Positions 1 to 64,000 of a DNA stretch of 64,000 nt are shown here, piece by piece (within the stretch, counting starts at the first letter, position 1; the number at the start of each line of letters is the position of its first letter). Made by a program: the position numbers and the translations under genes. Below the pieces are notes generated by a model. That model had not been told where the DNA came from and did no database searches. It saw nothing but the letters and a program-made list of their open reading frames with translations. The stretch spans positions 1 to 64,000 of the forward strand of contig JANRIL010000015.1 of NCBI GenBank assembly GCA_033764955.1, in the 5' to 3' direction. The DNA comes from Cyanobacteriota bacterium (lineage in GTDB: Bacteria > Cyanobacteriota > Cyanobacteriia > Thermostichales > Thermostichaceae).

Positions 1-200
1 GGAGAGGGGAGGCGAGCGGCCACCAATCTGGTAAAATTGGACAAGCATTACAGGGTTGATTTTCCCCTGATACGGTGCGCTTTCGACCGACAACTGGAGT
101 TGACCGACCCGTAGGCCAAGGCCGCAAGTCCCCCGTTTCCAGGGTTGCAATAGAGAGCATTTTCAAAAGCAAGCCTGCTTTGTGGAGAGAACTATCAACA

Positions 201-316
201 GTGGGGCTGGGCGTTTTCCTCACTATAAAAAGCTCGAATCGGCTAACCAGAGGTAAAACTCGCGCCGTGGGGGAAGCCCGCGCCCTATCCTTGCATCGGC
301 GTCGGGAGTACGTCAC
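201..316 (+). mobile_element. IS200/IS605-type right-end / TnpB omegaRNA-like module, copy A (no ORF)
   Basis: GTGGGGCTGGGCG..CCTCACTATAAAA block, bulged hairpin CCCGCGCC/GGCG(T)CGGG and terminal GGGAGTACGTCAC, all shared with 1888-2012 and 49751-49872. Confidence 0.6.
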
Positions 317-548
317 TGAATTGGCAGATAGGTTCTACTAGGCTACCCCCAGTGGTGGCTCTTCTCATTTTGATCCCGAACTTCTTTAAGCTGCCAAACC
401 CAGAAGGAAGGAATGGGATGTTTGAGCAAGACTACGGAGACTAATCTTAATCAGCTCAAGAAAAATTTCCATAGGGAGAATTGTTGGAATGTTGAGGAGG
501 GGATTGCCAAGCGGGATCCCAATCTACTAAGCTGGTATACGCACGCAA

Positions 549-620
<72 letters not shown>

Positions 621-756
621 TTCAGTCCGTTCACTCTTAAACGCTCATCCTTAAACGAAAAGAAAATCCCCCATGATCGGGGGTTGACTGGTTTGCTGTT
701 CATTTTAAAAAACCGAAGAAAAAAGGCTGGAGACGGAATGGCCCAGTCGCCCTTTT

Positions 757-1143
757 CTAGAAGCTTTGGGAACAGTTAACACCTGTATTCAGTGAGGAGT
801 AGCAGGAATAGCTGCCATTGTTAACTGTATTGACATTGGTGGTTACCCCGTTCCCAGGCACATATTGAGAGTTGAGGCGATAGCCCTGTCCAGTGGAGGG
901 GTTGTAGCCTGCGGCTGTCCGTCCAAAGGTACCTGTGCTGGCGTTATAGCCACTGGCGCGCATGTAGCGATTGCCGGTGGTGGGGTTATAACCTGCGGCA
1001 ACTCGTCCGGCGTTGCCAGTGGTGGGGTTATAGCCCGCTACATTGGCGCGCACCAGGGGGGCTGCTTCCGCCATGCCTGCTCCCACAACAGCAACCGCTA
1101 CAACGCCAGACAAGACAAGAGATTTGAGAGTGGATGAAATCAT
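757..1143 (-). CDS. Secreted Gly/Asn/Tyr/Thr-rich repeat protein
   Basis: Signal-peptide-like N-terminus from MISSTLK, then four ~14-aa GYNPTTG-type repeats; start moved to the ATG at 1143. Confidence 0.75.
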   Translation of the reverse strand: MISSTLKSLVLSGVVAVAVVGAGMAEAAPLVRANVAGYNPTTGNAGRVAAGYNPTTGNRYMRASGYNASTGTFGRTAAGYNPSTGQGYRLNSQYVPGNGVTTNVNTVNNGSYSCYSSLNTGVNCSQSF

Positions 1144-1446
1144 GATACTCACCTTAGATTGGGTAGAAGATTGGTCAACGCAACCGTTATCTTGAGGTTC
1201 ATCACCCATCCATGCTTGTGATTGACGAGGGGGATGATGGCCTGCTGTTCTTATCCTCTCCAATTGCTGAGGGGTTTTCGAGTGTACCAGGTCATTGATT
1301 CCCTACCTATCCGCCTTGCTCAAGTCACAGCCTGGGTCATGACCATGGGTAGGCAGGGATCCCTGATCGGGGGTGACTCCGGTCATGCGGTATCGGAGAA
1401 CACTAACTATGGGTATGATGGTAGGGCTGTTTTTTATCTATCGATC

Positions 1447-1779
1447 ATGAGTGCCAACATTGAGTTTAGTCGGGGGATTGTGGAAGTGCCCAGCAATGTT
1501 CGGTTGCTCAAGTCGAAAAACAGCAGTCGCAGCTCGGCTATCTTTCGTTTTGAAGAGGTGAAAGCAGATACCCAAAATATCCTCAGCATGGTGATGACAG
1601 ATGAAGAGGGAGAACTGCAAACACGGGAGTTGCGAGCCAAATTTTTGAATGGGGAATTTAAGGCAATTGAGGTGATCTACGAGATGCAAACCGAAGCGGA
1701 GTGGGATCGCTTTATGCGGTTTATGGAGCGATTCTCGGCAGATCATGAAATGGGGTTGGGGGAAACTGGGGATCCCTAA
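1447..1779 (+). CDS. psb28: Photosystem II assembly protein Psb28
   Basis: IEFSRG..VRL.KSK, DEEGEL.TRE..AKFLNG, EWDRFMRFMERF motifs; start at ATG 1447. Confidence 0.92.
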   Translation: MSANIEFSRGIVEVPSNVRLLKSKNSSRSSAIFRFEEVKADTQNILSMVMTDEEGELQTRELRAKFLNGEFKAIEVIYEMQTEAEWDRFMRFMERFSADHEMGLGETGDP

Positions 1780-1887
1780 ACACTCACCTCACGCAACTGC
1801 CACCCGAATTTCTCGACTCAGATTTGTCCCCGTGCTTTGACGCCAGCCCTTGGCATTGCCTGCCGTAGGCTTGGGTGATGGTGTAGT

Positions 1888-2012
1888 CCGACCAACTTTT
1901 GCTATGGTGTTTCCAAGTGGGGTTGGGCGTCGCCTCACTATAAAACGCGAAGTCCTGAAAAGGATAGAGAAGCCCACACCGCATGTTTGCATCGGTGATG
2001 GGAGCACGTCAC
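1888..2012 (+). mobile_element. IS200/IS605-type right-end / omegaRNA-like module, copy B
   Basis: Near-identical to 49751-49872; bulged hairpin CCCACACCG/CGGTG(A)TGGG; ends in CGTCAC. Confidence 0.65.
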
Positions 2013-2045
2013 AAAGAAGGAACCAACAAATAGGCTCCCCTCCGT

Positions 2046-2543
2046 TTATGACTCATACTCCATCAGAGAGCAGGTTGCTTCAAAATGGGGAGACAAGTCG
2101 GGGCAAAAGTCCAAACTTAAATTGAGCACTTCCGATGCCTGACTGGGCGAACCAAGGAACGCACCCAGATTCTCTGTGAGTTCCACAATCATACTCAGAG
2201 TGGGTAATAGAATAACATTTTGGATTTGAATCAGTGCCAGTGACGTAAAATATATAACTTCAACTCTAGCCTCTTCCACTTTAGTATACGAGTCTATTTC
2301 AATCAGACGATAAAGTTTAATTTGCTCTAGCTTGGGTGGGTAAGAAAACTTAACAGACAGGAATAACTCATTGAGCATCAAAGGGTATTTTGCATCCAGG
2401 CGAACTACCTTGCCCTTCATAGGAGAGAGCGTTGTCGAGTTGTGCGCTACCTGAACAAGTCGCTTTCGCATAGGTTGTTGTTGGCAAGTTAAGCTATCAA
2501 CAGGATAACTAAGAGATAAGCAAAAGAAGATGAGGATCCCCAT
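2046..2543 (-). CDS. Possible hypothetical protein in AT-rich DNA
   Basis: Open frame only; no recognisable motif; start uncertain. Confidence 0.25.
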   Translation of the reverse strand: MGILIFFCLSLSYPVDSLTCQQQPMRKRLVQVAHNSTTLSPMKGKVVRLDAKYPLMLNELFLSVKFSYPPKLEQIKLYRLIEIDSYTKVEEARVEVIYFTSLALIQIQNVILLPTLSMIVELTENLGAFLGSPSQASEVLNLSLDFCPDLSPHFEATCSLMEYES

Positions 2544-2864
2544 TTACATACAGTTAAGCTGTAACTCCGCATAGTAGACACAGATTATGGGGGTACAAGC
2601 AAAACCATAGGATTTCTACTCCACCATTTTCCGTAAAGTTCCCCTCCGATAGTGGGGGTAGAATTCAGGATTATCTAGAAGTAGCCTAAACTAAGACCTA
2701 TGATGATCAAAAGGTCAATTCTGGAATGATAATTAATCTCTTCCTGTCCGATTGCTTTACCTTATGATGATAGCCTAACCAAGGCTTATAAATTTTAAAT
2801 TGACAGCTAGATCTATGGTTTTATCAAAAATAATTAAAAATTTTAAATAGCTAGAGGCATCCTA

Positions 2865-3497
2865 ATGTACGTAGATTTAGAGAAAAAATCGGGAACGAAA
2901 TCTCCATCACCCACTCCAAAACCCATTAATAAGTTTTTGATTTCATTGTTTATTATTTTTATTCTGTGGACTCAAATTGCCTATAACTTTCAGAGGACAC
3001 CTATCCTGCCAGAAATTTCCTATCAAAGTGGATATCATCCGATTGTTAACACGATCATCTATGGATATAACATGGTTGGCTGGAATCTCAGACGCTTAGG
3101 ATGGCTGGCAGGACAAACGAATTATTGGCGGATGTTTGCCCCTGTTGATCGCTTTAATTGGCATATGATTTTTGTTGCTGTTCATCCAGATGGATCGGAG
3201 ACACTTCTACCACTTTCTACTCAATCAGAGCGTAACTTTTGGCAACGCAATTTGATTGATTTCAGAGATGGAAAGTTTCATGTTAATATCTACAGCCATC
3301 CTGAGTATAGGCAACTCTATGCTGATTATCTTTGCCGTACTTATACTCAATCCGAAAATCCTATCTCTAGCATTCGGATTGATTTACAGTGGCAGCCAAT
3401 TTTTTCTCCAGAAGAAGCAAAGATAGCTGGAGCTTTTTGGGGGATGTCATATCTTAATCAGTCTGGAATGGGGGATTTTCCATGCTTAGGCAGCTAA
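2865..3497 (+). CDS. Membrane-anchored partner of HTTM protein (DUF5819-like)
   Basis: N-terminal TM, G.tnyWRMFAP motif, YADYLCR; overlaps the HTTM gene. Confidence 0.7.
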   Translation: MYVDLEKKSGTKSPSPTPKPINKFLISLFIIFILWTQIAYNFQRTPILPEISYQSGYHPIVNTIIYGYNMVGWNLRRLGWLAGQTNYWRMFAPVDRFNWHMIFVAVHPDGSETLLPLSTQSERNFWQRNLIDFRDGKFHVNIYSHPEYRQLYADYLCRTYTQSENPISSIRIDLQWQPIFSPEEAKIAGAFWGMSYLNQSGMGDFPCLGS

Positions 3498-4513
3498 GAA
3501 ATGTTTTGGGTAAGTTTATCTCGACTGTTGATCGTTTTTGGTTTGAAGAACAATCTACACTGAGCTTGGGTGTGTTTCGTGTTTCTCTGGGTCTTTTAAT
3601 CCTATTTATTTTAATCTGTAGCATTCCAAATTGGGAATTTTTTTATGGTGCTTATGGTCCTTACCCACTGTCTGCTCTTAGGGAGGCTATGGGAGGCTAC
3701 ACCTCTGCATTATCGATTAGTTTACTGGCATTTTCTGACCAAAATTGGCTCTTGTGGGCGGTCCTCGGCTTCAACTTAATTTGTGCCACTGCCTTCACGC
3801 TGGGGTGGCAAACACGATGGATAACAATAGCTATGTTTATTGGATGGTCATCCCTCTGTAATCGCAACATTACCCTCATTAATGGTCAAGATCAGATCAT
3901 TAAAATGATGTTGTTCTTGGGATGTTTTGCCCCGATGGGTAACAGCTTATCTATTGATCGTTGGTGGCAGGAATATCAATATCAAAAATCTAACGGACAA
4001 ACTCCAAAACCCTCTGATTTACGGCCCATCTGTAGTTGGCGGCTCATGCAGACCTCTATAGCTATACTCTATTTGTTTGCGGGGCCTTCTAAGTTGGTCA
4101 GTGATGAAGCTTGGAGAAATGGAACAGCACTCTATTATGTTTCTTTGTCGGATCGTTGGTATCGTTTTTATGCTTATGATTTCATGCATAATCTCAATCT
4201 TAATGCCCTTTTTACCTATGCCACCCTGGGTTTGCAGATTAGCTTTCCTTATCTAGTTTGGATAGAACCGATTGGGGAGTTAGTAGTGCTGGCAGCTATG
4301 CTAGCACATGTATCAATGTTTACTCTGCTGAGTCGCTATGTTTTTCACTTTAATCTTGCTGTTTTAGTTAGTTTTATTGTGTTTGTTAAGCCACTACGAT
4401 TTGAGCAGCTTTTTGCTGCTTTCCACAAACTTTGGCCTAGGTTTTTGCTCTTTAAACCTGCCTCGTCTTTGCAACCCTTAGAATCTCCTGAGTCTTATAG
4501 TCATTCCAAATAA
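3482..4513 (+). CDS. HTTM domain membrane protein
   Basis: SLGVFRVSLG, LGWQTR, NGQD, SLSIDRW, W.NGTALYY motifs. Confidence 0.85.
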   Translation: MLRQLRNVLGKFISTVDRFWFEEQSTLSLGVFRVSLGLLILFILICSIPNWEFFYGAYGPYPLSALREAMGGYTSALSISLLAFSDQNWLLWAVLGFNLICATAFTLGWQTRWITIAMFIGWSSLCNRNITLINGQDQIIKMMLFLGCFAPMGNSLSIDRWWQEYQYQKSNGQTPKPSDLRPICSWRLMQTSIAILYLFAGPSKLVSDEAWRNGTALYYVSLSDRWYRFYAYDFMHNLNLNALFTYATLGLQISFPYLVWIEPIGELVVLAAMLAHVSMFTLLSRYVFHFNLAVLVSFIVFVKPLRFEQLFAAFHKLWPRFLLFKPASSLQPLESPESYSHSK

Positions 4514-4588
4514 GAATGGCACCATCTAAGTCTTGATATCGAAGCTTTGAGAGATTTTAGATTTCTCAAACTAAATTGGAATAGCTAT

Positions 4589-4654
4589 TAAGGGAGGAAC
4601 CGGATGGAAAGTCCCCCCTATCAAGGGGAATTTTGGGGGATCCGAGCCTGGGAC
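4589..4654 (-). repeat. Small dispersed palindromic repeat of the cyanobacterial CCCCCTAAATCCCCCTT..AAGGGG type
   Basis: Reverse complement aligns with 50002-50075. Confidence 0.6.
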
Positions 4655-4986
4655 AGGCTGTATTCTTTATTTAAAATAGCTATATTTTTGTCCTTAGATG
4701 GAGAGATCCAGATACAATCTAGAAATTTGTTTGACCACCTACGTAATGCGATTAGAGTCAATCATTACTTATATTTGGCAGAGATGGCTGATATGCAGTG
4801 GATTGCGTGTTTCATTCTGTAGTCATTGAACCCTATTCCAGGATGCGGCGGGATGGAGTGCGGGGGATTCCTTGGGGATGAGCCATGGTTCCTAGGCAGG
4901 CAAGAAAGATAGAGCCATTGCATCCAGAGTTGGGTTTTCGCTTCAAATTGATGACACGTCCTAAAAATTTTCTGAAAGATTTTGCT

Positions 4987-6636
4987 TTATCGGCTCAAGC
5001 CATCCAGAGGTGCAAGGATGTCTGTCCGGGATCCTCTTTGCATGAGTCGCCAGCCATTCACCTCTGCGATCTCTTGGAGATAGCCCAAACGATCCGAGAA
5101 TTGTTGCCACTGCACTGGAGAAACCCACAGGTAATCCGCCGTAAAATCGCCAGCTTGCAGGGCGCTATCATCCACCCAGCGCCCCGGTTGAGGGGTATAA
5201 AAAGCCTGCGCTTGCGCTTGACAAACATCGGCTAACCCACTGCGACCAATATCAATCACCACCTGCTTGGGCAGAAGGGGGGAGGAACGGGCAAAGGTAG
5301 CCATGTCTGGACTAAAGTTACCAAAATCGGGGCGCTGCACTACTGATAGTAAAGTTACCCCACTGGCGAGGAGGAGGGATCCCAGCCAGAGCACCCCAGC
5401 AAAACGCAAAGCCCGCCGCCACAGCCAGATCACGGGTAGACTGCTGTAGAAAAAGCCAATCACTAGCAGAGCCAGCCCATGCGGTTGCAGCATCTCTAGC
5501 CCAGGGATGCCCATGATCACCACTACCCCCAGCCCCCCCAGTAGGACTCCCAACAGCCCTAAACCCCAAGAAATTCCCTGGCTGAGACGGGGAGATTGTC
5601 GCCAATTTAAGGCTTGATCCAAGCAGACCCCAGACAGCAAAGCCAACCAAGGATAGAGTTGTACGCTGTAGTAGTGGGTGCGGGTGGGATAGATCGTCAG
5701 CAGCAGAAATAGCACCAGCGGAAAAGACCAGATCAAAAGGGTGCGGCTAGGTTGCTGGCGAATTAAATGCCAAAATCCGACTAAAGCCAGCACCGTCCAG
5801 GGAAACCCATGCGCCGGGATGTGCCAGAAGTAGTAGAACTGGTTATTGCTGGCATGAAAGGGGGTTGCTCCCAAGTCTTCTACTTTGCCCACCAGGGTTT
5901 CCACCACCCTCCAGCCATATTGCTGGATGGCTAACCCCAGCCAAACACCAAACCCTCCCAGTCCTGCCAACAATCCCCACCAAAATGACCAGGCTGTCAG
6001 CCAGCGCCGCCATTGGCTCAGTAAAAAGGGCAAGGTGGCTGCTCCCGCCAAAAGCACCATGGCGCTCTTCATCAGCAATCCCAACCCAAAAGCCAAACCC
6101 GTCAGCCAAAACCAGCTTTTTGAGCCGCGCCAACCCGCCACCAAGGCAGCTATTCCCAACAATTCCAAAAAGGTCAGCGGAACATCCTGCCCTACCAAAC
6201 GGCCCTGCTGCACCCACAAAAAGCACAAAGGCAGCACCATCATGCCGATTAAGGCCGCCCGCTCCCCCACAAAAGGTCGTCCGATCCAACCGGTCAACGG
6301 AATAGCTGCCAGTGCCGTCAGGATCCCAGGTAGGCGAGCTGACCACTCATGGATCCCTGCCACTTGATAGGCAAAAGCAACCAACCAGGGTAAAAGAGGG
6401 GGTTTCTCAAAAAAAACTTCCCCCAAAAAGGTTGGGGCTACCCACTTCCCAGTTTGCAAAATTTCCCGCGCCATTTGGGCATAAAAACTCTCGTCACATC
6501 CCTCCAAACTGGGAGGATGACCGGAGAGCAAAAAAAGGGGAACCGCTAGCCCCGTCACTAGGAATGCTGATCCCCAAAACCTGATGGCCTGGGGATCCCT
6601 AGAGGTGCGCCGCCAACTGGTTTGCCGCAGAGTCAA
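4987..6636 (-). CDS. ArnT/PMT-family (GT-C) glycosyltransferase
   Basis: DE..YAQMARE, FFEKPPL..W, multiple TM segments. Confidence 0.9.
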   Translation of the reverse strand: MTLRQTSWRRTSRDPQAIRFWGSAFLVTGLAVPLFLLSGHPPSLEGCDESFYAQMAREILQTGKWVAPTFLGEVFFEKPPLLPWLVAFAYQVAGIHEWSARLPGILTALAAIPLTGWIGRPFVGERAALIGMMVLPLCFLWVQQGRLVGQDVPLTFLELLGIAALVAGWRGSKSWFWLTGLAFGLGLLMKSAMVLLAGAATLPFLLSQWRRWLTAWSFWWGLLAGLGGFGVWLGLAIQQYGWRVVETLVGKVEDLGATPFHASNNQFYYFWHIPAHGFPWTVLALVGFWHLIRQQPSRTLLIWSFPLVLFLLLTIYPTRTHYYSVQLYPWLALLSGVCLDQALNWRQSPRLSQGISWGLGLLGVLLGGLGVVVIMGIPGLEMLQPHGLALLVIGFFYSSLPVIWLWRRALRFAGVLWLGSLLLASGVTLLSVVQRPDFGNFSPDMATFARSSPLLPKQVVIDIGRSGLADVCQAQAQAFYTPQPGRWVDDSALQAGDFTADYLWVSPVQWQQFSDRLGYLQEIAEVNGWRLMQRGSRTDILAPLDGLSR

Positions 6637-6896
6637 CCCTCCTCGTCGGGAGATTCGTAATACAACTCATTGAGGCGGGTGCGGGCATCTTCCAGAGTAG
6701 TAGAGCGCAAAACCAAGAGAGGTTCTTCCGTCAAATTGCCATGATCATCAATCAATTCGGGGTGGGGAACCCGCTGAGGGCGACGCCGCTGTGGTTTTTG
6801 TTGAGATAATCCTAACGTCAACAAATTACTTAACAGGTTGCGAATGGCTAGAAAGGCAATCGCGGCAAAAGCAATGATGTAGAGGAGCTGTAGCAT
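6633..6896 (-). CDS. DUF2973-like protein
   Basis: N-terminal TM, HPEL.D..GN...EPLLV.R, L..LYYESP. Confidence 0.8.
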   Translation of the reverse strand: MLQLLYIIAFAAIAFLAIRNLLSNLLTLGLSQQKPQRRRPQRVPHPELIDDHGNLTEEPLLVLRSTTLEDARTRLNELYYESPDEEG

Positions 6897-7208
6897 TTAG
6901 GGATCTGAAGGAGGATTAAGCTGATAATAACGACGACCTAATTCTGCACATTCCATCAGCAGGCGATGCCATTTTGCCATTAGTGCTGGATCAATGCCAA
7001 CTTCATTATCGGAGAGTTCGTAAAGGGTTGTTGCTGTTTGTAACTCCCCTTCCGCCTGCTCCAGCCGTCGCCGCAGCTCCACTTGCCCTTCTGGAGAAAT
7101 AATGCCCAAATTATCTTTCTCCAACAGTTGGCGAGAACGCCCAAACCAGTAGCGATAGTCCTCAATCAGAGGACTCAAGATCTCCCGCAACATTTCCGCT
7201 TGAGTCAT
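6897..7208 (-). CDS. DUF2605-like protein
   Basis: L.PL.ED..YWF.RS..LLE and WH.LL.EC motifs; adjacent to DUF2973 gene. Confidence 0.8.
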   Translation of the reverse strand: MTQAEMLREILSPLIEDYRYWFGRSRQLLEKDNLGIISPEGQVELRRRLEQAEGELQTATTLYELSDNEVGIDPALMAKWHRLLMECAELGRRYYQLNPPSDP

Positions 7209-7302
7209 GGGCTTGGCTCCTTTATGTTTCTTGATATATCTTAAAGCTTTTTAGCGTGAACCCCCAGCAGAGGCAGCCTTCATTAAGGCGAAAAGAGTTG
7301 GC

Positions 7303-7665
7303 TTAATCCTCCGGTTCGCCAGCAGGCCTGAGGATATTACTCATGATGGTGCTGACAATTGACAGAACAATGGCTCCCAGAAACGCCCAGCCAAAATTGT
7401 CGATTTCAAAGGCGCTTCCGGCCAAAAAATCAGCTAACGCCAGACAAAGGCCATTGATGATCAGCAAAAAGAAGCCCAAGGAGAGAATGGTAATAGGCAG
7501 CGTAATCAACTGTAAAAACGGCCTGATCAGACTGTTAACAACCCCGATTGCCAAGGCAGCAATCAACGCGCCCCCAAACCCCGTTACATGAATCCCTGGC
7601 AAAATCCAGGTCAGGATCATGACACTGAGGGCGGAAATAATCCAGGTGGCCAGTAGGGTACTCAT
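7303..7665 (-). CDS. YvlD-like 4-TM membrane protein (phage holin family)
   Basis: PGI.V.GF..AL.AAL.IG.VN.LIRP.L..ITLP...LSLG.F. Confidence 0.85.
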   Translation of the reverse strand: MSTLLATWIISALSVMILTWILPGIHVTGFGGALIAALAIGVVNSLIRPFLQLITLPITILSLGFFLLIINGLCLALADFLAGSAFEIDNFGWAFLGAIVLSIVSTIMSNILRPAGEPED

Positions 7666-7761
7666 AAGCAGTTCCTCCTTTGGGGATTATTGACAAGAGA
7701 TGGAAGGGATCCCTATTTCCTCCCATGCTAACCAAGGGGACTGGGGGGCTGGAGTCGGAGG

Positions 7762-8034
7762 CTAGTCGGAGGCATCCGGCAGGCAGGTCTGAATCGATAG
7801 GGCATGGATTTGGGATCCCATCTGGGCTTGTAAGGCTTGATAAACTAGGCGGTGCTGCTCCATCAAACTTTTCCCGATAAAAAGTGGGGAAGCGACCCGC
7901 AGGCGGTAATGCCCTCCCGCCGCTAAGGGATCCCGCCTGCCTGCATGAGTGCGATGCTGATCCGAATCATCCCACACCTCCACAAGAGTGGCTTGCAGAT
8001 GGTGCTGGAGGAGTTTTTCTAACTCCGGGATCAT
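7762..8034 (-). CDS. bolA: BolA family protein
   Basis: GGHY.L.V.S..F.GKS...QHR.VY.AL, IHALSI. Confidence 0.9.
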   Translation of the reverse strand: MIPELEKLLQHHLQATLVEVWDDSDQHRTHAGRRDPLAAGGHYRLRVASPLFIGKSLMEQHRLVYQALQAQMGSQIHALSIQTCLPDASD

Positions 8035-8366
8035 CAGGCGGTAACTCCGGCAAAGGCTGCTTCCACCATCGGCTTAAGTTCTCCCCGCGCATTCATTTCC
8101 AGGACAATATCGCAACCGCCGATGAATTCACCGTTGATAAACACTTGGGGGATGGTCGGCCAATTGGTAAAGTCTTTGATGCCCTGGCGGATGGCGGGAT
8201 CCTCTAAAACATTCACAGCATCATAGGGAAATCCCAAACTATCAAACGTCCGCACCGTTGCATTAGAAAAGCCACACATGGGCATTTCGGGAGTGCCTTT
8301 CATGAAAATCAAAATTTTACTGGCTTTGATTTGGTCGCGGATTTGCTCTTGAGTTAACGGATCCAT
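8034..8366 (-). CDS. grxD: Monothiol glutaredoxin (Grx4)
   Basis: FMKGTP..PMCGFS, WPTIPQ, GGCDI. Confidence 0.95.
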   Translation of the reverse strand: MDPLTQEQIRDQIKASKILIFMKGTPEMPMCGFSNATVRTFDSLGFPYDAVNVLEDPAIRQGIKDFTNWPTIPQVFINGEFIGGCDIVLEMNARGELKPMVEAAFAGVTA

Positions 8367-8567
8367 AACGGCTGATCGTCCTATCGAAAAGATGAGGTGG
8401 GGGAAAGCTAGGGAGATAGGCGGCTCACCCCTCGTCTATTCAGTCTATCTGAACTTGATTGATGCTTATGGGCATTCCCGTGAGGAAGATCCGGATCGGT
8501 ATCTCCACCCCTTTACTTGTCTATGAGTGGTAGGGTAAACATCGTTGCACTGGGTGTAAGGGAAACG

Positions 8568-9035
8568 ATGCCAAAAAAGCTGTTGTTTGTTTGTCTAGGG
8601 AATATCTGCCGCTCCCCTGCCGCCGAAAACATTATGGATCACCTGATTAAACAGACGGTGCCTCCCCCCGATATTATTTGTGATTCCGCCGGAACCAGTG
8701 CCTATCACCTGGGTAGCCCCCCCGACCGCCGGATGCAGGAAGCAGCTCAACAACATGGCTATCTATTCACCGGATCAGCTCGTCAGATTCAACCGGAGGA
8801 TTTGCGAGAGTTTGACTTAATTTTGGCGATGGATAAGCAAAACTATCGAGATATTGTGGCTCTCGATCCGCAGCAGCGTTATCGAGACAAAATTAAAATG
8901 ATGACTAGCTACTGCACCCACCACAGCGATTCAGAAGTGCCGGATCCCTATTACGGGGGAGAAGCGGGCTTTCAGTATGTGATCGAGTTGCTGGAAGATG
9001 CCTGTGGAGGACTCTTAAAAAGTTTGTTGTCATGA
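8568..9035 (+). CDS. Low molecular weight protein-tyrosine phosphatase
   Basis: VCLGNICRSP and DPYYG; start at ATG 8568. Confidence 0.93.
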   Translation: MPKKLLFVCLGNICRSPAAENIMDHLIKQTVPPPDIICDSAGTSAYHLGSPPDRRMQEAAQQHGYLFTGSARQIQPEDLREFDLILAMDKQNYRDIVALDPQQRYRDKIKMMTSYCTHHSDSEVPDPYYGGEAGFQYVIELLEDACGGLLKSLLS

Positions 9036-9940
9036 TTGCGCATCCCTTTTGGAGAGCCGTTGCTCAGCACATTAGTGTTGTGATCGGGGATCCCTATACC
9101 ATCCAGAATGTTCGTGGCGTGGGAGGAGGCAGTATCAACAGTGCCTATCAGGTGACGGGACGACGAGCCAACCACCCCCAAGATTATTTTGTGAAATGTC
9201 ATCAGACCAGCCATCTTGCCATGTTTGAGGCAGAAGCCGCTGGTTTGCTGGCTCTGGCTGCCACCCAAACGGTGCGAGTACCGCAGCCCATTTGCTGGGG
9301 ATCCCAGGATGAACAGGCTTATTTGGTGTTGGAGTATCTCGCCTTGGGATCCCTAAAGGCTGACACTGCTGTCCAACTGGGAAACCAATTAGCGGCGCTA
9401 CATCGCCATCACCATACCCAATTTGGCTGGCATCGCCATAACACGATTGGCTCTACCCCACAAATCAATACGTGGCGGGATAGTTGGGTGGATTTTTATC
9501 GGGATCATCGCCTCGGCTATCAAGGGCAATTAGCCCAGAAACAGGGTTTCATGGGGGAGAATTTATCGCGGCGATTCCAGCCATTGCTGGAGCGATTAGG
9601 GGATTTTTTCGTTGATTATCAACCCCAGGCATCCCTACTGCATGGGGATTTGTGGTCGGGGAATTATGGCTGCACGGAGGAAGGGGATCCCGTTATCTTT
9701 GACCCTGCCCCCTATTACGGCGACCGAGAAAGCGATCTTGCCATGACCGAATTATTTGGCGGATTTCCGGCTGATTTTTACCGAGCTTATCAGACCACCT
9801 ATCCCCTCGATGTTGGCTATAGGCGTCGCCAACCCCTCTATCAGCTCTATCACCTCTTTAACCACCTCAATCTATTTGGGGGCAGCTATCTGGGGCAAGT
9901 GAACCACTGCCTAGAGAAATGTTGGCAGGGGCTAATCTAG
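9032..9940 (+). CDS. Fructosamine kinase family protein
   Basis: GGGSIN, LLHGDLWSGN, FDPAPYYGDRE.DLAMTELFGGF. Confidence 0.93.
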   Translation: MIAHPFWRAVAQHISVVIGDPYTIQNVRGVGGGSINSAYQVTGRRANHPQDYFVKCHQTSHLAMFEAEAAGLLALAATQTVRVPQPICWGSQDEQAYLVLEYLALGSLKADTAVQLGNQLAALHRHHHTQFGWHRHNTIGSTPQINTWRDSWVDFYRDHRLGYQGQLAQKQGFMGENLSRRFQPLLERLGDFFVDYQPQASLLHGDLWSGNYGCTEEGDPVIFDPAPYYGDRESDLAMTELFGGFPADFYRAYQTTYPLDVGYRRRQPLYQLYHLFNHLNLFGGSYLGQVNHCLEKCWQGLI

Positions 9941-10019
9941 TTAGGCTTCAGATCGCCAGATCGCTGCCTGTATGTAGACTGGGGAATCTTTATAAGAAAA
10001 GACTTTCATTCTGCCATAA

Positions 10020-10031
10020 ATGTTGCAACAT
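10020..10031. promoter_or_regulatory. Perfect palindrome ATGTTGCAACAT, candidate antitoxin operator
   Basis: 12-bp palindrome about 45 bp upstream of the AbrB-type antitoxin start. Confidence 0.35.
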
Positions 10032-10075
10032 AGGGAACCATAAGGATCATACAGTCATTCACTTGGGAGGCAGTT

Positions 10076-10297
10076 ATGCTGCTAAGCGTTAAAAAACGAG
10101 GTAATTCACTAAGCCTCATTATTCCCAGGGAAATGGCGACTAGTATGAATGTTGACGATGGGGACACCCTTTTTGCGACGAAGACCCCTTCGGGCTATGA
10201 AATCTCAGCATACAACCCTAATTTTGTGAAAAAGATCGAAGCCGCTCGGCGAGGCATGAAGAAGTATCGGAATGCGTTGGTTGAGCTGGCTAAATGA
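10076..10297 (+). CDS. AbrB/MazE-type antitoxin (cassette 1)
   Basis: KRGNSLSLIIP..M...GDTL; KKYRNAL.ELAK C-terminus; overlaps the doc start. Confidence 0.88.
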   Translation: MLLSVKKRGNSLSLIIPREMATSMNVDDGDTLFATKTPSGYEISAYNPNFVKKIEAARRGMKKYRNALVELAK

Positions 10298-10725
10298 TGG
10301 AACCCTGTTGGTTAGACATTCATGATGTCTGTGCCATGCATGGTGAAATTATTGCAGAGTCAGGGGGTACCTCAGGCATACTAAATTCAGGCATACTAAA
10401 TAAGGGTGCTCTTGAGTCAGCTTTAAATAAGCCCATAAATTTCTATTACTATGGTGATGATGTTACTTTATACAAGCTGGCAGCAGCTTATGGCTATGGA
10501 CTTGTAAAAAATCATTGTTTTGTAGACGGTAAGAAGAGAATTGTTCTTATTGCCGTTTATACATTTTTATCAGTCAATGGAATTGAGCTTACAGCTTCAG
10601 AAGTTGATGCAGTCAAACTTTTTCTGTCTTTAGCTGCCAGTCTTGAAACACAAGATATCAGTATGGAGAAATTAGCATATTGGTTGCAAAATAATAGTGA
10701 ACTCCTCTCTAATGAACAAGAGTAG
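10294..10725 (+). CDS. doc: Fic/Doc family toxin (cassette 1)
   Basis: H..II..SGG..G, LESAL..P, LAAAY.YGL.KNHCFVDGKKR (Fic motif variant). Confidence 0.88.
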   Translation: MMEPCWLDIHDVCAMHGEIIAESGGTSGILNSGILNKGALESALNKPINFYYYGDDVTLYKLAAAYGYGLVKNHCFVDGKKRIVLIAVYTFLSVNGIELTASEVDAVKLFLSLAASLETQDISMEKLAYWLQNNSELLSNEQE

Positions 10726-10740
10726 TCCCCTCAGTGCAAA

Positions 10741-10827
10741 GTCTAACCAGGGTTTGCAGCAGACGGACTCAACACCCTGGTTATAACTCGAAAATGTTTA
10801 CTGCCGCTGAAACCCGAGCCGTTAGAC
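10741..10827 (+). other. attC site 1
   Basis: R'' GTCTAAC, arm GGGTTT(G)CAGC pairing with GCTGAAACCC, R' GTTAGAC; 87 bp. Confidence 0.85.
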
Positions 10828-10840
10828 CTCAATTCACGCT

Positions 10841-11656
10841 ATGACTGCGAAACCAAAATCTCTCGAGTCTTACCTCGTCAATGCAACGACGCACAAGACA
10901 TCGCTGAGCGCATATAAAGCTTGTCCGGCAGAGACGTTTCTCACCTACGTCTGCGATGCCTACGACTCCTATGCACATTGCCTCAAGAAGTTCACCAAGA
11001 AGGCGGATGGAACATATAACAAGGACAGCGAAGACAGCCTTCGCCACATCGCCTGCGCGATTCTTGGCACCACGATGGGTCACTTCGAGACCTATCAGCG
11101 CTTTCTCTTCTCGGGAGTTCTTGAACGCTCAACCAACTTCCCAGCATTTGACGTCGACAAGTTTCTCAAGCACTTTGACAAACACTGCGGCGGGGAAGTG
11201 TCGGTCTCGCCGGGCCGTCTCCTCGCCTTTCGTGAACTCGACGCGCCCGTTGGGTTCGTCTTCGCGGATTCACTTAGCGGTTGGCATAACCCAAGACGCG
11301 TGAATGCCTTCTTCAAGGCATTGGGCATAACTCAGGATGTCTTTTCGACCGCAGAAATTGGCGACTTAGAGGTGTTGTGGCAACTACGGCACTCCGTGGT
11401 TCATACGGGAGCATGGCTGACCGTGCCGGACGCAAAGAAGGTCAAGCGGCTATCTTCTTGGCAAGATAAGCCTATCGTCTTTGAATCAACATTCGTAAAT
11501 GCGATGTCTCGTCGCCTGCACAAATTAGTTAATGCAGCCAACACTCGAGTTCTTGCAGACTGCACAACACTTCTGGGGCCAGCACCGACTGCGGAGGTAT
11601 TACAAAGTCTGAGAGACTTTCTCACGGTCAAGTCACCAAAGGTCGTGTGGCTCTGA
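10841..11656 (+). CDS. Hypothetical protein with HEPN-like RxxxxH motif (cassette 2)
   Basis: 271 aa; LRHSVVHTG; starts 14 bp after R' of attC1; stop 1 bp before attC2. Confidence 0.75.
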   Translation: MTAKPKSLESYLVNATTHKTSLSAYKACPAETFLTYVCDAYDSYAHCLKKFTKKADGTYNKDSEDSLRHIACAILGTTMGHFETYQRFLFSGVLERSTNFPAFDVDKFLKHFDKHCGGEVSVSPGRLLAFRELDAPVGFVFADSLSGWHNPRRVNAFFKALGITQDVFSTAEIGDLEVLWQLRHSVVHTGAWLTVPDAKKVKRLSSWQDKPIVFESTFVNAMSRRLHKLVNAANTRVLADCTTLLGPAPTAEVLQSLRDFLTVKSPKVVWL

Positions 11657-11657
11657 G

Positions 11658-11729
11658 GTCTAACCATTCCATCGAGCGGATGCCCAACCGGCTTCGCCGG
11701 TCGGTCACCGCTCATGTCAAACGTTATAC
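11658..11729 (+). other. attC site 2 (canonical geometry)
   Basis: GTCTAAC-5bp-CAT(C)GAGC...CCGGCTTCGCCGG...GCTCATG-6bp-GTTATAC; 72 bp. Confidence 0.92.
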
Positions 11730-11865
11730 AGACTACCCTTTTGGTTGAGGCTTCGGTTTGTTCGCTGCAAGGGCACTTTATGAGTACATAGTTTATGATT
11801 GATGGGTGAAATGTGCCCAGTGAGATAAACTGAACTGTCAATAAAGGACAAGTGATAGTACAAGC

Positions 11866-13062
11866 ATGGAAAAATTAGATTTGCTCAACCAAGTCTTCTC
11901 GCCATCCTCTCCAATTCGATCAAAGGATCTGTTTTTAGGTCGCATTCAACAGTTGCAAGATGTAACAGATGCAATCCGTGAACCAGGTCAACACGCTGTT
12001 TTGTATGGGGAACGTGGTGTTGGCAAAACCTCTCTTGCCAACATTATGGACATCAGTTTTCAAAATGTGATGTCTGCCAAAATAACCTGCAATAGAAGGC
12101 AGAACTTTAAGGATGTATGGGAGGCAGCACTTAGCAAAATAAGATTTGAGTATAGTAGGCAAGGTATAGGTTTTCAAGCTGTTGAGAAAAAGCAAATTGT
12201 CCAATTGGATCTGTTTCTTCCTAACGATCTACAAGAGATTTCCTCTCAAGATGTTCAAAATGTGCTTGAAAAGGTTAATAACTATCTTTTATTTATTTTT
12301 GATGAGTTTGATAGCATTACTGATGACGAAACTAAGATTAGATTTGCAGACACAATTAAAGCACTTTCTGACAACGCCGCGAATGTGACAATATTGATAG
12401 TTGGTATTGCCGATAGCGTAAACGATTTGATTGGTGAGCATTCGTCTTTAGAGAGATGCTTAAAGCAAGTACAAATGCCCCGGATGTCGGATGATGAATT
12501 GAGATCAATTATCGATAAGGGGCTAGATCTCCTGAAAATGGCTATTGATGATGAAGTGGCTCACAAAATTGTAAGGTTGTCACTTGGGTTTCCCCACTTT
12601 ACTCATCTTTTGACGAAATATTCAGCTAAGGCTGCTATTGAAGTAGAAGAAGAAAGGATTGTAGAGGAACACTTTACAAAAGCAATTAATGATTGCATTG
12701 TGAATGTGAATCAAACGGTTCGAGATGCATATCAAAAAGCAACTATTACCTCTAAGGGGGAATCAAAATTTGAAGATGTGATTGGTGCATGTGCGCTTGC
12801 ACGAGTTGATGAATACGAGACATTTGCTACCAACGATTTGATAGAGCCTTTTTATCTAGTAACTGATGAAAGAGTCTCTAGAGAATCGCTGACTTACTAC
12901 TTAGGCAGGCTGTGTAGTGATGAGAGAAATCATCTTCTAGAAAAAGTAGGAACTTCAAAAAATATTAGATATAGATTTAAATATCCCTTAATGAAGTCCT
13001 ATGTGAGGCTCAAGCTAACGCAAAAAGGTAAGTTAGATGGCGAAACTCTAAAGTTGATGTAA
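11866..13062 (+). CDS. AAA+/STAND-like (Orc1/Cdc6-like) ATPase (cassette 3)
   Basis: F.GR..QL, Walker A GERGVGKTS, Walker B FIFDEFD, GFPHFTHLL, wHTH-like C-terminus YRFKYPLM. Confidence 0.88.
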   Translation: MEKLDLLNQVFSPSSPIRSKDLFLGRIQQLQDVTDAIREPGQHAVLYGERGVGKTSLANIMDISFQNVMSAKITCNRRQNFKDVWEAALSKIRFEYSRQGIGFQAVEKKQIVQLDLFLPNDLQEISSQDVQNVLEKVNNYLLFIFDEFDSITDDETKIRFADTIKALSDNAANVTILIVGIADSVNDLIGEHSSLERCLKQVQMPRMSDDELRSIIDKGLDLLKMAIDDEVAHKIVRLSLGFPHFTHLLTKYSAKAAIEVEEERIVEEHFTKAINDCIVNVNQTVRDAYQKATITSKGESKFEDVIGACALARVDEYETFATNDLIEPFYLVTDERVSRESLTYYLGRLCSDERNHLLEKVGTSKNIRYRFKYPLMKSYVRLKLTQKGKLDGETLKLM

Positions 13063-13070
13063 GCACGTCT

Positions 13071-13157
13071 GTATAACAATTCGGGTGCAGCGGATTGACT
13101 GAAGTCGCTTGGGTTGGATGCAAAGATCCCGGCAACCGCTGACCCGAACCGTTATGC
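13071..13157 (+). other. attC site 3
   Basis: GTATAAC, TTCGGGT(G)CAGCGG pairing with CCGCTGACCCGAA, GTTATGC; 87 bp. Confidence 0.88.
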
Positions 13158-13220
13158 CAAATTTTCAACATCAAGATTTTATTTTTGTTAAAATTTCAGG
13201 GTTCTTCACATTCAATAAAT

Positions 13221-13640
13221 ATGGGATCACCAGCAACTTTTCTTCTATTTAACGGCTCAGTGGTCTTGCTTGTCGGACTACTGTGTGGCGCTCCTTATGG
13301 AATCGCAATTGTCAAGAAGAAAAGTGAAGAAGTCATTAGGGCATGGAAATTAGCTCATGGAGCATTGTCTCTCGGTGCAACCACAATGATTGCTATGGCG
13401 AGCGGATTTAGTATCCTTAAATCTAATGAAAACACCTTGTGGGGAATTGCTATTTCCTATATTGTCTCAGGATATGGATTCTGCTTTGCTTTAACTTTAG
13501 AACCATTTACCGGAGATAGGGGTTTATCTTGGACAGGAACATCACTCAATAAGATGGTATATGTCGGCAATATTTTAGGAGCAGTTAGTTCTCTTATTGG
13601 AACTTTAATATTGGTTTGCGCTTCATATAACTCTATGTAA
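13221..13640 (+). CDS. Small 4-TM membrane protein (cassette 4)
   Basis: Four hydrophobic segments, GLL.G.P..RAW.LAH; start at ATG 13221. Confidence 0.75.
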   Translation: MGSPATFLLFNGSVVLLVGLLCGAPYGIAIVKKKSEEVIRAWKLAHGALSLGATTMIAMASGFSILKSNENTLWGIAISYIVSGYGFCFALTLEPFTGDRGLSWTGTSLNKMVYVGNILGAVSSLIGTLILVCASYNSM

Positions 13641-13645
13641 AAGAA

Positions 13646-13731
13646 GCATGACAAATCAGTGAACCTGATCATATGCTAAAGTGTTCCTGTCATCCAAAGT
13701 CAATGACGGCGAGTGAGTTCAACTGTTGTAC
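13646..13731 (+). other. Degenerate attC site 4
   Basis: GCATGAC (one mismatch to the complement of GTTATGC) 5 bp after the stop; GTTGTAC 86 bp later; inner arms poorly paired. Confidence 0.55.
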
Positions 13732-13858
13732 TGCTTTGGTTGAAGGTGTTAGCAGTTTTGAGAGTTGGTCGGCTGAAAATAAAAAGTGCAAAAGTGCAAA
13801 ATATAAAACGACAACCTACAATCAAAATAGGATCTAAGTTCAAACGAGATTTTTGTCA

Positions 13859-14071
13859 ATGCCGGAGCGGTTAGAAGAACGGGTAGCCCATTTAGAAGCC
13901 GAGGTTGCACAGCTTAAAAATAAAGTAGAAAATGATTTGCCTTCCAGACCTTGGTGGGAGAAAATTGCTGGGACATTTTCTGCCAATCCAGCTTATGATG
14001 AGGCGATGCGATTGGGGAGCGAGTATCGTAACTCTCTCCGCCCAAGTTCCACAGAGCCATCTGAAAAGTAG
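13859..14071 (+). CDS. Putative antitoxin (cassette 5)
   Basis: LEERVAHLEAEVAQLK..PWWEKIAGTF..NPAYDEAMRLG.EYR, directly upstream of a vapC-like frame. Confidence 0.8.
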   Translation: MPERLEERVAHLEAEVAQLKNKVENDLPSRPWWEKIAGTFSANPAYDEAMRLGSEYRNSLRPSSTEPSEK

Positions 14072-14491
14072 ATCTATATTCTCGATACGGATCACCTCAG
14101 CGTTATAGATCGTGGAGGAGCCAATGCACAACGTCTATTGCAAAGACTAGCAAGCATTAATCCTACTCAAGTAGCAACGAGTATCATTAGCTATGAAGAG
14201 CAAATGCGAGGTTGGTTGAGTTACGCAGCTAAAGTTCAGACTATTGAAAAATAGGTTAAAGCTTACAAGGAACTAAAGCGACAATTAACTAATTACTGCA
14301 CAATTCCAATTATCGATTTTGATGAGCAATCAGCCCAAGAATTTCAATGTCTCAAGAAGTTGTATCCACAACTTGCCACAATGGACTTAAAAATCTCCTC
14401 AATTGCGCTGGTGAATCAGGCAGTTCTATTGACTCGGAACAGTTGTGATTTTGGACGCAGCATAGGTTTACCCGTTGAAGATTGGATGTGA
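14072..14491 (+). pseudogene. vapC: VapC/PIN toxin pseudogene (cassette 5)
   Basis: Frame reads IYILDTDHLS..EEQMRGW..K*VKAY..MDLKISSIAL..LLTRN..DF..GL.VEDW; TAG at 14252-14254; first codon is ATC, not ATG. Confidence 0.85.
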
Positions 14492-14513
14492 AAATTTTAA
14501 ATTCTCGACAGCA

Positions 14514-14602
14514 GTACAACAACGCTGTTGCAGGAGACGGAATGAAGCCTCTAGTGTGGATGCAAAAATCAAATACCGCCGCTGAAACCCAAGCCGTTGG
14601 CT
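14514..14602 (+). other. attC site 5
   Basis: GTACAAC...CGCCGCTGAAACCCAAGCC-GTTGGCT; sequence-related to attC1 and attC3; 89 bp. Confidence 0.8.
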
Positions 14603-14649
14603 TCCTGGGCTAGGATCCTCAAGAGACTGGTTGGCATGACCCAAAGCTT

Positions 14650-16365
14650 ATGTTAGAACACGACATTGTCATTGTGGGAGGAGGGTTAGCGGGCTGTCGA
14701 GCCGCTCTGGAGGCCAAACGACGGGATCCCCGACTCAACCTAGCCCTTGTAGCCAAAACTCACCCGATCCGCAGCCATTCCGTCGCGGCGCAGGGGGGAA
14801 TTGCAGCAGCCTTACAAAATGTTGATCCTGAGGATAGCTGGATAGCCCATGCTTTTGATACGGTCAAAGGCTCTGACTATCTGGCGGATCAAGATGCTGT
14901 CGAGATTCTCACCCGCGAGGCTCCACAGGTAATCATTGACCTGGAACATCTGGGAGTGCTGTTTTCCCGCTCAGGGGATGGGCGGATCGATCAACGGGCT
15001 TTTGGTGGACACAGCCACAAACGCACTTGTTATGCCGCTGATAAGACAGGTCACGCTATTCTGCATGAACTGGTGAATAATCTGCGCCGTGTTGGGGTTC
15101 AACTCTACTCGGAGTGGTATGTCATTGAAATCATTCTGGAGGACAACGAAGCCAAAGGGCTGGTCATGCTGGAACTCCCCACCGGACGGCTGGAAGTGGT
15201 GCGCGCCAAGGCGATTTTGCTAGCTACTGGAGGGTACGGGCGGGTCTATAACACCACCTCCAACGACTATGCTTCCACAGGGGACGGACTGGCGATGGTG
15301 GCACGGGCGGGTTTGCCCCTGCAAGATATGGAATTTGTTCAGTTTCATCCAACCGGGCTATACCCCGTCGGTGTCTTGATCTCAGAGGCGGTGCGGGGCG
15401 AGGGAGCTTATCTGATTAACCAGCAGGGGGAGCGCTTTATGGCCACCTATGCCCCCAGTCGCATGGAATTAGCCCCCCGCGATATTACGTCCCGCGCGAT
15501 TGTCAGCGAAGTACGAGCGGGGCGAGGCATTCAGGGCAAGGATTATGTCTATCTGGATCTGCGGCACATGGGCTATGACAAGATCCACAGCAAAGTGCCG
15601 TTTGCCTGGGAAGAAGCTCACCTGCATCTGGGCATTGATGCGGTGGTTGAACCCATTCCGGTGCGACCCACAGTGCATTACTGCATGGGTGGGATCCCGG
15701 TGACGGTGGATTGCCAGGTGTTGCGCTCAGCCGAACAAAGGGTAGAAGGCTTATTTGCGGCTGGGGAAACCGCCTGCGTGTCGGTGCATGGCGCGAATCG
15801 CTTGGGCAGTAATTCGTTGTTGGAATGTGTAGTCTATGGGCGACGGGCGGGAGCCAAGTTGGCGGACTATGTTCAGGATCGTACTCTACCCAGCCTGCTA
15901 GAAGCCCAGTACCAAGAGAGGGTACAAAGCCGCCTCCGTGATCTACTGGAACGCACAGGCGATCTACGCATTGACCAGATTCGCCGCCGCTTTCAAGACA
16001 GCATGACCGATCATTGTGGGGTCTATCGCACTCAGGAGGTGATGCAAGCCGGCATCCAAACCTTGCAAACCATCCAGCAGGACTATCAGCAGCGTTTGCG
16101 CTTGGATGATCGCGGCCAGATCTGGAATACAGAATTGACGGAAGCCCTGGAGTTGCAGAACCTACTGTTGGTGGGACAGATCATTTTGGCTAGCGCCCTA
16201 GGTCGGCAAGAAAGTCGAGGATCCCATGCCCGCGAAGATTATCCACAGCGAGATGATCAAACCTTTTTGCGTCACACTCTAGCCGCTATGGAAGAGGGAT
16301 CCGTAACCCTTCGTGATCGCCCCGTGGTGATCCAGCAGTTTCAACCCCAAGAACGCAAATACTAA
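14650..16365 (+). CDS. sdhA: Succinate dehydrogenase/fumarate reductase flavoprotein subunit
   Basis: [33 protein letters not shown]. Confidence 0.95.
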
Positions 16366-16526
16366 AATCTATCAAAATAGAAATCAACAAATAGAAATCT
16401 GAGTTGGCGTGCTAATGGATTCGGACATAGACAAAGATACTAGCTTTTGGTCTGTACTACATTCAAAGAATAAAAAGGCTCTATCTGCTTTTTTATGCAG
16501 GCGATGCCAGTGTCATTGAATGAGGT

Positions 16527-17306
16527 TTAACATTCCGCCGCCAACCCAGACAACCCCCAGTCAGTGAGCATGGCAAAAGATTGTCGATCACTGAGATCCG
16601 GCTGGAGAGGTGTAATGGTTACAAACTGCTCCAATAGGGCTTGAATGTCCGAATTGGGGGTAACTTCTTCATCCACCGCTTCCCCTGCCAGCCAGTAGTA
16701 AGTTTTCCCCCGTGGATCCAACCGTTTTTCATAGATATCCCGATATTTACGGATGCCCAAAGGGACAAGCACCATGCCTCGCCGCTCCTCAGGTGTTCCT
16801 GCCGGAATATTCACATTGAGCAAAGTTAGATTGGATAACGGATCTGCCTGAAGTTTTTGCAAAAGTTGCTGAACAACGGTGGCCGCCGAGGAGAAATCAG
16901 GAGAGGCAGAACTCGCCAAACTCACTGCCATACTAGGGATCCCTTCCAAGTAGCCTTCCATAGCGGCTGAGACCGTACCAGAATAAAGGACATCTGTTCC
17001 CAGGTTAGAGCCATGATTGATCCCGGATACCACCCAGTCGGGGCGTTCGCTCATCAACCCATCCAAACCCAACTTGACGCAATCGGAAGGGGTTCCCGAA
17101 CAGGCCCAAGCCCGAATGGAGGGAGCATAGCCCTCACTCACAGGATCCGCCCGTAGGGGCTTGTGTAACGTCAAGGCATGTCCGGTGGCGGAACGTTCCC
17201 GATCGGGACAAACCACCGTTACCTGGTGGGAAACCGCTAACGTATTGGCTAGGGTTCTGACACCTGTGGCAAAGATGCCATCATCATTGCTAATTAAAAT
17301 CTTCAT
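16527..17306 (-). CDS. surE: 5'/3'-nucleotidase SurE
   Basis: MKILISNDDG, GTPSDCV, SGINHGSN, YSGTVSAA. Confidence 0.95.
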   Translation of the reverse strand: MKILISNDDGIFATGVRTLANTLAVSHQVTVVCPDRERSATGHALTLHKPLRADPVSEGYAPSIRAWACSGTPSDCVKLGLDGLMSERPDWVVSGINHGSNLGTDVLYSGTVSAAMEGYLEGIPSMAVSLASSASPDFSSAATVVQQLLQKLQADPLSNLTLLNVNIPAGTPEERRGMVLVPLGIRKYRDIYEKRLDPRGKTYYWLAGEAVDEEVTPNSDIQALLEQFVTITPLQPDLSDRQSFAMLTDWGLSGLAAEC

Positions 17307-17428
17307 CGGGAAGCCGCTCATACCCTCACACCTCCCCACATGATAAACCTCAGCCGGAGGGGCAGATTGAAGCCAACCGATGGGGAATGTTAAGTTAGCT
17401 CCTATCTTTGTCTTTCGGTGAGACTTTT

Positions 17429-18625
17429 ATGGCTTTCTCTCTCCGGTTTTTTCTGAGGATGCGCTCCCTCCTAGCCGCCACTGGCCTGATGGTGCTCCTG
17501 ATGGGGTTCATGCCCTCGGCAGAAGCCGCTCGCCAAGCGCCCATTACCCGATTAGGTCGCAACGAGGGATCCGTCTCGATCGTGGCTTGGGCGGGCTATA
17601 TCGAACGGGGAGAAACGGATCCCGCCTATGACTGGGTGACGGATTTTGAGGCCAAAACCGGATGTCAGGTGACGGTGAAAACCGCCGCGACTTCTGATGA
17701 AATGGTGGCGCTGATGAATGAAGGAGGGTTTGATCTCGTAACAGCTTCCGGCGATGCCACCCTGCGGCTGATTCAAGGGGGGCGGGTGCAGCCCATCAAT
17801 CCGGCGCTGATTCCCCGTTGGTCAACCCTTGATCCGCGCCTGCAAGATGCCCCTTGGCATACGGTGGGTGGCAAGCACTACGGCGTTCCCTACCAATGGG
17901 GATCCAATGTGCTGATGTATAACACCCAGGTTTTTAAGCAGCCGCCGGATAGCTGGGCTGCCGTCTTTACCGAAAGCAAGCTCACCGATGGCAAATCCAA
18001 CAAAGGGCGCGTGCAAGCCTATGACGGCCCGATCTACATTGCCGATGCCGCTCTTTATTTGAAAGCTCACCAGCCGGAACTGGACATTAGGGATCCCTAT
18101 GAACTGAACCGCCAACAGTTTGAAGCCGCCCTTAGCCTGCTGCGACAACAGCGCCGGATCATCGGTCGCTATTGGCATGACGCCGCCGTACAGGTGGATG
18201 ATTTTGTCAATGAAGGAGTGGTTGCTTCCGGATCCTGGCCTTTTCAGGTCAACTTGCTGCAATCTCAAGGGATGCCTGTTGCCAGCGTGATTCCGCAGGA
18301 GGGAGCCACCGGATGGGCGGATACCACCATGCTGAGTGCAACGGCAGCCCATCCCAACTGTGCCTATCAGTGGTTAGACCATTCTCTCGACCCGAAGGTG
18401 CAGGGGGATTTAGCCGCTTGGTTTGGGTCTGTTCCGGTGGTTCCGGCGGCTTGTCAAGATAATGCGCTGCTGGGATCCGAGGGCTGTCACACCAATGGCT
18501 TGGATAACTTTGACAAGATTTCCTTCTGGAAAACTCCGGTGGCGGATTGTGGGGATGGGCGGCTGGAGTGTGTGCCCTATTACGAGTGGGTGACCAACTA
18601 TATCGCGGTGATTGGAGGACGCTAG
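17429..18625 (+). CDS. Polyamine-type ABC transporter substrate-binding protein (YdcS-like)
   Basis: IVAWAGYIERGETD..YDWVT.FE..TGC, EGATGWADT. Confidence 0.88.
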   Translation: MAFSLRFFLRMRSLLAATGLMVLLMGFMPSAEAARQAPITRLGRNEGSVSIVAWAGYIERGETDPAYDWVTDFEAKTGCQVTVKTAATSDEMVALMNEGGFDLVTASGDATLRLIQGGRVQPINPALIPRWSTLDPRLQDAPWHTVGGKHYGVPYQWGSNVLMYNTQVFKQPPDSWAAVFTESKLTDGKSNKGRVQAYDGPIYIADAALYLKAHQPELDIRDPYELNRQQFEAALSLLRQQRRIIGRYWHDAAVQVDDFVNEGVVASGSWPFQVNLLQSQGMPVASVIPQEGATGWADTTMLSATAAHPNCAYQWLDHSLDPKVQGDLAAWFGSVPVVPAACQDNALLGSEGCHTNGLDNFDKISFWKTPVADCGDGRLECVPYYEWVTNYIAVIGGR

Positions 18626-18668
18626 TTTTCGCACTCAAAGGGATCTATAAACTTATGGCGGAAAAATT

Positions 18669-19004
18669 ATGACGGATGAAGAGCTAAACCAATGCTTTGC
18701 CCAGATCGCGGATGCTATTGATCCCTTGGCGGAAGTCAGTACAACAGGTATGCAGCGATTGGAGGAGGGGCAAGCCCAAAGAACTCGCCAATTGGAAGTT
18801 GCCCATCTGAGAGCGATGGAAGAGATCGGGCTGACGGCTTCTATCCTTCGCCAATCGATTGAACGAGACAATCAGTATCGTGCTGCTCAGGCTCAAACCC
18901 AAGCCGCTAGCAACGACCGGATGGATCGGTTTGAAGAGGGGTTGGATCGGTTAGAGATGCTGATTGAGAACAGGCTGTGGGAGCGAAGGGATCCTCCATC
19001 ATGA
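18669..19004 (+). CDS. Hypothetical coiled-coil protein inside the ABC operon
   Basis: 111-aa helical/charged ORF; its stop overlaps the ATPase start (ATGA). Confidence 0.65.
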
Positions 19005-20092
19005 GTGATCGGGATAACGGGATCCCCGCCATTGAACTGCACACCGTTAGCCATTACTTCGGTTCCGTCAAGGCTCTCGATCAAGTGAGCCTACGGGTGG
19101 AGGGGGGAGAGTTTTTCACCCTATTGGGACCATCGGGATCCGGTAAAACCACCTGTTTGCGTCTGATTGCCGGATTTGAGCGGCTGACCACGGGTTCCAT
19201 CAAACTGTATGGTCAGGAGGTCTCGGCGCTTCCCCCCTACGCACGGGATGTCAACACCGTTTTTCAAGACTACGCCCTGTTTCCCCACATGACTGTGGCG
19301 GAGAATGTTGGCTATGGCTTGATGATTAAAGGGATCCCTCAGGTAGAGCGTAGGGCGAGAGTGCAGCTCATGTTGGAGTTGATCCAGTTGCCGGATTTGG
19401 GGGAGCGCCGACCGGCTCAGCTATCCGGCGGACAACGGCAACGGGTGGCTTTGGCACGGGCGTTGATCAACCAACCACGGGTTTTGTTGCTGGACGAACC
19501 CTTGGCTGCCCTCGATTTGAAACTACGCCAACAAATGCAGTCTGAACTGAAAAGCTTGCAACAAAAGTTGGGCATCACCTTCATTTTTGTTACCCACGAC
19601 CAAGAAGAAGCCCTGACCATGAGTGACCGCATCGCTGTTTTTGAGGGGGGCAAAATCGCTCAAGTGGGATCCCCCAGTCAGATCTACGACCATCCCGCCA
19701 CCTTATTTGTGGCAAACTTTATCGGCGTCACCAACCACATCGCGGGATCCCTGGCTCAACAGTTGACCGGATCCCCTCAACCGTTTTGTCTGCGTCCCGA
19801 AAAAATTCGACTGGCTATCGAGGAACCGTCCATACCTGACGGGTGGTGTCATCGCTGCGGCATCCTTGTGGACATAGTTTACTTGGGGGTCTATACCCGC
19901 TATCAAGTGCTGGTGGATGAACAGACCGCTTGGCAGGTGGTGCAACAAAATAGCGAAGGGATCCCCCACCCACCCCTGCAACGGGGGCAAACCGTCCATC
20001 TTCTCTGGTCAAGCCAGCATCATCACTATCTGCCAGATGTTGGGGATCCCTGGATAGAGCCTCCCATCAAGGATCCTGAGTCAATCCCATGA
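19001..20092 (+). CDS. PotA/YdcT-like ABC ATPase
   Basis: [34 protein letters not shown]-like tail. Confidence 0.92.
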
Positions 20093-20994
20093 ACGCCCTC
20101 GCCACTTTTTTTTATCAACGGCAGAGGCTCGGCTTGGCACTCCTGCTGGCTTTACCCCTGGCTTGGTTGGTGGGGTTTTATCTGCTCCCCCTGCTGGCGC
20201 TTCTCTTGCAAAGCTTCTTTCAGTTGGATCCCTTTACGGGGTTGGTGGTCAGACAGTTCACTTGGGCTACCTATCGCCAACTGTTCATCCCCGCCCATCT
20301 GGATATTCTGGGGCGCACCCTGATCATGGCAGGTTTGGTCACCCTGGCCTGCGGGGGGTTGGCATTTCCCATCGCCTACACCATGACCCACTATGCCTCC
20401 CCTCGCCTCAAAGGGATCCTCTACGTGATGGTGCTGTTGCCCCTCTGGTCTAATTACTTGATTCGGGTTTATGCCTGGAAGTTGATTTTGGCGAAAGAGG
20501 GGATCCTCACCTGGCTGATCCAACAGATTCATCTGGAAGCGCTCCTGCAAGCCCTACTCCATCTGCCTGGGATCGGCGGCCCTTCTCTGGCGGTGTCCTG
20601 GTTGGGAATTTTTGTCGTGTTTATCTATGTCTGGTTGCCCTACATGATCCTGCCCATTCAAGCCGCTCTAGAACGGATCCCCGTCTCACTGATCGAGGCC
20701 GCCGCTGATTTGGGATCCCCTCCCCAGCAAACCTTTTGGCGTGTGATCTGGCCGCTGGCGCTGCCGGGAGTTGTCGCCGGATCGGTCTTCACTTTTTCCC
20801 TGACCCTAGGGGATTTTGTTGTTCCCTACACCCTAGGCAATTCCAGCTACTTCATTGGGCAGGCGGTGCTTTCCTTTCAAGGCACCTCTGGCAATATTCC
20901 TCTAGCCGCCGCTTTTACGGTGGTGCCGATGGTCATCATGATCCTCTATCTATGGGCGGCCAAAAAGCTGGGAGCATTTGACCCCATTGACTGA
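20089..20994 (+). CDS. PotB/YdcU-like ABC permease
   Basis: [26 protein letters not shown]. Confidence 0.92.
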
Positions 20995-21307
20995 AAGAGA
21001 CTCAATATGGGTGGCTGGCTTGTCTTCTTCCTCAAAGTCATTGCCATTCACAGCCTCTTTGGCTAGGCTCTAAAACCTGGCGAAAGATCTCAGCCAATAC
21101 TTAGCCTGGGATCCCTTTTGGAGAAGGATCTTTCTATTTAGTCACCAAGAAATCTCTCGCCAACGGAAATAATTTTCATAATCCAACCATCACCTATACA
21201 TAACCCGCCTCTTAGATTCTTTTTCCTTAAGATAACGGTCTTCACAAAGATTTTGTAGAGGTTTGAGTCCCTTCAGACAACCAATTTCTTTCATTCAATA
21301 ACGCTAT

Positions 21308-21337
21308 TTTAATATCATCATAAATTCTTCTTAACCA
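21308..21337 (+). promoter_or_regulatory. Candidate SphR Pho box upstream of pstS
   Basis: TTTAATAT/CATAAATT/CTTAACCA at 11-bp period, resembling cyanobacterial PyTTAAPyPy(T/A) repeats. Confidence 0.5.
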
Positions 21338-21454
21338 ACAAAACCCACATCCCCCGGTAATCTTTTTGAGGAACCTTGTGTAACTTGATATCGTCTGGGC
21401 GGTAGTTACGTCTGTCACGGACAAGCACAACCTAGAAAATTAGGAGTAAAGTTC

Positions 21455-22435
21455 ATGAAAACAATGCGTGGTTTGACCACCGTTGCAGCTCTTTTAGCTG
21501 CTACCCTCACCCTCAGCAACAAAGATGCTTTCGCCCAAAACACCCAGGTAATCGTAGATGGCTCCAGCACCGTTGCCCCTATTTCGATTGCCGTAGCAGA
21601 AGCCTTCCAAGCCCAGAATGCGGGCACTCAAGTGGCTGTGGCCACCAGCGGAACTGGCGGTGGCTTTAAGAAATTCTGCGCCGGAGAAACCGATATTTCT
21701 AATGCCTCTCGTCCCATCAAACAAAGTGAAATCGAGGCTTGCGAAGCCAATGGCATCAACTTTGTAGAACTCCCCGTGGCCTTTGATGGTCTGGCCGTGG
21801 TCACCAGCAAGCAAAATGACTGGGCTGAGTGCCTGACCGTCGAAGAACTCAACACCATGTGGAATGCCGAATCAGAAGGAACTGTTACCGCTTGGAATCA
21901 AGTGCGCTCTGACTTCCCCTCCGAACAGTTGACCCTGTTTGGCCCTGGCACGGACTCCGGCACCTTTGACTATTTTGTGGAAGCGGTCTTGGGTGAAGAT
22001 GACATCCGCGCCGACTTCACCCCCAGCGAAGATGACAACGTGATCGTGACCGGAGTTTCCGGCGGTAAGGGCGCTCTTGGCTACTTTGGTTTGGCCTATT
22101 ACGAAGAGAATGCCGACAAGTTGAATGTGGTTGCCATTGACGGCGGCGCTGGCTGCGTTTCTCCCACAGCAGAAACTGTGCAGGATGGCACTTATGCTCC
22201 CCTCTCTCGGCCTATTTTTATCTACGTCAAAGCGACTTCCTTGGCCAAGCCTGCGGTAAAAGCCTACGTGGATTTCTATTTGCAAGATCAGGGCAAAGCT
22301 GCTGCTCAAGTGGGTTACATTTCCTTGCCCCCGGCTATTTATGAGACGGCTGCCAAAAAAGTGGCGGCAGTCGAAGTCGGCAGCATCTTCAAAGATCTCA
22401 AACCTGGCACCCCCATTACCGAAGCCTTCAAATAA
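21455..22435 (+). CDS. pstS: Phosphate ABC transporter substrate-binding protein
   Basis: [35 protein letters not shown]. Confidence 0.95.
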
Positions 22436-22711
22436 AACCTCGGCTGTCCTGATCAGTCGCTGGCGGCTGTGATGGTTTAATCTCTCAACTGTTCGGATCC
22501 CTATCTCATCTCGTGACGAGAATCTCCATGATTTGCTGTTTCCTTTTTGGAAAATCTGGAACATCCTCCAAGCACGGTTGAGGTGGCAGGTCTGAACAGT
22601 TTTTTTGGCGAATCTTTAGACTGTTTGATATGGTTTGGGTGATCGGGTGACTATCTCCTGGCCTTTTCCTTCTACACTGGCTCCATCAAAGCTCATTGGC
22701 GGACAACACTT

Positions 22712-23932
22712 ATGCACCAACTCCTCACACGGGAAACCGTCGCCCAAGCTCTAGAAGGGGATCCCAAGCGCCGACAAAAAGAGGCGATCATTGCCACCAT
22801 CATGCTGGTTTGTGCTGGCTTTTGTATTTTGGTAACCGTGGGCATTGTGATTGTCTTGCTGGAAACCGGCTTAGATTTCTTTACCCACGAGTTTTTTCAA
22901 GATGCCTCCCTGCTAGAGCGTGCCCTGCGGCAAACGCTTTCTGCCCAAGAACTCTCCAGTGTTGATTTGAGCGCCCTGATCAGCTCCTCGGTGCGGGTAG
23001 AAAATGCCACCGGAGAGATTGTTGTCAATTTTGAGCGGGCTACCAAAGATCTGCCAGGAGTGGATCCCGCCCAATTACAGGCCGCCTACGAGCAACTGCA
23101 ACAGTCCACGCCAGGATTGGTCAAGTTCTGGAACACCTTCTTCGATGCCCTGACCCGCTTCTTCCTCGATAATCGCTGGACTCCTTTGTTTGGTAGCAAG
23201 CGGTTTGGCATCTGGCCTCTGATCAACGGCACATTGATGGTGGCGACGGTAGCTATGATCTTGGCTGTTCCTCTCGGTTTGCTCACCGCTATTTATCTGG
23301 GCATGTATGCCAGCAAATCGGTTTCAGGACTACTGCGCCCGGTGGTGGAGATTTTGGCCGGGATCCCGACGGTGGTTTATGGCTACTTTGCTCTGCTCTA
23401 CATCACCCCGATCATCCAACGATTGAATCCAGATGCGCCGATTTTCAACGTGTTAAGTGCAGGCATCATGATGGGGATCATGATCATTCCCACAGTCAGT
23501 TCGATTAGTTTGGATGCTATCAAGGCGGTGCCACGTGCTCTACAGGATGGTGCTTATGCGCTGGGGGCGACCAAGATGGAAGTGGTGCTGAAGGTGGTGT
23601 TTCCCGCCGCCATTTCTGGCATCTTAGCCTCGATTATCTTGGGCGTTTCCCGTGCGGTCGGAGAAACCATGATCGTGACCATCGCCGCCGGACAACAGCC
23701 TGTTTCCTATGGACAAACTTTTGGCTCGGCTCTAGCCGCTATTTTTAACCCGGTTCAGTCGATGGCAACCATGACCGCCTTTATTGCTCAGGTGGCGTTG
23801 GGAGATGCGCCGGCGGGCAGCATTCAATATGTCACCCTCTATGTGGTGGGTTTGACCCTATTTATGATGACTTTGTTGATGAACCTGCTTAGTCAATATG
23901 TCTCCAAGCGGTTCCGCGAGGTCTACGAATAA
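22712..23932 (+). CDS. pstC: Phosphate ABC permease PstC
   Basis: FGIWPLI.GT, EILAGIPTVVYG, RAVGETM. Confidence 0.93.
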   Translation: MHQLLTRETVAQALEGDPKRRQKEAIIATIMLVCAGFCILVTVGIVIVLLETGLDFFTHEFFQDASLLERALRQTLSAQELSSVDLSALISSSVRVENATGEIVVNFERATKDLPGVDPAQLQAAYEQLQQSTPGLVKFWNTFFDALTRFFLDNRWTPLFGSKRFGIWPLINGTLMVATVAMILAVPLGLLTAIYLGMYASKSVSGLLRPVVEILAGIPTVVYGYFALLYITPIIQRLNPDAPIFNVLSAGIMMGIMIIPTVSSISLDAIKAVPRALQDGAYALGATKMEVVLKVVFPAAISGILASIILGVSRAVGETMIVTIAAGQQPVSYGQTFGSALAAIFNPVQSMATMTAFIAQVALGDAPAGSIQYVTLYVVGLTLFMMTLLMNLLSQYVSKRFREVYE

Positions 23933-24010
23933 TCGACTTCCGTTAAGCCTCTGCCGCTTTTTGAGGATGACTCAAGCCCACCTTTTGCTCCGCTACTATA
24001 GGTAACCGTT

Positions 24011-24901
24011 ATGACCACCATCAACTTTTCCCAGTCCGCAGATAGTCGCTTTGTTCCCAAACTCCAGCAGCGCAACCAAAACGCCAAGATTTTTGAGTAT
24101 GTCTGTCTAGTAGGAACTCTGGTTGGCTTGGTGGTTCTCACCCTTTTAATGCTGCGAACCTTTGCCGATGGCATTCCCCGCCTCGATTGGAATGCGATTC
24201 GCAACTATCCCTCCCAAACCAACCCGCAAGATGCTGGATTTCGGGCTTCCTTGTTAGGGAGTTTGTGGGTGTTGGTCTTGACGGTAGGGTTTGCGCTACC
24301 AATTGGGGTGGGGGCGGCGGTTTATCTGGAAGAATATGCCCCCAAAAATCGCTTTACAGAACTGCTGGAACTCAACATCAGCAACCTAGCGGGGGTACCT
24401 TCCGTTTTGTATGGTCTCTTGGGATTGGCTCTATTTGTCCGCTTGATGCGAATTGGTCCAGTGGTCTTGGCGGGTGCGTTGACGATGGGGTTGGTGATCC
24501 TACCGGTGATTATTGTGGCCTCACGGGAAGCCATTCGAGCGGTGCCGCTTTCGTTGCGACAGGCTTCCTATGGATTGGGGGGAACCAAATGGCAGACCAT
24601 CTCTAACCATGTCTTGCCCTATGCTGTTCCCGGTATCCTGACGGGCACGATCATCGCCATGTCACGGGCGGTGGGGGATGCAGCTCCCTTGTTGGTGGTG
24701 GGGGGCTTGGTGTTTGTCACCACGGATCCCAACCTGTTTGCTCGCTTTACGGTTTTACCTCTCCAAATTTACTTTTCGATTGCCCAACCACAGGCAGAAT
24801 TTAAGACCTTAGCGGCGGCAGGGATCATCATTCTATTGGTCGTCTTGTTGGCTCTCAATGCCCTGGCGATTTATATTCGCAACCGTTACGAAAGCCAATA
24901 A
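24011..24901 (+). CDS. pstA: Phosphate ABC permease PstA
   Basis: AAVYLEEYA, NLAGVPSVLYG, SRAVGDAAP. Confidence 0.93.
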   Translation: MTTINFSQSADSRFVPKLQQRNQNAKIFEYVCLVGTLVGLVVLTLLMLRTFADGIPRLDWNAIRNYPSQTNPQDAGFRASLLGSLWVLVLTVGFALPIGVGAAVYLEEYAPKNRFTELLELNISNLAGVPSVLYGLLGLALFVRLMRIGPVVLAGALTMGLVILPVIIVASREAIRAVPLSLRQASYGLGGTKWQTISNHVLPYAVPGILTGTIIAMSRAVGDAAPLLVVGGLVFVTTDPNLFARFTVLPLQIYFSIAQPQAEFKTLAAAGIIILLVVLLALNALAIYIRNRYESQ

Positions 24902-24955
24902 CTCCCTTGTTTTGGCTCTCTTGATTTCTGATTTGATTGTTTCTCGGAGTGTTTC

Positions 24956-25768
24956 ATGCGTTCTGTGCCTGCTCCCTCTGAATCAGCGAAAACAGCGACG
25001 GTTCTCGCTACGGAAAATGCGGACATATACTATGGCAATTACCATGCGGTGCGAGGGGTTTCCTTGCAGATCCCTAGCCAACGGGTGACGGCTTTTATCG
25101 GCCCTTCCGGTTGTGGAAAAAGCACCCTACTACGCTGTTTTAACCGGATGAATGATCTGGTGTTAGGGGCACGGGTGAAGGGTAACGTTCTCTATCACGA
25201 CAAGAATCTCTACGATGATGATGTAGATCCGGTGGAGGTGCGGCGGCGGATTGGCATTGTTTTTCAGAAGCCCAACCCTTTTCCCAAATCCATTTACGAG
25301 AACATTGCTTATGGTCCTCGCCTCAGCAAATATCAGGGGGACATGTCGGAGTTAGTCGAGCAGGTGCTGCGGCAGGCAGCGATCTGGGATGAGGTCAAAG
25401 ATAAGCTTCAGCAAAGCGGGCAATCCCTTTCGGGGGGACAGCAACAACGGCTTTGCATTGCTCGCACCTTGGCGGTGCAACCGGAGGTAATTTTGATGGA
25501 TGAGCCGTGTTCGGCTTTAGACCCAATTTCGACCTTGCGAATCGAAGAATTGATTCAGTCCCTCAAGCAAACCTACACAATCGTCATTGTCACCCACAAC
25601 ATGCAGCAGGCGGCGCGGGTTTCGGATATGACGGCCTTCTTTAACGCACAGCTAGACGAAAAAGGGGTTCGTTACGGACGTTTGGTGGAGTTTGATCGCA
25701 CCGACAAAATCTTTAATCAACCCAGCCAACGGGAAACCGATGAGTACGTGAGCGGGCGATTTGGATAA
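24956..25768 (+). CDS. pstB: Phosphate ABC ATPase PstB
   Basis: [36 protein letters not shown]. Confidence 0.95.
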
Positions 25769-25810
25769 TAATGACAAATGACAGAAGAATCACTTCGTTC
25801 ACTCCGTCCC

Positions 25811-25838
25811 GGATCCCCAGAATGGGGATCCTTTTTTT
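25811..25838 (+). terminator. Intrinsic terminator after pstB
   Basis: GGATCCCC-AGAAT-GGGGATCC stem followed by T7. Confidence 0.7.
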
Positions 25839-26784
25839 ACCCCACCTGTTGGTGATCCAACTTCAGGAAAATGGTCTCTAGATCCTCTTGGGTGCGCTGA
25901 AAATGGCTAACAGGGATCCCGGCCATCACCAGAGCTTTTAAGAGTTCTGCACAGGCCAATTCATCCCCTGTAAAATCTACTTGGATTTGCCCCAAAGGGT
26001 TGATTTGCAACCCTTCCACCTGCGGATAGTTGAGCAGATAGGTGTGGAGAGTAGCGGGATCCCCTAGGCAAGAAATCAGCAGTTGTTGGCGAGCCAGCCG
26101 TTGATAGAGATCCCTGAGGCGGGTGCTTTCCACCAGGTGTCCTAGCTCCATGATGCCAACGGAAGTACAGAGTTCGGCCAAGTCGCTCAGAACATGGGAG
26201 GAAATCAGGATGGTCATACCTGCCGACTGGAGAACCTTAATAATCTGCCGAAACTGTTGGCGAGCAAGGGGATCCAAGCCGGAAACGGGTTCATCCAGCA
26301 ACAGAATAATCGGTTCATGGATCAGAGTACGGGCTAGTCCTAGCCGTTGCTTCATGCCACGGGAGAGGGTGTGGATGGGGGCTTGACGCTTGCTAGTCAG
26401 ATCGACGAGTTCGAGGATTTCCCATAGGCGTTGGCTACGACGGGGATCCGACAGGTCGTAGAGGCGGGCAAAATAATCCAAATAGTCCCAAACATGCAAA
26501 TCGTCATAAAGGGGAAAGTCATCGGGCAAGTAACCAATCCGCCGCTTCAGAAGAAAATTAGGCTGATCAAAACGCAGGGGGTCTCCATCAATGAGAATCT
26601 CCCCGATTGTCGGTTCTTCCACTCCTGCTAGGAGGCGAATCAATGTGGTTTTGCCTGCTCCGTTCGGACCGATCAAGCCATACACATCCCCAGCGGCAAT
26701 CTGCAAATCGACATCCCGCACCGCCAACTGCCGATCAAATTGTTTGGTCAGAGAGTGGGTGGCGATTGCCCATTGGTGAATCAT
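25837..26784 (-). CDS. ABC-2 type transporter ATP-binding protein
   Basis: GPNGAGKTT, LSRGMKQR, LLDEP, SSHVLSDL. Confidence 0.9.
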   Translation of the reverse strand: MIHQWAIATHSLTKQFDRQLAVRDVDLQIAAGDVYGLIGPNGAGKTTLIRLLAGVEEPTIGEILIDGDPLRFDQPNFLLKRRIGYLPDDFPLYDDLHVWDYLDYFARLYDLSDPRRSQRLWEILELVDLTSKRQAPIHTLSRGMKQRLGLARTLIHEPIILLLDEPVSGLDPLARQQFRQIIKVLQSAGMTILISSHVLSDLAELCTSVGIMELGHLVESTRLRDLYQRLARQQLLISCLGDPATLHTYLLNYPQVEGLQINPLGQIQVDFTGDELACAELLKALVMAGIPVSHFQRTQEDLETIFLKLDHQQVG

Positions 26785-27001
26785 AAGCAAGTTATCCAGT
26801 CTTAGAGTATTCCAACTTATGTCGGTGTAACGTCTGGCCTGGGTTTGCGTCAATGATTCAGGAACCACAGATCAGGAATTACAGATTCAGGATCACAAAT
26901 AGAGAAATGGGATCCGAGGCCAGCAGCTAGCCTAAGCCGAACTATTTAAGCTGAATTATAAGGATCCCTGGTTAGCTTGTTTAGCCCTCACCTGACTGAG
27001 T

Positions 27002-27348
27002 TTATGGAGCAGTTGTTGCTTGAGGCTCTCCAGACAAACAAATAATGTTGATCTGCGCTTCTACCAAGGCTTGACTGAGGCGAGCCCATTGCCCAGGACG
27101 ATTCAAAAGGGCTACCCCAATCACATCCGCTTCGCTAACATCAAACCCCTCTTTCTACAACAGCTTTTTACATGCCGCGGGATCACTGGTTACCCAGCGG
27201 ACGCCGGACTGCTCAATCGTGTCCAAAACCGACATCGCCACAATATCAATCTCCTAGGCGGCGATGGTTTAGCTGATGGGGGCTAACCGTCCGGGCTGAT
27301 TTTCTAAAGGCACACTTAACTAACTGGCGATAAATGCTGATAGTCCAT
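27002..27348 (-). pseudogene. Tandem-ACT domain protein pseudogene
   Basis: Minus frame reads *LSVPLENQPGRLAPIS*TIAA*EIDIVAMSVLDT..VRWVTSDP..KKLL*KEGF.VSEADVIGV.L.NRPG..ARLSQAL.EAQINI. Confidence 0.75.
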
Positions 27349-27411
27349 AGGGATTCTTGTCTCTCAGCCCTTTCCGATGTATTCTAAGGTCGCTCACCCA
27401 ACGGCACGGTT

Positions 27412-27798
27412 ATGGCTTTGGAATATCCCCCCCATCTGAAATACCTCGATTCCCACGAATACATCCGTGTTGTGGATGACATCGCCGTGATTGGGATTAC
27501 TGCCTATGCGGTGGAGCAGTTGGGTGACATCGTGTTTGTGGGCTTGCCGGAAGAAGGAACCAGCCTCCAGAAGGGGGATACCTTTGGTTCGGTGGAGTCA
27601 GTGAAGGCGGTCGAAGATCTTTATTCTCCTTTAACGGGGGAAGTGGTGGCGATCAATCAGGTGGTGGTCGATAATCCCGAAAGCATTGCCGATGATCCCT
27701 ACGGGGATGGCTGGCTCCTCAAGGTCAAAATCGATAACCCCGAAGATCTGGACGACTCGATGAGCGCCGACAGCTACGCCAGTATGGTGGAGGGATAG
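27412..27798 (+). CDS. gcvH: Glycine cleavage system H protein
   Basis: SHEY, LGDIVFV.LP, VESVKA, DPYG.GWL. Confidence 0.95.
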   Translation: MALEYPPHLKYLDSHEYIRVVDDIAVIGITAYAVEQLGDIVFVGLPEEGTSLQKGDTFGSVESVKAVEDLYSPLTGEVVAINQVVVDNPESIADDPYGDGWLLKVKIDNPEDLDDSMSADSYASMVEG

Positions 27799-27886
27799 GT
27801 TTTCCCACGCCGACCATTGTTTCCTCCCCAAGATTGGGTTATGGATATGGACTCATCGATATTTTGATTCATTGATATCTTATGGA

Positions 27887-30169
27887 TCAGCTAGGGGGGG
27901 TGGGGGGACACCAGAAGAGGTTTTGGGTAGAAACCCCCAGTTGATTCAAAATACCCTGCATCACCTGCGTGCAATACATCCAGTGTTCTCCATCGGCATA
28001 CATCCGGTCGGGGTTAAACTCTTGGTTGTGGTGGATGACCTGAGGTAATCCGGCAAACTCCTGCGACGATTGAGGAGACAAAATCAGCAGTTGAAACGGT
28101 TTGCCTTGGCAGCTAGTCTGTAATTTTTCCAACAAATCCTCTACATAGCCCCGCAGAGTTACCCCTGTACGGATAAATAAAAGTTGATCAGCATGGCGGA
28201 GGGTATACCAGAAGCGTTTGCTGCGAGCCTGATAGCGCTGTCGCATCCGTTGAAAAATTGGCTCCATGTTTTGCAGGGGATCCTCACTCGCTTCCACTTC
28301 GTGGGCAAAGGAGAGACCATGCCAACGGCGGTGGTAGATGCGTCCGGCTTCGCTGCTGTATTCCAACAGGTTGGGATTCCACATATCCGAAAAGCCCGTG
28401 GCGATGATATCGGCCACATCACTCAGATGGGTGGTGCGGCTGAGGTCGAAGGGGAAAGCGGGGCCATCATAGTCCATTTTGTAAAGCATCATCCGCACCG
28501 CACAGCGATCCCCCAAGGGCACAATCGCCACCCGTTGAATGGCGGAGAGCGGACATTGATAGCGGAAGACGAGAGAAGACTTGGCAGGGATCTTGACGCG
28601 ACTTTCTAAGCCCTCTCCTCCCACCATCAAGGTACGAAAGGGTGCCTGGGGATCCCAGGGATCCTGATAGACACCCGGAGGAATGCCTCGACAGGCGCTA
28701 CGTACCTCTGACCACATCGGATGCAGAGAATAGACATGCTCCGATTCGTTGACCACACGGATCTGGGTTGCTGACTCTTTGAGAATGCCCAACTGCCCGT
28801 CATAGAACAAAATCTCACAGGTTTGGGGGGCAAAACTATGCCAGAGGGGACGATAGCGCAGATCGGCGTAGGGAGGAATTTGCAGGGTGGTTTCGAGGGA
28901 GCGATCGGAGCGCAGGGAGAAATAAGGCAGACTGTCCTGGGCGGCCTGAGTGGAAATATACAATCCTGGCAGAAGGGTGGGGGTGAGGGTGAGCGCCGCC
29001 TGCAATTCTGACCAATTGGGGTTGAGATCGTAGGGGTAGGGGGACGGATTGAGGACACGGATGCTGTTTTCTTGAGGGTTGACCGACACTTGAAAACCCA
29101 CCGAATCTTGAAAAACAGGAATTTCAACGGATCCGTTGATGGGAGGAACTTTTTGGAGGAAATCTGCCCGTTGTTGGTCGAACAGAGTTAGGTCAATCGC
29201 CGCCGCCATCCGACGATGCCCCTGACTATTGGGGTGAGCCACATCAAAACTCAATCCAGCTTTCCAGCCCCCATAACCATTGTTGAGGGCTTCCAGCCAG
29301 TTCAAAACCGGGATCCCCCAAGAGAGCATCCGTTGCTGGGTTTCTTGCAAGAGAGCATTGTGTTCGGGAGTATAGTCTGCATGGGGATAGATCCCCCCTA
29401 GGATCGGGATCGCCCCCGCCTCGCGGGTCATTTTCACCAGTTGTAATAGCCCACTTTCAAAGCGCCGTTGAATGGCTCGCCGTTGGTGGGGGGAGCAGTG
29501 GGCGAATCCTTCATTGCCGAGGGAGAGGGCGATGATCACCATATCCGGTGTCTCTAGAGCCAGTTGTTGCGGCAACTGCTGGAGGGTCGAGTGAACCGTG
29601 GATCCCAGTTGGGAACGGTTGACCAGTTGATGTCCAAACCGTTGGTGCAGTCGCTCTGCCAAATCAGCCGCCCACCCCTGCAACAGCCAAGCACTACAAC
29701 CCAAGGCAACCGAACTGCCCATCACCAAAATTTTTAAGCCGGATGGGGTCAAGGGATAAACCCGTGGCTGCTGATCGACAAAATAGCCATGCGGCCAAGC
29801 AGACACCCGCCCAAACACGCCATCTTCGATCACCAAGAGGGCTTCAGGAGAGGGAGCCAGCCCTTGATCGACCTTCAAAGGGATCCATCGGTTTGTCCCC
29901 AGTGCCTCCCACTGCACGGGGTCGGTGTGGCTGTTGGAGGAGCGCAACCGCACATATTGATAGTCCAGTTGATTATTCAAGCTGGTGGCAAGATCAGCCG
30001 GATGCTCAGGCAGGGAGAGATCAACCCACCAGATCGGATAGTGGCTGGCGGAAGTCTGCATTCGCTGACCCCGTTGGGGATCCCAGTTGCCTAGCTCAGG
30101 AAGCGAACCCACCAATACCAGGCTCTCCCCCATTTCCGTATGGGCACTGACTCGAAATCGATACCGCAT
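27887..30169 (-). CDS. CBM20 + SGNH hydrolase + DUF1796-type (papain-like) fusion protein
   Basis: N-terminal VGS.PELGNWD; GSSVA.G, SLGNEG, D.AHPN..GH; C-terminal PLGDRCA, FPFD, HE. Confidence 0.8.
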   Translation of the reverse strand: MRYRFRVSAHTEMGESLVLVGSLPELGNWDPQRGQRMQTSASHYPIWWVDLSLPEHPADLATSLNNQLDYQYVRLRSSNSHTDPVQWEALGTNRWIPLKVDQGLAPSPEALLVIEDGVFGRVSAWPHGYFVDQQPRVYPLTPSGLKILVMGSSVALGCSAWLLQGWAADLAERLHQRFGHQLVNRSQLGSTVHSTLQQLPQQLALETPDMVIIALSLGNEGFAHCSPHQRRAIQRRFESGLLQLVKMTREAGAIPILGGIYPHADYTPEHNALLQETQQRMLSWGIPVLNWLEALNNGYGGWKAGLSFDVAHPNSQGHRRMAAAIDLTLFDQQRADFLQKVPPINGSVEIPVFQDSVGFQVSVNPQENSIRVLNPSPYPYDLNPNWSELQAALTLTPTLLPGLYISTQAAQDSLPYFSLRSDRSLETTLQIPPYADLRYRPLWHSFAPQTCEILFYDGQLGILKESATQIRVVNESEHVYSLHPMWSEVRSACRGIPPGVYQDPWDPQAPFRTLMVGGEGLESRVKIPAKSSLVFRYQCPLSAIQRVAIVPLGDRCAVRMMLYKMDYDGPAFPFDLSRTTHLSDVADIIATGFSDMWNPNLLEYSSEAGRIYHRRWHGLSFAHEVEASEDPLQNMEPIFQRMRQRYQARSKRFWYTLRHADQLLFIRTGVTLRGYVEDLLEKLQTSCQGKPFQLLILSPQSSQEFAGLPQVIHHNQEFNPDRMYADGEHWMYCTQVMQGILNQLGVSTQNLFWCPPTPPS

Positions 30170-30392
30170 GGAGTGCCTCTGCCAGGGAGCCGAGATCAGA
30201 TGGGGTAGCCAAAGTTCTGCACCCATTTCGTCCTACGAGGGCTATCAGGAGGTCAATTCAGTAGCCTTTGAAATGACCGCCACAGAAGTACCCGACTGGA
30301 AACGCAAACTTTAACTTCAAATTACTCAATCAATATCACAGGCCATCCGGCCATGTCTGTTTTCTAAAACACTAGCAGGGGTAAACCAGCCC

Positions 30393-31292
30393 TCATGCCC
30401 ACATCGATCCGCTAATCATCCCTGCCAGCACGATAAACCCCTGTCCAACATTCATCTGAAAGGCCAGCGGATAAAACTGGGGGGACAGGGTAACATCGTG
30501 CAGTCGCCAGGTTTGCCAGATCCAGCCAACACTGCTAACCGCCAAGGCCAAGAAATAGCTGAAATGGAGGGCTAAGCTCGCCCCTACACACAGCAGCAAC
30601 AGAACGGTTCCCAGAAAAAACAGGCCAATCGCGGTAGGAGCCAGCCGTCCAAAAAAACGGGCACTGGATTGAATGCCGACCCGCTCATCATCCAGGCGAT
30701 CCGCGAGGGCATAAATCGTATCAAACCCCAACGTCCACAGCAGGGTAGCCCCCCACAAAAATCCCGTCGCGGGCTGCCAGAGGGGTTGACCGGCATCCTG
30801 TCCGCTCACGGCTGTCCAACTGATCAAGACCGCAAACCCCCAAGCGAGCGCCAACACCAACTGCGGCACCGGAAAGACTCGTTTGGCGGCTGGATAGAGC
30901 AAAATCAAGGGCACCGCCGCCACACTCAACCCAATCGTGACAGGATTGAGAAACGCCACCAGCAGCCAAGCACAGAGTAACCCCACCAGCAGCAGAATCA
31001 CCGCCACCTTCACCGACAATTCACGGGTAGCTAGAGGACGATGACGGGTGCGCTCTACTAAAGGATCCAAATCCCGATCCCAGAGATCATTGACCACGCA
31101 GCCCGCCCCACTGGTGGCTAGGGATCCCAAAATAATCACCACTACCAGCGACCAGGGGGGGGATCCCTGACCTGCCAAAACCGCCCCCCACAAAGCCGGA
31201 ATCATCAAAATCAAGCGACCAGATGGCTTATCCCAGCGCAGTAGGCGGACAATCGCCCAGAGGGTGGCCAGAGAGGAAGAATGGGCAGTCAC
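30393..31292 (-). CDS. ubiA: 4-hydroxybenzoate solanesyltransferase (UbiA family)
   Basis: LRWDKP.GR.ILMIPALW, NDLWDRDLD..VERT..RPL, DTIYA.AD..DD. Confidence 0.92.
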   Translation of the reverse strand: MTAHSSSLATLWAIVRLLRWDKPSGRLILMIPALWGAVLAGQGSPPWSLVVVIILGSLATSGAGCVVNDLWDRDLDPLVERTRHRPLATRELSVKVAVILLLVGLLCAWLLVAFLNPVTIGLSVAAVPLILLYPAAKRVFPVPQLVLALAWGFAVLISWTAVSGQDAGQPLWQPATGFLWGATLLWTLGFDTIYALADRLDDERVGIQSSARFFGRLAPTAIGLFFLGTVLLLLCVGASLALHFSYFLALAVSSVGWIWQTWRLHDVTLSPQFYPLAFQMNVGQGFIVLAGMISGSMWA

Positions 31293-31606
31293 GATGGCGG
31301 GTTGCTCCTGGCAAGGCTGACGAGAGGATGACCTAGGTTTATTGTAATGAGCTTTGGTTTTGGACTCCCCCAGCCCCAGATTTGACGGGTTTCAGTTACC
31401 TGGACTGTGCAAGAACACAGAGTTTATGCCAGGGATCCCTTATCGTCAAATTAGGCCATAAATCAACGTATTTAGTAGAAAATCAAAGCAAATAAGAGAT
31501 TGAGCAAATTTCTAGCGAACCGAATCTGCCTTCCAAAAATTGGGGATCCCTGATCCTGAGCGGATTTGGCTAAACTGGATCCCGGCTCAAGACAACTCAA
31601 AAAATC

Positions 31607-31636
31607 TTGACATTTGCGGGAATAAGCCGATAAATT
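31607..31636 (+). promoter_or_regulatory. Candidate sigma70-type promoter of speA
   Basis: TTGACA-18 bp-TAAATT. Confidence 0.45.
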
Positions 31637-31704
31637 AAGAATTCTGTGCGGGTATCACGCGGGCCGCACCCCGCTGTTCATCTCTGGTATCTGGGGGGAC
31701 AACC

Positions 31705-33684
31705 ATGCCAACGTTGACTCGTTTTCCCTGGACTCTGCGAGACAGCCAAAAGCTTTATCGCATTACAGGTTGGGGCGCTCCTTATTTTCATATCAATGCT
31801 GCTGGCCACGTCGAAGTGACACCGCAAGGTTTAGACAACGAAACGGATCAAACGCAACCTCACAACACGGCTTCACCCTCCACATCCGGTTGCCTGGGGG
31901 GGATCGATCTCTACTCTTTGGTCACCGATCTGCAAGCCCGTGGGCTAGAACTGCCGCTTTTGATTCGCTTTCCTGACATCGTGGCGGATCGAATTGGGCG
32001 AGTCTGTGGCAGCTTTAATCAGGCCATCCAACGATTTGACTACCCCAATGTCTATCGCGGGGTCTATCCCGTCAAAGTCAACCAACAACGCCATTTGGTA
32101 GAAGAGGTGGTCAAGCATGGTGCTCCCTTTCAATTTGGGCTAGAGGCAGGATCCAAGCCAGAATTGCTGATTGCTTTGGCCACCCTCAATACCCCTGGGG
32201 CACTGTTGATCTGTAATGGCTACAAGGATCGTGACTATATCGAGACCGCCCTCTTGGCGCAACGGCTAGGACGCACCCCGATCATCGTCCTGGAGCGGAT
32301 GCATGAGCTAAGCATCGTCTTGGAAGCCGCGCAACGGCTGGGTATTGCCCCGATTTTGGGGGTGCGCGCCAAACTTTCAGCACAGGGGATCGGGCGCTGG
32401 GGAACGTCCGCCGGGGATCGTGCCAAGTTTGGACTGACGGCTACCGAAATTCTGGAGGTGGTGGCGCAATTACAGCAGGCCAATATGCTGGATTGCCTGC
32501 AACTGCTGCACTATCACATCGGATCCCAGATCTCGACCGTTAGTGTGCATGGGCGGGCGGTGCGGGAGGCCACTCAGCTTTATGTAGAGCTGGTCAACAT
32601 GGGCGCACCAATGGGGCATCTGGATATCGGCGGAGGATTGGGCATTGACTATGACGGATCCCAGTCTACGGCGCATACCTCCCAAAGCTATGATCTGCAT
32701 GACTATGCCGCCACCGTGGTACAAACGGTCATGACCACCTGCCAATCTCACCAGGTGTTGCCCCCTGTCCTCACCACCGAAAGCGGACGGGCGATCATGT
32801 CCCACCAGTCAGTTTTGGTGTTTGATGTCTTGGGGGTCAATTCCAATACCGTAGCTTCCTTGCCCGTGGTGCCCAGCACCGACCAAGACGTGGTTCATCA
32901 ACTGCACCAACTTTATTACGAAATCGCTCCCGCTACCCTCACCGCCAACTACCGCCGTGCCATCGAACTCAAAGATAGTGCCCTCCGCCAATTCACCGAT
33001 GGACACCTGAGCCTGCAAGAACGCTCTCGGGTGGAACGGCTGTTTTGGAACTGCTGCGACAAGGTGTGTACGATGGCCTACGAGCAACAGCAGTTGGGTG
33101 AGCATGTGCCCGTGGATCTGGAAGACCTCGACGAGATGTTGGCCAGCACCTACTATTGCAACTTCTCCTTGTTTCAATCGGTACCGGACAGTTGGGCGAT
33201 TGATCAGGTCTTTCCCATCATGCCAATCCACCGCCTCGCCGAAGAACCCAACCAGTGGGGAACTCTAGCCGATCTCACCTGTGATAGCGACGGCAAGATC
33301 AATCGCTTCATTGGAGATCACGGGCAGGTCACTTCGGTCTTGCCGTTGCATGAACTAAATGGGCAGCCTTACCTGTTGGGGGTCTTTTTAGGAGGAGCCT
33401 ATCAGGAAATTTTGGGGGATTTGCACAACCTGTTTGGGGATACGAATGCCGTTCATATCCAGCATCAAGAAGATGGCACCTACCGCGTTTCGCAGGTGGT
33501 GAAGGGGGATACCATGAGCGAGGTCTTGGGGTTTGTTCAATACAACAGCGAAGACTTGGTGGAAAATATTCATCACGCCACCGAAGCCGCCCTCCAGCAG
33601 AAACGGATTAGTCTGACGGAAGCGCGACTCTTGCAAGCTCACTTTGAGGACAATCTCCGCTCCTACACCTACCTGCGCCAATAG
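31705..33684 (+). CDS. speA: Biosynthetic arginine decarboxylase
   Basis: YPVKVNQ, LEAGSKPEL, HIGSQI, TCDSDG, GAYQEILGDLHNLFGD. Confidence 0.95.
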   Translation: MPTLTRFPWTLRDSQKLYRITGWGAPYFHINAAGHVEVTPQGLDNETDQTQPHNTASPSTSGCLGGIDLYSLVTDLQARGLELPLLIRFPDIVADRIGRVCGSFNQAIQRFDYPNVYRGVYPVKVNQQRHLVEEVVKHGAPFQFGLEAGSKPELLIALATLNTPGALLICNGYKDRDYIETALLAQRLGRTPIIVLERMHELSIVLEAAQRLGIAPILGVRAKLSAQGIGRWGTSAGDRAKFGLTATEILEVVAQLQQANMLDCLQLLHYHIGSQISTVSVHGRAVREATQLYVELVNMGAPMGHLDIGGGLGIDYDGSQSTAHTSQSYDLHDYAATVVQTVMTTCQSHQVLPPVLTTESGRAIMSHQSVLVFDVLGVNSNTVASLPVVPSTDQDVVHQLHQLYYEIAPATLTANYRRAIELKDSALRQFTDGHLSLQERSRVERLFWNCCDKVCTMAYEQQQLGEHVPVDLEDLDEMLASTYYCNFSLFQSVPDSWAIDQVFPIMPIHRLAEEPNQWGTLADLTCDSDGKINRFIGDHGQVTSVLPLHELNGQPYLLGVFLGGAYQEILGDLHNLFGDTNAVHIQHQEDGTYRVSQVVKGDTMSEVLGFVQYNSEDLVENIHHATEAALQQKRISLTEARLLQAHFEDNLRSYTYLRQ

Positions 33685-33900
33685 CTGACCGAGGGATCCT
33701 GATCACCCCTGAACCGCTCACGATCGGTCGATTGTGGGTGGTTTGGCGCTATTGCTGTCTGTTGGCTTTCTCTCTGAAAACGGATTTTTTGTAAGAATTC
33801 TTTATAATGGGCAAGGTTGGCTTTGGGATCCCCATCACAGGGAGCCGAGTTGACCGGATGGGACTATCCTCTTTCGTGCAGGAAAGCTATGCGTTACTTT

Positions 33901-34323
33901 ATGTCAATGGCTCAAGACCCGATCAGCTCCCTGACGTTCTCCCTGTTGGGGGTAACCAGCGATCAGGCTCATGTTGATTTGACCGATGAAAAGTTGATTG
34001 TCAAAGCAGGCAACCTGTTTTCGGAAACCTTTGCCCTCAATCAGTTGGGACGAGCCGAACGCCTCTCCTGGGAATGGTATATGGGTCTAGGGATCCGAAC
34101 CGACTTTCAGGGCAAGGTGGGTATCGTCACTAACTGGGAAAATGTAATCGGGATCCCTTTGTTGAGTAGCCAAACTCTATTTATCCCGATTCTGGGGGCA
34201 TTAGGATTACAGGTTCCCTGTCAACAAATCATCTTTAGTTTGAAGGATGCCGACACCTTTTTAACCAATTTTAATCAAGGTCGTGCCAGCAGCAGTGGCC
34301 CGACTGGCATCGCTATTGATTAA
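33901..34323 (+). CDS. Hypothetical protein
   Basis: Open frame with plausible globular composition; start uncertain. Confidence 0.6.
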   Translation: MSMAQDPISSLTFSLLGVTSDQAHVDLTDEKLIVKAGNLFSETFALNQLGRAERLSWEWYMGLGIRTDFQGKVGIVTNWENVIGIPLLSSQTLFIPILGALGLQVPCQQIIFSLKDADTFLTNFNQGRASSSGPTGIAID

Positions 34324-34447
34324 GGAGGACAACCGTGTTCCTGGTAGAATCGCGGAGCCATCCTTAAATCTGGCCCGATAAAAAACTCACTCCTCTCTGT
34401 TGCCTATTACTTCTGTTCAGCGCTATCGGAATCCTGCCCTTGCATTG

Positions 34448-35776
34448 CTATATATACGGGAAATCCGCAGGGTGAAATTGCAGGGCTTGCCCCCGTGTCG
34501 CTAGGTTGATCCGTCCGGATTGAAAGGCAATCTGTCCTCCCACCAGCGTCAGGCTGGGCCAACCCGTTAACAACCACCCTTCAAACGGACTCCAGCCACA
34601 TTTGGTTAGCAACTCCTCCCGCACCACCGGACGGGATTCCTCTAGGTTGACCAACACCAAGTCGGCATCCCAACCGACCTGAATTTTGCCCTTCTGACGA
34701 ATACCATAGCCGCGAGCGGGAGCTTCACACATCCAGCGCACCACCTGTGGCAACGTACAGCGCCCCGCCTGCATAGCTGTCAGCATGAGAGGGAGAGCCG
34801 TTTCCACCCCCGGCATCCCAGAGGGGGATTGTGGGTAGGGTAAGGCTTTTTCGGTAAGCGTATGAGGGGCATGGTCAGTGGCAATCATATCGATTACCCC
34901 TGTGTGTAATCCTTCCCAAAGTCGTTGGCAGTCCTGGGGATCCCGCAACGGGGGGTTCATCTGCGCCAAAGATCCCAGTTTGGCGTAGTCCTCCGTACTC
35001 AGTAAAAGATGTTGGGGGGTGACTTCGGCGGTCACCCAGGCGGGTTTCTGCTGGGCTAAGCAATCCACTTCGAGAGCGGTGGAGAGGTGAAGGATATGCA
35101 GGCGATGACGATATTGAATGGAGAGGCGTAGGGCTAGCTGAGTGGCTTGCAGAGCCGCTTGATCGTCTTGAATCTGGGAATGCAGGGCGACATCCGACTG
35201 GCCGACCCAAAGGGCTCGCCGTTCCAGGATGCGCGCCTGGGACTCCGCATGAACGGCGATCAACTGGCTGGTATGAGCAAAGATAGTTTCTAAAATGGCA
35301 GGATCCCCCACCAATAAGTCCCCTTGCATGGATCCCATAAAGATCTTGATACCACAGGCTCCCCGAATGGCTTGAAGGGCTGCCAGATTACTGGCGGTGG
35401 CTCCAATAAAAAAACCATAGTTGACCACACACTTGCTGGCGGCGCGCGCCAGTTTATCATCGAGAGTGGCCTGAGAAATGGTCAAGGGATCCGTATTGGG
35501 CATCTCCAAAAAGGAGGTGACTCCCCCACGGGCGCAGGCATGGGATCCCGTTTGCAGGTCTTCTTTATGTTCTTTGCCAGGTTCCCGAAAATGCACCTGC
35601 GGATCGATGACCCCCGGCAATAATACTTGCCCATTAGCCTCGATCACCTCATCCAGGTGGGGAGAATCAACGCGCCGATCGATCTGGCTAATTGTGCCAT
35701 TTTCAATCAACAAGTCTCCCTGGTAAAGGGATCCCTCCGGCAAAAAAATACGGGCGTCACGAATGCAGATTTTCAT
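34448..35776 (-). CDS. pyrC: Dihydroorotase
   Basis: PGVIDPQVHFREPG, EMPNT, NPPLR, ATDHAPH. Confidence 0.93.
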   Translation of the reverse strand: MKICIRDARIFLPEGSLYQGDLLIENGTISQIDRRVDSPHLDEVIEANGQVLLPGVIDPQVHFREPGKEHKEDLQTGSHACARGGVTSFLEMPNTDPLTISQATLDDKLARAASKCVVNYGFFIGATASNLAALQAIRGACGIKIFMGSMQGDLLVGDPAILETIFAHTSQLIAVHAESQARILERRALWVGQSDVALHSQIQDDQAALQATQLALRLSIQYRHRLHILHLSTALEVDCLAQQKPAWVTAEVTPQHLLLSTEDYAKLGSLAQMNPPLRDPQDCQRLWEGLHTGVIDMIATDHAPHTLTEKALPYPQSPSGMPGVETALPLMLTAMQAGRCTLPQVVRWMCEAPARGYGIRQKGKIQVGWDADLVLVNLEESRPVVREELLTKCGWSPFEGWLLTGWPSLTLVGGQIAFQSGRINLATRGQALQFHPADFPYI

Positions 35777-35804
35777 AACGTCTCAGACGTAAAGGTTGGG
35801 GGAG

Positions 35805-36326
35805 TCAGGAGGAAGCGGACTGGGCGTGCTGTTGTGCCAATTGATAATAGCGCTCGGCGTGGTGGATCAGATCCTCGGCTTCTGCCTCTGAAACCGCCCG
35901 GATCACTTTGGCCGGGATCCCTACCACCAGAGAGCGGGAGGGCACCGACTGGGTGACCACGGCTCCTGCACCGACGATGCTGCCCCTTCCCACCGTTACC
36001 CCGTTCAAAATAATCGCGCCAATGCCAATCAAGCTGCCCATCTCGACTTGTGCCCCATGAATCACGGCGCGGTGTCCCACCGTCACATGGGCTTCTAGTA
36101 GGGTAGGCTGACCCGGATCCCCGTGCAGGATAGCTCCATCTTGAATATTGCTCTGGAACCCCACCCGAATTTTTTCCACATCCCCCCGCAGCACAGCCCC
36201 ATACCAAATACTCACTCCCGCCTCTAATTCCACCCATCCACACAGGGTCGCATTGGGGGCAATAAAAGCGGCAAGCTGGCGATTGGGCAGGCCATCAGGC
36301 AAAAGAAAAGGCCAAGATGATGTCAT
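35805..36326 (-). CDS. Gamma carbonic anhydrase family protein
   Basis: IWYGAVLRGD, NIQDGAILH, VGHRAVIHG hexapeptide repeats. Confidence 0.9.
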   Translation of the reverse strand: MTSSWPFLLPDGLPNRQLAAFIAPNATLCGWVELEAGVSIWYGAVLRGDVEKIRVGFQSNIQDGAILHGDPGQPTLLEAHVTVGHRAVIHGAQVEMGSLIGIGAIILNGVTVGRGSIVGAGAVVTQSVPSRSLVVGIPAKVIRAVSEAEAEDLIHHAERYYQLAQQHAQSASS

Positions 36327-36406
36327 GGTAGCGATCACGTTCCTGTGGGAGTGGTTCCTTAGGATGGATCGGATGTCGGTGCCATGTCCATATCCAGAGA
36401 ATCCCG

Positions 36407-37621
36407 ATGATCATGCTTGACCCCAGCCTTTATTTTGACCACAGCGCCACTACTCCGCCCCGCTCCGAAGTGATCCAGCGGATGCAGGAGGTGATGCAAA
36501 CCCACTGGGGCAATCCATCCAGCTTACACGGCTGGGGGGAACAGGCAGCCACCGTGCTGGAGATTGCCCGTCAGTCGGTAGCCCAGTTGTTGGGGTGTGA
36601 GCCGGAATCGATTATTTTTACCTCCGGTGGCACGGAGTCCAACAATCTAGCCTTGTTGGGCATCGCCCTTCAGTATGAGCACCCGCAACATCTCGTGATT
36701 TCCAGCATTGAGCATTCCTCCGTCGAAAACGTGGCTCGTCACCTGGCATCGCAGGGTTGGCAGATCAGCCGTCTTCCCGTCAGTCGAGAAGGATTGATCG
36801 ATGTGGGGGATTTGCAAAAGGCTCTCCGCCCCAATACGGCGATGGTTTCTATCCTCTACGGACAAAATGAAATCGGATCCCTCCAGCCGATTGCTCAACT
36901 GGCGGCCTGTTGTCGGGCGGCTGGGATCCCGTTTCACTGTGATGCCGTGCAGGTGGCGGGGCGGATCCCTCTGGCGATGCAGGAGCTACCTGTGGATTTG
37001 CTCTCCCTCTCCGGTCATAAACTCTATGGCCCGCAAGGGGTGGGATCCCTCTACGTGCGACCCGGTTTGCGACTATTGCCCATCCTGCGAGGAGGGGGTC
37101 AGGAGAACGGGATCCGTTCCGGCACCCAACCTCTGCCGGCCATTGCCGGATTGGGGGTTGCGGCGGATTGGGCTAGCCAAGAAGTAGACGGAGAAACCAT
37201 GCGATTACGCGGCCTACAAGCCCAGTTAAGACAAGCCCTGGCCGATTGTCCTGCCCTGATTCCAACGGGACCTCTCGATGGAAAGCACCGCCTGCCCCAC
37301 CATCTCAGCTATTGCGTGGATGGCCTCAGCGGAACCGCGATCGTGCAAGCCATGAATCGATTGGGTATCGGTATTAGCGCCGGATCCGCCTGTAATCGGG
37401 GCAAGCTGATTCCCAGTCGGGTCTTGCTGGCGATGGGGTTTTCTCCCGAACAAGCCCTGGGATCCATCCGCTTGAGCATCGGGCGTACTACCACTCCAGA
37501 AGCCGTAGCGCAAGTAGCTCAAGCGTTGCGGCAAGTGATAGCTCAGCTCCTCAGGGATCCCCCATCGCCATTGGGAGGAGATCGAGTGTTCTCCCTCTTG
37601 CCTGCGGATCTGAGGGTCTGA
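36407..37621 (+). CDS. Cysteine desulfurase (IscS/NifS type)
   Basis: YFDHSATT, GNPSSLH, SGHKLYGPQG, SAGSAC. Confidence 0.93.
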   Translation: MIMLDPSLYFDHSATTPPRSEVIQRMQEVMQTHWGNPSSLHGWGEQAATVLEIARQSVAQLLGCEPESIIFTSGGTESNNLALLGIALQYEHPQHLVISSIEHSSVENVARHLASQGWQISRLPVSREGLIDVGDLQKALRPNTAMVSILYGQNEIGSLQPIAQLAACCRAAGIPFHCDAVQVAGRIPLAMQELPVDLLSLSGHKLYGPQGVGSLYVRPGLRLLPILRGGGQENGIRSGTQPLPAIAGLGVAADWASQEVDGETMRLRGLQAQLRQALADCPALIPTGPLDGKHRLPHHLSYCVDGLSGTAIVQAMNRLGIGISAGSACNRGKLIPSRVLLAMGFSPEQALGSIRLSIGRTTTPEAVAQVAQALRQVIAQLLRDPPSPLGGDRVFSLLPADLRV

Positions 37622-37623
37622 CC

Positions 37624-38421
37624 CTAACCTCTGCTCTGTTGCCAGCGTTGCCGTTTGGCTTCGTAGAGCAACAATCCTCCTGCCATCGCCAAATTGAGGG
37701 ACTCAACTCCCCCCGCCATCGGGATCCGCACCTGCTGATCGGCCATCTTTAGTAATGCTGGGCTGAGTCCCGCTCCTTCATTGCCCAACAGCAACAAACT
37801 GGGACGGGTAAAATCCACCTGCCAAAAGGGGATCCCGGTTTCATCAGCGCTGGTGGCCAATACCTGAACCTGCTGCTGTTGATAGCTTTCAATCAGTTGG
37901 GGCAAATCGGCGCACACCTGAGGACAAAGACGAAACCATTGGCCAGCCGACGCCCGTAAGACTTTGGGATTTTCGGGATCGACACTATCACGGCTGAGCC
38001 AGATCTGATTGGCTCCGGCGGCTACGGCCACGCGAATCAGGGATCCCAAATTCCCCGGATCCTGAAGGGTTTCTAGCGCTAAGCCCATCGACAAGGGGAG
38101 GGGATCCGGCTGAGGATGGTCACGATGCTGAGCAACCGCCACCACTCCATCGGGGGTCTCGGTTGTGGCTAAAAATCCCAGAACCGCTTCGCTGACAAGC
38201 TGCTGACGGCTGGACTGGGGGATGTCGGCAATCAGGATAGAGCAGCGTTTTGCCCAAGCTGGGGTATAGCAAACCGCCGCTAACGGCCAGTGGGTGGTTA
38301 ACGCCTCCTGCAAGAGATGGGTGCCCTCTACCAAAAATGCTCCCTGCTCCCGCCGTCCCTTCCCCTGCTGCAACTGCCGGAGTTGGCGGATCCATTCATT
38401 TTTGGTGCTGGTCACAATCAT
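37624..38421 (-). CDS. TrmH/SpoU family RNA methyltransferase
   Basis: LQDPGNLG, GNEGAGL, ESLNLA. Confidence 0.92.
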   Translation of the reverse strand: MIVTSTKNEWIRQLRQLQQGKGRREQGAFLVEGTHLLQEALTTHWPLAAVCYTPAWAKRCSILIADIPQSSRQQLVSEAVLGFLATTETPDGVVAVAQHRDHPQPDPLPLSMGLALETLQDPGNLGSLIRVAVAAGANQIWLSRDSVDPENPKVLRASAGQWFRLCPQVCADLPQLIESYQQQQVQVLATSADETGIPFWQVDFTRPSLLLLGNEGAGLSPALLKMADQQVRIPMAGGVESLNLAMAGGLLLYEAKRQRWQQSRG

Positions 38422-38645
38422 GAAATTGGGCGAATCCTGAATTAAATGGATGTGGGTCAGGGAAAATTTCACTGTTTTTCAAACGATTGTAGGCTGTTTT
38501 TGCCAAAAGGATCGGGGATCTTTCCCCAACCAGGAGACATTATGTTGCGAGAGATTGCGTTCCCTTAAGAGATTTCCTGTTTTATGAGAAGTTGCTCTCA
38601 GCTTGTTACCGTTAATGCAGTAACTTAACCAGAGGATAACCAGCC

Positions 38646-38762
38646 ATGAAAACAGGTACCCCTAAGCATCTCGGACAGTCTATTGAAATGGTATTGCTAC
38701 TCATCATCAGTTGTGCGGCGATGGTGGCTCTCATGGTTTGGCAGAGTGGCTTGCCCCATTAA
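38646..38762 (+). CDS. Small (38 aa) single-TM protein, not in the ORF track
   Basis: MKTGTPKHLGQSIEMVLLLIISCAAMVALMVWQSGLPH with an AGAGGA RBS-like site upstream. Confidence 0.55.
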   Translation: MKTGTPKHLGQSIEMVLLLIISCAAMVALMVWQSGLPH

Positions 38763-38921
38763 AGAAATAGCCTTGATAGCGAGAATAGTCAGTTGTACCG
38801 AACTATCACTTGTGGAACACTCCCCAGGCAGGCAATGGATCCCCTTTCATGAGAGTTTTCTCATCCTCCCAGCCGCAACTTGCTAGGATGGAAATGAACA
38901 TAAGTTCCTTGACAAACTCTA

Positions 38922-39416
38922 TTGTCTGAGTTGAGTGCTTCCATCGTGCCGCTTAGCGATCTCCCCCTCCCCAGTGCTGTTGAACCGTGGCGCGAAGTAT
39001 TGGCTCCCCAGAGTTTGGGTTACCGTCTCACTCTCCTCTCTCAGTTAATTCGTCGTCAGCTACAAAATTTGTTGGATGACTATGGCATGACGACCTTTCA
39101 CTGGGTAGTCCTCTGTTGTCTTTGGGAAGAAGACGGAGTAGCCACCTCGGCGATTTGCCAACGCCTGCAACAGTTGGGGGGAACCATGACTGGGGTATTG
39201 GATGGCATGGAAAAACGTGGCTTGATTCGGCGGCAACGGGATCCCCTGGATCGACGGATTTGGCGGGTTTATCTGACGGAGGTGGGAGAAGCCTTGCGAA
39301 CAATTCTGCCTCCCAAAGTCAAACAATTGCGGGAAGAAACCTATGGTTGTCTGCTTCCCGAAGAACAAAAACAGCTTTCCCAATTTGTGGATATTCTGAT
39401 TGCTCATCTCTCGTGA
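38922..39416 (+). CDS. MarR family transcriptional regulator
   Basis: GT.TG.LD.MEKRGLI.R..DP.DRR..RVYLT. Confidence 0.9.
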   Translation: MSELSASIVPLSDLPLPSAVEPWREVLAPQSLGYRLTLLSQLIRRQLQNLLDDYGMTTFHWVVLCCLWEEDGVATSAICQRLQQLGGTMTGVLDGMEKRGLIRRQRDPLDRRIWRVYLTEVGEALRTILPPKVKQLREETYGCLLPEEQKQLSQFVDILIAHLS

Positions 39417-39625
39417 ACGCCATCCAGCGGGGGATCCCAACCATTTGTCCACTTCAACTCTATGTTTGGCGAGAGGCGGTTCCAATTTCCAAATAAACTC
39501 AACCCTAAGTCCACCAACTCATGGTTGATCAAGGGGCGCTGGTTATGCCTGGACTCATATTCTCCAGCTCATATTGCCGACTCATATTACAGTGTTGGTA
39601 ACGACTGTTTTCTTCTACCATCTTC

Positions 39626-40804
39626 ATGAAAGCTCTCACCCTTCTCGGCTCGACAGGTTCTATTGGCACACAAACCTTGGATCTGGTAGCTCAGTATCCC
39701 GACCGATTTCGGGTGGTGGGGTTGACCAGTCACCGGAATGTCGAGCGATTGGCGGAGCAGATTCGTCAGTTTCAACCGCAGATTGTCGGTCTTGGGGATC
39801 CGGCAGGACTGGCGGAGTTACGCCGTTTATTAGCAGGGATCCCCTCTCCCCCTCCCATTGTGGTGGGTTCAGAAGGATTGTGTGAGGTCGCGGCCTTTGG
39901 AGAAGCGGAATTGGTGGTAGGGGGGATTGTGGGTTGCGCGGGGCTATTGCCTACGATTGCGGCGATTCAGGCAGGCAAAGATATTGCTCTGGCCAACAAA
40001 GAGACCCTAGTCGCGGGCGGATCGATTGTCTTACCCTTGGTGGAAAAGCACGCGGTTCACCTCATCCCGGTGGATTCTGAGCATTCGGCTATATTTCAAT
40101 GTTTACAGGGGGTTCCTAACGGCGGACTGCGGCGGATCCTCCTGACGGCTTCTGGTGGCTCCTTTCGAGACTGGCCCGTGGAAAAGCTGAGCGAAGTTAC
40201 CTTGGCGGATGCCCTCAAACACCCCAACTGGGTGATGGGTCGCAAGATCACCATTGACTCCGCCACCCTCATGAACAAAGGACTCGAGGTGATTGAAGCT
40301 CACTGGCTATTTGGTCTCGACTACGACCACATCGACATTGTCATTCACCCCCAGAGCATTATTCATTCTTTGATTGAATTGCAGGACACCTCGGTATTGG
40401 CACAACTGGGCTGGCCCGACATGCATCTACCGATTTTGTATGGGCTGAGTTGGCCGGAACGCTTGCCCACCGCCTGGGATCCCCTTGATCTGGTGAAATT
40501 GGCAACCCTCACCTTCAAAGCCCCCGACCACCGCAAATACCCCTGTATGCAGTTAGCCTATGCCGCCGGACGACAGGGGGGAACGCTGCCAGCCGTGTTA
40601 AATGCTGCCAACGAAGCGATTGTGGAGCTCTTTTTACAAGAACAAATCTCCTTTCAAGATATCCCCCGCCTTTTGGAGTCGGTTTGTGAAGCCCATGATG
40701 TGCTAAATCAACCCAGCCTAGAGGATATTTTGCAGGCGGATGAGTGGGCACGCCATACCGCTCATGCTCTAGCCCGGCGAACTCCTGCTCAGGTCTTGGC
40801 TTAA
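39626..40804 (+). CDS. dxr: 1-deoxy-D-xylulose-5-phosphate reductoisomerase
   Basis: [36 protein letters not shown]. Confidence 0.96.
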
Positions 40805-40851
40805 CGGCTATGGCTGCCTAAGGTTAAAGAGTCTGCCTCTTACCGATCCAC

Positions 40852-41754
40852 CTATGATCCACCGCCGGGGCTAGTAGATGTTTCGGTAGTGCTCGGAGCA
40901 ACTCCTCCCACCACGGGCAGCACAATCCGTTGCCCACCTTCGCTCAAGATCACTTCTTTGCGGCGAGCCGATACCCCCGTCACATCGGCTGACTCATACT
41001 TTTGACCGGGCTGCACCACCGCCGGAATCGCGCCACCCGCCGACACGAGGGCATAGGCGTCTCCATCAATTTGAATCACCCCTGACACCTGCACCGTCTT
41101 GGCGAAGGCTGCCGGATCGGGGGTAGGCTCAGGCAGTTCGCCAGGGAGAATATCGGATCCCACAACATTATCGGGGACGGGGATGGAAGGCAAAGGAGGC
41201 AAAGCATCCGTAGGCACAGGTTCGACAATCTCATTGAGGGGAGCAAAAGGATCCGACCGTCCGGCAGCCCGTTCTGCCCGCTCCGTTTCCGTCTCAATAT
41301 CTGCCGGAGCAATCAAAATGTCTGAAACACTCTGGGTGCTTTCCAACAACGTTTCCCCAACAGCGGGTTCAGGGGCTGTTTGCCCAAAGGCAGGAGCTGC
41401 CGCCAAGGTTTGGTTGGCTTGCGCCAAGGATTTCATGTCTGAGGCGCTACGGGCGAGGGTCTGCTCCATGTCCTGCTGCCACTGGTTGCCCACCCGCTTC
41501 ATGATGATAGGGCTAACTCGACCCTGCGATTCCACCAAGACTTCCGCCTGATCGGCAGCTAACAAGCGGGATCCGATAATTGTGGCTCCTTCGGGCAAAA
41601 GGATCTGCACCGAGGCTTCGGCAGCCGGAACAGGGGCAGTCTCTTGCGCCAAGCTCAGATGAGGAGTCAGTAGGAGCGTGATTGCGGAAGCCACTGCTCC
41701 CAGCAAGGCGCAGGGGATCCATTGGGGGCGAAGTGCGGATTTGAGTATGGACAT
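40852..41754 (-). CDS. Exported Pro-rich hypothetical protein (possibly PilP/GspC-like C-terminus)
   Basis: Signal peptide, GRSDPFAPL, C-terminal beta-rich V.GVIQI.G..YALV. Confidence 0.65.
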   Translation of the reverse strand: MSILKSALRPQWIPCALLGAVASAITLLLTPHLSLAQETAPVPAAEASVQILLPEGATIIGSRLLAADQAEVLVESQGRVSPIIMKRVGNQWQQDMEQTLARSASDMKSLAQANQTLAAAPAFGQTAPEPAVGETLLESTQSVSDILIAPADIETETERAERAAGRSDPFAPLNEIVEPVPTDALPPLPSIPVPDNVVGSDILPGELPEPTPDPAAFAKTVQVSGVIQIDGDAYALVSAGGAIPAVVQPGQKYESADVTGVSARRKEVILSEGGQRIVLPVVGGVAPSTTETSTSPGGGS

Positions 41755-41929
41755 AGCCTATTTTTTGAGCAGTATTACTCCATACCATACCCAAAGAACC
41801 TCTGCCCTGCCACCGTCCGGCGCTGAGTTTGCTCGATTTGGGTTCCGGATCCCAGGCTGTGGGGATGACCTATTCAAGCAGGGGGAGAACCTGTCATAAT
41901 AGAGTGTAAAGTTTCGTAAATAATCTCCT

Positions 41930-42619
41930 ATGGTTTCTCCCACCGCCGATGCCTCTGATGAGTTGAGTGCGCTTGCCGCACAGTTGACCAGTAGTCGTTC
42001 GGCGGATCGGATGGTGGCTTTAGCCAAGCTGCGGCAGGTTCCCAATGAATTGGCTGTGCCCTTGATCCTGACGGTGATCGAGGATGAAAACCTGCAAGTC
42101 CGCTCCCTGGCTGTCTTTGCCCTGGGTGTCAAACCAAGCGAGGTCTCTCTGCCTAAACTGGTGGAGATTTTGACTTCGGATCCCGACTATGGGATCCGTG
42201 CCGATGCCGCCGGGGCACTGGGTTATCTGGGGGATGTACGCGCCCTAGAACCCTTGGTGAGAGCTTTTTATGAGGATGTGGAGTGGCTCGTCCGCTTTAG
42301 TGCCGCCGTGGCGCTGGGCAACCTGCGGGATCCGCGAGCCTTTGATGTCTTGGTAGATGCCCTTGACTCCCCTGATACCTTAATGCATCAAGCCGCCATT
42401 GCCGCCCTAGGCGAAGTAGGGGATCCCCGTTGTTTGCCACAAATCCTTAATTTTGCTCAATCCTCCGATTGGTTGGTTCGGCAACGGCTGGCGCAGGCTC
42501 TGGGCAACTTACCCTCTGACAAAACTCTTGCCGCCCTCAACTACCTGGCCAAGGATCCCCATGACAGCGTGGCGGCGGCGGCGCTTGACTCCCTACGAAA
42601 GCTGCAGGGACACATTTAG
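41930..42619 (+). CDS. PBS lyase HEAT-repeat protein (NblB-like)
   Basis: HEAT repeats; DYGIRADAAGALGYL, EWLVRFSAAVALGNL. Confidence 0.85.
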   Translation: MVSPTADASDELSALAAQLTSSRSADRMVALAKLRQVPNELAVPLILTVIEDENLQVRSLAVFALGVKPSEVSLPKLVEILTSDPDYGIRADAAGALGYLGDVRALEPLVRAFYEDVEWLVRFSAAVALGNLRDPRAFDVLVDALDSPDTLMHQAAIAALGEVGDPRCLPQILNFAQSSDWLVRQRLAQALGNLPSDKTLAALNYLAKDPHDSVAAAALDSLRKLQGHI

Positions 42620-42644
42620 CCTATGGAAAGTTGAGATAACCCGC

Positions 42645-43208
42645 TTAGGTTACCTTTTGCTCCACCCCAAATCCCACTAAGATGACCTCTTGCAACGGTT
42701 GTCCGCTCTGCGGACGCTGATAGGTGAGGATTTGCCGAATCCGTAGCCGCGGGTTGATCAGGGTAATCGAATCCACCGCCACCATCTGGGTATAAGTGGT
42801 GGTCATGAGCAACCGTAAACCTTCCGGCTCAAAGCGAAAATGTGCCACAATCGGGCGATCTTCCTGATAAGCTCGATCCCTCAGATAGTCTCCCTCTAGG
42901 GATCCCTCAACCTCCCGCTGCGGCAAAAACAGCATATTCAGTTCTTGGGCTACCTCGTCGCCAAACTCAGAAACCGTTTCAAAACCCAAATGAAAGCCCA
43001 ATAAGCCGTTGATCTCCGGTTGAGAAGGATAGTGGTTGTCGTGCAAAACCTTATCTTTGAAGGCCGGCGTTAGGGTGCGAATCGTAAAGGTTGTATGGGA
43101 TCGCTCTACCGTTTGCCGGGGCATGTCGTGGTAAGTGCGCTCTGTTTTCCAACCCCCGATACAGCAATCAAAAAAATAGTGAAATCGATCTAACGCCGCC
43201 GTCATCAC
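42645..43208 (-). CDS. CpcS/CpeS-type phycobiliprotein lyase
   Basis: FF....G.W.TERTYH, YLRDRAY, I.LINP.LR.R. Confidence 0.8.
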   Translation of the reverse strand: MMTAALDRFHYFFDCCIGGWKTERTYHDMPRQTVERSHTTFTIRTLTPAFKDKVLHDNHYPSQPEINGLLGFHLGFETVSEFGDEVAQELNMLFLPQREVEGSLEGDYLRDRAYQEDRPIVAHFRFEPEGLRLLMTTTYTQMVAVDSITLINPRLRIRQILTYQRPQSGQPLQEVILVGFGVEQKVT

Positions 43209-43335
43209 CTGAACCTGCCCCAGAACTACGGATCTACCCCAAAGGGATCCCTACCATCTGCTCGTCATATCTGCTCGTCAATGATTCAGTATCTAATGAA
43301 AGGGATGCGGGGAAAAGGGGTTGTGTGGAGCAGCC

Positions 43336-44652
43336 TCAAGAGCGAGATAAAGCCAGCCCGAAGTCAGCCGAGGCATCCCTGAGGAAGTGGAGAGCCGCCA
43401 TAAACTGCGGATCCTGCTCGCTGGCTACCTGCTCATAGCTGAGGGGTTGTTGGGGCAATTCCACAACGAAGTCAGGGTGGATCCCTAATTTATTGATATC
43501 GCGTCCCTGAGGAGTCATGTATTTGGCCGTCGTAATCGCTAATCCTGAGCCATCGGGCAAATCAAACAACGATTGAATCAGCCCCTTGCCAAAGGTTTGG
43601 GTTCCCACCAACACGGCTCGTTTGGCATCCTGGAGGGCACCCGCCAAGACTTCACTGGCACTGGCACTTCCCTGGTTGACCAGCACCACCAAAGGAGCCG
43701 TCGTCAGCACACTGGAATTGGCGCGGATACTATCCTGAATGCCGTTACGATCCGTGACCAAAACAATATCTCCCTCCCCGATCCACATTTGGGCAATCTC
43801 TATGGCCGCCTGCAAGAGTCCGCCGGGGTTATTTCGCAAATCTAAGATATAGCCCGCCACCGGCTGGGCTTCCGCCGCCACAATCGCTTGCTTCACTTCC
43901 TGGGCAGCATTGCCATTAAATTGATTGAGGCGAATGTAGGCGACCGTTTCCCCCGCCCGCCGCCCCGCCACCCACTTGCTGCGTACCGGGTGAATAGAGA
44001 TGGCCGCCCGTAGCAAGCGCACCGACATCTGTCGTTCTCCCCTTTGCAGCCAGAGATCCACCCCCGTACCCGAAGCGCCCCGCATTTTTTCGGCCACCGC
44101 ATCCAAGCTCATCCCTGCCGTGGGTTGCTGGTCAATGGCTACAATTTGATCCCCTGTCAAAATTCCCGCTTGATCGGCTGGACTACCTTCAATCGGACTG
44201 ATCACCATGACTCGCCCCGCCTCATCAATGGCGATTTGCAAACCTACCCCATTTAACTCTCCAGCCGTCGAGGTTTGCAGACTTTGGTAATGCTGCCGAT
44301 CCAGAAAGCGAGTAAAAGGATCCCCCAAGCTGGTCAGCATTCCCTCGATGGCATGATAAGTTGCCTCCCGATCCGGTAAGGGTTGAGCCAGAGCTTTTTG
44401 CCGCACCGACCACCAATTTTGTCCATTAAAGGTGGGATCCACATAGGCGCGATCCACCAATGTCCACGCCGTCGCCAGCAGTTTTTGTTCATCCCCCCAC
44501 TTGAGGCTGGCGGCTTGGGCTTGACAAACCAGTAGATGGAGGCTGAGCCAGCCGATCAACACCCAAACCCCCACCTGCTTGAGGGAAGACCATAGAGGGG
44601 ATCCCGTCCCTGAGCGAGGAGACCAAAACGAATCGCGTGCTCGTCCTTTCAT
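43336..44652 (-). CDS. ctpA: Carboxyl-terminal processing protease (S41)
   Basis: PDZ GVGLQI, DLRNNPGG, SASASE, TFGKG; divergent from petB. Confidence 0.9.
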   Translation of the reverse strand: MKGRARDSFWSPRSGTGSPLWSSLKQVGVWVLIGWLSLHLLVCQAQAASLKWGDEQKLLATAWTLVDRAYVDPTFNGQNWWSVRQKALAQPLPDREATYHAIEGMLTSLGDPFTRFLDRQHYQSLQTSTAGELNGVGLQIAIDEAGRVMVISPIEGSPADQAGILTGDQIVAIDQQPTAGMSLDAVAEKMRGASGTGVDLWLQRGERQMSVRLLRAAISIHPVRSKWVAGRRAGETVAYIRLNQFNGNAAQEVKQAIVAAEAQPVAGYILDLRNNPGGLLQAAIEIAQMWIGEGDIVLVTDRNGIQDSIRANSSVLTTAPLVVLVNQGSASASEVLAGALQDAKRAVLVGTQTFGKGLIQSLFDLPDGSGLAITTAKYMTPQGRDINKLGIHPDFVVELPQQPLSYEQVASEQDPQFMAALHFLRDASADFGLALSRS

Positions 44653-44839
44653 GAGTCGTGATTGCCTTATCGTTCAGCAATTGTAAACACAGCTTTGATA
44701 CGTTTCTTTACTTTTTTCGGTCATTGGCCGATTTCTCTGGAAGTTAGCCCCCATTCCTCCTGAGAGAGGCGCAAGGGATCCGGTTTTCTCATGTTAAATT
44801 GCTTAAGAAGAGATAAGTAACTTCAGGATTCGCAGTTTT

Positions 44840-45487
44840 ATGAGCAAGGTTTACGACTGGTTAGACGAGCGGCTAGAAATCACCCCCTTTGTGGATGATG
44901 CCACGGGCAAGTTTATTCCTCCGCATGTCAACATCTTTTATTGTTTGGGTGGCGTGACGCTGGTTTGCTTTCTCATCCAGTTTGCCACGGGCTTTGCCAT
45001 GACCTTTTATTACCGTCCCACTGTCACCGAAGCCTTTGAGTCCGTGAACATGATCATGACGCAGGTCAACTTTGGTTGGCTGCTCCGCTCCATCCATCGG
45101 TGGAGTGCGTCCATGATGGTGCTAGTGATGATTCTTCACACCTTCCGTGTCTATCTAACGGGCGGCTTCAAAAAACCCAGAGAGCTGACTTGGGTAACTG
45201 GAGTTGTCTTGGCGGTGCTGACGGTTTCCTTTGGGGTGACGGGCTACTCCTTGCCCTGGGATCAAGTTGGCTACTGGGCCGTGAAAATTGTCTCTGGGGT
45301 GCCGAGTGCGATTCCTGTTGTGGGCACCACGCTAGTAGAGCTGATTCGCGGTGGGGAAAGTGTAGGGCAAGGAACCCTCACTCGTTTTTATAGCCTGCAC
45401 ACCTTTGTGTTGCCTTGGTTGATTGCTGTATTTATGACTATGCACTTCTTGATGATCCGTCGCCAAGGCATTTCGGGGCCATTGTAA
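44840..45487 (+). CDS. petB: Cytochrome b6
   Basis: [36 protein letters not shown]. Confidence 0.98.
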
Positions 45488-45613
45488 GCGCCGCCAGCCT
45501 AAAATCATCATGGATGCCATAATTCAGAAATCATCAGGATCCTGTTAGGACAAGAGTTTGACGATCTTTTCTTTTATCCATCATTATTAGCAAGTTGCAC
45601 AAGGAGAGTATTC

Positions 45614-46126
45614 ATGGCTGTTTCTAAAGAGGCAATTGCCCGCGAAGCCATTACCCGCAAAGTGGATCTCGACAACCCCAAAGTGGTTGCCAAGCTGAAA
45701 AAGAATATGGGTCACATGACCTACGGTGAACCCGCTTGGCCCAACGATCTCCTGTTTATGTTCCCCGTCGTGATTTTGGGCACGATTGCTATGAATGTGG
45801 CCTTGGCGGTTATGGATCCGGCGGGTGTCGGCGAGGCGGCGGATCCGTTTGCTACTCCCCTCGAAATCCTGCCAGAGTGGTATCTCTACCCTGCTTTTCA
45901 CCTTCTGCGGATTGCTCCTAACAAATTGTTAGGCATCGCCTTGATGTCTGCCATCCCAGCGTTGTTGATGCTGGTGCCCTTTATCGAAAATGTTAATAAG
46001 TTCCAGAATCCCTTGCGTCGTCCGGTGGCCACCACGGTCTTTTTATTCGGAACTCTCGTTACCCTTTATTTGGGGATTGGAGCTACCTTACCGTTGGATA
46101 AGTGGGTGACCTTGGGATTGTTTTAG
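45614..46126 (+). CDS. petD: Cytochrome b6-f subunit IV
   Basis: [26 protein letters not shown]. Confidence 0.98.
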
Positions 46127-46465
46127 GGTGTTTGGGTTGTTTACCACTGCCTGCCGATCCCTCTCCGAATGCCACTCCTTGAGAGGAGGTATGGAGATTA
46201 AGGGGCATGTATAAACCTATGCGGTGTGGAGGACTTCGCCATGCCGCCTTTCTTACAGCCTGCCATCCATAGGGGATCCCGTCCCACAGAAGCTAATCTT
46301 AAGCTATGCGGAGAGGAATCAGGAGGGCTTTCCCAGATTGACAAGCAGCCAGCTATGATGAGAGGCAGAAGGTAAGGGATAAAAGGAGTGGGTTTTGAAC
46401 CTACATATCCTTGCTCAAAGCTTCAGGGAATTTTTTGGTGTGATACGTGTGAGGAGTGGAAGCCT

Positions 46466-47404
46466 GTGAATTTTGGGCGAGTGCTAACGGCGATGGTGAC
46501 TCCCTTTCAAGATAATGGGGAGGTTCATTATGGGGAGGCCGCTCGTCTAGCCGCCTATTTAGCCGATAACGGCTCCGATGCTCTAGTGGTCTGCGGCACA
46601 ACCGGCGAATCTCCCACCCTGACTTGGGAAGAGGAATACCAGCTTTTTCAGGTGGTGCAGCAGGCGGTAGCGGGCAAAGCCAAGGTGATTGCGGGAACGG
46701 GATCCAATTCCACCCGTGAAGCGATTGCTGCCACCCGCAAGGCAGCTCAACTGGGTTTGGATGGATCCCTGCAAGTTGTTCCCTATTACAACAAACCCTC
46801 TCAATCTGGCCTCTATCAACACTTTAAGGCAATCGCGGAGTCTAGCCCTCTCCCCATCCTCCTCTACAACATTCCTAGCCGCACCGGAGCTAGTTTGCAG
46901 CCAGAGACCGTTGCCCGCCTAGCCGATCTCGATACCATTGTGGCGATCAAGGAAGCCAGTGGTAGCATGGATATAACCTCTCAAATTCGCCGATTGACTC
47001 CCAGCCATTTTGCCATTTACTCTGGGGATGACTCCTTAACCCTACCGATGTTGGCTCTCGGTGCGAGCGGAGTTGTGAGTGTGGCTAGCCACTTGGTGGG
47101 GGCAAAAATGCAGGAGATGATCCAAGCTTTTCAGGCGGGTCGGGTTCAATCTGCTCTTGAGATTCATCTCACCCTCTTACCGTTGTTCAAGGATTTGTTC
47201 ATTGACACGAATCCCATTCCCATCAAATCTGCTTTGCAGATGCAGGGCTGGAAGGTTGGTTCTGTGCGGTTACCGTTGTTCCCTATGGCAGAAGGATTGG
47301 TCAGTCAGTTGCGCTTGACACTGCTGGATGCTGGACTGCTGCCCGTAGATTCCCCTTTGCCTTTAGCCAGCGATGCTGCCCGTAGTTTGAGCGCTCGAGC
47401 ATAA
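46466..47404 (+). CDS. dapA: 4-hydroxy-tetrahydrodipicolinate synthase
   Basis: [37 protein letters not shown] start. Confidence 0.95.
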
Positions 47405-47804
47405 AGCTATTGGAGTCTAAAACTATCTCACCACTCGCTCTTCTCAGGGCTTGAGCCGATTATCAAGATGGAATCATCAGCATGGAATTAGTTTAATCAG
47501 GATGGATGGTAGTGGGTAGCATGGCAAGTCAATGGCCTGAAGTGGGGATAATCTGGGATCCTGCCGGTAGAAAACTATCCAGAAGCAATCCGTTTGGCGG
47601 GATCCACGGCGATAGGCAGTTAAGCCCTGTGATCAGTCCCTAAGCAAAGTTTTTGTGCCCTGGAGGAGTGAACGGCAACCTGACAGCTTGTCAAGATGGC
47701 TTATCAGAATGTCTTGATGCGTGCTCAGGATCCCTGACTCCGACTCTCGATACCCAGGCCCTGTTGAGGTGTTCGTTATTTTTACGTTGAGGAATCTTAC
47801 CCCT

Positions 47805-49649
47805 ATGTCGATGTCTACTCATCCTGCTCGTCCGTCCAGCAAACCGACTCCAGTCCAACTCATTCCTCTGGGAGGAGAACAGGAAATCGGTAAGAATACC
47901 TGGGCTTTCCGCTACGAGGATGAAATTATCCTGTTGGATGCGGGACTGGCTTTTCCTGATGAGAGTATGCATGGGATCAATATCGTGTTGCCCGATATGA
48001 CCTATGTGAAAGAGAATCGGGACAAAATTCGCGGTATGGTGGTCACCCACGGGCATGAAGACCATATTGGCGGGATCCCCTATCACCTACGGGACTTTGA
48101 GATCCCCGTCATCTATGGCCCTAAGTTGGCGCTCGCCCTCCTGGAGGAAAAGCTGAGGGAAGCTGGCCTACTCCATAAAACCGAACTGCGTACCGTCTCT
48201 CCCCGCCAGGTTGTCCCCCTAGGAAAAAACTTTTTTGTGGAGTTTATCCGCAACACCCACTCCTTTGCTGATAGCTTTACGGTGGCTCTGCATACTCCGG
48301 CGGGGGTCGTCATCCAGACAGGAGACTTCAAGATTGACCACACCCCTGTGGATGGGGAATATTTTGATCTGCAACGGCTGGCGGAACATGGCGAGAAAGG
48401 GGTTCTCTGTTTAATCAGTGACTCCACCAATGCAGAAGTGCCCGGTTATACACCCTCGGAGGCATCAGTTATTCCCGGTCTTAGCAAAGCGATTGGGGCG
48501 GCTAAAGGCAGGGCGATCATCACCACTTTTGCTTCTTCGGTTCACCGCATCAATATCATTCTGCAAATCGCGGAACAGCAGGGTCGAGTCGTCTCCTTGC
48601 TGGGACGTTCGATGATCAACGTCGTGGCTCATGCCCGTCGCCTGGGCTACATTCGCTGCAAAGATGAAACCCTGCAACCCATGCACGTGATCAACCACAT
48701 GAAGGATGCCGATGTGATCATCCTCACCACCGGATCCCAGGGGGAACCCTCCGCGGCTCTAACCCGCATTGCCAATGGCGAACATCCCCAGTTGCAGATC
48801 AAGCGGGGAGATACAGTGATCATTTCCGCTAACCCAATTCCGGGCAATGTCATTCCGGTTTCACGGGTGATCGATAAACTGATGAGTTTGGGTGCTCATG
48901 TTGTCTATGGCAAAGAAAAAGGTATCCATGTCTCCGGGCATGGGGCACAGGAGGAGCAAAAGTTAATGCTGGCGCTGACCAAACCCAAATTCTTTGTGCC
49001 TACCCACGGCGAATATCGCATGTTGGTCAAGCACGCCGAAACCGCCATCAGTATGGGGATGCCTCCCGAAAACATTGTGATTGTCAACAATGGCGATGTG
49101 GTGCAGGTGACTGAAGACAAAATTGCTGTGGTGGATCGGGTGGCTTCTGGCATTCAACTGATCGATGGATCCCACGGGGCTGGTGTGGTTGTGGACAAGG
49201 TTATGCAAGAGCGCCAGCAAATCGCCAAGGAAGGCTTAGTGACTGTCGGCATTACGGTGGATCAGGCGGGCAAACTGGTTTATCAGCCACAGGTGAAAAC
49301 CTTTGGCTTGGCTGGGGATCCCCGTGCCATCTCCGCCAATCTTTTACAGCCAACAATCGAGCGGGTTTTGGCTGCCGAGTGGTCTCACTTTGCCCGTGCT
49401 ATGGAGCGGGGTCATGTGGATATTGACTGGACAGGACTAAAAGATGCTGTCGAGAGAGCAGTACGGCGCGTGGTACGCGAACAAATAGCGGGCAAACCCA
49501 CTGTCGTCTTGATGATGCAATCCCCGCCGGTAACGACTCGCTCCACGGGTGAGACAGAAAAGCAAACGGTTACAGATGAGTTGGTTAAGGAAGTGCAGGC
49601 AGCTACCCGTCAACGCAAACGTCGTTCAGCGGCGGTGGCGGCCTCTTAA
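47805..49649 (+). CDS. rnj: Ribonuclease J
   Basis: PLGG..EIGKN, THGHEDHIG, TGDFK.D, HVSGH. Confidence 0.95.
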   Translation: MSMSTHPARPSSKPTPVQLIPLGGEQEIGKNTWAFRYEDEIILLDAGLAFPDESMHGINIVLPDMTYVKENRDKIRGMVVTHGHEDHIGGIPYHLRDFEIPVIYGPKLALALLEEKLREAGLLHKTELRTVSPRQVVPLGKNFFVEFIRNTHSFADSFTVALHTPAGVVIQTGDFKIDHTPVDGEYFDLQRLAEHGEKGVLCLISDSTNAEVPGYTPSEASVIPGLSKAIGAAKGRAIITTFASSVHRINIILQIAEQQGRVVSLLGRSMINVVAHARRLGYIRCKDETLQPMHVINHMKDADVIILTTGSQGEPSAALTRIANGEHPQLQIKRGDTVIISANPIPGNVIPVSRVIDKLMSLGAHVVYGKEKGIHVSGHGAQEEQKLMLALTKPKFFVPTHGEYRMLVKHAETAISMGMPPENIVIVNNGDVVQVTEDKIAVVDRVASGIQLIDGSHGAGVVVDKVMQERQQIAKEGLVTVGITVDQAGKLVYQPQVKTFGLAGDPRAISANLLQPTIERVLAAEWSHFARAMERGHVDIDWTGLKDAVERAVRRVVREQIAGKPTVVLMMQSPPVTTRSTGETEKQTVTDELVKEVQAATRQRKRRSAAVAAS

Positions 49650-49665
49650 CCTCTGCTTAGCTTAC

Positions 49666-49872
49666 TCGGCGGGAAGCCCCGCACCGTAACCGATAGGGTC
49701 GGTGTCGGGATGATAGCCAGGGTCGGCGTACTCCGCACAATTTGGACTAGCCGACCAACTTTTGCTATGGTGTTTCCAAGTGGGGTTGGGCGTCGCCTCA
49801 CTATAAAACGCGAAGTCCTGAAAAGGATAGAGAAGCCCACACCGTATGTTTGCGGTGATGGGAGTACGTCAC
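49666..49872 (+). mobile_element. Non-autonomous IS200/IS605-type mini element with both end hairpins, copy C
   Basis: Left hairpin CCCGCACCG/CGGTG(T)CGGG and right hairpin CCCACACCG/CGGTG(A)TGGG, both preceded by GAAG; ends in CGTCAC; left boundary approximate. Confidence 0.7.
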
Positions 49873-50001
49873 GGCAAGAAGGGATCTGTCAAAAATCCTG
49901 AAAACTGCTCACCAGAAGCTCCTTTACTGGTGAGTGGTTGACATTCTGGCAGCAACACTAGGTTCTGTTGATCTTTGTCCTTCAATCAGAAAATACCCCC
50001 A

Positions 50002-50083
50002 GTTCTAGACTCGGATCCCCCTAAATCCCCCTTGAAAAGGGGAATTTTGCATCCAGTTCTCCCCTTCTTTCTTAAGGGGGGAT
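50002..50083 (+). repeat. Small dispersed palindromic repeat (second copy)
   Basis: GGATCCCCCTAAATCCCCCTTGAAAAGGGGAA..CCCCTT..AAGGGGGGATC; matches 4589-4654 inverted. Confidence 0.6.
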
Positions 50084-50116
50084 CTCTCCGGTTGCTTTGT
50101 TAAAGATCAACACGAC

Positions 50117-51049
50117 CTAAAGAGTTGAGGCCAAGTTAATCTGTGCAGAAGGGAGGGCTTGAATGGAGAGGCTGTATTCCAACGTATGGCGGGATCCCTC
50201 TCCCCGCAGATAGCCGGTCACCGGAGCCGCATAGGCAGGGTAAGGGCTGGCACAGAGGGCAATATGACCGTCCGCTACTGCCAACCCTTGGGTGGGATCA
50301 AAACCCCGCCACCCCGCCCCCGGCAGATAAACCTCCCCCCAGGCGTGCAGATGGGGGATAGCGTCGGGATCCGGGGTAGAGGTCACGGCGTAACCACTCA
50401 CAAAACGGGTGGCTAATCCGACCGAGCGACAGACCATCATCCAGAGCAGCGCCAAATCTCGACAGGATCCGGCCTTCTGTTGCCAGGTATATCCAGCCGG
50501 CCAGGGATCCCCCACTTCACGGGTGAGATAACGGCATTCCTGGTAGATGCGCTGATTGAGCAAGGCGAGGAAAGAAACCGTATCCGCTTGGGCTTCGATC
50601 AGCAGGTCTTGCCCCAGAGCCGTGACGGAGGGATCCCCGCTGGAGCAGTAGGGCTGGAGTTGCTGCCATAGGAAGATGGGATAATCGATGGGCAAGCGAG
50701 CCGCCCAGGGATGCAGCAAGAAGTCAAAGGGATTGGAGCGGTGGGTCACCACCTGAGACATCGCTAGGATTTCTAACCTCTCTAGGGGTTGACCAAAGCT
50801 GACCTGGGTGAGCACGTTGCCATCCAAATCCAGGCAGGTGGAGCAGTGATCAGGCTGAGGAGTTAGATTGAGGTGGAAGGACTGCAACGTTTGTTCTGCC
50901 CCCGAACGAGGGTGTAGCCGCAGGGTGTGGGGGGCTAGCTGAACGGGTTGAACATAACGATAACGGGTCAGATGTTGGATCTGATAGATCAGGGAGGAGG
51001 GTTCATTCCCAAAACTTGGTTGCACGGATTCAGAATATTTAGGTTTCAA
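50117..51049 (-). CDS. Transglutaminase-like family protein
   Basis: Y.I.H.T.Y.Y, GSCRDLA, RFVSGY, LHAWGEVYLPGAGWRGFDPT; start uncertain. Confidence 0.9.
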   Translation of the reverse strand: MKPKYSESVQPSFGNEPSSLIYQIQHLTRYRYVQPVQLAPHTLRLHPRSGAEQTLQSFHLNLTPQPDHCSTCLDLDGNVLTQVSFGQPLERLEILAMSQVVTHRSNPFDFLLHPWAARLPIDYPIFLWQQLQPYCSSGDPSVTALGQDLLIEAQADTVSFLALLNQRIYQECRYLTREVGDPWPAGYTWQQKAGSCRDLALLWMMVCRSVGLATRFVSGYAVTSTPDPDAIPHLHAWGEVYLPGAGWRGFDPTQGLAVADGHIALCASPYPAYAAPVTGYLRGEGSRHTLEYSLSIQALPSAQINLASTL

Positions 51050-51287
51050 CTGCTCATCTTCTAACCCAAGCGGTCACAGAATACCAGAGGGATCCCTGCT
51101 CTCTCGGATTTCTCCCAAGCTATCGATGGGACAATTCCTACGCATCTTCTCGATTTCTTCTCGGTTTGCCCCCCCAATTCATCCCCTCGGATCCCTACGC
51201 TAAAGGTAGAAACAAAACCCATCGGTTCCCCAGGAATGACCGCTGTCTACCACCGAATTCATGCGTATTTTGCCAGGAGCTACTGCC

Positions 51288-51641
51288 ATGTCTACCACGC
51301 TTATCAATAGGGGTCTTTCCCTTGTCACCCAAGAAGTCAATCAGATATTGAGCACATATCCTTACTATCCTCATCAGCAATTGTTTGCCAATCCAGAATT
51401 AAAGCAAAAGCTGATTGTCAATATTTTGAATCAAATCCCTGGAAATTATCAGCTCATTTCTGAAGCCATCGAAGCATGGGATTGTTCAGAAGTAATAAGC
51501 ATGGATACACCGGAACGTCGGATTCACATTCAAACCTTGATTCATCGGGGTATTGCTGATCTTTTGCAGGAAAACACCAGTTGGATTGGGCTGCAAGCCC
51601 CCAACTATGGCTTAAACAGTCCCTCCAATTGGTTTGGTTAA
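51288..51641 (+). CDS. ComFB-like protein
   Basis: LIN....LV..EV..IL..YP..P.QQ.F....L.Q.LI..ILN.IP..Y; AGGAG RBS. Confidence 0.65.
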   Translation: MSTTLINRGLSLVTQEVNQILSTYPYYPHQQLFANPELKQKLIVNILNQIPGNYQLISEAIEAWDCSEVISMDTPERRIHIQTLIHRGIADLLQENTSWIGLQAPNYGLNSPSNWFG

Positions 51642-51763
51642 GGGTAGCCCCTAAAATTTTTGAAATTTTTGCTACTGTCTTGGTTTATCCGCTTTGCTCG
51701 GTTTTGTCTCCTTGATTGCCCATCCGATTGCCCCTCATTCAACCCGATTCCATAGGTATCTTT

Positions 51764-52009
51764 ATGTACGACTATGCCCATGAGTTTGCCCTCCTCCATC
51801 CTCAACCCCAGCCTACCCCCCAATTGGAGGAAACGATTTTCAGCGAGTGTATGCAACGATTTGCCGAGCGAGTGGGCTATATTGCCAGCCTAGAGCGGCA
51901 TGGTCGCCTCAGCATGGAGCGTTCTTACCTGGAAATCATGTTTCTTTGGGAACAACTGCAACAGTCACGCATAGATTTGGGCATTTCCTTCCCGTCCAAG
52001 GTGCGCTAA
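51764..52009 (+). CDS. Conserved small cyanobacterial helical protein
   Basis: F...MQ.FA.RV.YI..LE..G..S....Y..I..LW.QL..S pattern. Confidence 0.7.
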   Translation: MYDYAHEFALLHPQPQPTPQLEETIFSECMQRFAERVGYIASLERHGRLSMERSYLEIMFLWEQLQQSRIDLGISFPSKVR

Positions 52010-52015
52010 CCCGCC

Positions 52016-53341
52016 CTATCGGGATCCCTTGCCCAACCATCGTAAGGATGGTGGAGCCAGATCGTTAGTGGCTGGCTGGCCCAACCCCAGGGTTGAACGC
52101 ACTTCCTGCCGCAGGCGGCTGAGAATGGAGGGGCTTTCTAGACGACTTAACAGATGATTGAGAGCCGCCTTGGGGCTATCTTTCCCCCAGCGACTGCCTT
52201 GCCATAGGTAGGTTTGAGCCGCATTCCTCAGCCAATAGCTTCCTAAGAGAGCCGCGCCCATCCCCAACCCTCCCGTTTCCCACCCCCCCCACCCCATCAG
52301 GGATCCCAGATCCGCTAGTAGGAGCAACCCTAGGCTCCAGGCCAGTTTTTTGCCCAGCGGGTGCAACCCATGCCGAGTCAGGGGCAGGTGATAGAAGCGT
52401 GCCATGCCTATGATCATTCCCAGATCCGCCAGCAAGCCCCACAGCAGATCAAAAGCTAGTGCCGGGGTGAGGGCAATCAATAGCGATTTCGCCACACTCA
52501 GGGGATAGCAGAAAGCGGGGTCAGACTGAAGCGCCAGTTGCTTCCTGAGCATTTGCTCGTTGAGGCGATCCAGTTGCACAAGGGCATTCAGCGCCAAGAG
52601 CGCTTCTCCCTCTTTCTGTACAATTTCTCGCAGCCGTTGCCGCAAGGGATCCAAAATCGGTTGTGGGCGTTCCCATTCGATGGTGACGCGCTGATCCGGC
52701 CAATGCACCCGCACTTTGACGGGTTTGGGGGAAGCGGCTACCAAAACGATCTCCGTCGGTGACACCAATTGCCGTAGGCGAGGACTAGTGATTTGGGCGT
52801 AGATCGCCTGTCGATCCTGATCCGGATACAGGTCAATTTTGTTAAACACCAACAGAATCGGTTTTTGCAGGGTGCGTAACTCCAGGAGAGCTTGGTATTC
52901 CAGTTGGGCAATATCTCCAGCAATAACAAACAAAATCAGATCCGCTTTTTGCGCGACATGCCAAGCCAGTTGTGCGCGGGCTCCTCCATTCACTTCATTC
53001 AAGCCAGGGGTATCCACCAACCGCACCCGCATCGGTCGCTGACCCTCCAGACCGGGATCCCATTTCACCATTCGCGGAATATGGGTAACGCCGTTCAGAG
53101 GGCCAATCGCCAGCAATGGTTTTTCGAGCAGTCCGTTGAGCAAAGCTGATTTACCGCGATTGACCATGCCAAACACCGCCACCGTCAAGGTGCGCTGGGT
53201 CAGTTTTTTTTCAATTCTTTGCAGGGTTTGCCACTCCCGTTGAGCGAGGGCTTGCTGGGAGGCAGGCCAAGTTGCCCAGCGCTGGCTGAGGGCTTGCAAA
53301 ATGTGCAAGGCATGGCGGGAGGGATCCGGCAGGGTAGCCAT
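52016..53341 (-). CDS. Era/YcjF-like GTP-binding membrane protein
   Basis: GMVNRGKS, DTPG, NKID, C-terminal hydrophobic segments. Confidence 0.85.
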   Translation of the reverse strand: MATLPDPSRHALHILQALSQRWATWPASQQALAQREWQTLQRIEKKLTQRTLTVAVFGMVNRGKSALLNGLLEKPLLAIGPLNGVTHIPRMVKWDPGLEGQRPMRVRLVDTPGLNEVNGGARAQLAWHVAQKADLILFVIAGDIAQLEYQALLELRTLQKPILLVFNKIDLYPDQDRQAIYAQITSPRLRQLVSPTEIVLVAASPKPVKVRVHWPDQRVTIEWERPQPILDPLRQRLREIVQKEGEALLALNALVQLDRLNEQMLRKQLALQSDPAFCYPLSVAKSLLIALTPALAFDLLWGLLADLGMIIGMARFYHLPLTRHGLHPLGKKLAWSLGLLLLADLGSLMGWGGWETGGLGMGAALLGSYWLRNAAQTYLWQGSRWGKDSPKAALNHLLSRLESPSILSRLRQEVRSTLGLGQPATNDLAPPSLRWLGKGSR

Positions 53342-53350
53342 GGTGGATCC

Positions 53351-54697
53351 CTAGGGCAAGCGGGAATGCATAACCTGATTCCCATTCCGATCGAGGAGCG
53401 CCCGTTTGGGGCCGTGGATCGGGTCTTCGACCACAATCGTCTGATCGCGACTGGCTCCCAGGGAGACAATAGCAATCGGCACTTCCATCAACTGCGCCAA
53501 AAATTTTAGATAGTGTTGAGCGGCGGCAGGTAGCTCTTGGATGGAACGGCAGTGTTGGGTGGACTGCTGCCAACCGGGCAGGGTTTTGTAGATAGGTTGG
53601 CATTGGGCAAAGCGGCGAGCATCACTGGGGAAATGGTGTAGCTCTTGCCCTTGGCACTGATAAGCCACACACACCTTGATTTCGGCTAACTCGTCCAAAA
53701 CATCCAGCTTGGTGATCGCCAGACAATCCAAACCATTCACCCGCACTGCATAGCGACCGATCACCCCATCAAACCAGCCACAGCGTCGTTGTCGTCCCGT
53801 CGTTGTCCCAAACTCAGCTCCCGTCTGACTAAGATAGCGGCCTGTCTCATCCAGCAATTCCGTCGGAAATGGCCCTTCTCCCACCCGTGTTGTGTAGGCT
53901 TTGGCCACTCCGATCACCCGATCAATGGAGGTAGGGCCAACTCCGGCTCCAATACAAGCCCCCCCAGCAATCGGATGGGAAGAGGTGACATACGGATAGG
54001 TTCCATAGTCTAAGTCCAAGAGGGTGCCTTGTGCCCCCTCAAACAGGATATTTTTGCGTTCTTGAATGGCATTGGTCAGCTTGAGGGCAACATCCGCCAC
54101 ATAAGGGCGTAGGCGTTCGGCGTAGCCCAAATATTGCTGAACGATCTCATCGGTGTTGAGGGGGGGCAGATTATAGAGACGCTCCAGCAAAACGTTTTTG
54201 TAGGGAACCGCCCAGGAGAGTTTTTCTCGCAGATCGTCGGGGTGCATGAGATCAACTAGGCGAATGCCAATCCGCTCGGCTTTGTCGGCGTAGGTGGGGC
54301 CAATGCCGCGTCCTGTCGTGCCAATTTTATAGATACCCTTGCGCTTTTCTTCTGCCAAATCAATGACGCGGTGATAGGGCATGGTAATGTGGGCGGTTTC
54401 GGCAATAAAGAGATTGTGGGTGGAAACCCCCAGGGCGTGCAGTTGGTCGATTTCTCCCAACAATACTTCTGGATCAATCACCGTGCCGCTGGCAATCAGG
54501 CATTGGGTATTGGCATAGAGGATCCCTGAGGGAATCAGATGCAGCTTAAAGGTTTGCGAACCTACCACCACCGTATGTCCGGCGTTGACTCCCCCCTGAT
54601 AGCGAACCACAATATGCGCTTTCTCGCTCAAGAGGTCGGTAATTTTTCCTTTTCCTTCGTCGCCCCACTGAGCGCCGATCACGACAACATTAGCCAA
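53351..54697 (-). CDS. purA: Adenylosuccinate synthetase
   Basis: [37 protein letters not shown] start. Confidence 0.97.
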
Positions 54698-54964
54698 GCG
54701 TTTCTCCCGACATGCCCAAGGCATTCACGTACTAAAACGATACTTAACCCATACTCAACCCAAATGATCAGCCTACATCCCAGTCATGACCTGTCAGTCA
54801 AGCAAAAAAAACTGCTCCTTCCGGTCGCTGACCCATCCAACTTACTGAAAGATAGGCGGGAGATAGACGGACGTGCTGACACCAGGGATCCCTACGAGAT
54901 GGTAGAGCATGGACTCAGCCTGTTGTATGCTACTGCACAAAGGTCTGGAGCGAAAAGTCTAACG

Positions 54965-55336
54965 ATGCCGATTAGCGATGCCCTACATGTGGCTATAGTC
55001 GTCACCGATCTGGCAGCGGCGGATCACTTTTATGGTCAGGTCTTAGGGATCCCCAAGGTGGCGCGGGATCTCAATTTTCCTGGATCTTGGTATGAGGTGG
55101 GGGGCTTTCAGCTTCACCTGATGGTGGGGGAAGTGGCTCCAGTCGCCTATGCCAACCCCAAATGGGGACGACATCCTCATCTTGCCCTTAGGGTGAGTGA
55201 TTTAGCGGCGATGCAGGATCGGCTAGAGCAGGCGGGATGTTCTGTGCAAAAAAGTGCTTCTGGACGAGCCGCTCTCTTTGTCAAGGATCCCGATGGCTAT
55301 GTGATTGAGCTATCGGCAGTCCACCCATCCACCTAA
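54965..55336 (+). CDS. VOC/glyoxalase family protein
   Basis: LHVAI.V.DL....FY..VLG, QLHL, H.AL, F.KDPDG..IEL. Confidence 0.88.
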   Translation: MPISDALHVAIVVTDLAAADHFYGQVLGIPKVARDLNFPGSWYEVGGFQLHLMVGEVAPVAYANPKWGRHPHLALRVSDLAAMQDRLEQAGCSVQKSASGRAALFVKDPDGYVIELSAVHPST

Positions 55337-55408
55337 CGGAATCGGGTTCAGATCCGTCGGAATCTGATAGAAATCTTAACGTCTTATCTCGAATGCCCTG
55401 CTTGGGGG

Positions 55409-55443
55409 GTGACACTCCCCACGGTGTAGACAGATGGGGTATT
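55409..55443 (-). mobile_element. Isolated IS200/IS605-type right-end hairpin remnant
   Basis: Minus strand reads CCCCATCTGTCTACACCGTGGGGAGTGTCAC. Confidence 0.45.
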
Positions 55444-55471
55444 TCGCAAAAACAGATCAAAGGGATAGGGG

Positions 55472-56248
55472 CTAGACTAGGCGCTCTTGGTTATCGGGGG
55501 GAATATCTTGCCAGCGACCAGAACTGACGGCGCGTAGGGCTTCCGTCAGCGAAAAGGCTCCAGAGTAGAGAGCCTTGCCAACAATCACCCCCGATAACCC
55601 TTGGGGAACTAGCCGCAGTAGGCTGAGCAGATCCGTGAGGCTGGCAATGCCACCGGAGGCGATTACCGGGATCCCTGCCACCTGCAAGACCGCCTGCAAT
55701 TGTTCCAGGTTTGGCCCTTCCAGGGTTCCATCCCGCTGAATATCGGTGTAGATAATGGCGGCGGATCCCATCTGGCTGACTTGCTGGGCTAACTCTGTGG
55801 CCAGAAGCGGTGTTGTTTCCAGCCAACCACGGGTAGCCACCTTGCCCTGACGGGCATCAATGCCCACCACAATTTGTCCAGGATGGCGCTGACATAGCTG
55901 TTGTAGCTCCTGGGGATTTTCGACTGCCATCGTGCCGACAATCACCCGTTCCACCCCTTGATCTAACCACTGTTCAGCACTCCTTACGGAACGAATGCCA
56001 CCCCCCACCTGCACAGAGATAGGGAGAGCTTGCACCATCGCCCGAATCACAGGCCAGTTGGTGGGATCCCCCGTTTTGGCTCCATCTAGATCCACTACGT
56101 GCAGGCGGGTTGCCCCCTCTTGCCACCACCGCCTAGCCTGTTCTACAGGATCTTGGCTGACTACGCTTGCCTGTTGATAATCCCCCTGCCAGAGGCGAAC
56201 GCACTGCCCCCCCAACAAATCAATGGCTGGAATGACCTCAAGTGTCAT
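55472..56248 (-). CDS. hisA: ProFAR isomerase
   Basis: [42 protein letters not shown]. Confidence 0.96.
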
Positions 56249-56319
56249 GAATCGCTCCTCAATACTGATTCAACGTTAGGGGTGCCTGGGAAGAAAGGAT
56301 GGGGAGGACTGGCTTGGCA

Positions 56320-57135
56320 TTATTCGCTAGGGGGCGAAGGGTTGGGCAACCCAGGGATATCGGGCAATCCGAGAGTTTGCCAGATAGAGGCACTGCTGTC
56401 AGGATCCAACACCCGCCATGCCAACAAACCGGATCCCGTCAAGAGACCCAGAGCTACAACAATCATGATGGTATTTTGAATGGTTTTGAGAATAATCAGG
56501 AAGCGGCGTAGCGGTGGAAGCATCGTTCCCTCCACAGATTTAGCCTTAACGGGGGGTTGGTGGGAGGTTGGGGGTGGAGCCGCACGCGGAAAGGGGGCTA
56601 GCCGCAATGACTTAAGGGAGGACGCTGGAATCGGTGGCCCTGGCATGGCCGCCATCGCCTGATGAATACTGTCCGGTCGCTGATGCTGACGGCTCCACTG
56701 GCCTAACTCCGCCACCGAGATGGCCGAGAGGTTGGGGGTTTGTAGCCCTTTCATCCGTTGAACCAAAGAAGGCTCATTGCTGACCACCACCACCAGGGTT
56801 CCTTTTTGTTGTTGCGCTAGGGCATAGGCACATTCGGCAATCGCTTGCTGCAAACGGGCGCGGCGGCTGAGGCTCTGTCTTTGGGGAATTGTGCCTCCCA
56901 CCAGCGCCCCAGACTCCGACACCTGAAACTCACCGCTCGGCCAAAATCGCATAAACTCCCGTGCCAGAACTTCCTGTTCCGGTTCCACAGCCCTTTGGGT
57001 AAGATATTCCATTTCCACCTGCACCGCTTTGGGTAAGACACACTGACCAAAGCGCGCCCATTCTTGCCATTGGGAGGTCTTGCCCGCCAATAGGGCTGTG
57101 GTATCAAAAATGAGCAGAGGACGAATTTCAGCCAT
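56320..57135 (-). CDS. PIN-like domain protein with C-terminal TM anchor
   Basis: LLIFDT.ALL, P..V..E, VVVVSN; Pro-rich linker and TM segment. Confidence 0.7.
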   Translation of the reverse strand: MAEIRPLLIFDTTALLAGKTSQWQEWARFGQCVLPKAVQVEMEYLTQRAVEPEQEVLAREFMRFWPSGEFQVSESGALVGGTIPQRQSLSRRARLQQAIAECAYALAQQQKGTLVVVVSNEPSLVQRMKGLQTPNLSAISVAELGQWSRQHQRPDSIHQAMAAMPGPPIPASSLKSLRLAPFPRAAPPPTSHQPPVKAKSVEGTMLPPLRRFLIILKTIQNTIMIVVALGLLTGSGLLAWRVLDPDSSASIWQTLGLPDIPGLPNPSPPSE

Positions 57136-57255
57136 GCCGCTAACAGCCATTCCATCGGCATCGGATCGCGGAGGAACCGCATCGATGCTGATCCCCACAA
57201 TACCGTTAGCCTCAAGCAAATACCAGGGATCCCTAGCTTGCCTCGGCTAACCTGC

Positions 57256-60200
57256 CTACTCAGGGGATTGGGTGGGCAAAAAGCGCTCCTCGATTCCTCG
57301 AATCACGATATAGAGAACGGGCACAATAAACAGACTGAGCAGGGTAGACACCGCCATTCCCCCCAGCACCGCCGTTCCCAACGACTGGCGACTGCCGGAT
57401 CCCGCCCCGGTGGCCACCGCCAGCGGATAGATACCCAAGATGGTGCTGAGGGCGGTCATCAAAATAGCTCGAAAGCGGGTTTCGGCGGCTTGGATCGCCG
57501 CTTTGATGATGGGTAAACCCTCCTGACGCAGTTGGTTGGCAAACTCGACAATCAAAATCGAGTTTTTGCTGGCTAACCCAATCAGCATCACCAACCCCAC
57601 CTGGCAAAAGACATCGTTTTCTAGCCCGCGCAGCAGTTGGAAGGACAACGCTCCCAAAATAGCCAGAGGAACCGCCAACAAAATAATCAGAGGGGTAATG
57701 TAGCTCTCAAATTGGGCCGCCAACACCAAAAAGACGAAGATCAGACCCAAGGCAAAGATAAAACTAGCCTGCCCGCCCGACTCCAATTCCTCCAGCGAGA
57801 TGCCAGTCCACTCATAGCCCATCCCTTGCGGCAATACTTGGCTAGAGAGCTGCTGCATGGCTTGGATAGCTTGACCGCTACTAAAGCCTGGTTGAGCGGT
57901 TCCCTGCAATTGCACGGAACGATAGAGGTTGTAGTGGTTAATAATCTGAGGGCCGCTGCTGGTTTCCGTTTCCACGAGATTGCTGAGGGGAATCATCGAT
58001 CCACTGGTTTGGGAGCGCACATAAAACTTGCCAATATCCTCAGGGTTCGAGCGAAAGTCCTGATCCGCCTGCACATAAACCCGATAGTTTCGGTTAAACA
58101 CATCAAAATTGTTGACGTAGGTTCCCCCCAGGAGGGTTTGTAGGGTATTGAAGACATCGGTGGGTTGCACTCCCAACAACTGGGCTTTATCCCGATCCAC
58201 CGCCACCCGCACCTGCGGATCCCCAGCGCTAAAGCCCGGCGGATTAACCTGTAGCTCAGGCCGTTGGGATCCCACAAAAAATAGGGTTTTGGCGGTTTGT
58301 TCCAAAATATTCAGATCATTCAAGCTGCGATCTTGCAGTTGATAGTCAAACCCACTGGCGGATCCCAGTCCTTGAATGCTGGGTGGCTCAATCGGAATCA
58401 CTAGGGCTTGACTGATCCCACCCAAAAACGGGCCAAATAAACTACCCACAATCGCGGAGGCCGATTGATCGGGGCGAGGTCGCTCGGACCAGGGCTTGAG
58501 GCTGGCAAAAACAAGAGCATTGGCAGGCGAAGCCCCAGCAAAACTGAACCCACCAACCGCTACCGTGTCTTCCACCGATTCGATCCCTTGCAGGATGTCC
58601 GTTGCTTGACCAATCACTTGATCGGTGTAGTTAAGGGAAACCCCCGGCGGCCCTTGAATAAACGTGATCATATAGCCCTGATCTTCAGTTGGGACAAATC
58701 CAGTGGGCACAAGGGTAAACAACCAGTAGGTCAATCCCAAACAACCCACAAATAGCAGAACAATCAAGGCTCTTGCTCGTACCAATCCTCCCAAAATCCA
58801 CTCATAGCCACTGCGTAGCCCTTCAATAAATTGGTTGAGCATTCTCAAAATCCAAACTTGCTGCCCCTCCTGTGGTTTCATAAATAGAGCGGATAAGGCG
58901 GGAGCTAACGTCACGGCGTTAAAAGTAGAAATGCTCACAGAAACGGCAATGGTTAAGGCAAATTGTTGATAGATTTTGCCGCTAGTTCCTGGGAAAAAAG
59001 CCACAGGCAAAAAGAGAGCTAACAAGACCAATGTGGTAGCAATCACTGCCGTAAACACCTCTCGCATTCCCACCAAAGCGGCTTGTACAGGGGGCATCCG
59101 TTCCTCTTGGATATAGCGGGTGATATTTTCTACCACGACGATGGCATCATCCACCACTAATCCTGTAGCGAGAGTCAGTCCAAACATCGTCAATGTGTTG
59201 ATGGAAAACCCCAAGAGTTTGACAAAGGCAAAGGTTCCTAATAGAGAGACAGGAATGGTAATGGCTGGAATGAGGGTAACCCGCCAATCCTGAAGGAAAA
59301 TAAATAGCACTAACACCACTAATCCAATCGATTCCAACAAAGTTTTGATAACTTCTTGAATCGATTCTTCGATAAAGAGGGTAGTGTCATAGGGAATTTT
59401 ATAGGTGAGGCCAGGAGGAAAGCTGCGGGAAAGTTCCTCCATTGTTTGTCGAATGGTACGAGAAATTTCTAAGGCATTGGCTTCGGTGAGTTTGCTCACC
59501 CCAATCCCGACGGCATCAATGCCATTGATGCGAAAGGTGGTGTCATAACTCTGTGCGCCCAGTTCCACCCGTCCAACATCTTTGATCCGCACAATCGAGC
59601 CATCCTGACCGGTTTTGAGAATGATATTTTCAAATTCACTGATCTCCTGGAGACGGCCTTGTGCTAACACATTCAATTGATAGAGCTGATCATTGTCCAC
59701 AGGTGGGCGACCAATCTGTCCAGCAGCCACCTGCACATTTTGTCCTCGCACGGCATCGACGACATCCTGGGCACTGAGGCGCCGACTGGCCAGTTGATCT
59801 GGCTGTAGCCAAATCCGCATGGCATATTTGCGTTCGCCAAAAATTTCCACACTACTCACCCCGCGAATCCGCCTCAGGGCATCCTTGATATAGAGATCTG
59901 CGTAGTTGCTGATGAAAAGGGTATCGTATTCTCCCGCTTCGGAAGACAGGCTGATGAATTGCAGGAATGTGCTGCCACCGGATTTTTGCACACCAATACC
60001 ATTTTGGATGACTTCTTCGGGCAGTTGACTCTGCACCTGAGAAATGCGGTTTTGGACATCAATGGCAGCTTGATCGACATCCCGACTGCTGTCAAAGGTG
60101 ACGACTATTTGACTGGTGCCATCGCTAGTGCTGGTGGAGGCAATGTAGCGCATCCCTTCCACTCCATTGATCTCTTGCTCCAAAACGTTGGTGACAGCGG

Positions 60201-60378
60201 TTTCAACCGTTTGGGCGCTAGCTCCGCTGTAGTTGGCGGTCACCGTCACCGCCGGTGGGGTTACTTCTGGGTAATAGTCAACGGGCAGGAGGGGAATACA
60301 GACGGCTCCGACCAAGACGATGATGATCGAGCAGACTGTGGCAAAAACAGGCCGTCGCACAAAGAAATCGACAAACAT
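57256..60378 (-). CDS. RND efflux permease (AcrB-like)
   Basis: FF.RRPVFA, GLVVDDAIVVVEN, GL.SKNSILIVEFA, R.RAILMT. Confidence 0.95.
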   Translation of the reverse strand: MFVDFFVRRPVFATVCSIIIVLVGAVCIPLLPVDYYPEVTPPAVTVTANYSGASAQTVETAVTNVLEQEINGVEGMRYIASTSTSDGTSQIVVTFDSSRDVDQAAIDVQNRISQVQSQLPEEVIQNGIGVQKSGGSTFLQFISLSSEAGEYDTLFISNYADLYIKDALRRIRGVSSVEIFGERKYAMRIWLQPDQLASRRLSAQDVVDAVRGQNVQVAAGQIGRPPVDNDQLYQLNVLAQGRLQEISEFENIILKTGQDGSIVRIKDVGRVELGAQSYDTTFRINGIDAVGIGVSKLTEANALEISRTIRQTMEELSRSFPPGLTYKIPYDTTLFIEESIQEVIKTLLESIGLVVLVLFIFLQDWRVTLIPAITIPVSLLGTFAFVKLLGFSINTLTMFGLTLATGLVVDDAIVVVENITRYIQEERMPPVQAALVGMREVFTAVIATTLVLLALFLPVAFFPGTSGKIYQQFALTIAVSVSISTFNAVTLAPALSALFMKPQEGQQVWILRMLNQFIEGLRSGYEWILGGLVRARALIVLLFVGCLGLTYWLFTLVPTGFVPTEDQGYMITFIQGPPGVSLNYTDQVIGQATDILQGIESVEDTVAVGGFSFAGASPANALVFASLKPWSERPRPDQSASAIVGSLFGPFLGGISQALVIPIEPPSIQGLGSASGFDYQLQDRSLNDLNILEQTAKTLFFVGSQRPELQVNPPGFSAGDPQVRVAVDRDKAQLLGVQPTDVFNTLQTLLGGTYVNNFDVFNRNYRVYVQADQDFRSNPEDIGKFYVRSQTSGSMIPLSNLVETETSSGPQIINHYNLYRSVQLQGTAQPGFSSGQAIQAMQQLSSQVLPQGMGYEWTGISLEELESGGQASFIFALGLIFVFLVLAAQFESYITPLIILLAVPLAILGALSFQLLRGLENDVFCQVGLVMLIGLASKNSILIVEFANQLRQEGLPIIKAAIQAAETRFRAILMTALSTILGIYPLAVATGAGSGSRQSLGTAVLGGMAVSTLLSLFIVPVLYIVIRGIEERFLPTQSPE

Positions 60379-60440
60379 AAGCCCACCGAAAAGATTAGGA
60401 GAAAGTCAGTTGAGCAGGGTGAGAATCCAGAGAATTTGGC

Positions 60441-61730
60441 TTATCCTCCTGCCGGAGGAGCTTGTTGTTGCAACATGGCGGCATCGATGATGGGAGCGCC
60501 ATCAAAGATTTTTTGCAGCCCCGATACGACGATCTTTTGTTGTGGTTCTAGTCCGGAGAGGACTTGGTAGTTATTGCCTTGCAGGGATCCCAATTGCACG
60601 GGCTTTTGGGCAGCGATCAGCCCAGGTGGTTGATCGCTGGTAGGAGTCTGCCCATCGGGGGCAGGGGTGGGGGGCGGGGCGGGCTGCACGGTAAAGACGA
60701 AGGTTTGTCCGGCCACGCGAGAAACGGCGGTGAGGGGAATCACCAGGCTGGAGTCCGATTGCCAAACCAGACGCGTGCGGATCAGTTGATCGGGGCGAAG
60801 GGATCCCTGAGCATTGGGATAGGCGGCTTTCACCAGAACTGACTGGGTACTGAGATCAGCTTCGGGAGCAATAAAGGAGATTTGGCTAGTACCGACCACT
60901 TCGTTTTGGTCATCCAAAATTTCGATAGGAGTGCCGATTTGAATTTTGGGGGCGCGGGTGAGTGGAATGTTAATGGAAAGTTCGAGGGATTGCTGTTGAC
61001 TGAGGGTGGTCAAGGTGGTTTGGGGGGTGACATAATTGCCGACTTTCACGGGCACATCCCCTACGATGCCCGCAAAGGGAGCCACCACCTGATAAAACTG
61101 CAACTGCACTTCCTGTTCGACGGCATCCGCTTGTGCCTGTTGTAGATCTCGCTCGGCACGGGCAACGGCTGCTTCCTGCGAACGAATGCGTTCTTCCTGA
61201 GCGGCAAGGGACGCTTCGGCCATCCGTAAATCGCGGGTACTTTGATCGAGGGTATCGCGGGTAATGGCTCCCTCTTCAAACAGGCTGCTATTGCGGGTTT
61301 GTAGATCTTGGTTATACTCCAGGTCGGCCAGTAAGGTCAGGCGATCCGCTTGGGCTGAACTCAAGTCGGCTTTGGCACTGTCCAGATTGGCACGAGCGGC
61401 TTCGATCCCTGCCGTGCGGCTATTGACGGTTGCCTGCTGCTGGGCTGGGTTGATCTGGAAGAGGGGAGTATTGGCGGCAACTGGATCCCCTAGCTGGACA
61501 AAGACTTGCGTGACTTGACCACTCACCTGTGGGTTGATCGCCGCAAACTGCCGCGATCCAACACTGGCGACAAACTCGGAACTGTCTTCGATCATGGCTT
61601 GCCCGACTTCGGCGATTTCTACCGGAGTAGCTTGTGGCTCCTGCTGAGAGGTGGCTTGGAGACCAGTGGCTTGGCACGCGGACAAGGCTAGTGCCATGGT
61701 CATAATCGGTAAAATTTTAGGTAGATGCAT
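60441..61730 (-). CDS. RND periplasmic adaptor (membrane fusion lipoprotein)
   Basis: Lipobox LSAC, PQVSG.V, coiled-coil hairpin, APFAG.VG. Confidence 0.92.
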   Translation of the reverse strand: MHLPKILPIMTMALALSACQATGLQATSQQEPQATPVEIAEVGQAMIEDSSEFVASVGSRQFAAINPQVSGQVTQVFVQLGDPVAANTPLFQINPAQQQATVNSRTAGIEAARANLDSAKADLSSAQADRLTLLADLEYNQDLQTRNSSLFEEGAITRDTLDQSTRDLRMAEASLAAQEERIRSQEAAVARAERDLQQAQADAVEQEVQLQFYQVVAPFAGIVGDVPVKVGNYVTPQTTLTTLSQQQSLELSINIPLTRAPKIQIGTPIEILDDQNEVVGTSQISFIAPEADLSTQSVLVKAAYPNAQGSLRPDQLIRTRLVWQSDSSLVIPLTAVSRVAGQTFVFTVQPAPPPTPAPDGQTPTSDQPPGLIAAQKPVQLGSLQGNNYQVLSGLEPQQKIVVSGLQKIFDGAPIIDAAMLQQQAPPAGG

Positions 61731-62234
61731 AAACCCCCAATGCTGGACTCTTCCTGAGTCGTGGTTGATGAGTGGCTTGCTTAGTGGCGGGTTAATGGCT
61801 GCGGGTATTTCAGCCTATTGCGGAACATATGTATTGTGGCAACTGCCCCTGCAAGCGCAGTAAAAGTGAACCCCTAAACGAATGAGTTGAGTAGTGAATC
61901 GCCTTAGCCGTGATTTTGCTAACCAACCTAATCCCTTTGGATCCCTTAGCCTATACACAATAAAGCTTGACTTTCATAATCTTTCTAAGTCACGATAAAG
62001 GATTCTGAGGTAGTAGTTGGTTTTAAAGGTGGGATCAGCCCCAATACCTTCAACATCCTCTTCGTTCCTGCAACCGAAGGGGATCCCTATGAAAGATGAA
62101 GAGAGGGGATGCTTCAATTCTCTTGAGAGCTAGCCTAATGCCTCTATGCCAATTTTGAATGATATAGACCATCATGGGAGAGAAATGGGAGAGAATAAAG
62201 AAGGAACTGTTCCCAATATGCTGGACAAAAAGTT

Positions 62235-62771
62235 ATGGCAGTGAGGAGGAACCTAAGTAAGGTAGTGGAAAAATTCTTTCAATCACTGCAAGATGACCAG
62301 AGATTTTTGCAAGATCTGCAATGGTTTGTCGGCATTGTCTCTCGCCTCTTAGCCCTGATCATGATTGTGGTCATCCTGGTTATGTTGGTTGATCTCGTTA
62401 TCTTTCTATGGAAAATGATGTTTACTGGCACTAGTTTTCTCTTGGGAACCGTAACAGAGGTATTTGGGGCTTTTTTAAGCATTTTGATTGCCATCGAACT
62501 ATTAGAAAACATTACTGCTTATCTCAAAGAACACACCATTCAAATTAAGTTGGTCATCGTTACCTCCCTGATCGCGGTTGCTCGTAAGATCATTTTGCTG
62601 GATTTTGAAAAAGTCTCAGGCGTAGATCTAATTGGCTTGGGGTTATCGATCGCAGCTCTATCCCTCAGCTACTGGATTGTGCACACTACCCAGCAGCCAA
62701 ACCGGGGATCCCCTAACAACCCTCTGCTACCCAGGGATCCAGAGGGGGTTAGCGGTGAGGAACGTGGATAG
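62235..62771 (+). CDS. PsiE family membrane protein
   Basis: FG.FL.ILIAIELLENITAYL, TSLIAVARKII. Confidence 0.85.
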   Translation: MAVRRNLSKVVEKFFQSLQDDQRFLQDLQWFVGIVSRLLALIMIVVILVMLVDLVIFLWKMMFTGTSFLLGTVTEVFGAFLSILIAIELLENITAYLKEHTIQIKLVIVTSLIAVARKIILLDFEKVSGVDLIGLGLSIAALSLSYWIVHTTQQPNRGSPNNPLLPRDPEGVSGEERG

Positions 62772-62974
62772 CCCTCTGCACAGGATCTAATGTGGGGATT
62801 GAGACAGGGCTGAATCTAAGTATAAATTCCTATCATTTTCCCAAAAATGGAGAGATCCAGAGCTTGACAAAAAAAACTTTTCGATCGCCACAAATTAACT
62901 GGAAATGACTCTTGTTGTTGCGTATAAAGTAAGCGAGATTAGTTATAGCAGGCTTTATATTACCTCCCATATCC

Positions 62975-64000
62975 ATGTCCGCTGTGCGTGGCTCTTCCCC
63001 CCTTGTCGCATGGCTCAGTAGGCTTCAGGCACCTGCTGAGAATATTTTGTTGTTGTTGGCTGCCTTGGTTGGCTTAGGAACCGGTCTGGCGGTTGTCGGA
63101 TTTCGCTACCTGATCGGCTTTTTTCGATATGTATTGCAGGATACTATTATCTTGCCCTTAACCGGGTGGGGCAGTTGGACAATTGCCCTCTTGCCTGCTT
63201 TGGGAGGATTGTTGGTGGGGATCCTGCTATGGTATCGCCCCTTAGCTTCCGCCAACTTGCCCAGTCTATTGGGGGTGGCTCGTCAAGAGCGAGTTCCTAT
63301 CACGCGGATCCCGTTTAAGCTCTTAACGGCAGCGATTTCGCTAGGGGCAGGAGCCTCCCTTGGTCCTGAAGCCCCCAGTGTGGAAAGTGGCGGATTGATT
63401 GGTCTTTGGCTGGGTCAACAGCTTAAGTTTTCCTCGGAGCGAATCAATCTGTTGGTGGGAGCGGGGGCGGCTGCCGGACTGGCCGCCGGATTTAATGCCC
63501 CGATTGCTGGGGTTTTTTTGGCGTTGGAATTAGTGCTAGCCAGTTCGTTCACGACGGCAACCGTGAGTGTAGTGGTTTTGGCGGCTGTCATTTCCTCCTT
63601 GACCGCTCAGGTGGGCTTGGGGGCACAGCCTGCTTTTATGCTGCCTGCCTACACGCAGCCCGCCTTTGTTTTGCCTGCCTACGAAGTGCGGAGCCTCTTG
63701 GAATTGCCCTGTTATCTGGGGCTGGGTTTGTTAGCCAGTTTGGTATCAATTGCCTTTGGTTATTGCCTGAACTGGGGTAAACAACTGTTTCAGGGGCAAC
63801 TTCCCGGATTAGAGGTGATGGGAGGGATCCCGTCCCTCTTCAAACCGATGGTGGGGGGACTAGGTATTGGTCTTTTGGGGTTAGGCTTACCCCTAGGTTT
63901 AGGGGTGGGGTATGAAACCATTGAATCCCTTCTCCAGGCGGTGCCCTTTTCCTTGGGAAGCTTGGCGTTGCTGCTGTTGGGCAAAGTGTTGATGACCGCG
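62975..64000 (+). CDS. ClC family chloride channel/transporter (5' part; runs off the window)
   Basis: Open frame from ATG 62975; GASLGPEAP, AAGFNAPIAGV..ALE, GVGYE. Confidence 0.9.
   Translation, partial: MSAVRGSSPLVAWLSRLQAPAENILLLLAALVGLGTGLAVVGFRYLIGFFRYVLQDTIILPLTGWGSWTIALLPALGGLLVGILLWYRPLASANLPSLLGVARQERVPITRIPFKLLTAAISLGAGASLGPEAPSVESGGLIGLWLGQQLKFSSERINLLVGAGAAAGLAAGFNAPIAGVFLALELVLASSFTTATVSVVVLAAVISSLTAQVGLGAQPAFMLPAYTQPAFVLPAYEVRSLLELPCYLGLGLLASLVSIAFGYCLNWGKQLFQGQLPGLEVMGGIPSLFKPMVGGLGIGLLGLGLPLGLGVGYETIESLLQAVPFSLGSLALLLLGKVLMTA

Follow-up and report, generated by a model that had tools for sequence, protein, structure and literature searches.

A five-cassette integron array without integrase gene directly downstream of a host fructosamine kinase gene in a cyanobacterial genome

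Results

The stretch of DNA analysed here (the window, 64,000 nt) carries at 9940..14602 a five-cassette CALIN directly 3' of the host fructosamine kinase gene (9032..9940, + strand; PF03881, E 2.8e-111). Beyond the last cassette, a short right flank (14597..14649, + strand) leads to the host succinate dehydrogenase flavoprotein gene sdhA (14650..16365, + strand; PF00890 and PF02910). As described in two surveys, a CALIN has a minimum of two attC sites, all on one strand, and no intI close by (PMC4889954; PMC9024848). When same-strand attC sites within 4 kb are counted, of which two suffice, the array qualifies through four of its five sites, which score 32-63 bits. According to the same surveys, half of all CALINs are found in replicons encoding IntI, and their mean size is five (PMC4889954) or almost six attC sites (IntegronFinder 2.0, PMC9024848). 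The array is the same in kind and about average in size, but its left crossover falls on a host stop codon and the genome as a whole has 47 attC clusters, this array included.

The covariance model R1 was built from 28 attC sites, all located outside the 64-kb window. It matched sites 1, 2, 3 and 5, every one on the bottom strand; elsewhere in the 64 kb it gave 8 matches, with 12 bits as the highest score. In the attC family of this genome 6 of the 7 L-box pairs display compensatory changes, a value as high being reached by 0 of 500 shuffles. The strongest site, attC3 (13071..13157, + strand; spacers 6/6; 63.3 bits), has a probability of the recombinogenic bottom-strand fold (fold probability) of 0.89, and attC2 (11658..11729, + strand; 72 bp; spacers 5/6; 32.1 bits) is also well folded (0.49, z -5.7). 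The latter is of a short, non-cyanobacterial type and shares 85% identity over 67 bases with a stretch of a Methylibium plasmid. attC1 (10741..10827, + strand; spacers 5/8; 48.6 bits) folds weakly (0.025). attC5 (14514..14602, + strand; spacers 6/8; L box 5/7; 42.9 bits; fold probability 1e-4) is partly decayed, and its last six bases, which differ from its own R'', are taken as host DNA. attC4 (13646..13731, + strand) is decayed, with GAC for AAC, an L box of 4/7 and a fold probability of 4e-11, and was matched neither by nhmmer nor by R1 at E<=5.

The first-pass annotation, which had placed five attC-like sites each just after a + strand gene, was right about the coordinates, though the sites are of unequal quality. 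The R''/L''/L'/R' hairpin with an extrahelical base that it described is formed by sites 1, 2 and 3 (L box 7/7), is marginal at site 5 and fails at site 4. When folded freely to minimum energy, sites 1, 4 and 5 adopt structures other than the attC hairpin. No terminator-like site was found on the + strand. With so little folding at attC4 and attC5, single excision is predicted as likely for cassettes 2 and 3 only.

The matching cassette ends reported earlier, as expected for circular cassettes, extend further than noted at the time: in the circular form 11/11 bases pair for cassettes 2, 3 and 5, 8/9 for cassette 1 and 6/7 for cassette 4. In the bases beyond GTT, cassettes 2, 3 and 5 pair 8/8 with their own ends, and non-cognate pairs reach 6 at most. 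The left border of cassette 1 attains 5/8 on this fixed 8-base measure. An automatic scan picked a rival left border at 10311, which we rejected because it lies within doc coding sequence conserved in homologues and would sever the doc start and the antidote gene.

The left junction (9938..9946, + strand) coincides with the end of the kinase gene: the last base of its TAG stop, at 9940, supplies the G of G|TT, making this a candidate secondary (attG-type) site, and 8/9 bases pair with the cassette 1 end. The kinase is native to its stop codon, whose place shifts by no more than 3 residues in 28/29 relatives and is identical in 14. Between this stop and a palindrome in the cassette 1 leader there is a single GTT. 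The attI palindrome, present at both complete integrons of the genome (C9 and C38), is absent from the 64-kb window with up to 5 mismatches allowed. The four bases preceding the crossover are identical to the corresponding ones in the attI of C38, which leaves a slight possibility of an attI remnant. The right flank is host-like (GC 0.53; one GGATCC) and includes a -10-like hexamer (14611-14616) before sdhA; a similar hexamer is present 25-56 bases before sdhA in 10/24 relatives, which is weak evidence. The GWT crossover appears to lie between host DNA on both sides, host coding DNA on the left and, less firmly, these 53 host-like bases on the right. The proposed insertion into a housekeeping locus is deduced from the junctions; kinase and sdhA are adjacent in 0 of the 31 relatives where both could be placed, all 31 belonging to other genera, and gene order around either gene differs by genus.

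We considered whether the 3' end of the kinase gene is a hotspot and rejected this idea. One genome (G034) does have attC matches about 3 kb downstream of the kinase, but they lie in an island rich in IS elements and the junction differs; no attC match was found at the kinase stop in 40 loci (the kinase regions of 39 genomes, mostly with 1.5-kb flanks, plus one extra G034 stretch). A metagenome scan for kinase relatives gave 65 pattern matches, none of which was confirmed. We likewise dismissed the idea that secondary sites favour TAG|TT: this sequence occurs at 0/7 well-called junctions away from intI pieces, TG|TT at 5/7, in a small tally that leaves out one attC-end call and in which many junctions were not callable. 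In six of the 47 clusters the last attC is followed by a terminal-repeat motif. This motif is missing at the end of the array, which falls outside the terminal-repeat-bounded mini-integrons of the genome; these combine the motif with an intI piece before the first cassette.

Cassette 1 (9941..10821, + strand; 881 bp; GC 0.42) is a toxin-antitoxin (TA) operon with its own leader. The 12-bp leader palindrome (10020-10031) is likely an operator, as similar palindromes precede homologous operons. The antidote gene of the Doc partner family (10076..10297, + strand) is intact (TIGR02609, 58.8 bits against a cut-off of 55.9). In the Doc toxin gene (10294..10725, + strand; TIGR01550, 59.4 bits) Lys replaces the conserved catalytic-loop Asn (10531-10533); among the 119 homologues listed, Asn is found in 117, the motif is absent in 2 and Lys occurs in none. 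This substitution and a private in-frame 15-bp duplication (10372-10401) imply that the predicted toxin is probably inactive. Cassette 5 holds a second such operon, whose antitoxin gene (13859..14071, + strand; 70 aa) is intact and precedes VapC in homologous operons with 70-77% DNA identity. The VapC (PIN) toxin pseudogene (14072..14491, + strand; NF047863, E 3e-9 with the stop translated as X) lacks a start codon at 14072 and is interrupted by a stop at 14252-14254. ATG is present in 10/10 homologues that reach the start and a Gln codon in 9/9 that reach the stop position; as judged from its reading frame, the toxin gene is broken. A functional type II TA system has an intact toxin as well as an intact antitoxin, and neither operon of the array seems to offer this combination. 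R1 found no match at 15/16 homologues of the two operons.

Cassette 2 (10822..11723, + strand; 902 bp; GC 0.53) contains a stand-alone HEPN-type RNase candidate gene (10841..11656, + strand; 271 aa) with an intact RxxxxH motif (R183, H188) that is invariant in 27/27 aligned sequences. PF18735 matched 23 of these 27 at E<=0.01, the query itself scoring 18.9 bits, under the cut-off of 28.4. A model of the protein reached pLDDT 93 (35 for the single-sequence fold), with HEPN toxins as best fold matches (Z 8.1-8.2). The best 8 matches, which we class, partly by title, as HEPN or HEPN-like, had Z 6.8-8.2 and rmsd 3.3-4.5 over 117-137 residues, Z values that are common for helical bundles. Foldseek with the pLDDT 93 model returned nothing at E<=0.001, and the protein passed none of the curated defence families. 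RxxxxH and, by the model, perhaps the helical fold are shared with HEPN toxins (PDB 7ae2, 5yep, 8xdj), whereas the absence of an MNT antitoxin, the 6-10% identity and the score below the Pfam cut-off set cassette 2 apart. Its likeness to Esos, stand-alone HEPN defence cassettes as described in bioRxiv 10.1101/2024.07.02.601686, is drawn from their description.

Copies of cassette 2, about 99% identical, occur with other neighbours at G|TT borders in two unrelated metagenome runs (X1 and X2), which identifies it as a mobile unit. The X1 contig shows 11 differences in 868 bases, its match beginning at 10820, and three X2 contigs show 1-3 differences each, the match ending at 11726. The sources of these near-identical cassettes are groundwater and farm metagenomes. 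From this near-identity we infer that cassette 2 was recently acquired. At the loci of its homologues R1 matched 7/34 at E<=1, two of them directly 3' of the gene, and a heuristic attC score overlapped the control distribution.

The cassette 3 gene (11866..13062, + strand; 398 aa) encodes a predicted STAND/Cdc6-like ATPase with intact Walker A and B motifs (PF20703, 40.2 bits, over the cut-off). Its nearest homologue is 94% identical over the full length; PADLOC PDC-S59 was matched weakly (140/428 positions), and none of 63 homologue loci had an R1 match. The cassette 4 gene (13221..13640, + strand) encodes a 139-aa hydrophobic protein of family PF26512 (short name SOI; Atlas 0.94), a family found in 89/89 of the matches listed, with the nearest other sequence at 81%; this membrane protein had no match in the defence library. 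An Rfam search of 9000-15500 gave no match, and a promoter scan was uninformative (9 sites, 10.9 expected). The array contains no GGGATCCC, as pointed out before; genome-wide, 16 of the 4868 gaps between such motifs are as long as this one (Poisson P 0.0024).

Profile searches with PF00589 and TIGR02249 gave no match on the array contig (C28), in agreement with the first-pass annotation, which had listed no tyrosine recombinase; this has to be amended by an internally deleted intI relic at 4673..4964 (+ strand). There, about 48 N-terminal codons are fused to DNA that at other loci of the genome comes after intI, and a terminal-repeat-like motif closes the unit. It matches IntI residues 33-79 (tblastn, 44%, E 1.5e-5), loci on contigs C38, C4 and C11 (blastn, 71-76%) and a profile of the downstream unit (110 bits). 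The relic lies 5.1 kb upstream of the array and points towards it. On account of its orientation and 8 intervening host ORFs we rejected it as part of the array, and no attC was found in 1-5200.

The genome-wide IntI search suggested earlier revealed two full-length IntI on other contigs (463 and 451 bits, over the TIGR02249 cut-off), both with the catalytic motifs and the integron-specific insertion, besides many decayed intI pieces. The complete integrons C9 and C38 share with the array the 86-88-base attC family of the cyanobacterial class described by Ghaly et al. 2021 (PMC8352920), and attC1 (75%) and attC3 (80%) are most like sites of C9. In contrast to both integrons, the array has neither intI nor attI palindrome, and a related TA cassette of C9 retains an intact VapC where the array's toxins are damaged. 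Altogether the genome has 47 clusters with no fewer than 75 attC sites between them, which together with the two intact IntI indicates that an integrase able to act in trans exists; the claim of a CALIN served by IntI in trans is supported accordingly. As attC-like sites were detected by covariance model in 35/41 cyanobacterial genomes searched, the array is not exceptional: it is real, but ordinary for mobile gene arrays of this known kind.

Discussion

We regard it as probable that the array is a CALIN made by a chromosomal IntI in trans through attG-type insertion at the kinase stop, and that it is now half decayed. A left crossover on the last base of this stop, with no attI, points to insertion at a secondary site. 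Loot et al. (bioRxiv 10.1101/2022.09.11.507474) proposed such insertion at a secondary GWT as an origin of single cassettes (SALIN) and small CALINs; their demonstration used single cassettes and IntI1-3 in E. coli. Common to both settings is a GWT crossover in chromosomal DNA without attI structure; the array differs in its five cassettes and cyanobacterial IntI, and it does not have the right-hand CRGM motif of the E. coli attG hotspots (positions 6-9 of the right flank). IntI would have joined the folded bottom strand of a cassette attC to the chromosomal G|TT, leaving the kinase and the region upstream of sdhA whole, so that the insertion would have been tolerated. The five cassettes may have come in together on one multi-cassette circle, or the array may have grown through later insertions at its own attC sites, as seen elsewhere when attI was deleted (bioRxiv 10.1101/2020.11.24.395434). 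Serial attC x attC insertion is slightly favoured, since the freshest cassettes (2 and 3) lie mid-array and the damaged ones (1, 4 and 5) at the ends, in an age ranking that depends on nearest database relatives and lesion counts and in which toxin loss may reflect selection instead of age. Expression would come from phosphatase-kinase read-through and the cassette 1 leader.

Counted in favour of this origin are the R1 matches and their strand asymmetry, the compensatory L-box changes, the cognate end pairing, cassette 2 in two runs, the two IntI, the kinase being native to its stop, and the lack of an attI palindrome and a terminal-repeat end. Against it we count the missing kinase-sdhA adjacency, with variable gene order and relatives from other genera only, the weak cassette 1 left border with its rival match at 10311, the four attI-like bases before the crossover, the nearby intI relic, and the homologue loci of cassette 3 and the TA operons that R1 did not match. 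Several of the latter points would suit a different history, in which the array once belonged to a complete integron and a deletion or rearrangement removed the intI-attI platform or parted the two; the kinase-array or array-sdhA junction would then be a rearrangement scar instead of a clean insertion. Loss of intI and rearrangement are both named as CALIN origins (Cury et al., PMC4889954), the genome is rich in decayed intI, and the C38-like bases before G|TT would fit. Nevertheless, this history is unlikely: the kinase frame runs to its conserved end at the crossover base and leaves no room for attI, the terminal motif closes the relic on the side facing the array, and two separate rearrangements, each ending at G|TT, would be needed.

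It is hardly conceivable that the repeats arose by chance or are terminator-like inverted repeats, within an island acquired horizontally by another route. Site 4 fails every test and the free folds of three sites are not attC hairpins, yet four sites rise far above background with an independent model, no terminator-like site lies on the + strand, and the cassette 2 copies, the cognate ends and the R1 matches already refute this reading. The first-pass annotation had further held that the array functions as a toxin-antitoxin/defence store, and such a working, selected store, locked in place by two TA cassettes, would accord with three cargo cassettes between two TA operons, with the intact HEPN motif, with the STAND-type ATPase and with the frequency of TA and defence cassettes in integrons stated in bioRxiv 10.1101/2024.07.02.601686. 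We consider it improbable and the earlier claim unsupported as worded: both toxin genes bear private lesions beside intact antitoxins, cassettes 2 and 4 pass no defence family or library, and two of the five attC have decayed. As remaining defence candidates we see only cassette 2 and perhaps cassette 3.

The attG-type CALIN that we favour thus appears half decayed today, as both toxins look dead and two attC sites hardly fold; by their predicted products only the HEPN RNase, the ATPase and the membrane protein look intact. More tentatively, and with clearly less than even confidence, the CALIN could be a living satellite array, seeded at the host stop codon without attI, whose internal attC sites went on capturing foreign cassettes through IntI in trans. 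Cassette 2 would be a very recent arrival from a pool outside the cyanobacteria, and the genome would be running a distributed integron. Orphan arrays would then, with some 47 attC clusters, be active sinks and not remnants. This bears on whether CALINs originate as integron remnants or as products of secondary-site insertion: the array offers a clean candidate junction for the latter route at a host stop codon, and its internal age pattern makes growth without attI testable. A literature search that covered mainly open-access papers listed none dealing specifically with dispersed CALINs of cyanobacteria. The near-identical HEPN cassette in the two metagenomes shows that cyanobacteria draw on the general cassette pool.

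attC sites and cassette borders

The five imperfect inverted repeats proposed as attC sites in the first-pass annotation (attC1, 10741-10827; attC2, 11658-11729; attC3, 13071-13157; attC4, 13646-13731; attC5, 14514-14602) were confirmed at these coordinates, each a few bases 3' of a + strand gene. To avoid circularity, attC-like sites were gathered from the rest of the genome by a spacer-and-pairing scan, and 28 attC sites outside the window, aligned as bottom strands, served as input for the covariance model R1. Both-sided changes occur in 6 of the 7 L-box pairs of this alignment, a score reached by 0 of 500 shuffles. R1 bottom-strand scores were 63.3 bits for attC3, 48.6 for attC1, 42.9 for attC5 and 32.1 for attC2; top-strand scores of the window sites were at most 14.6 bits and the best match elsewhere in the 64 kb was 12 bits. 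attC4 gave no R1 match at E<=5, and an nhmmer profile built from 34 sites outside the window missed it as well. With R and L boxes forced to pair, the bottom-strand fold probabilities were 0.025 (attC1), 0.49 (attC2), 0.89 (attC3), 4e-11 (attC4) and 1e-4 (attC5), and 14 of 15 comparison sites lay within 0.025-0.89, one at 2e-7. Taken together, R1 scores and fold probabilities leave three good attC sites, a marginal one and a dead one. The original assignment thus held under R1 for sites 1, 2, 3 and 5 and failed both checks for site 4.

The start of a circular cassette is expected to pair with its own end. This pairing comprised 11 of 11 bases in cassettes 2, 3 and 5, 8 of 9 in cassette 1 and 6 of 7 in cassette 4, bearing out the matching ends reported previously, and non-cognate end pairs reached at most 6 of 8 beyond GTT. 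Mobility of cassette 2 is directly evidenced by metagenome copies: a groundwater contig (run X1) matches 10820-11687 with 11 differences and carries 48 different letters before 10820, and three farm contigs (run X2) match cassette 2 with 1-3 differences each, one diverging at 11726. Both break points are G|TT borders. Cassettes 3-5 and the body of cassette 1 were covered by neither run. The host motif GGGATCCC, described in PMC5861425 as a variant of HIP1 found in Yellowstone Synechococcus strains, occurs genome-wide at 1.29 per kb and is, as first noticed, absent from the array (Poisson P 0.0024); 16 of the 4868 gaps between such motifs in the genome are as long. The cassette 1 leader contains, at 9950-9963, two six-base fragments of canonical HIP1, a motif rare in this host, which may point to another cyanobacterium as donor.

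Junctions with the host DNA

The fructosamine kinase stop codon ends at 9940 with the G of the first G|TT. In 28 of 29 relatives the end of the kinase differs from this place by no more than 3 residues (not at all in 14), so that host coding DNA reaches the crossover and leaves no room for attI; the attI palindrome was not found in the window with up to 5 mismatches allowed. The GTT at 9940 is the only one left of an operator-like palindrome (10020-10031). A left border at 10311 inside doc, preferred by an automatic scan, was rejected because this stretch is conserved doc coding sequence. At the other end, the last six bases of attC5 mismatch its own R'', and the 53 bases up to sdhA (14650) are host-like, with a -10-like hexamer of a kind present in 10 of 24 relatives. 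An empty site was not found: of 31 relatives, all of other genera, in which both genes could be located, none has kinase and sdhA adjacent, and the neighbours of either gene vary among relatives. In another cyanobacterial genome (G034), two attC sites and a VapC toxin-antitoxin (TA) cassette lie 3 kb downstream of its fructosamine kinase, in an island rich in IS elements (L216:10033-13786). The junction there is different, and we took the proximity as coincidence.

Cassette cargo

Cassette 1 carries a Doc operon, with TIGR02609 and TIGR01550 both above cut-off. Among the best 120 of 335 Doc matches, 119 of them other proteins, the catalytic loop has Asn in 117 and the motif is absent in 2; Lys occurs solely in the window protein, which also bears a private 5-residue duplication. 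Cassette 5 comprises an antitoxin and a VapC without the start codon that is present in 10 of 10 homologues reaching that position, and with a stop codon at a position that is Gln in 9 of 9; VapC is intact in a related cassette of the integron on contig C9. The RxxxxH motif of the cassette 2 protein does not vary across 27 sequences, 23 of which match PF18735, and the confidently predicted structure of this protein best matches HEPN toxins, at a Z of ~8 that is modest for a helical bundle. Cassette 3 encodes an intact STAND/Cdc6-like ATPase (nearest relative 94% identical), near whose 63 more distant homologues R1, tuned to this genome, matched no attC. Cassette 4 encodes a PF26512 membrane protein (nearest relative 81%). 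Homologues of the TA operons elsewhere in cyanobacteria are mostly free-standing, with an attC match at 1 of 16 loci.

Integrases and a terminal-repeat family

A search of the genome for IntI yielded two full-length proteins above the TIGR02249 cut-off, on contigs C9 and C38. In both, the catalytic motifs are present, as is the insertion specific to integron integrases, and each belongs to an integron with an array and an attI, its 21-base palindrome preceding G|TT. With these two intact integrases, and with the identity of attC3 (80%) and attC1 (75%) to sites in the C9 array, the earlier proposal of an IntI acting in trans found support.

Small elements closed by a terminal-repeat-like motif form a family in this genome, to which several of its other arrays belong; the motif comes after the final attC in 6 of 47 clusters, and a related one closes the DNA downstream of intI pieces. 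In the window, an internally deleted intI relic (4673-4964) points towards the array, is closed on that side by a terminal-repeat-like motif and is separated from the array by 8 host ORFs. Its downstream unit has 10 copies in the genome; combined with the motif that comes after terminal attC sites, it delineates a family of small elements that carry integrons and presumably have IS5-like ends. The window array has neither the motif end nor the intI-piece end of this family. At the expected attI place of the relic, 4496-4675 holds two short dispersed repeats (~93 and ~86 bases) with many genome copies. To its left, a low-GC island (2000-4520; 0.38-0.42) encodes proteins of 210 and 343 aa on the + strand and one of 165 aa on the - strand; no attC was found there.

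Origin of the array

The array is a further example of an already known kind of element, the CALIN (attC array without adjacent intI); CALINs are described as averaging five sites, as here, and half of them as having IntI on the same replicon (PMC4889954; PMC9024848). It probably originated by secondary-site insertion. The first insertion would have used the G|TT at the kinase stop codon, and may have been tolerated because both host genes were spared. Integrases put cassettes into GWT sites, from which small CALINs may originate (bioRxiv 10.1101/2022.09.11.507474), and secondary-site insertion is among the CALIN origins given in PMC4889954. In this array the second and third cassettes are the freshest, and lesions lie in cassettes 1, 4 and 5. 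A complete integron takes up new cassettes at attI, where each becomes the first of the array. After seeding, the array might have grown by insertion into attC1 or attC2, which fits this distribution; insertion into attC sites was observed when attI had been deleted (bioRxiv 10.1101/2020.11.24.395434). We propose serial growth after secondary-site insertion only tentatively, and en-bloc or mixed entry at that site just as tentatively; an array inserted en bloc, its toxins lost later under selection, is almost as good a fit as serial growth.

Derivation from a rearranged integron is unlikely: the intI relic faces the array but is closed on that side, host ORFs intervene, and kinase coding DNA occupies the place of attI. 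A working defence store (the function first suggested), in TA-locked form, is distinctly improbable; the cargo includes two TA operons and a HEPN-like protein, and the lesions fall in both Doc and VapC. Chance repeats are hardly conceivable given the R1 scores, attC4 being the one site without a match.

attC sites elsewhere

The draft assembly comprises 3.8 Mb in 48 contigs, and arrays that reach contig ends may be continuous with each other; the window is C28:1-64000, and its array is internal to that contig. R1 (150 of 827 candidates scored) detected at least 75 attC sites at E<=0.01, many decayed, in 47 clusters, 32 of them single. Among 41 cyanobacterial genomes, 35 have R1 matches and 20 an IntI above cut-off, and attC abundance in the present genome is not peculiar; its count, by a model biased to it, is exceeded by none but G040. 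Cyanobacterial attC sites are reported to be numerous enough for their own model (PMC8352920). At C9:2536-2647, an attC runs directly into the 3' half of a second one, so that this cassette has shrunk to ~25 bases. Two equal-length single cassettes at different chromosomal sites (C13:23277-25910 and C45:11969-14594; 2548 bases between the called junction and the attC) are possibly one cassette family inserted twice. In a comparison read by eye from 21 cyanobacterial loci, attI-like sites upstream of intI at L001, L002, L118, L119, L120, L126 and L131 have an AT-rich left box in common, and TAG precedes the crossover in 5 of these 7.
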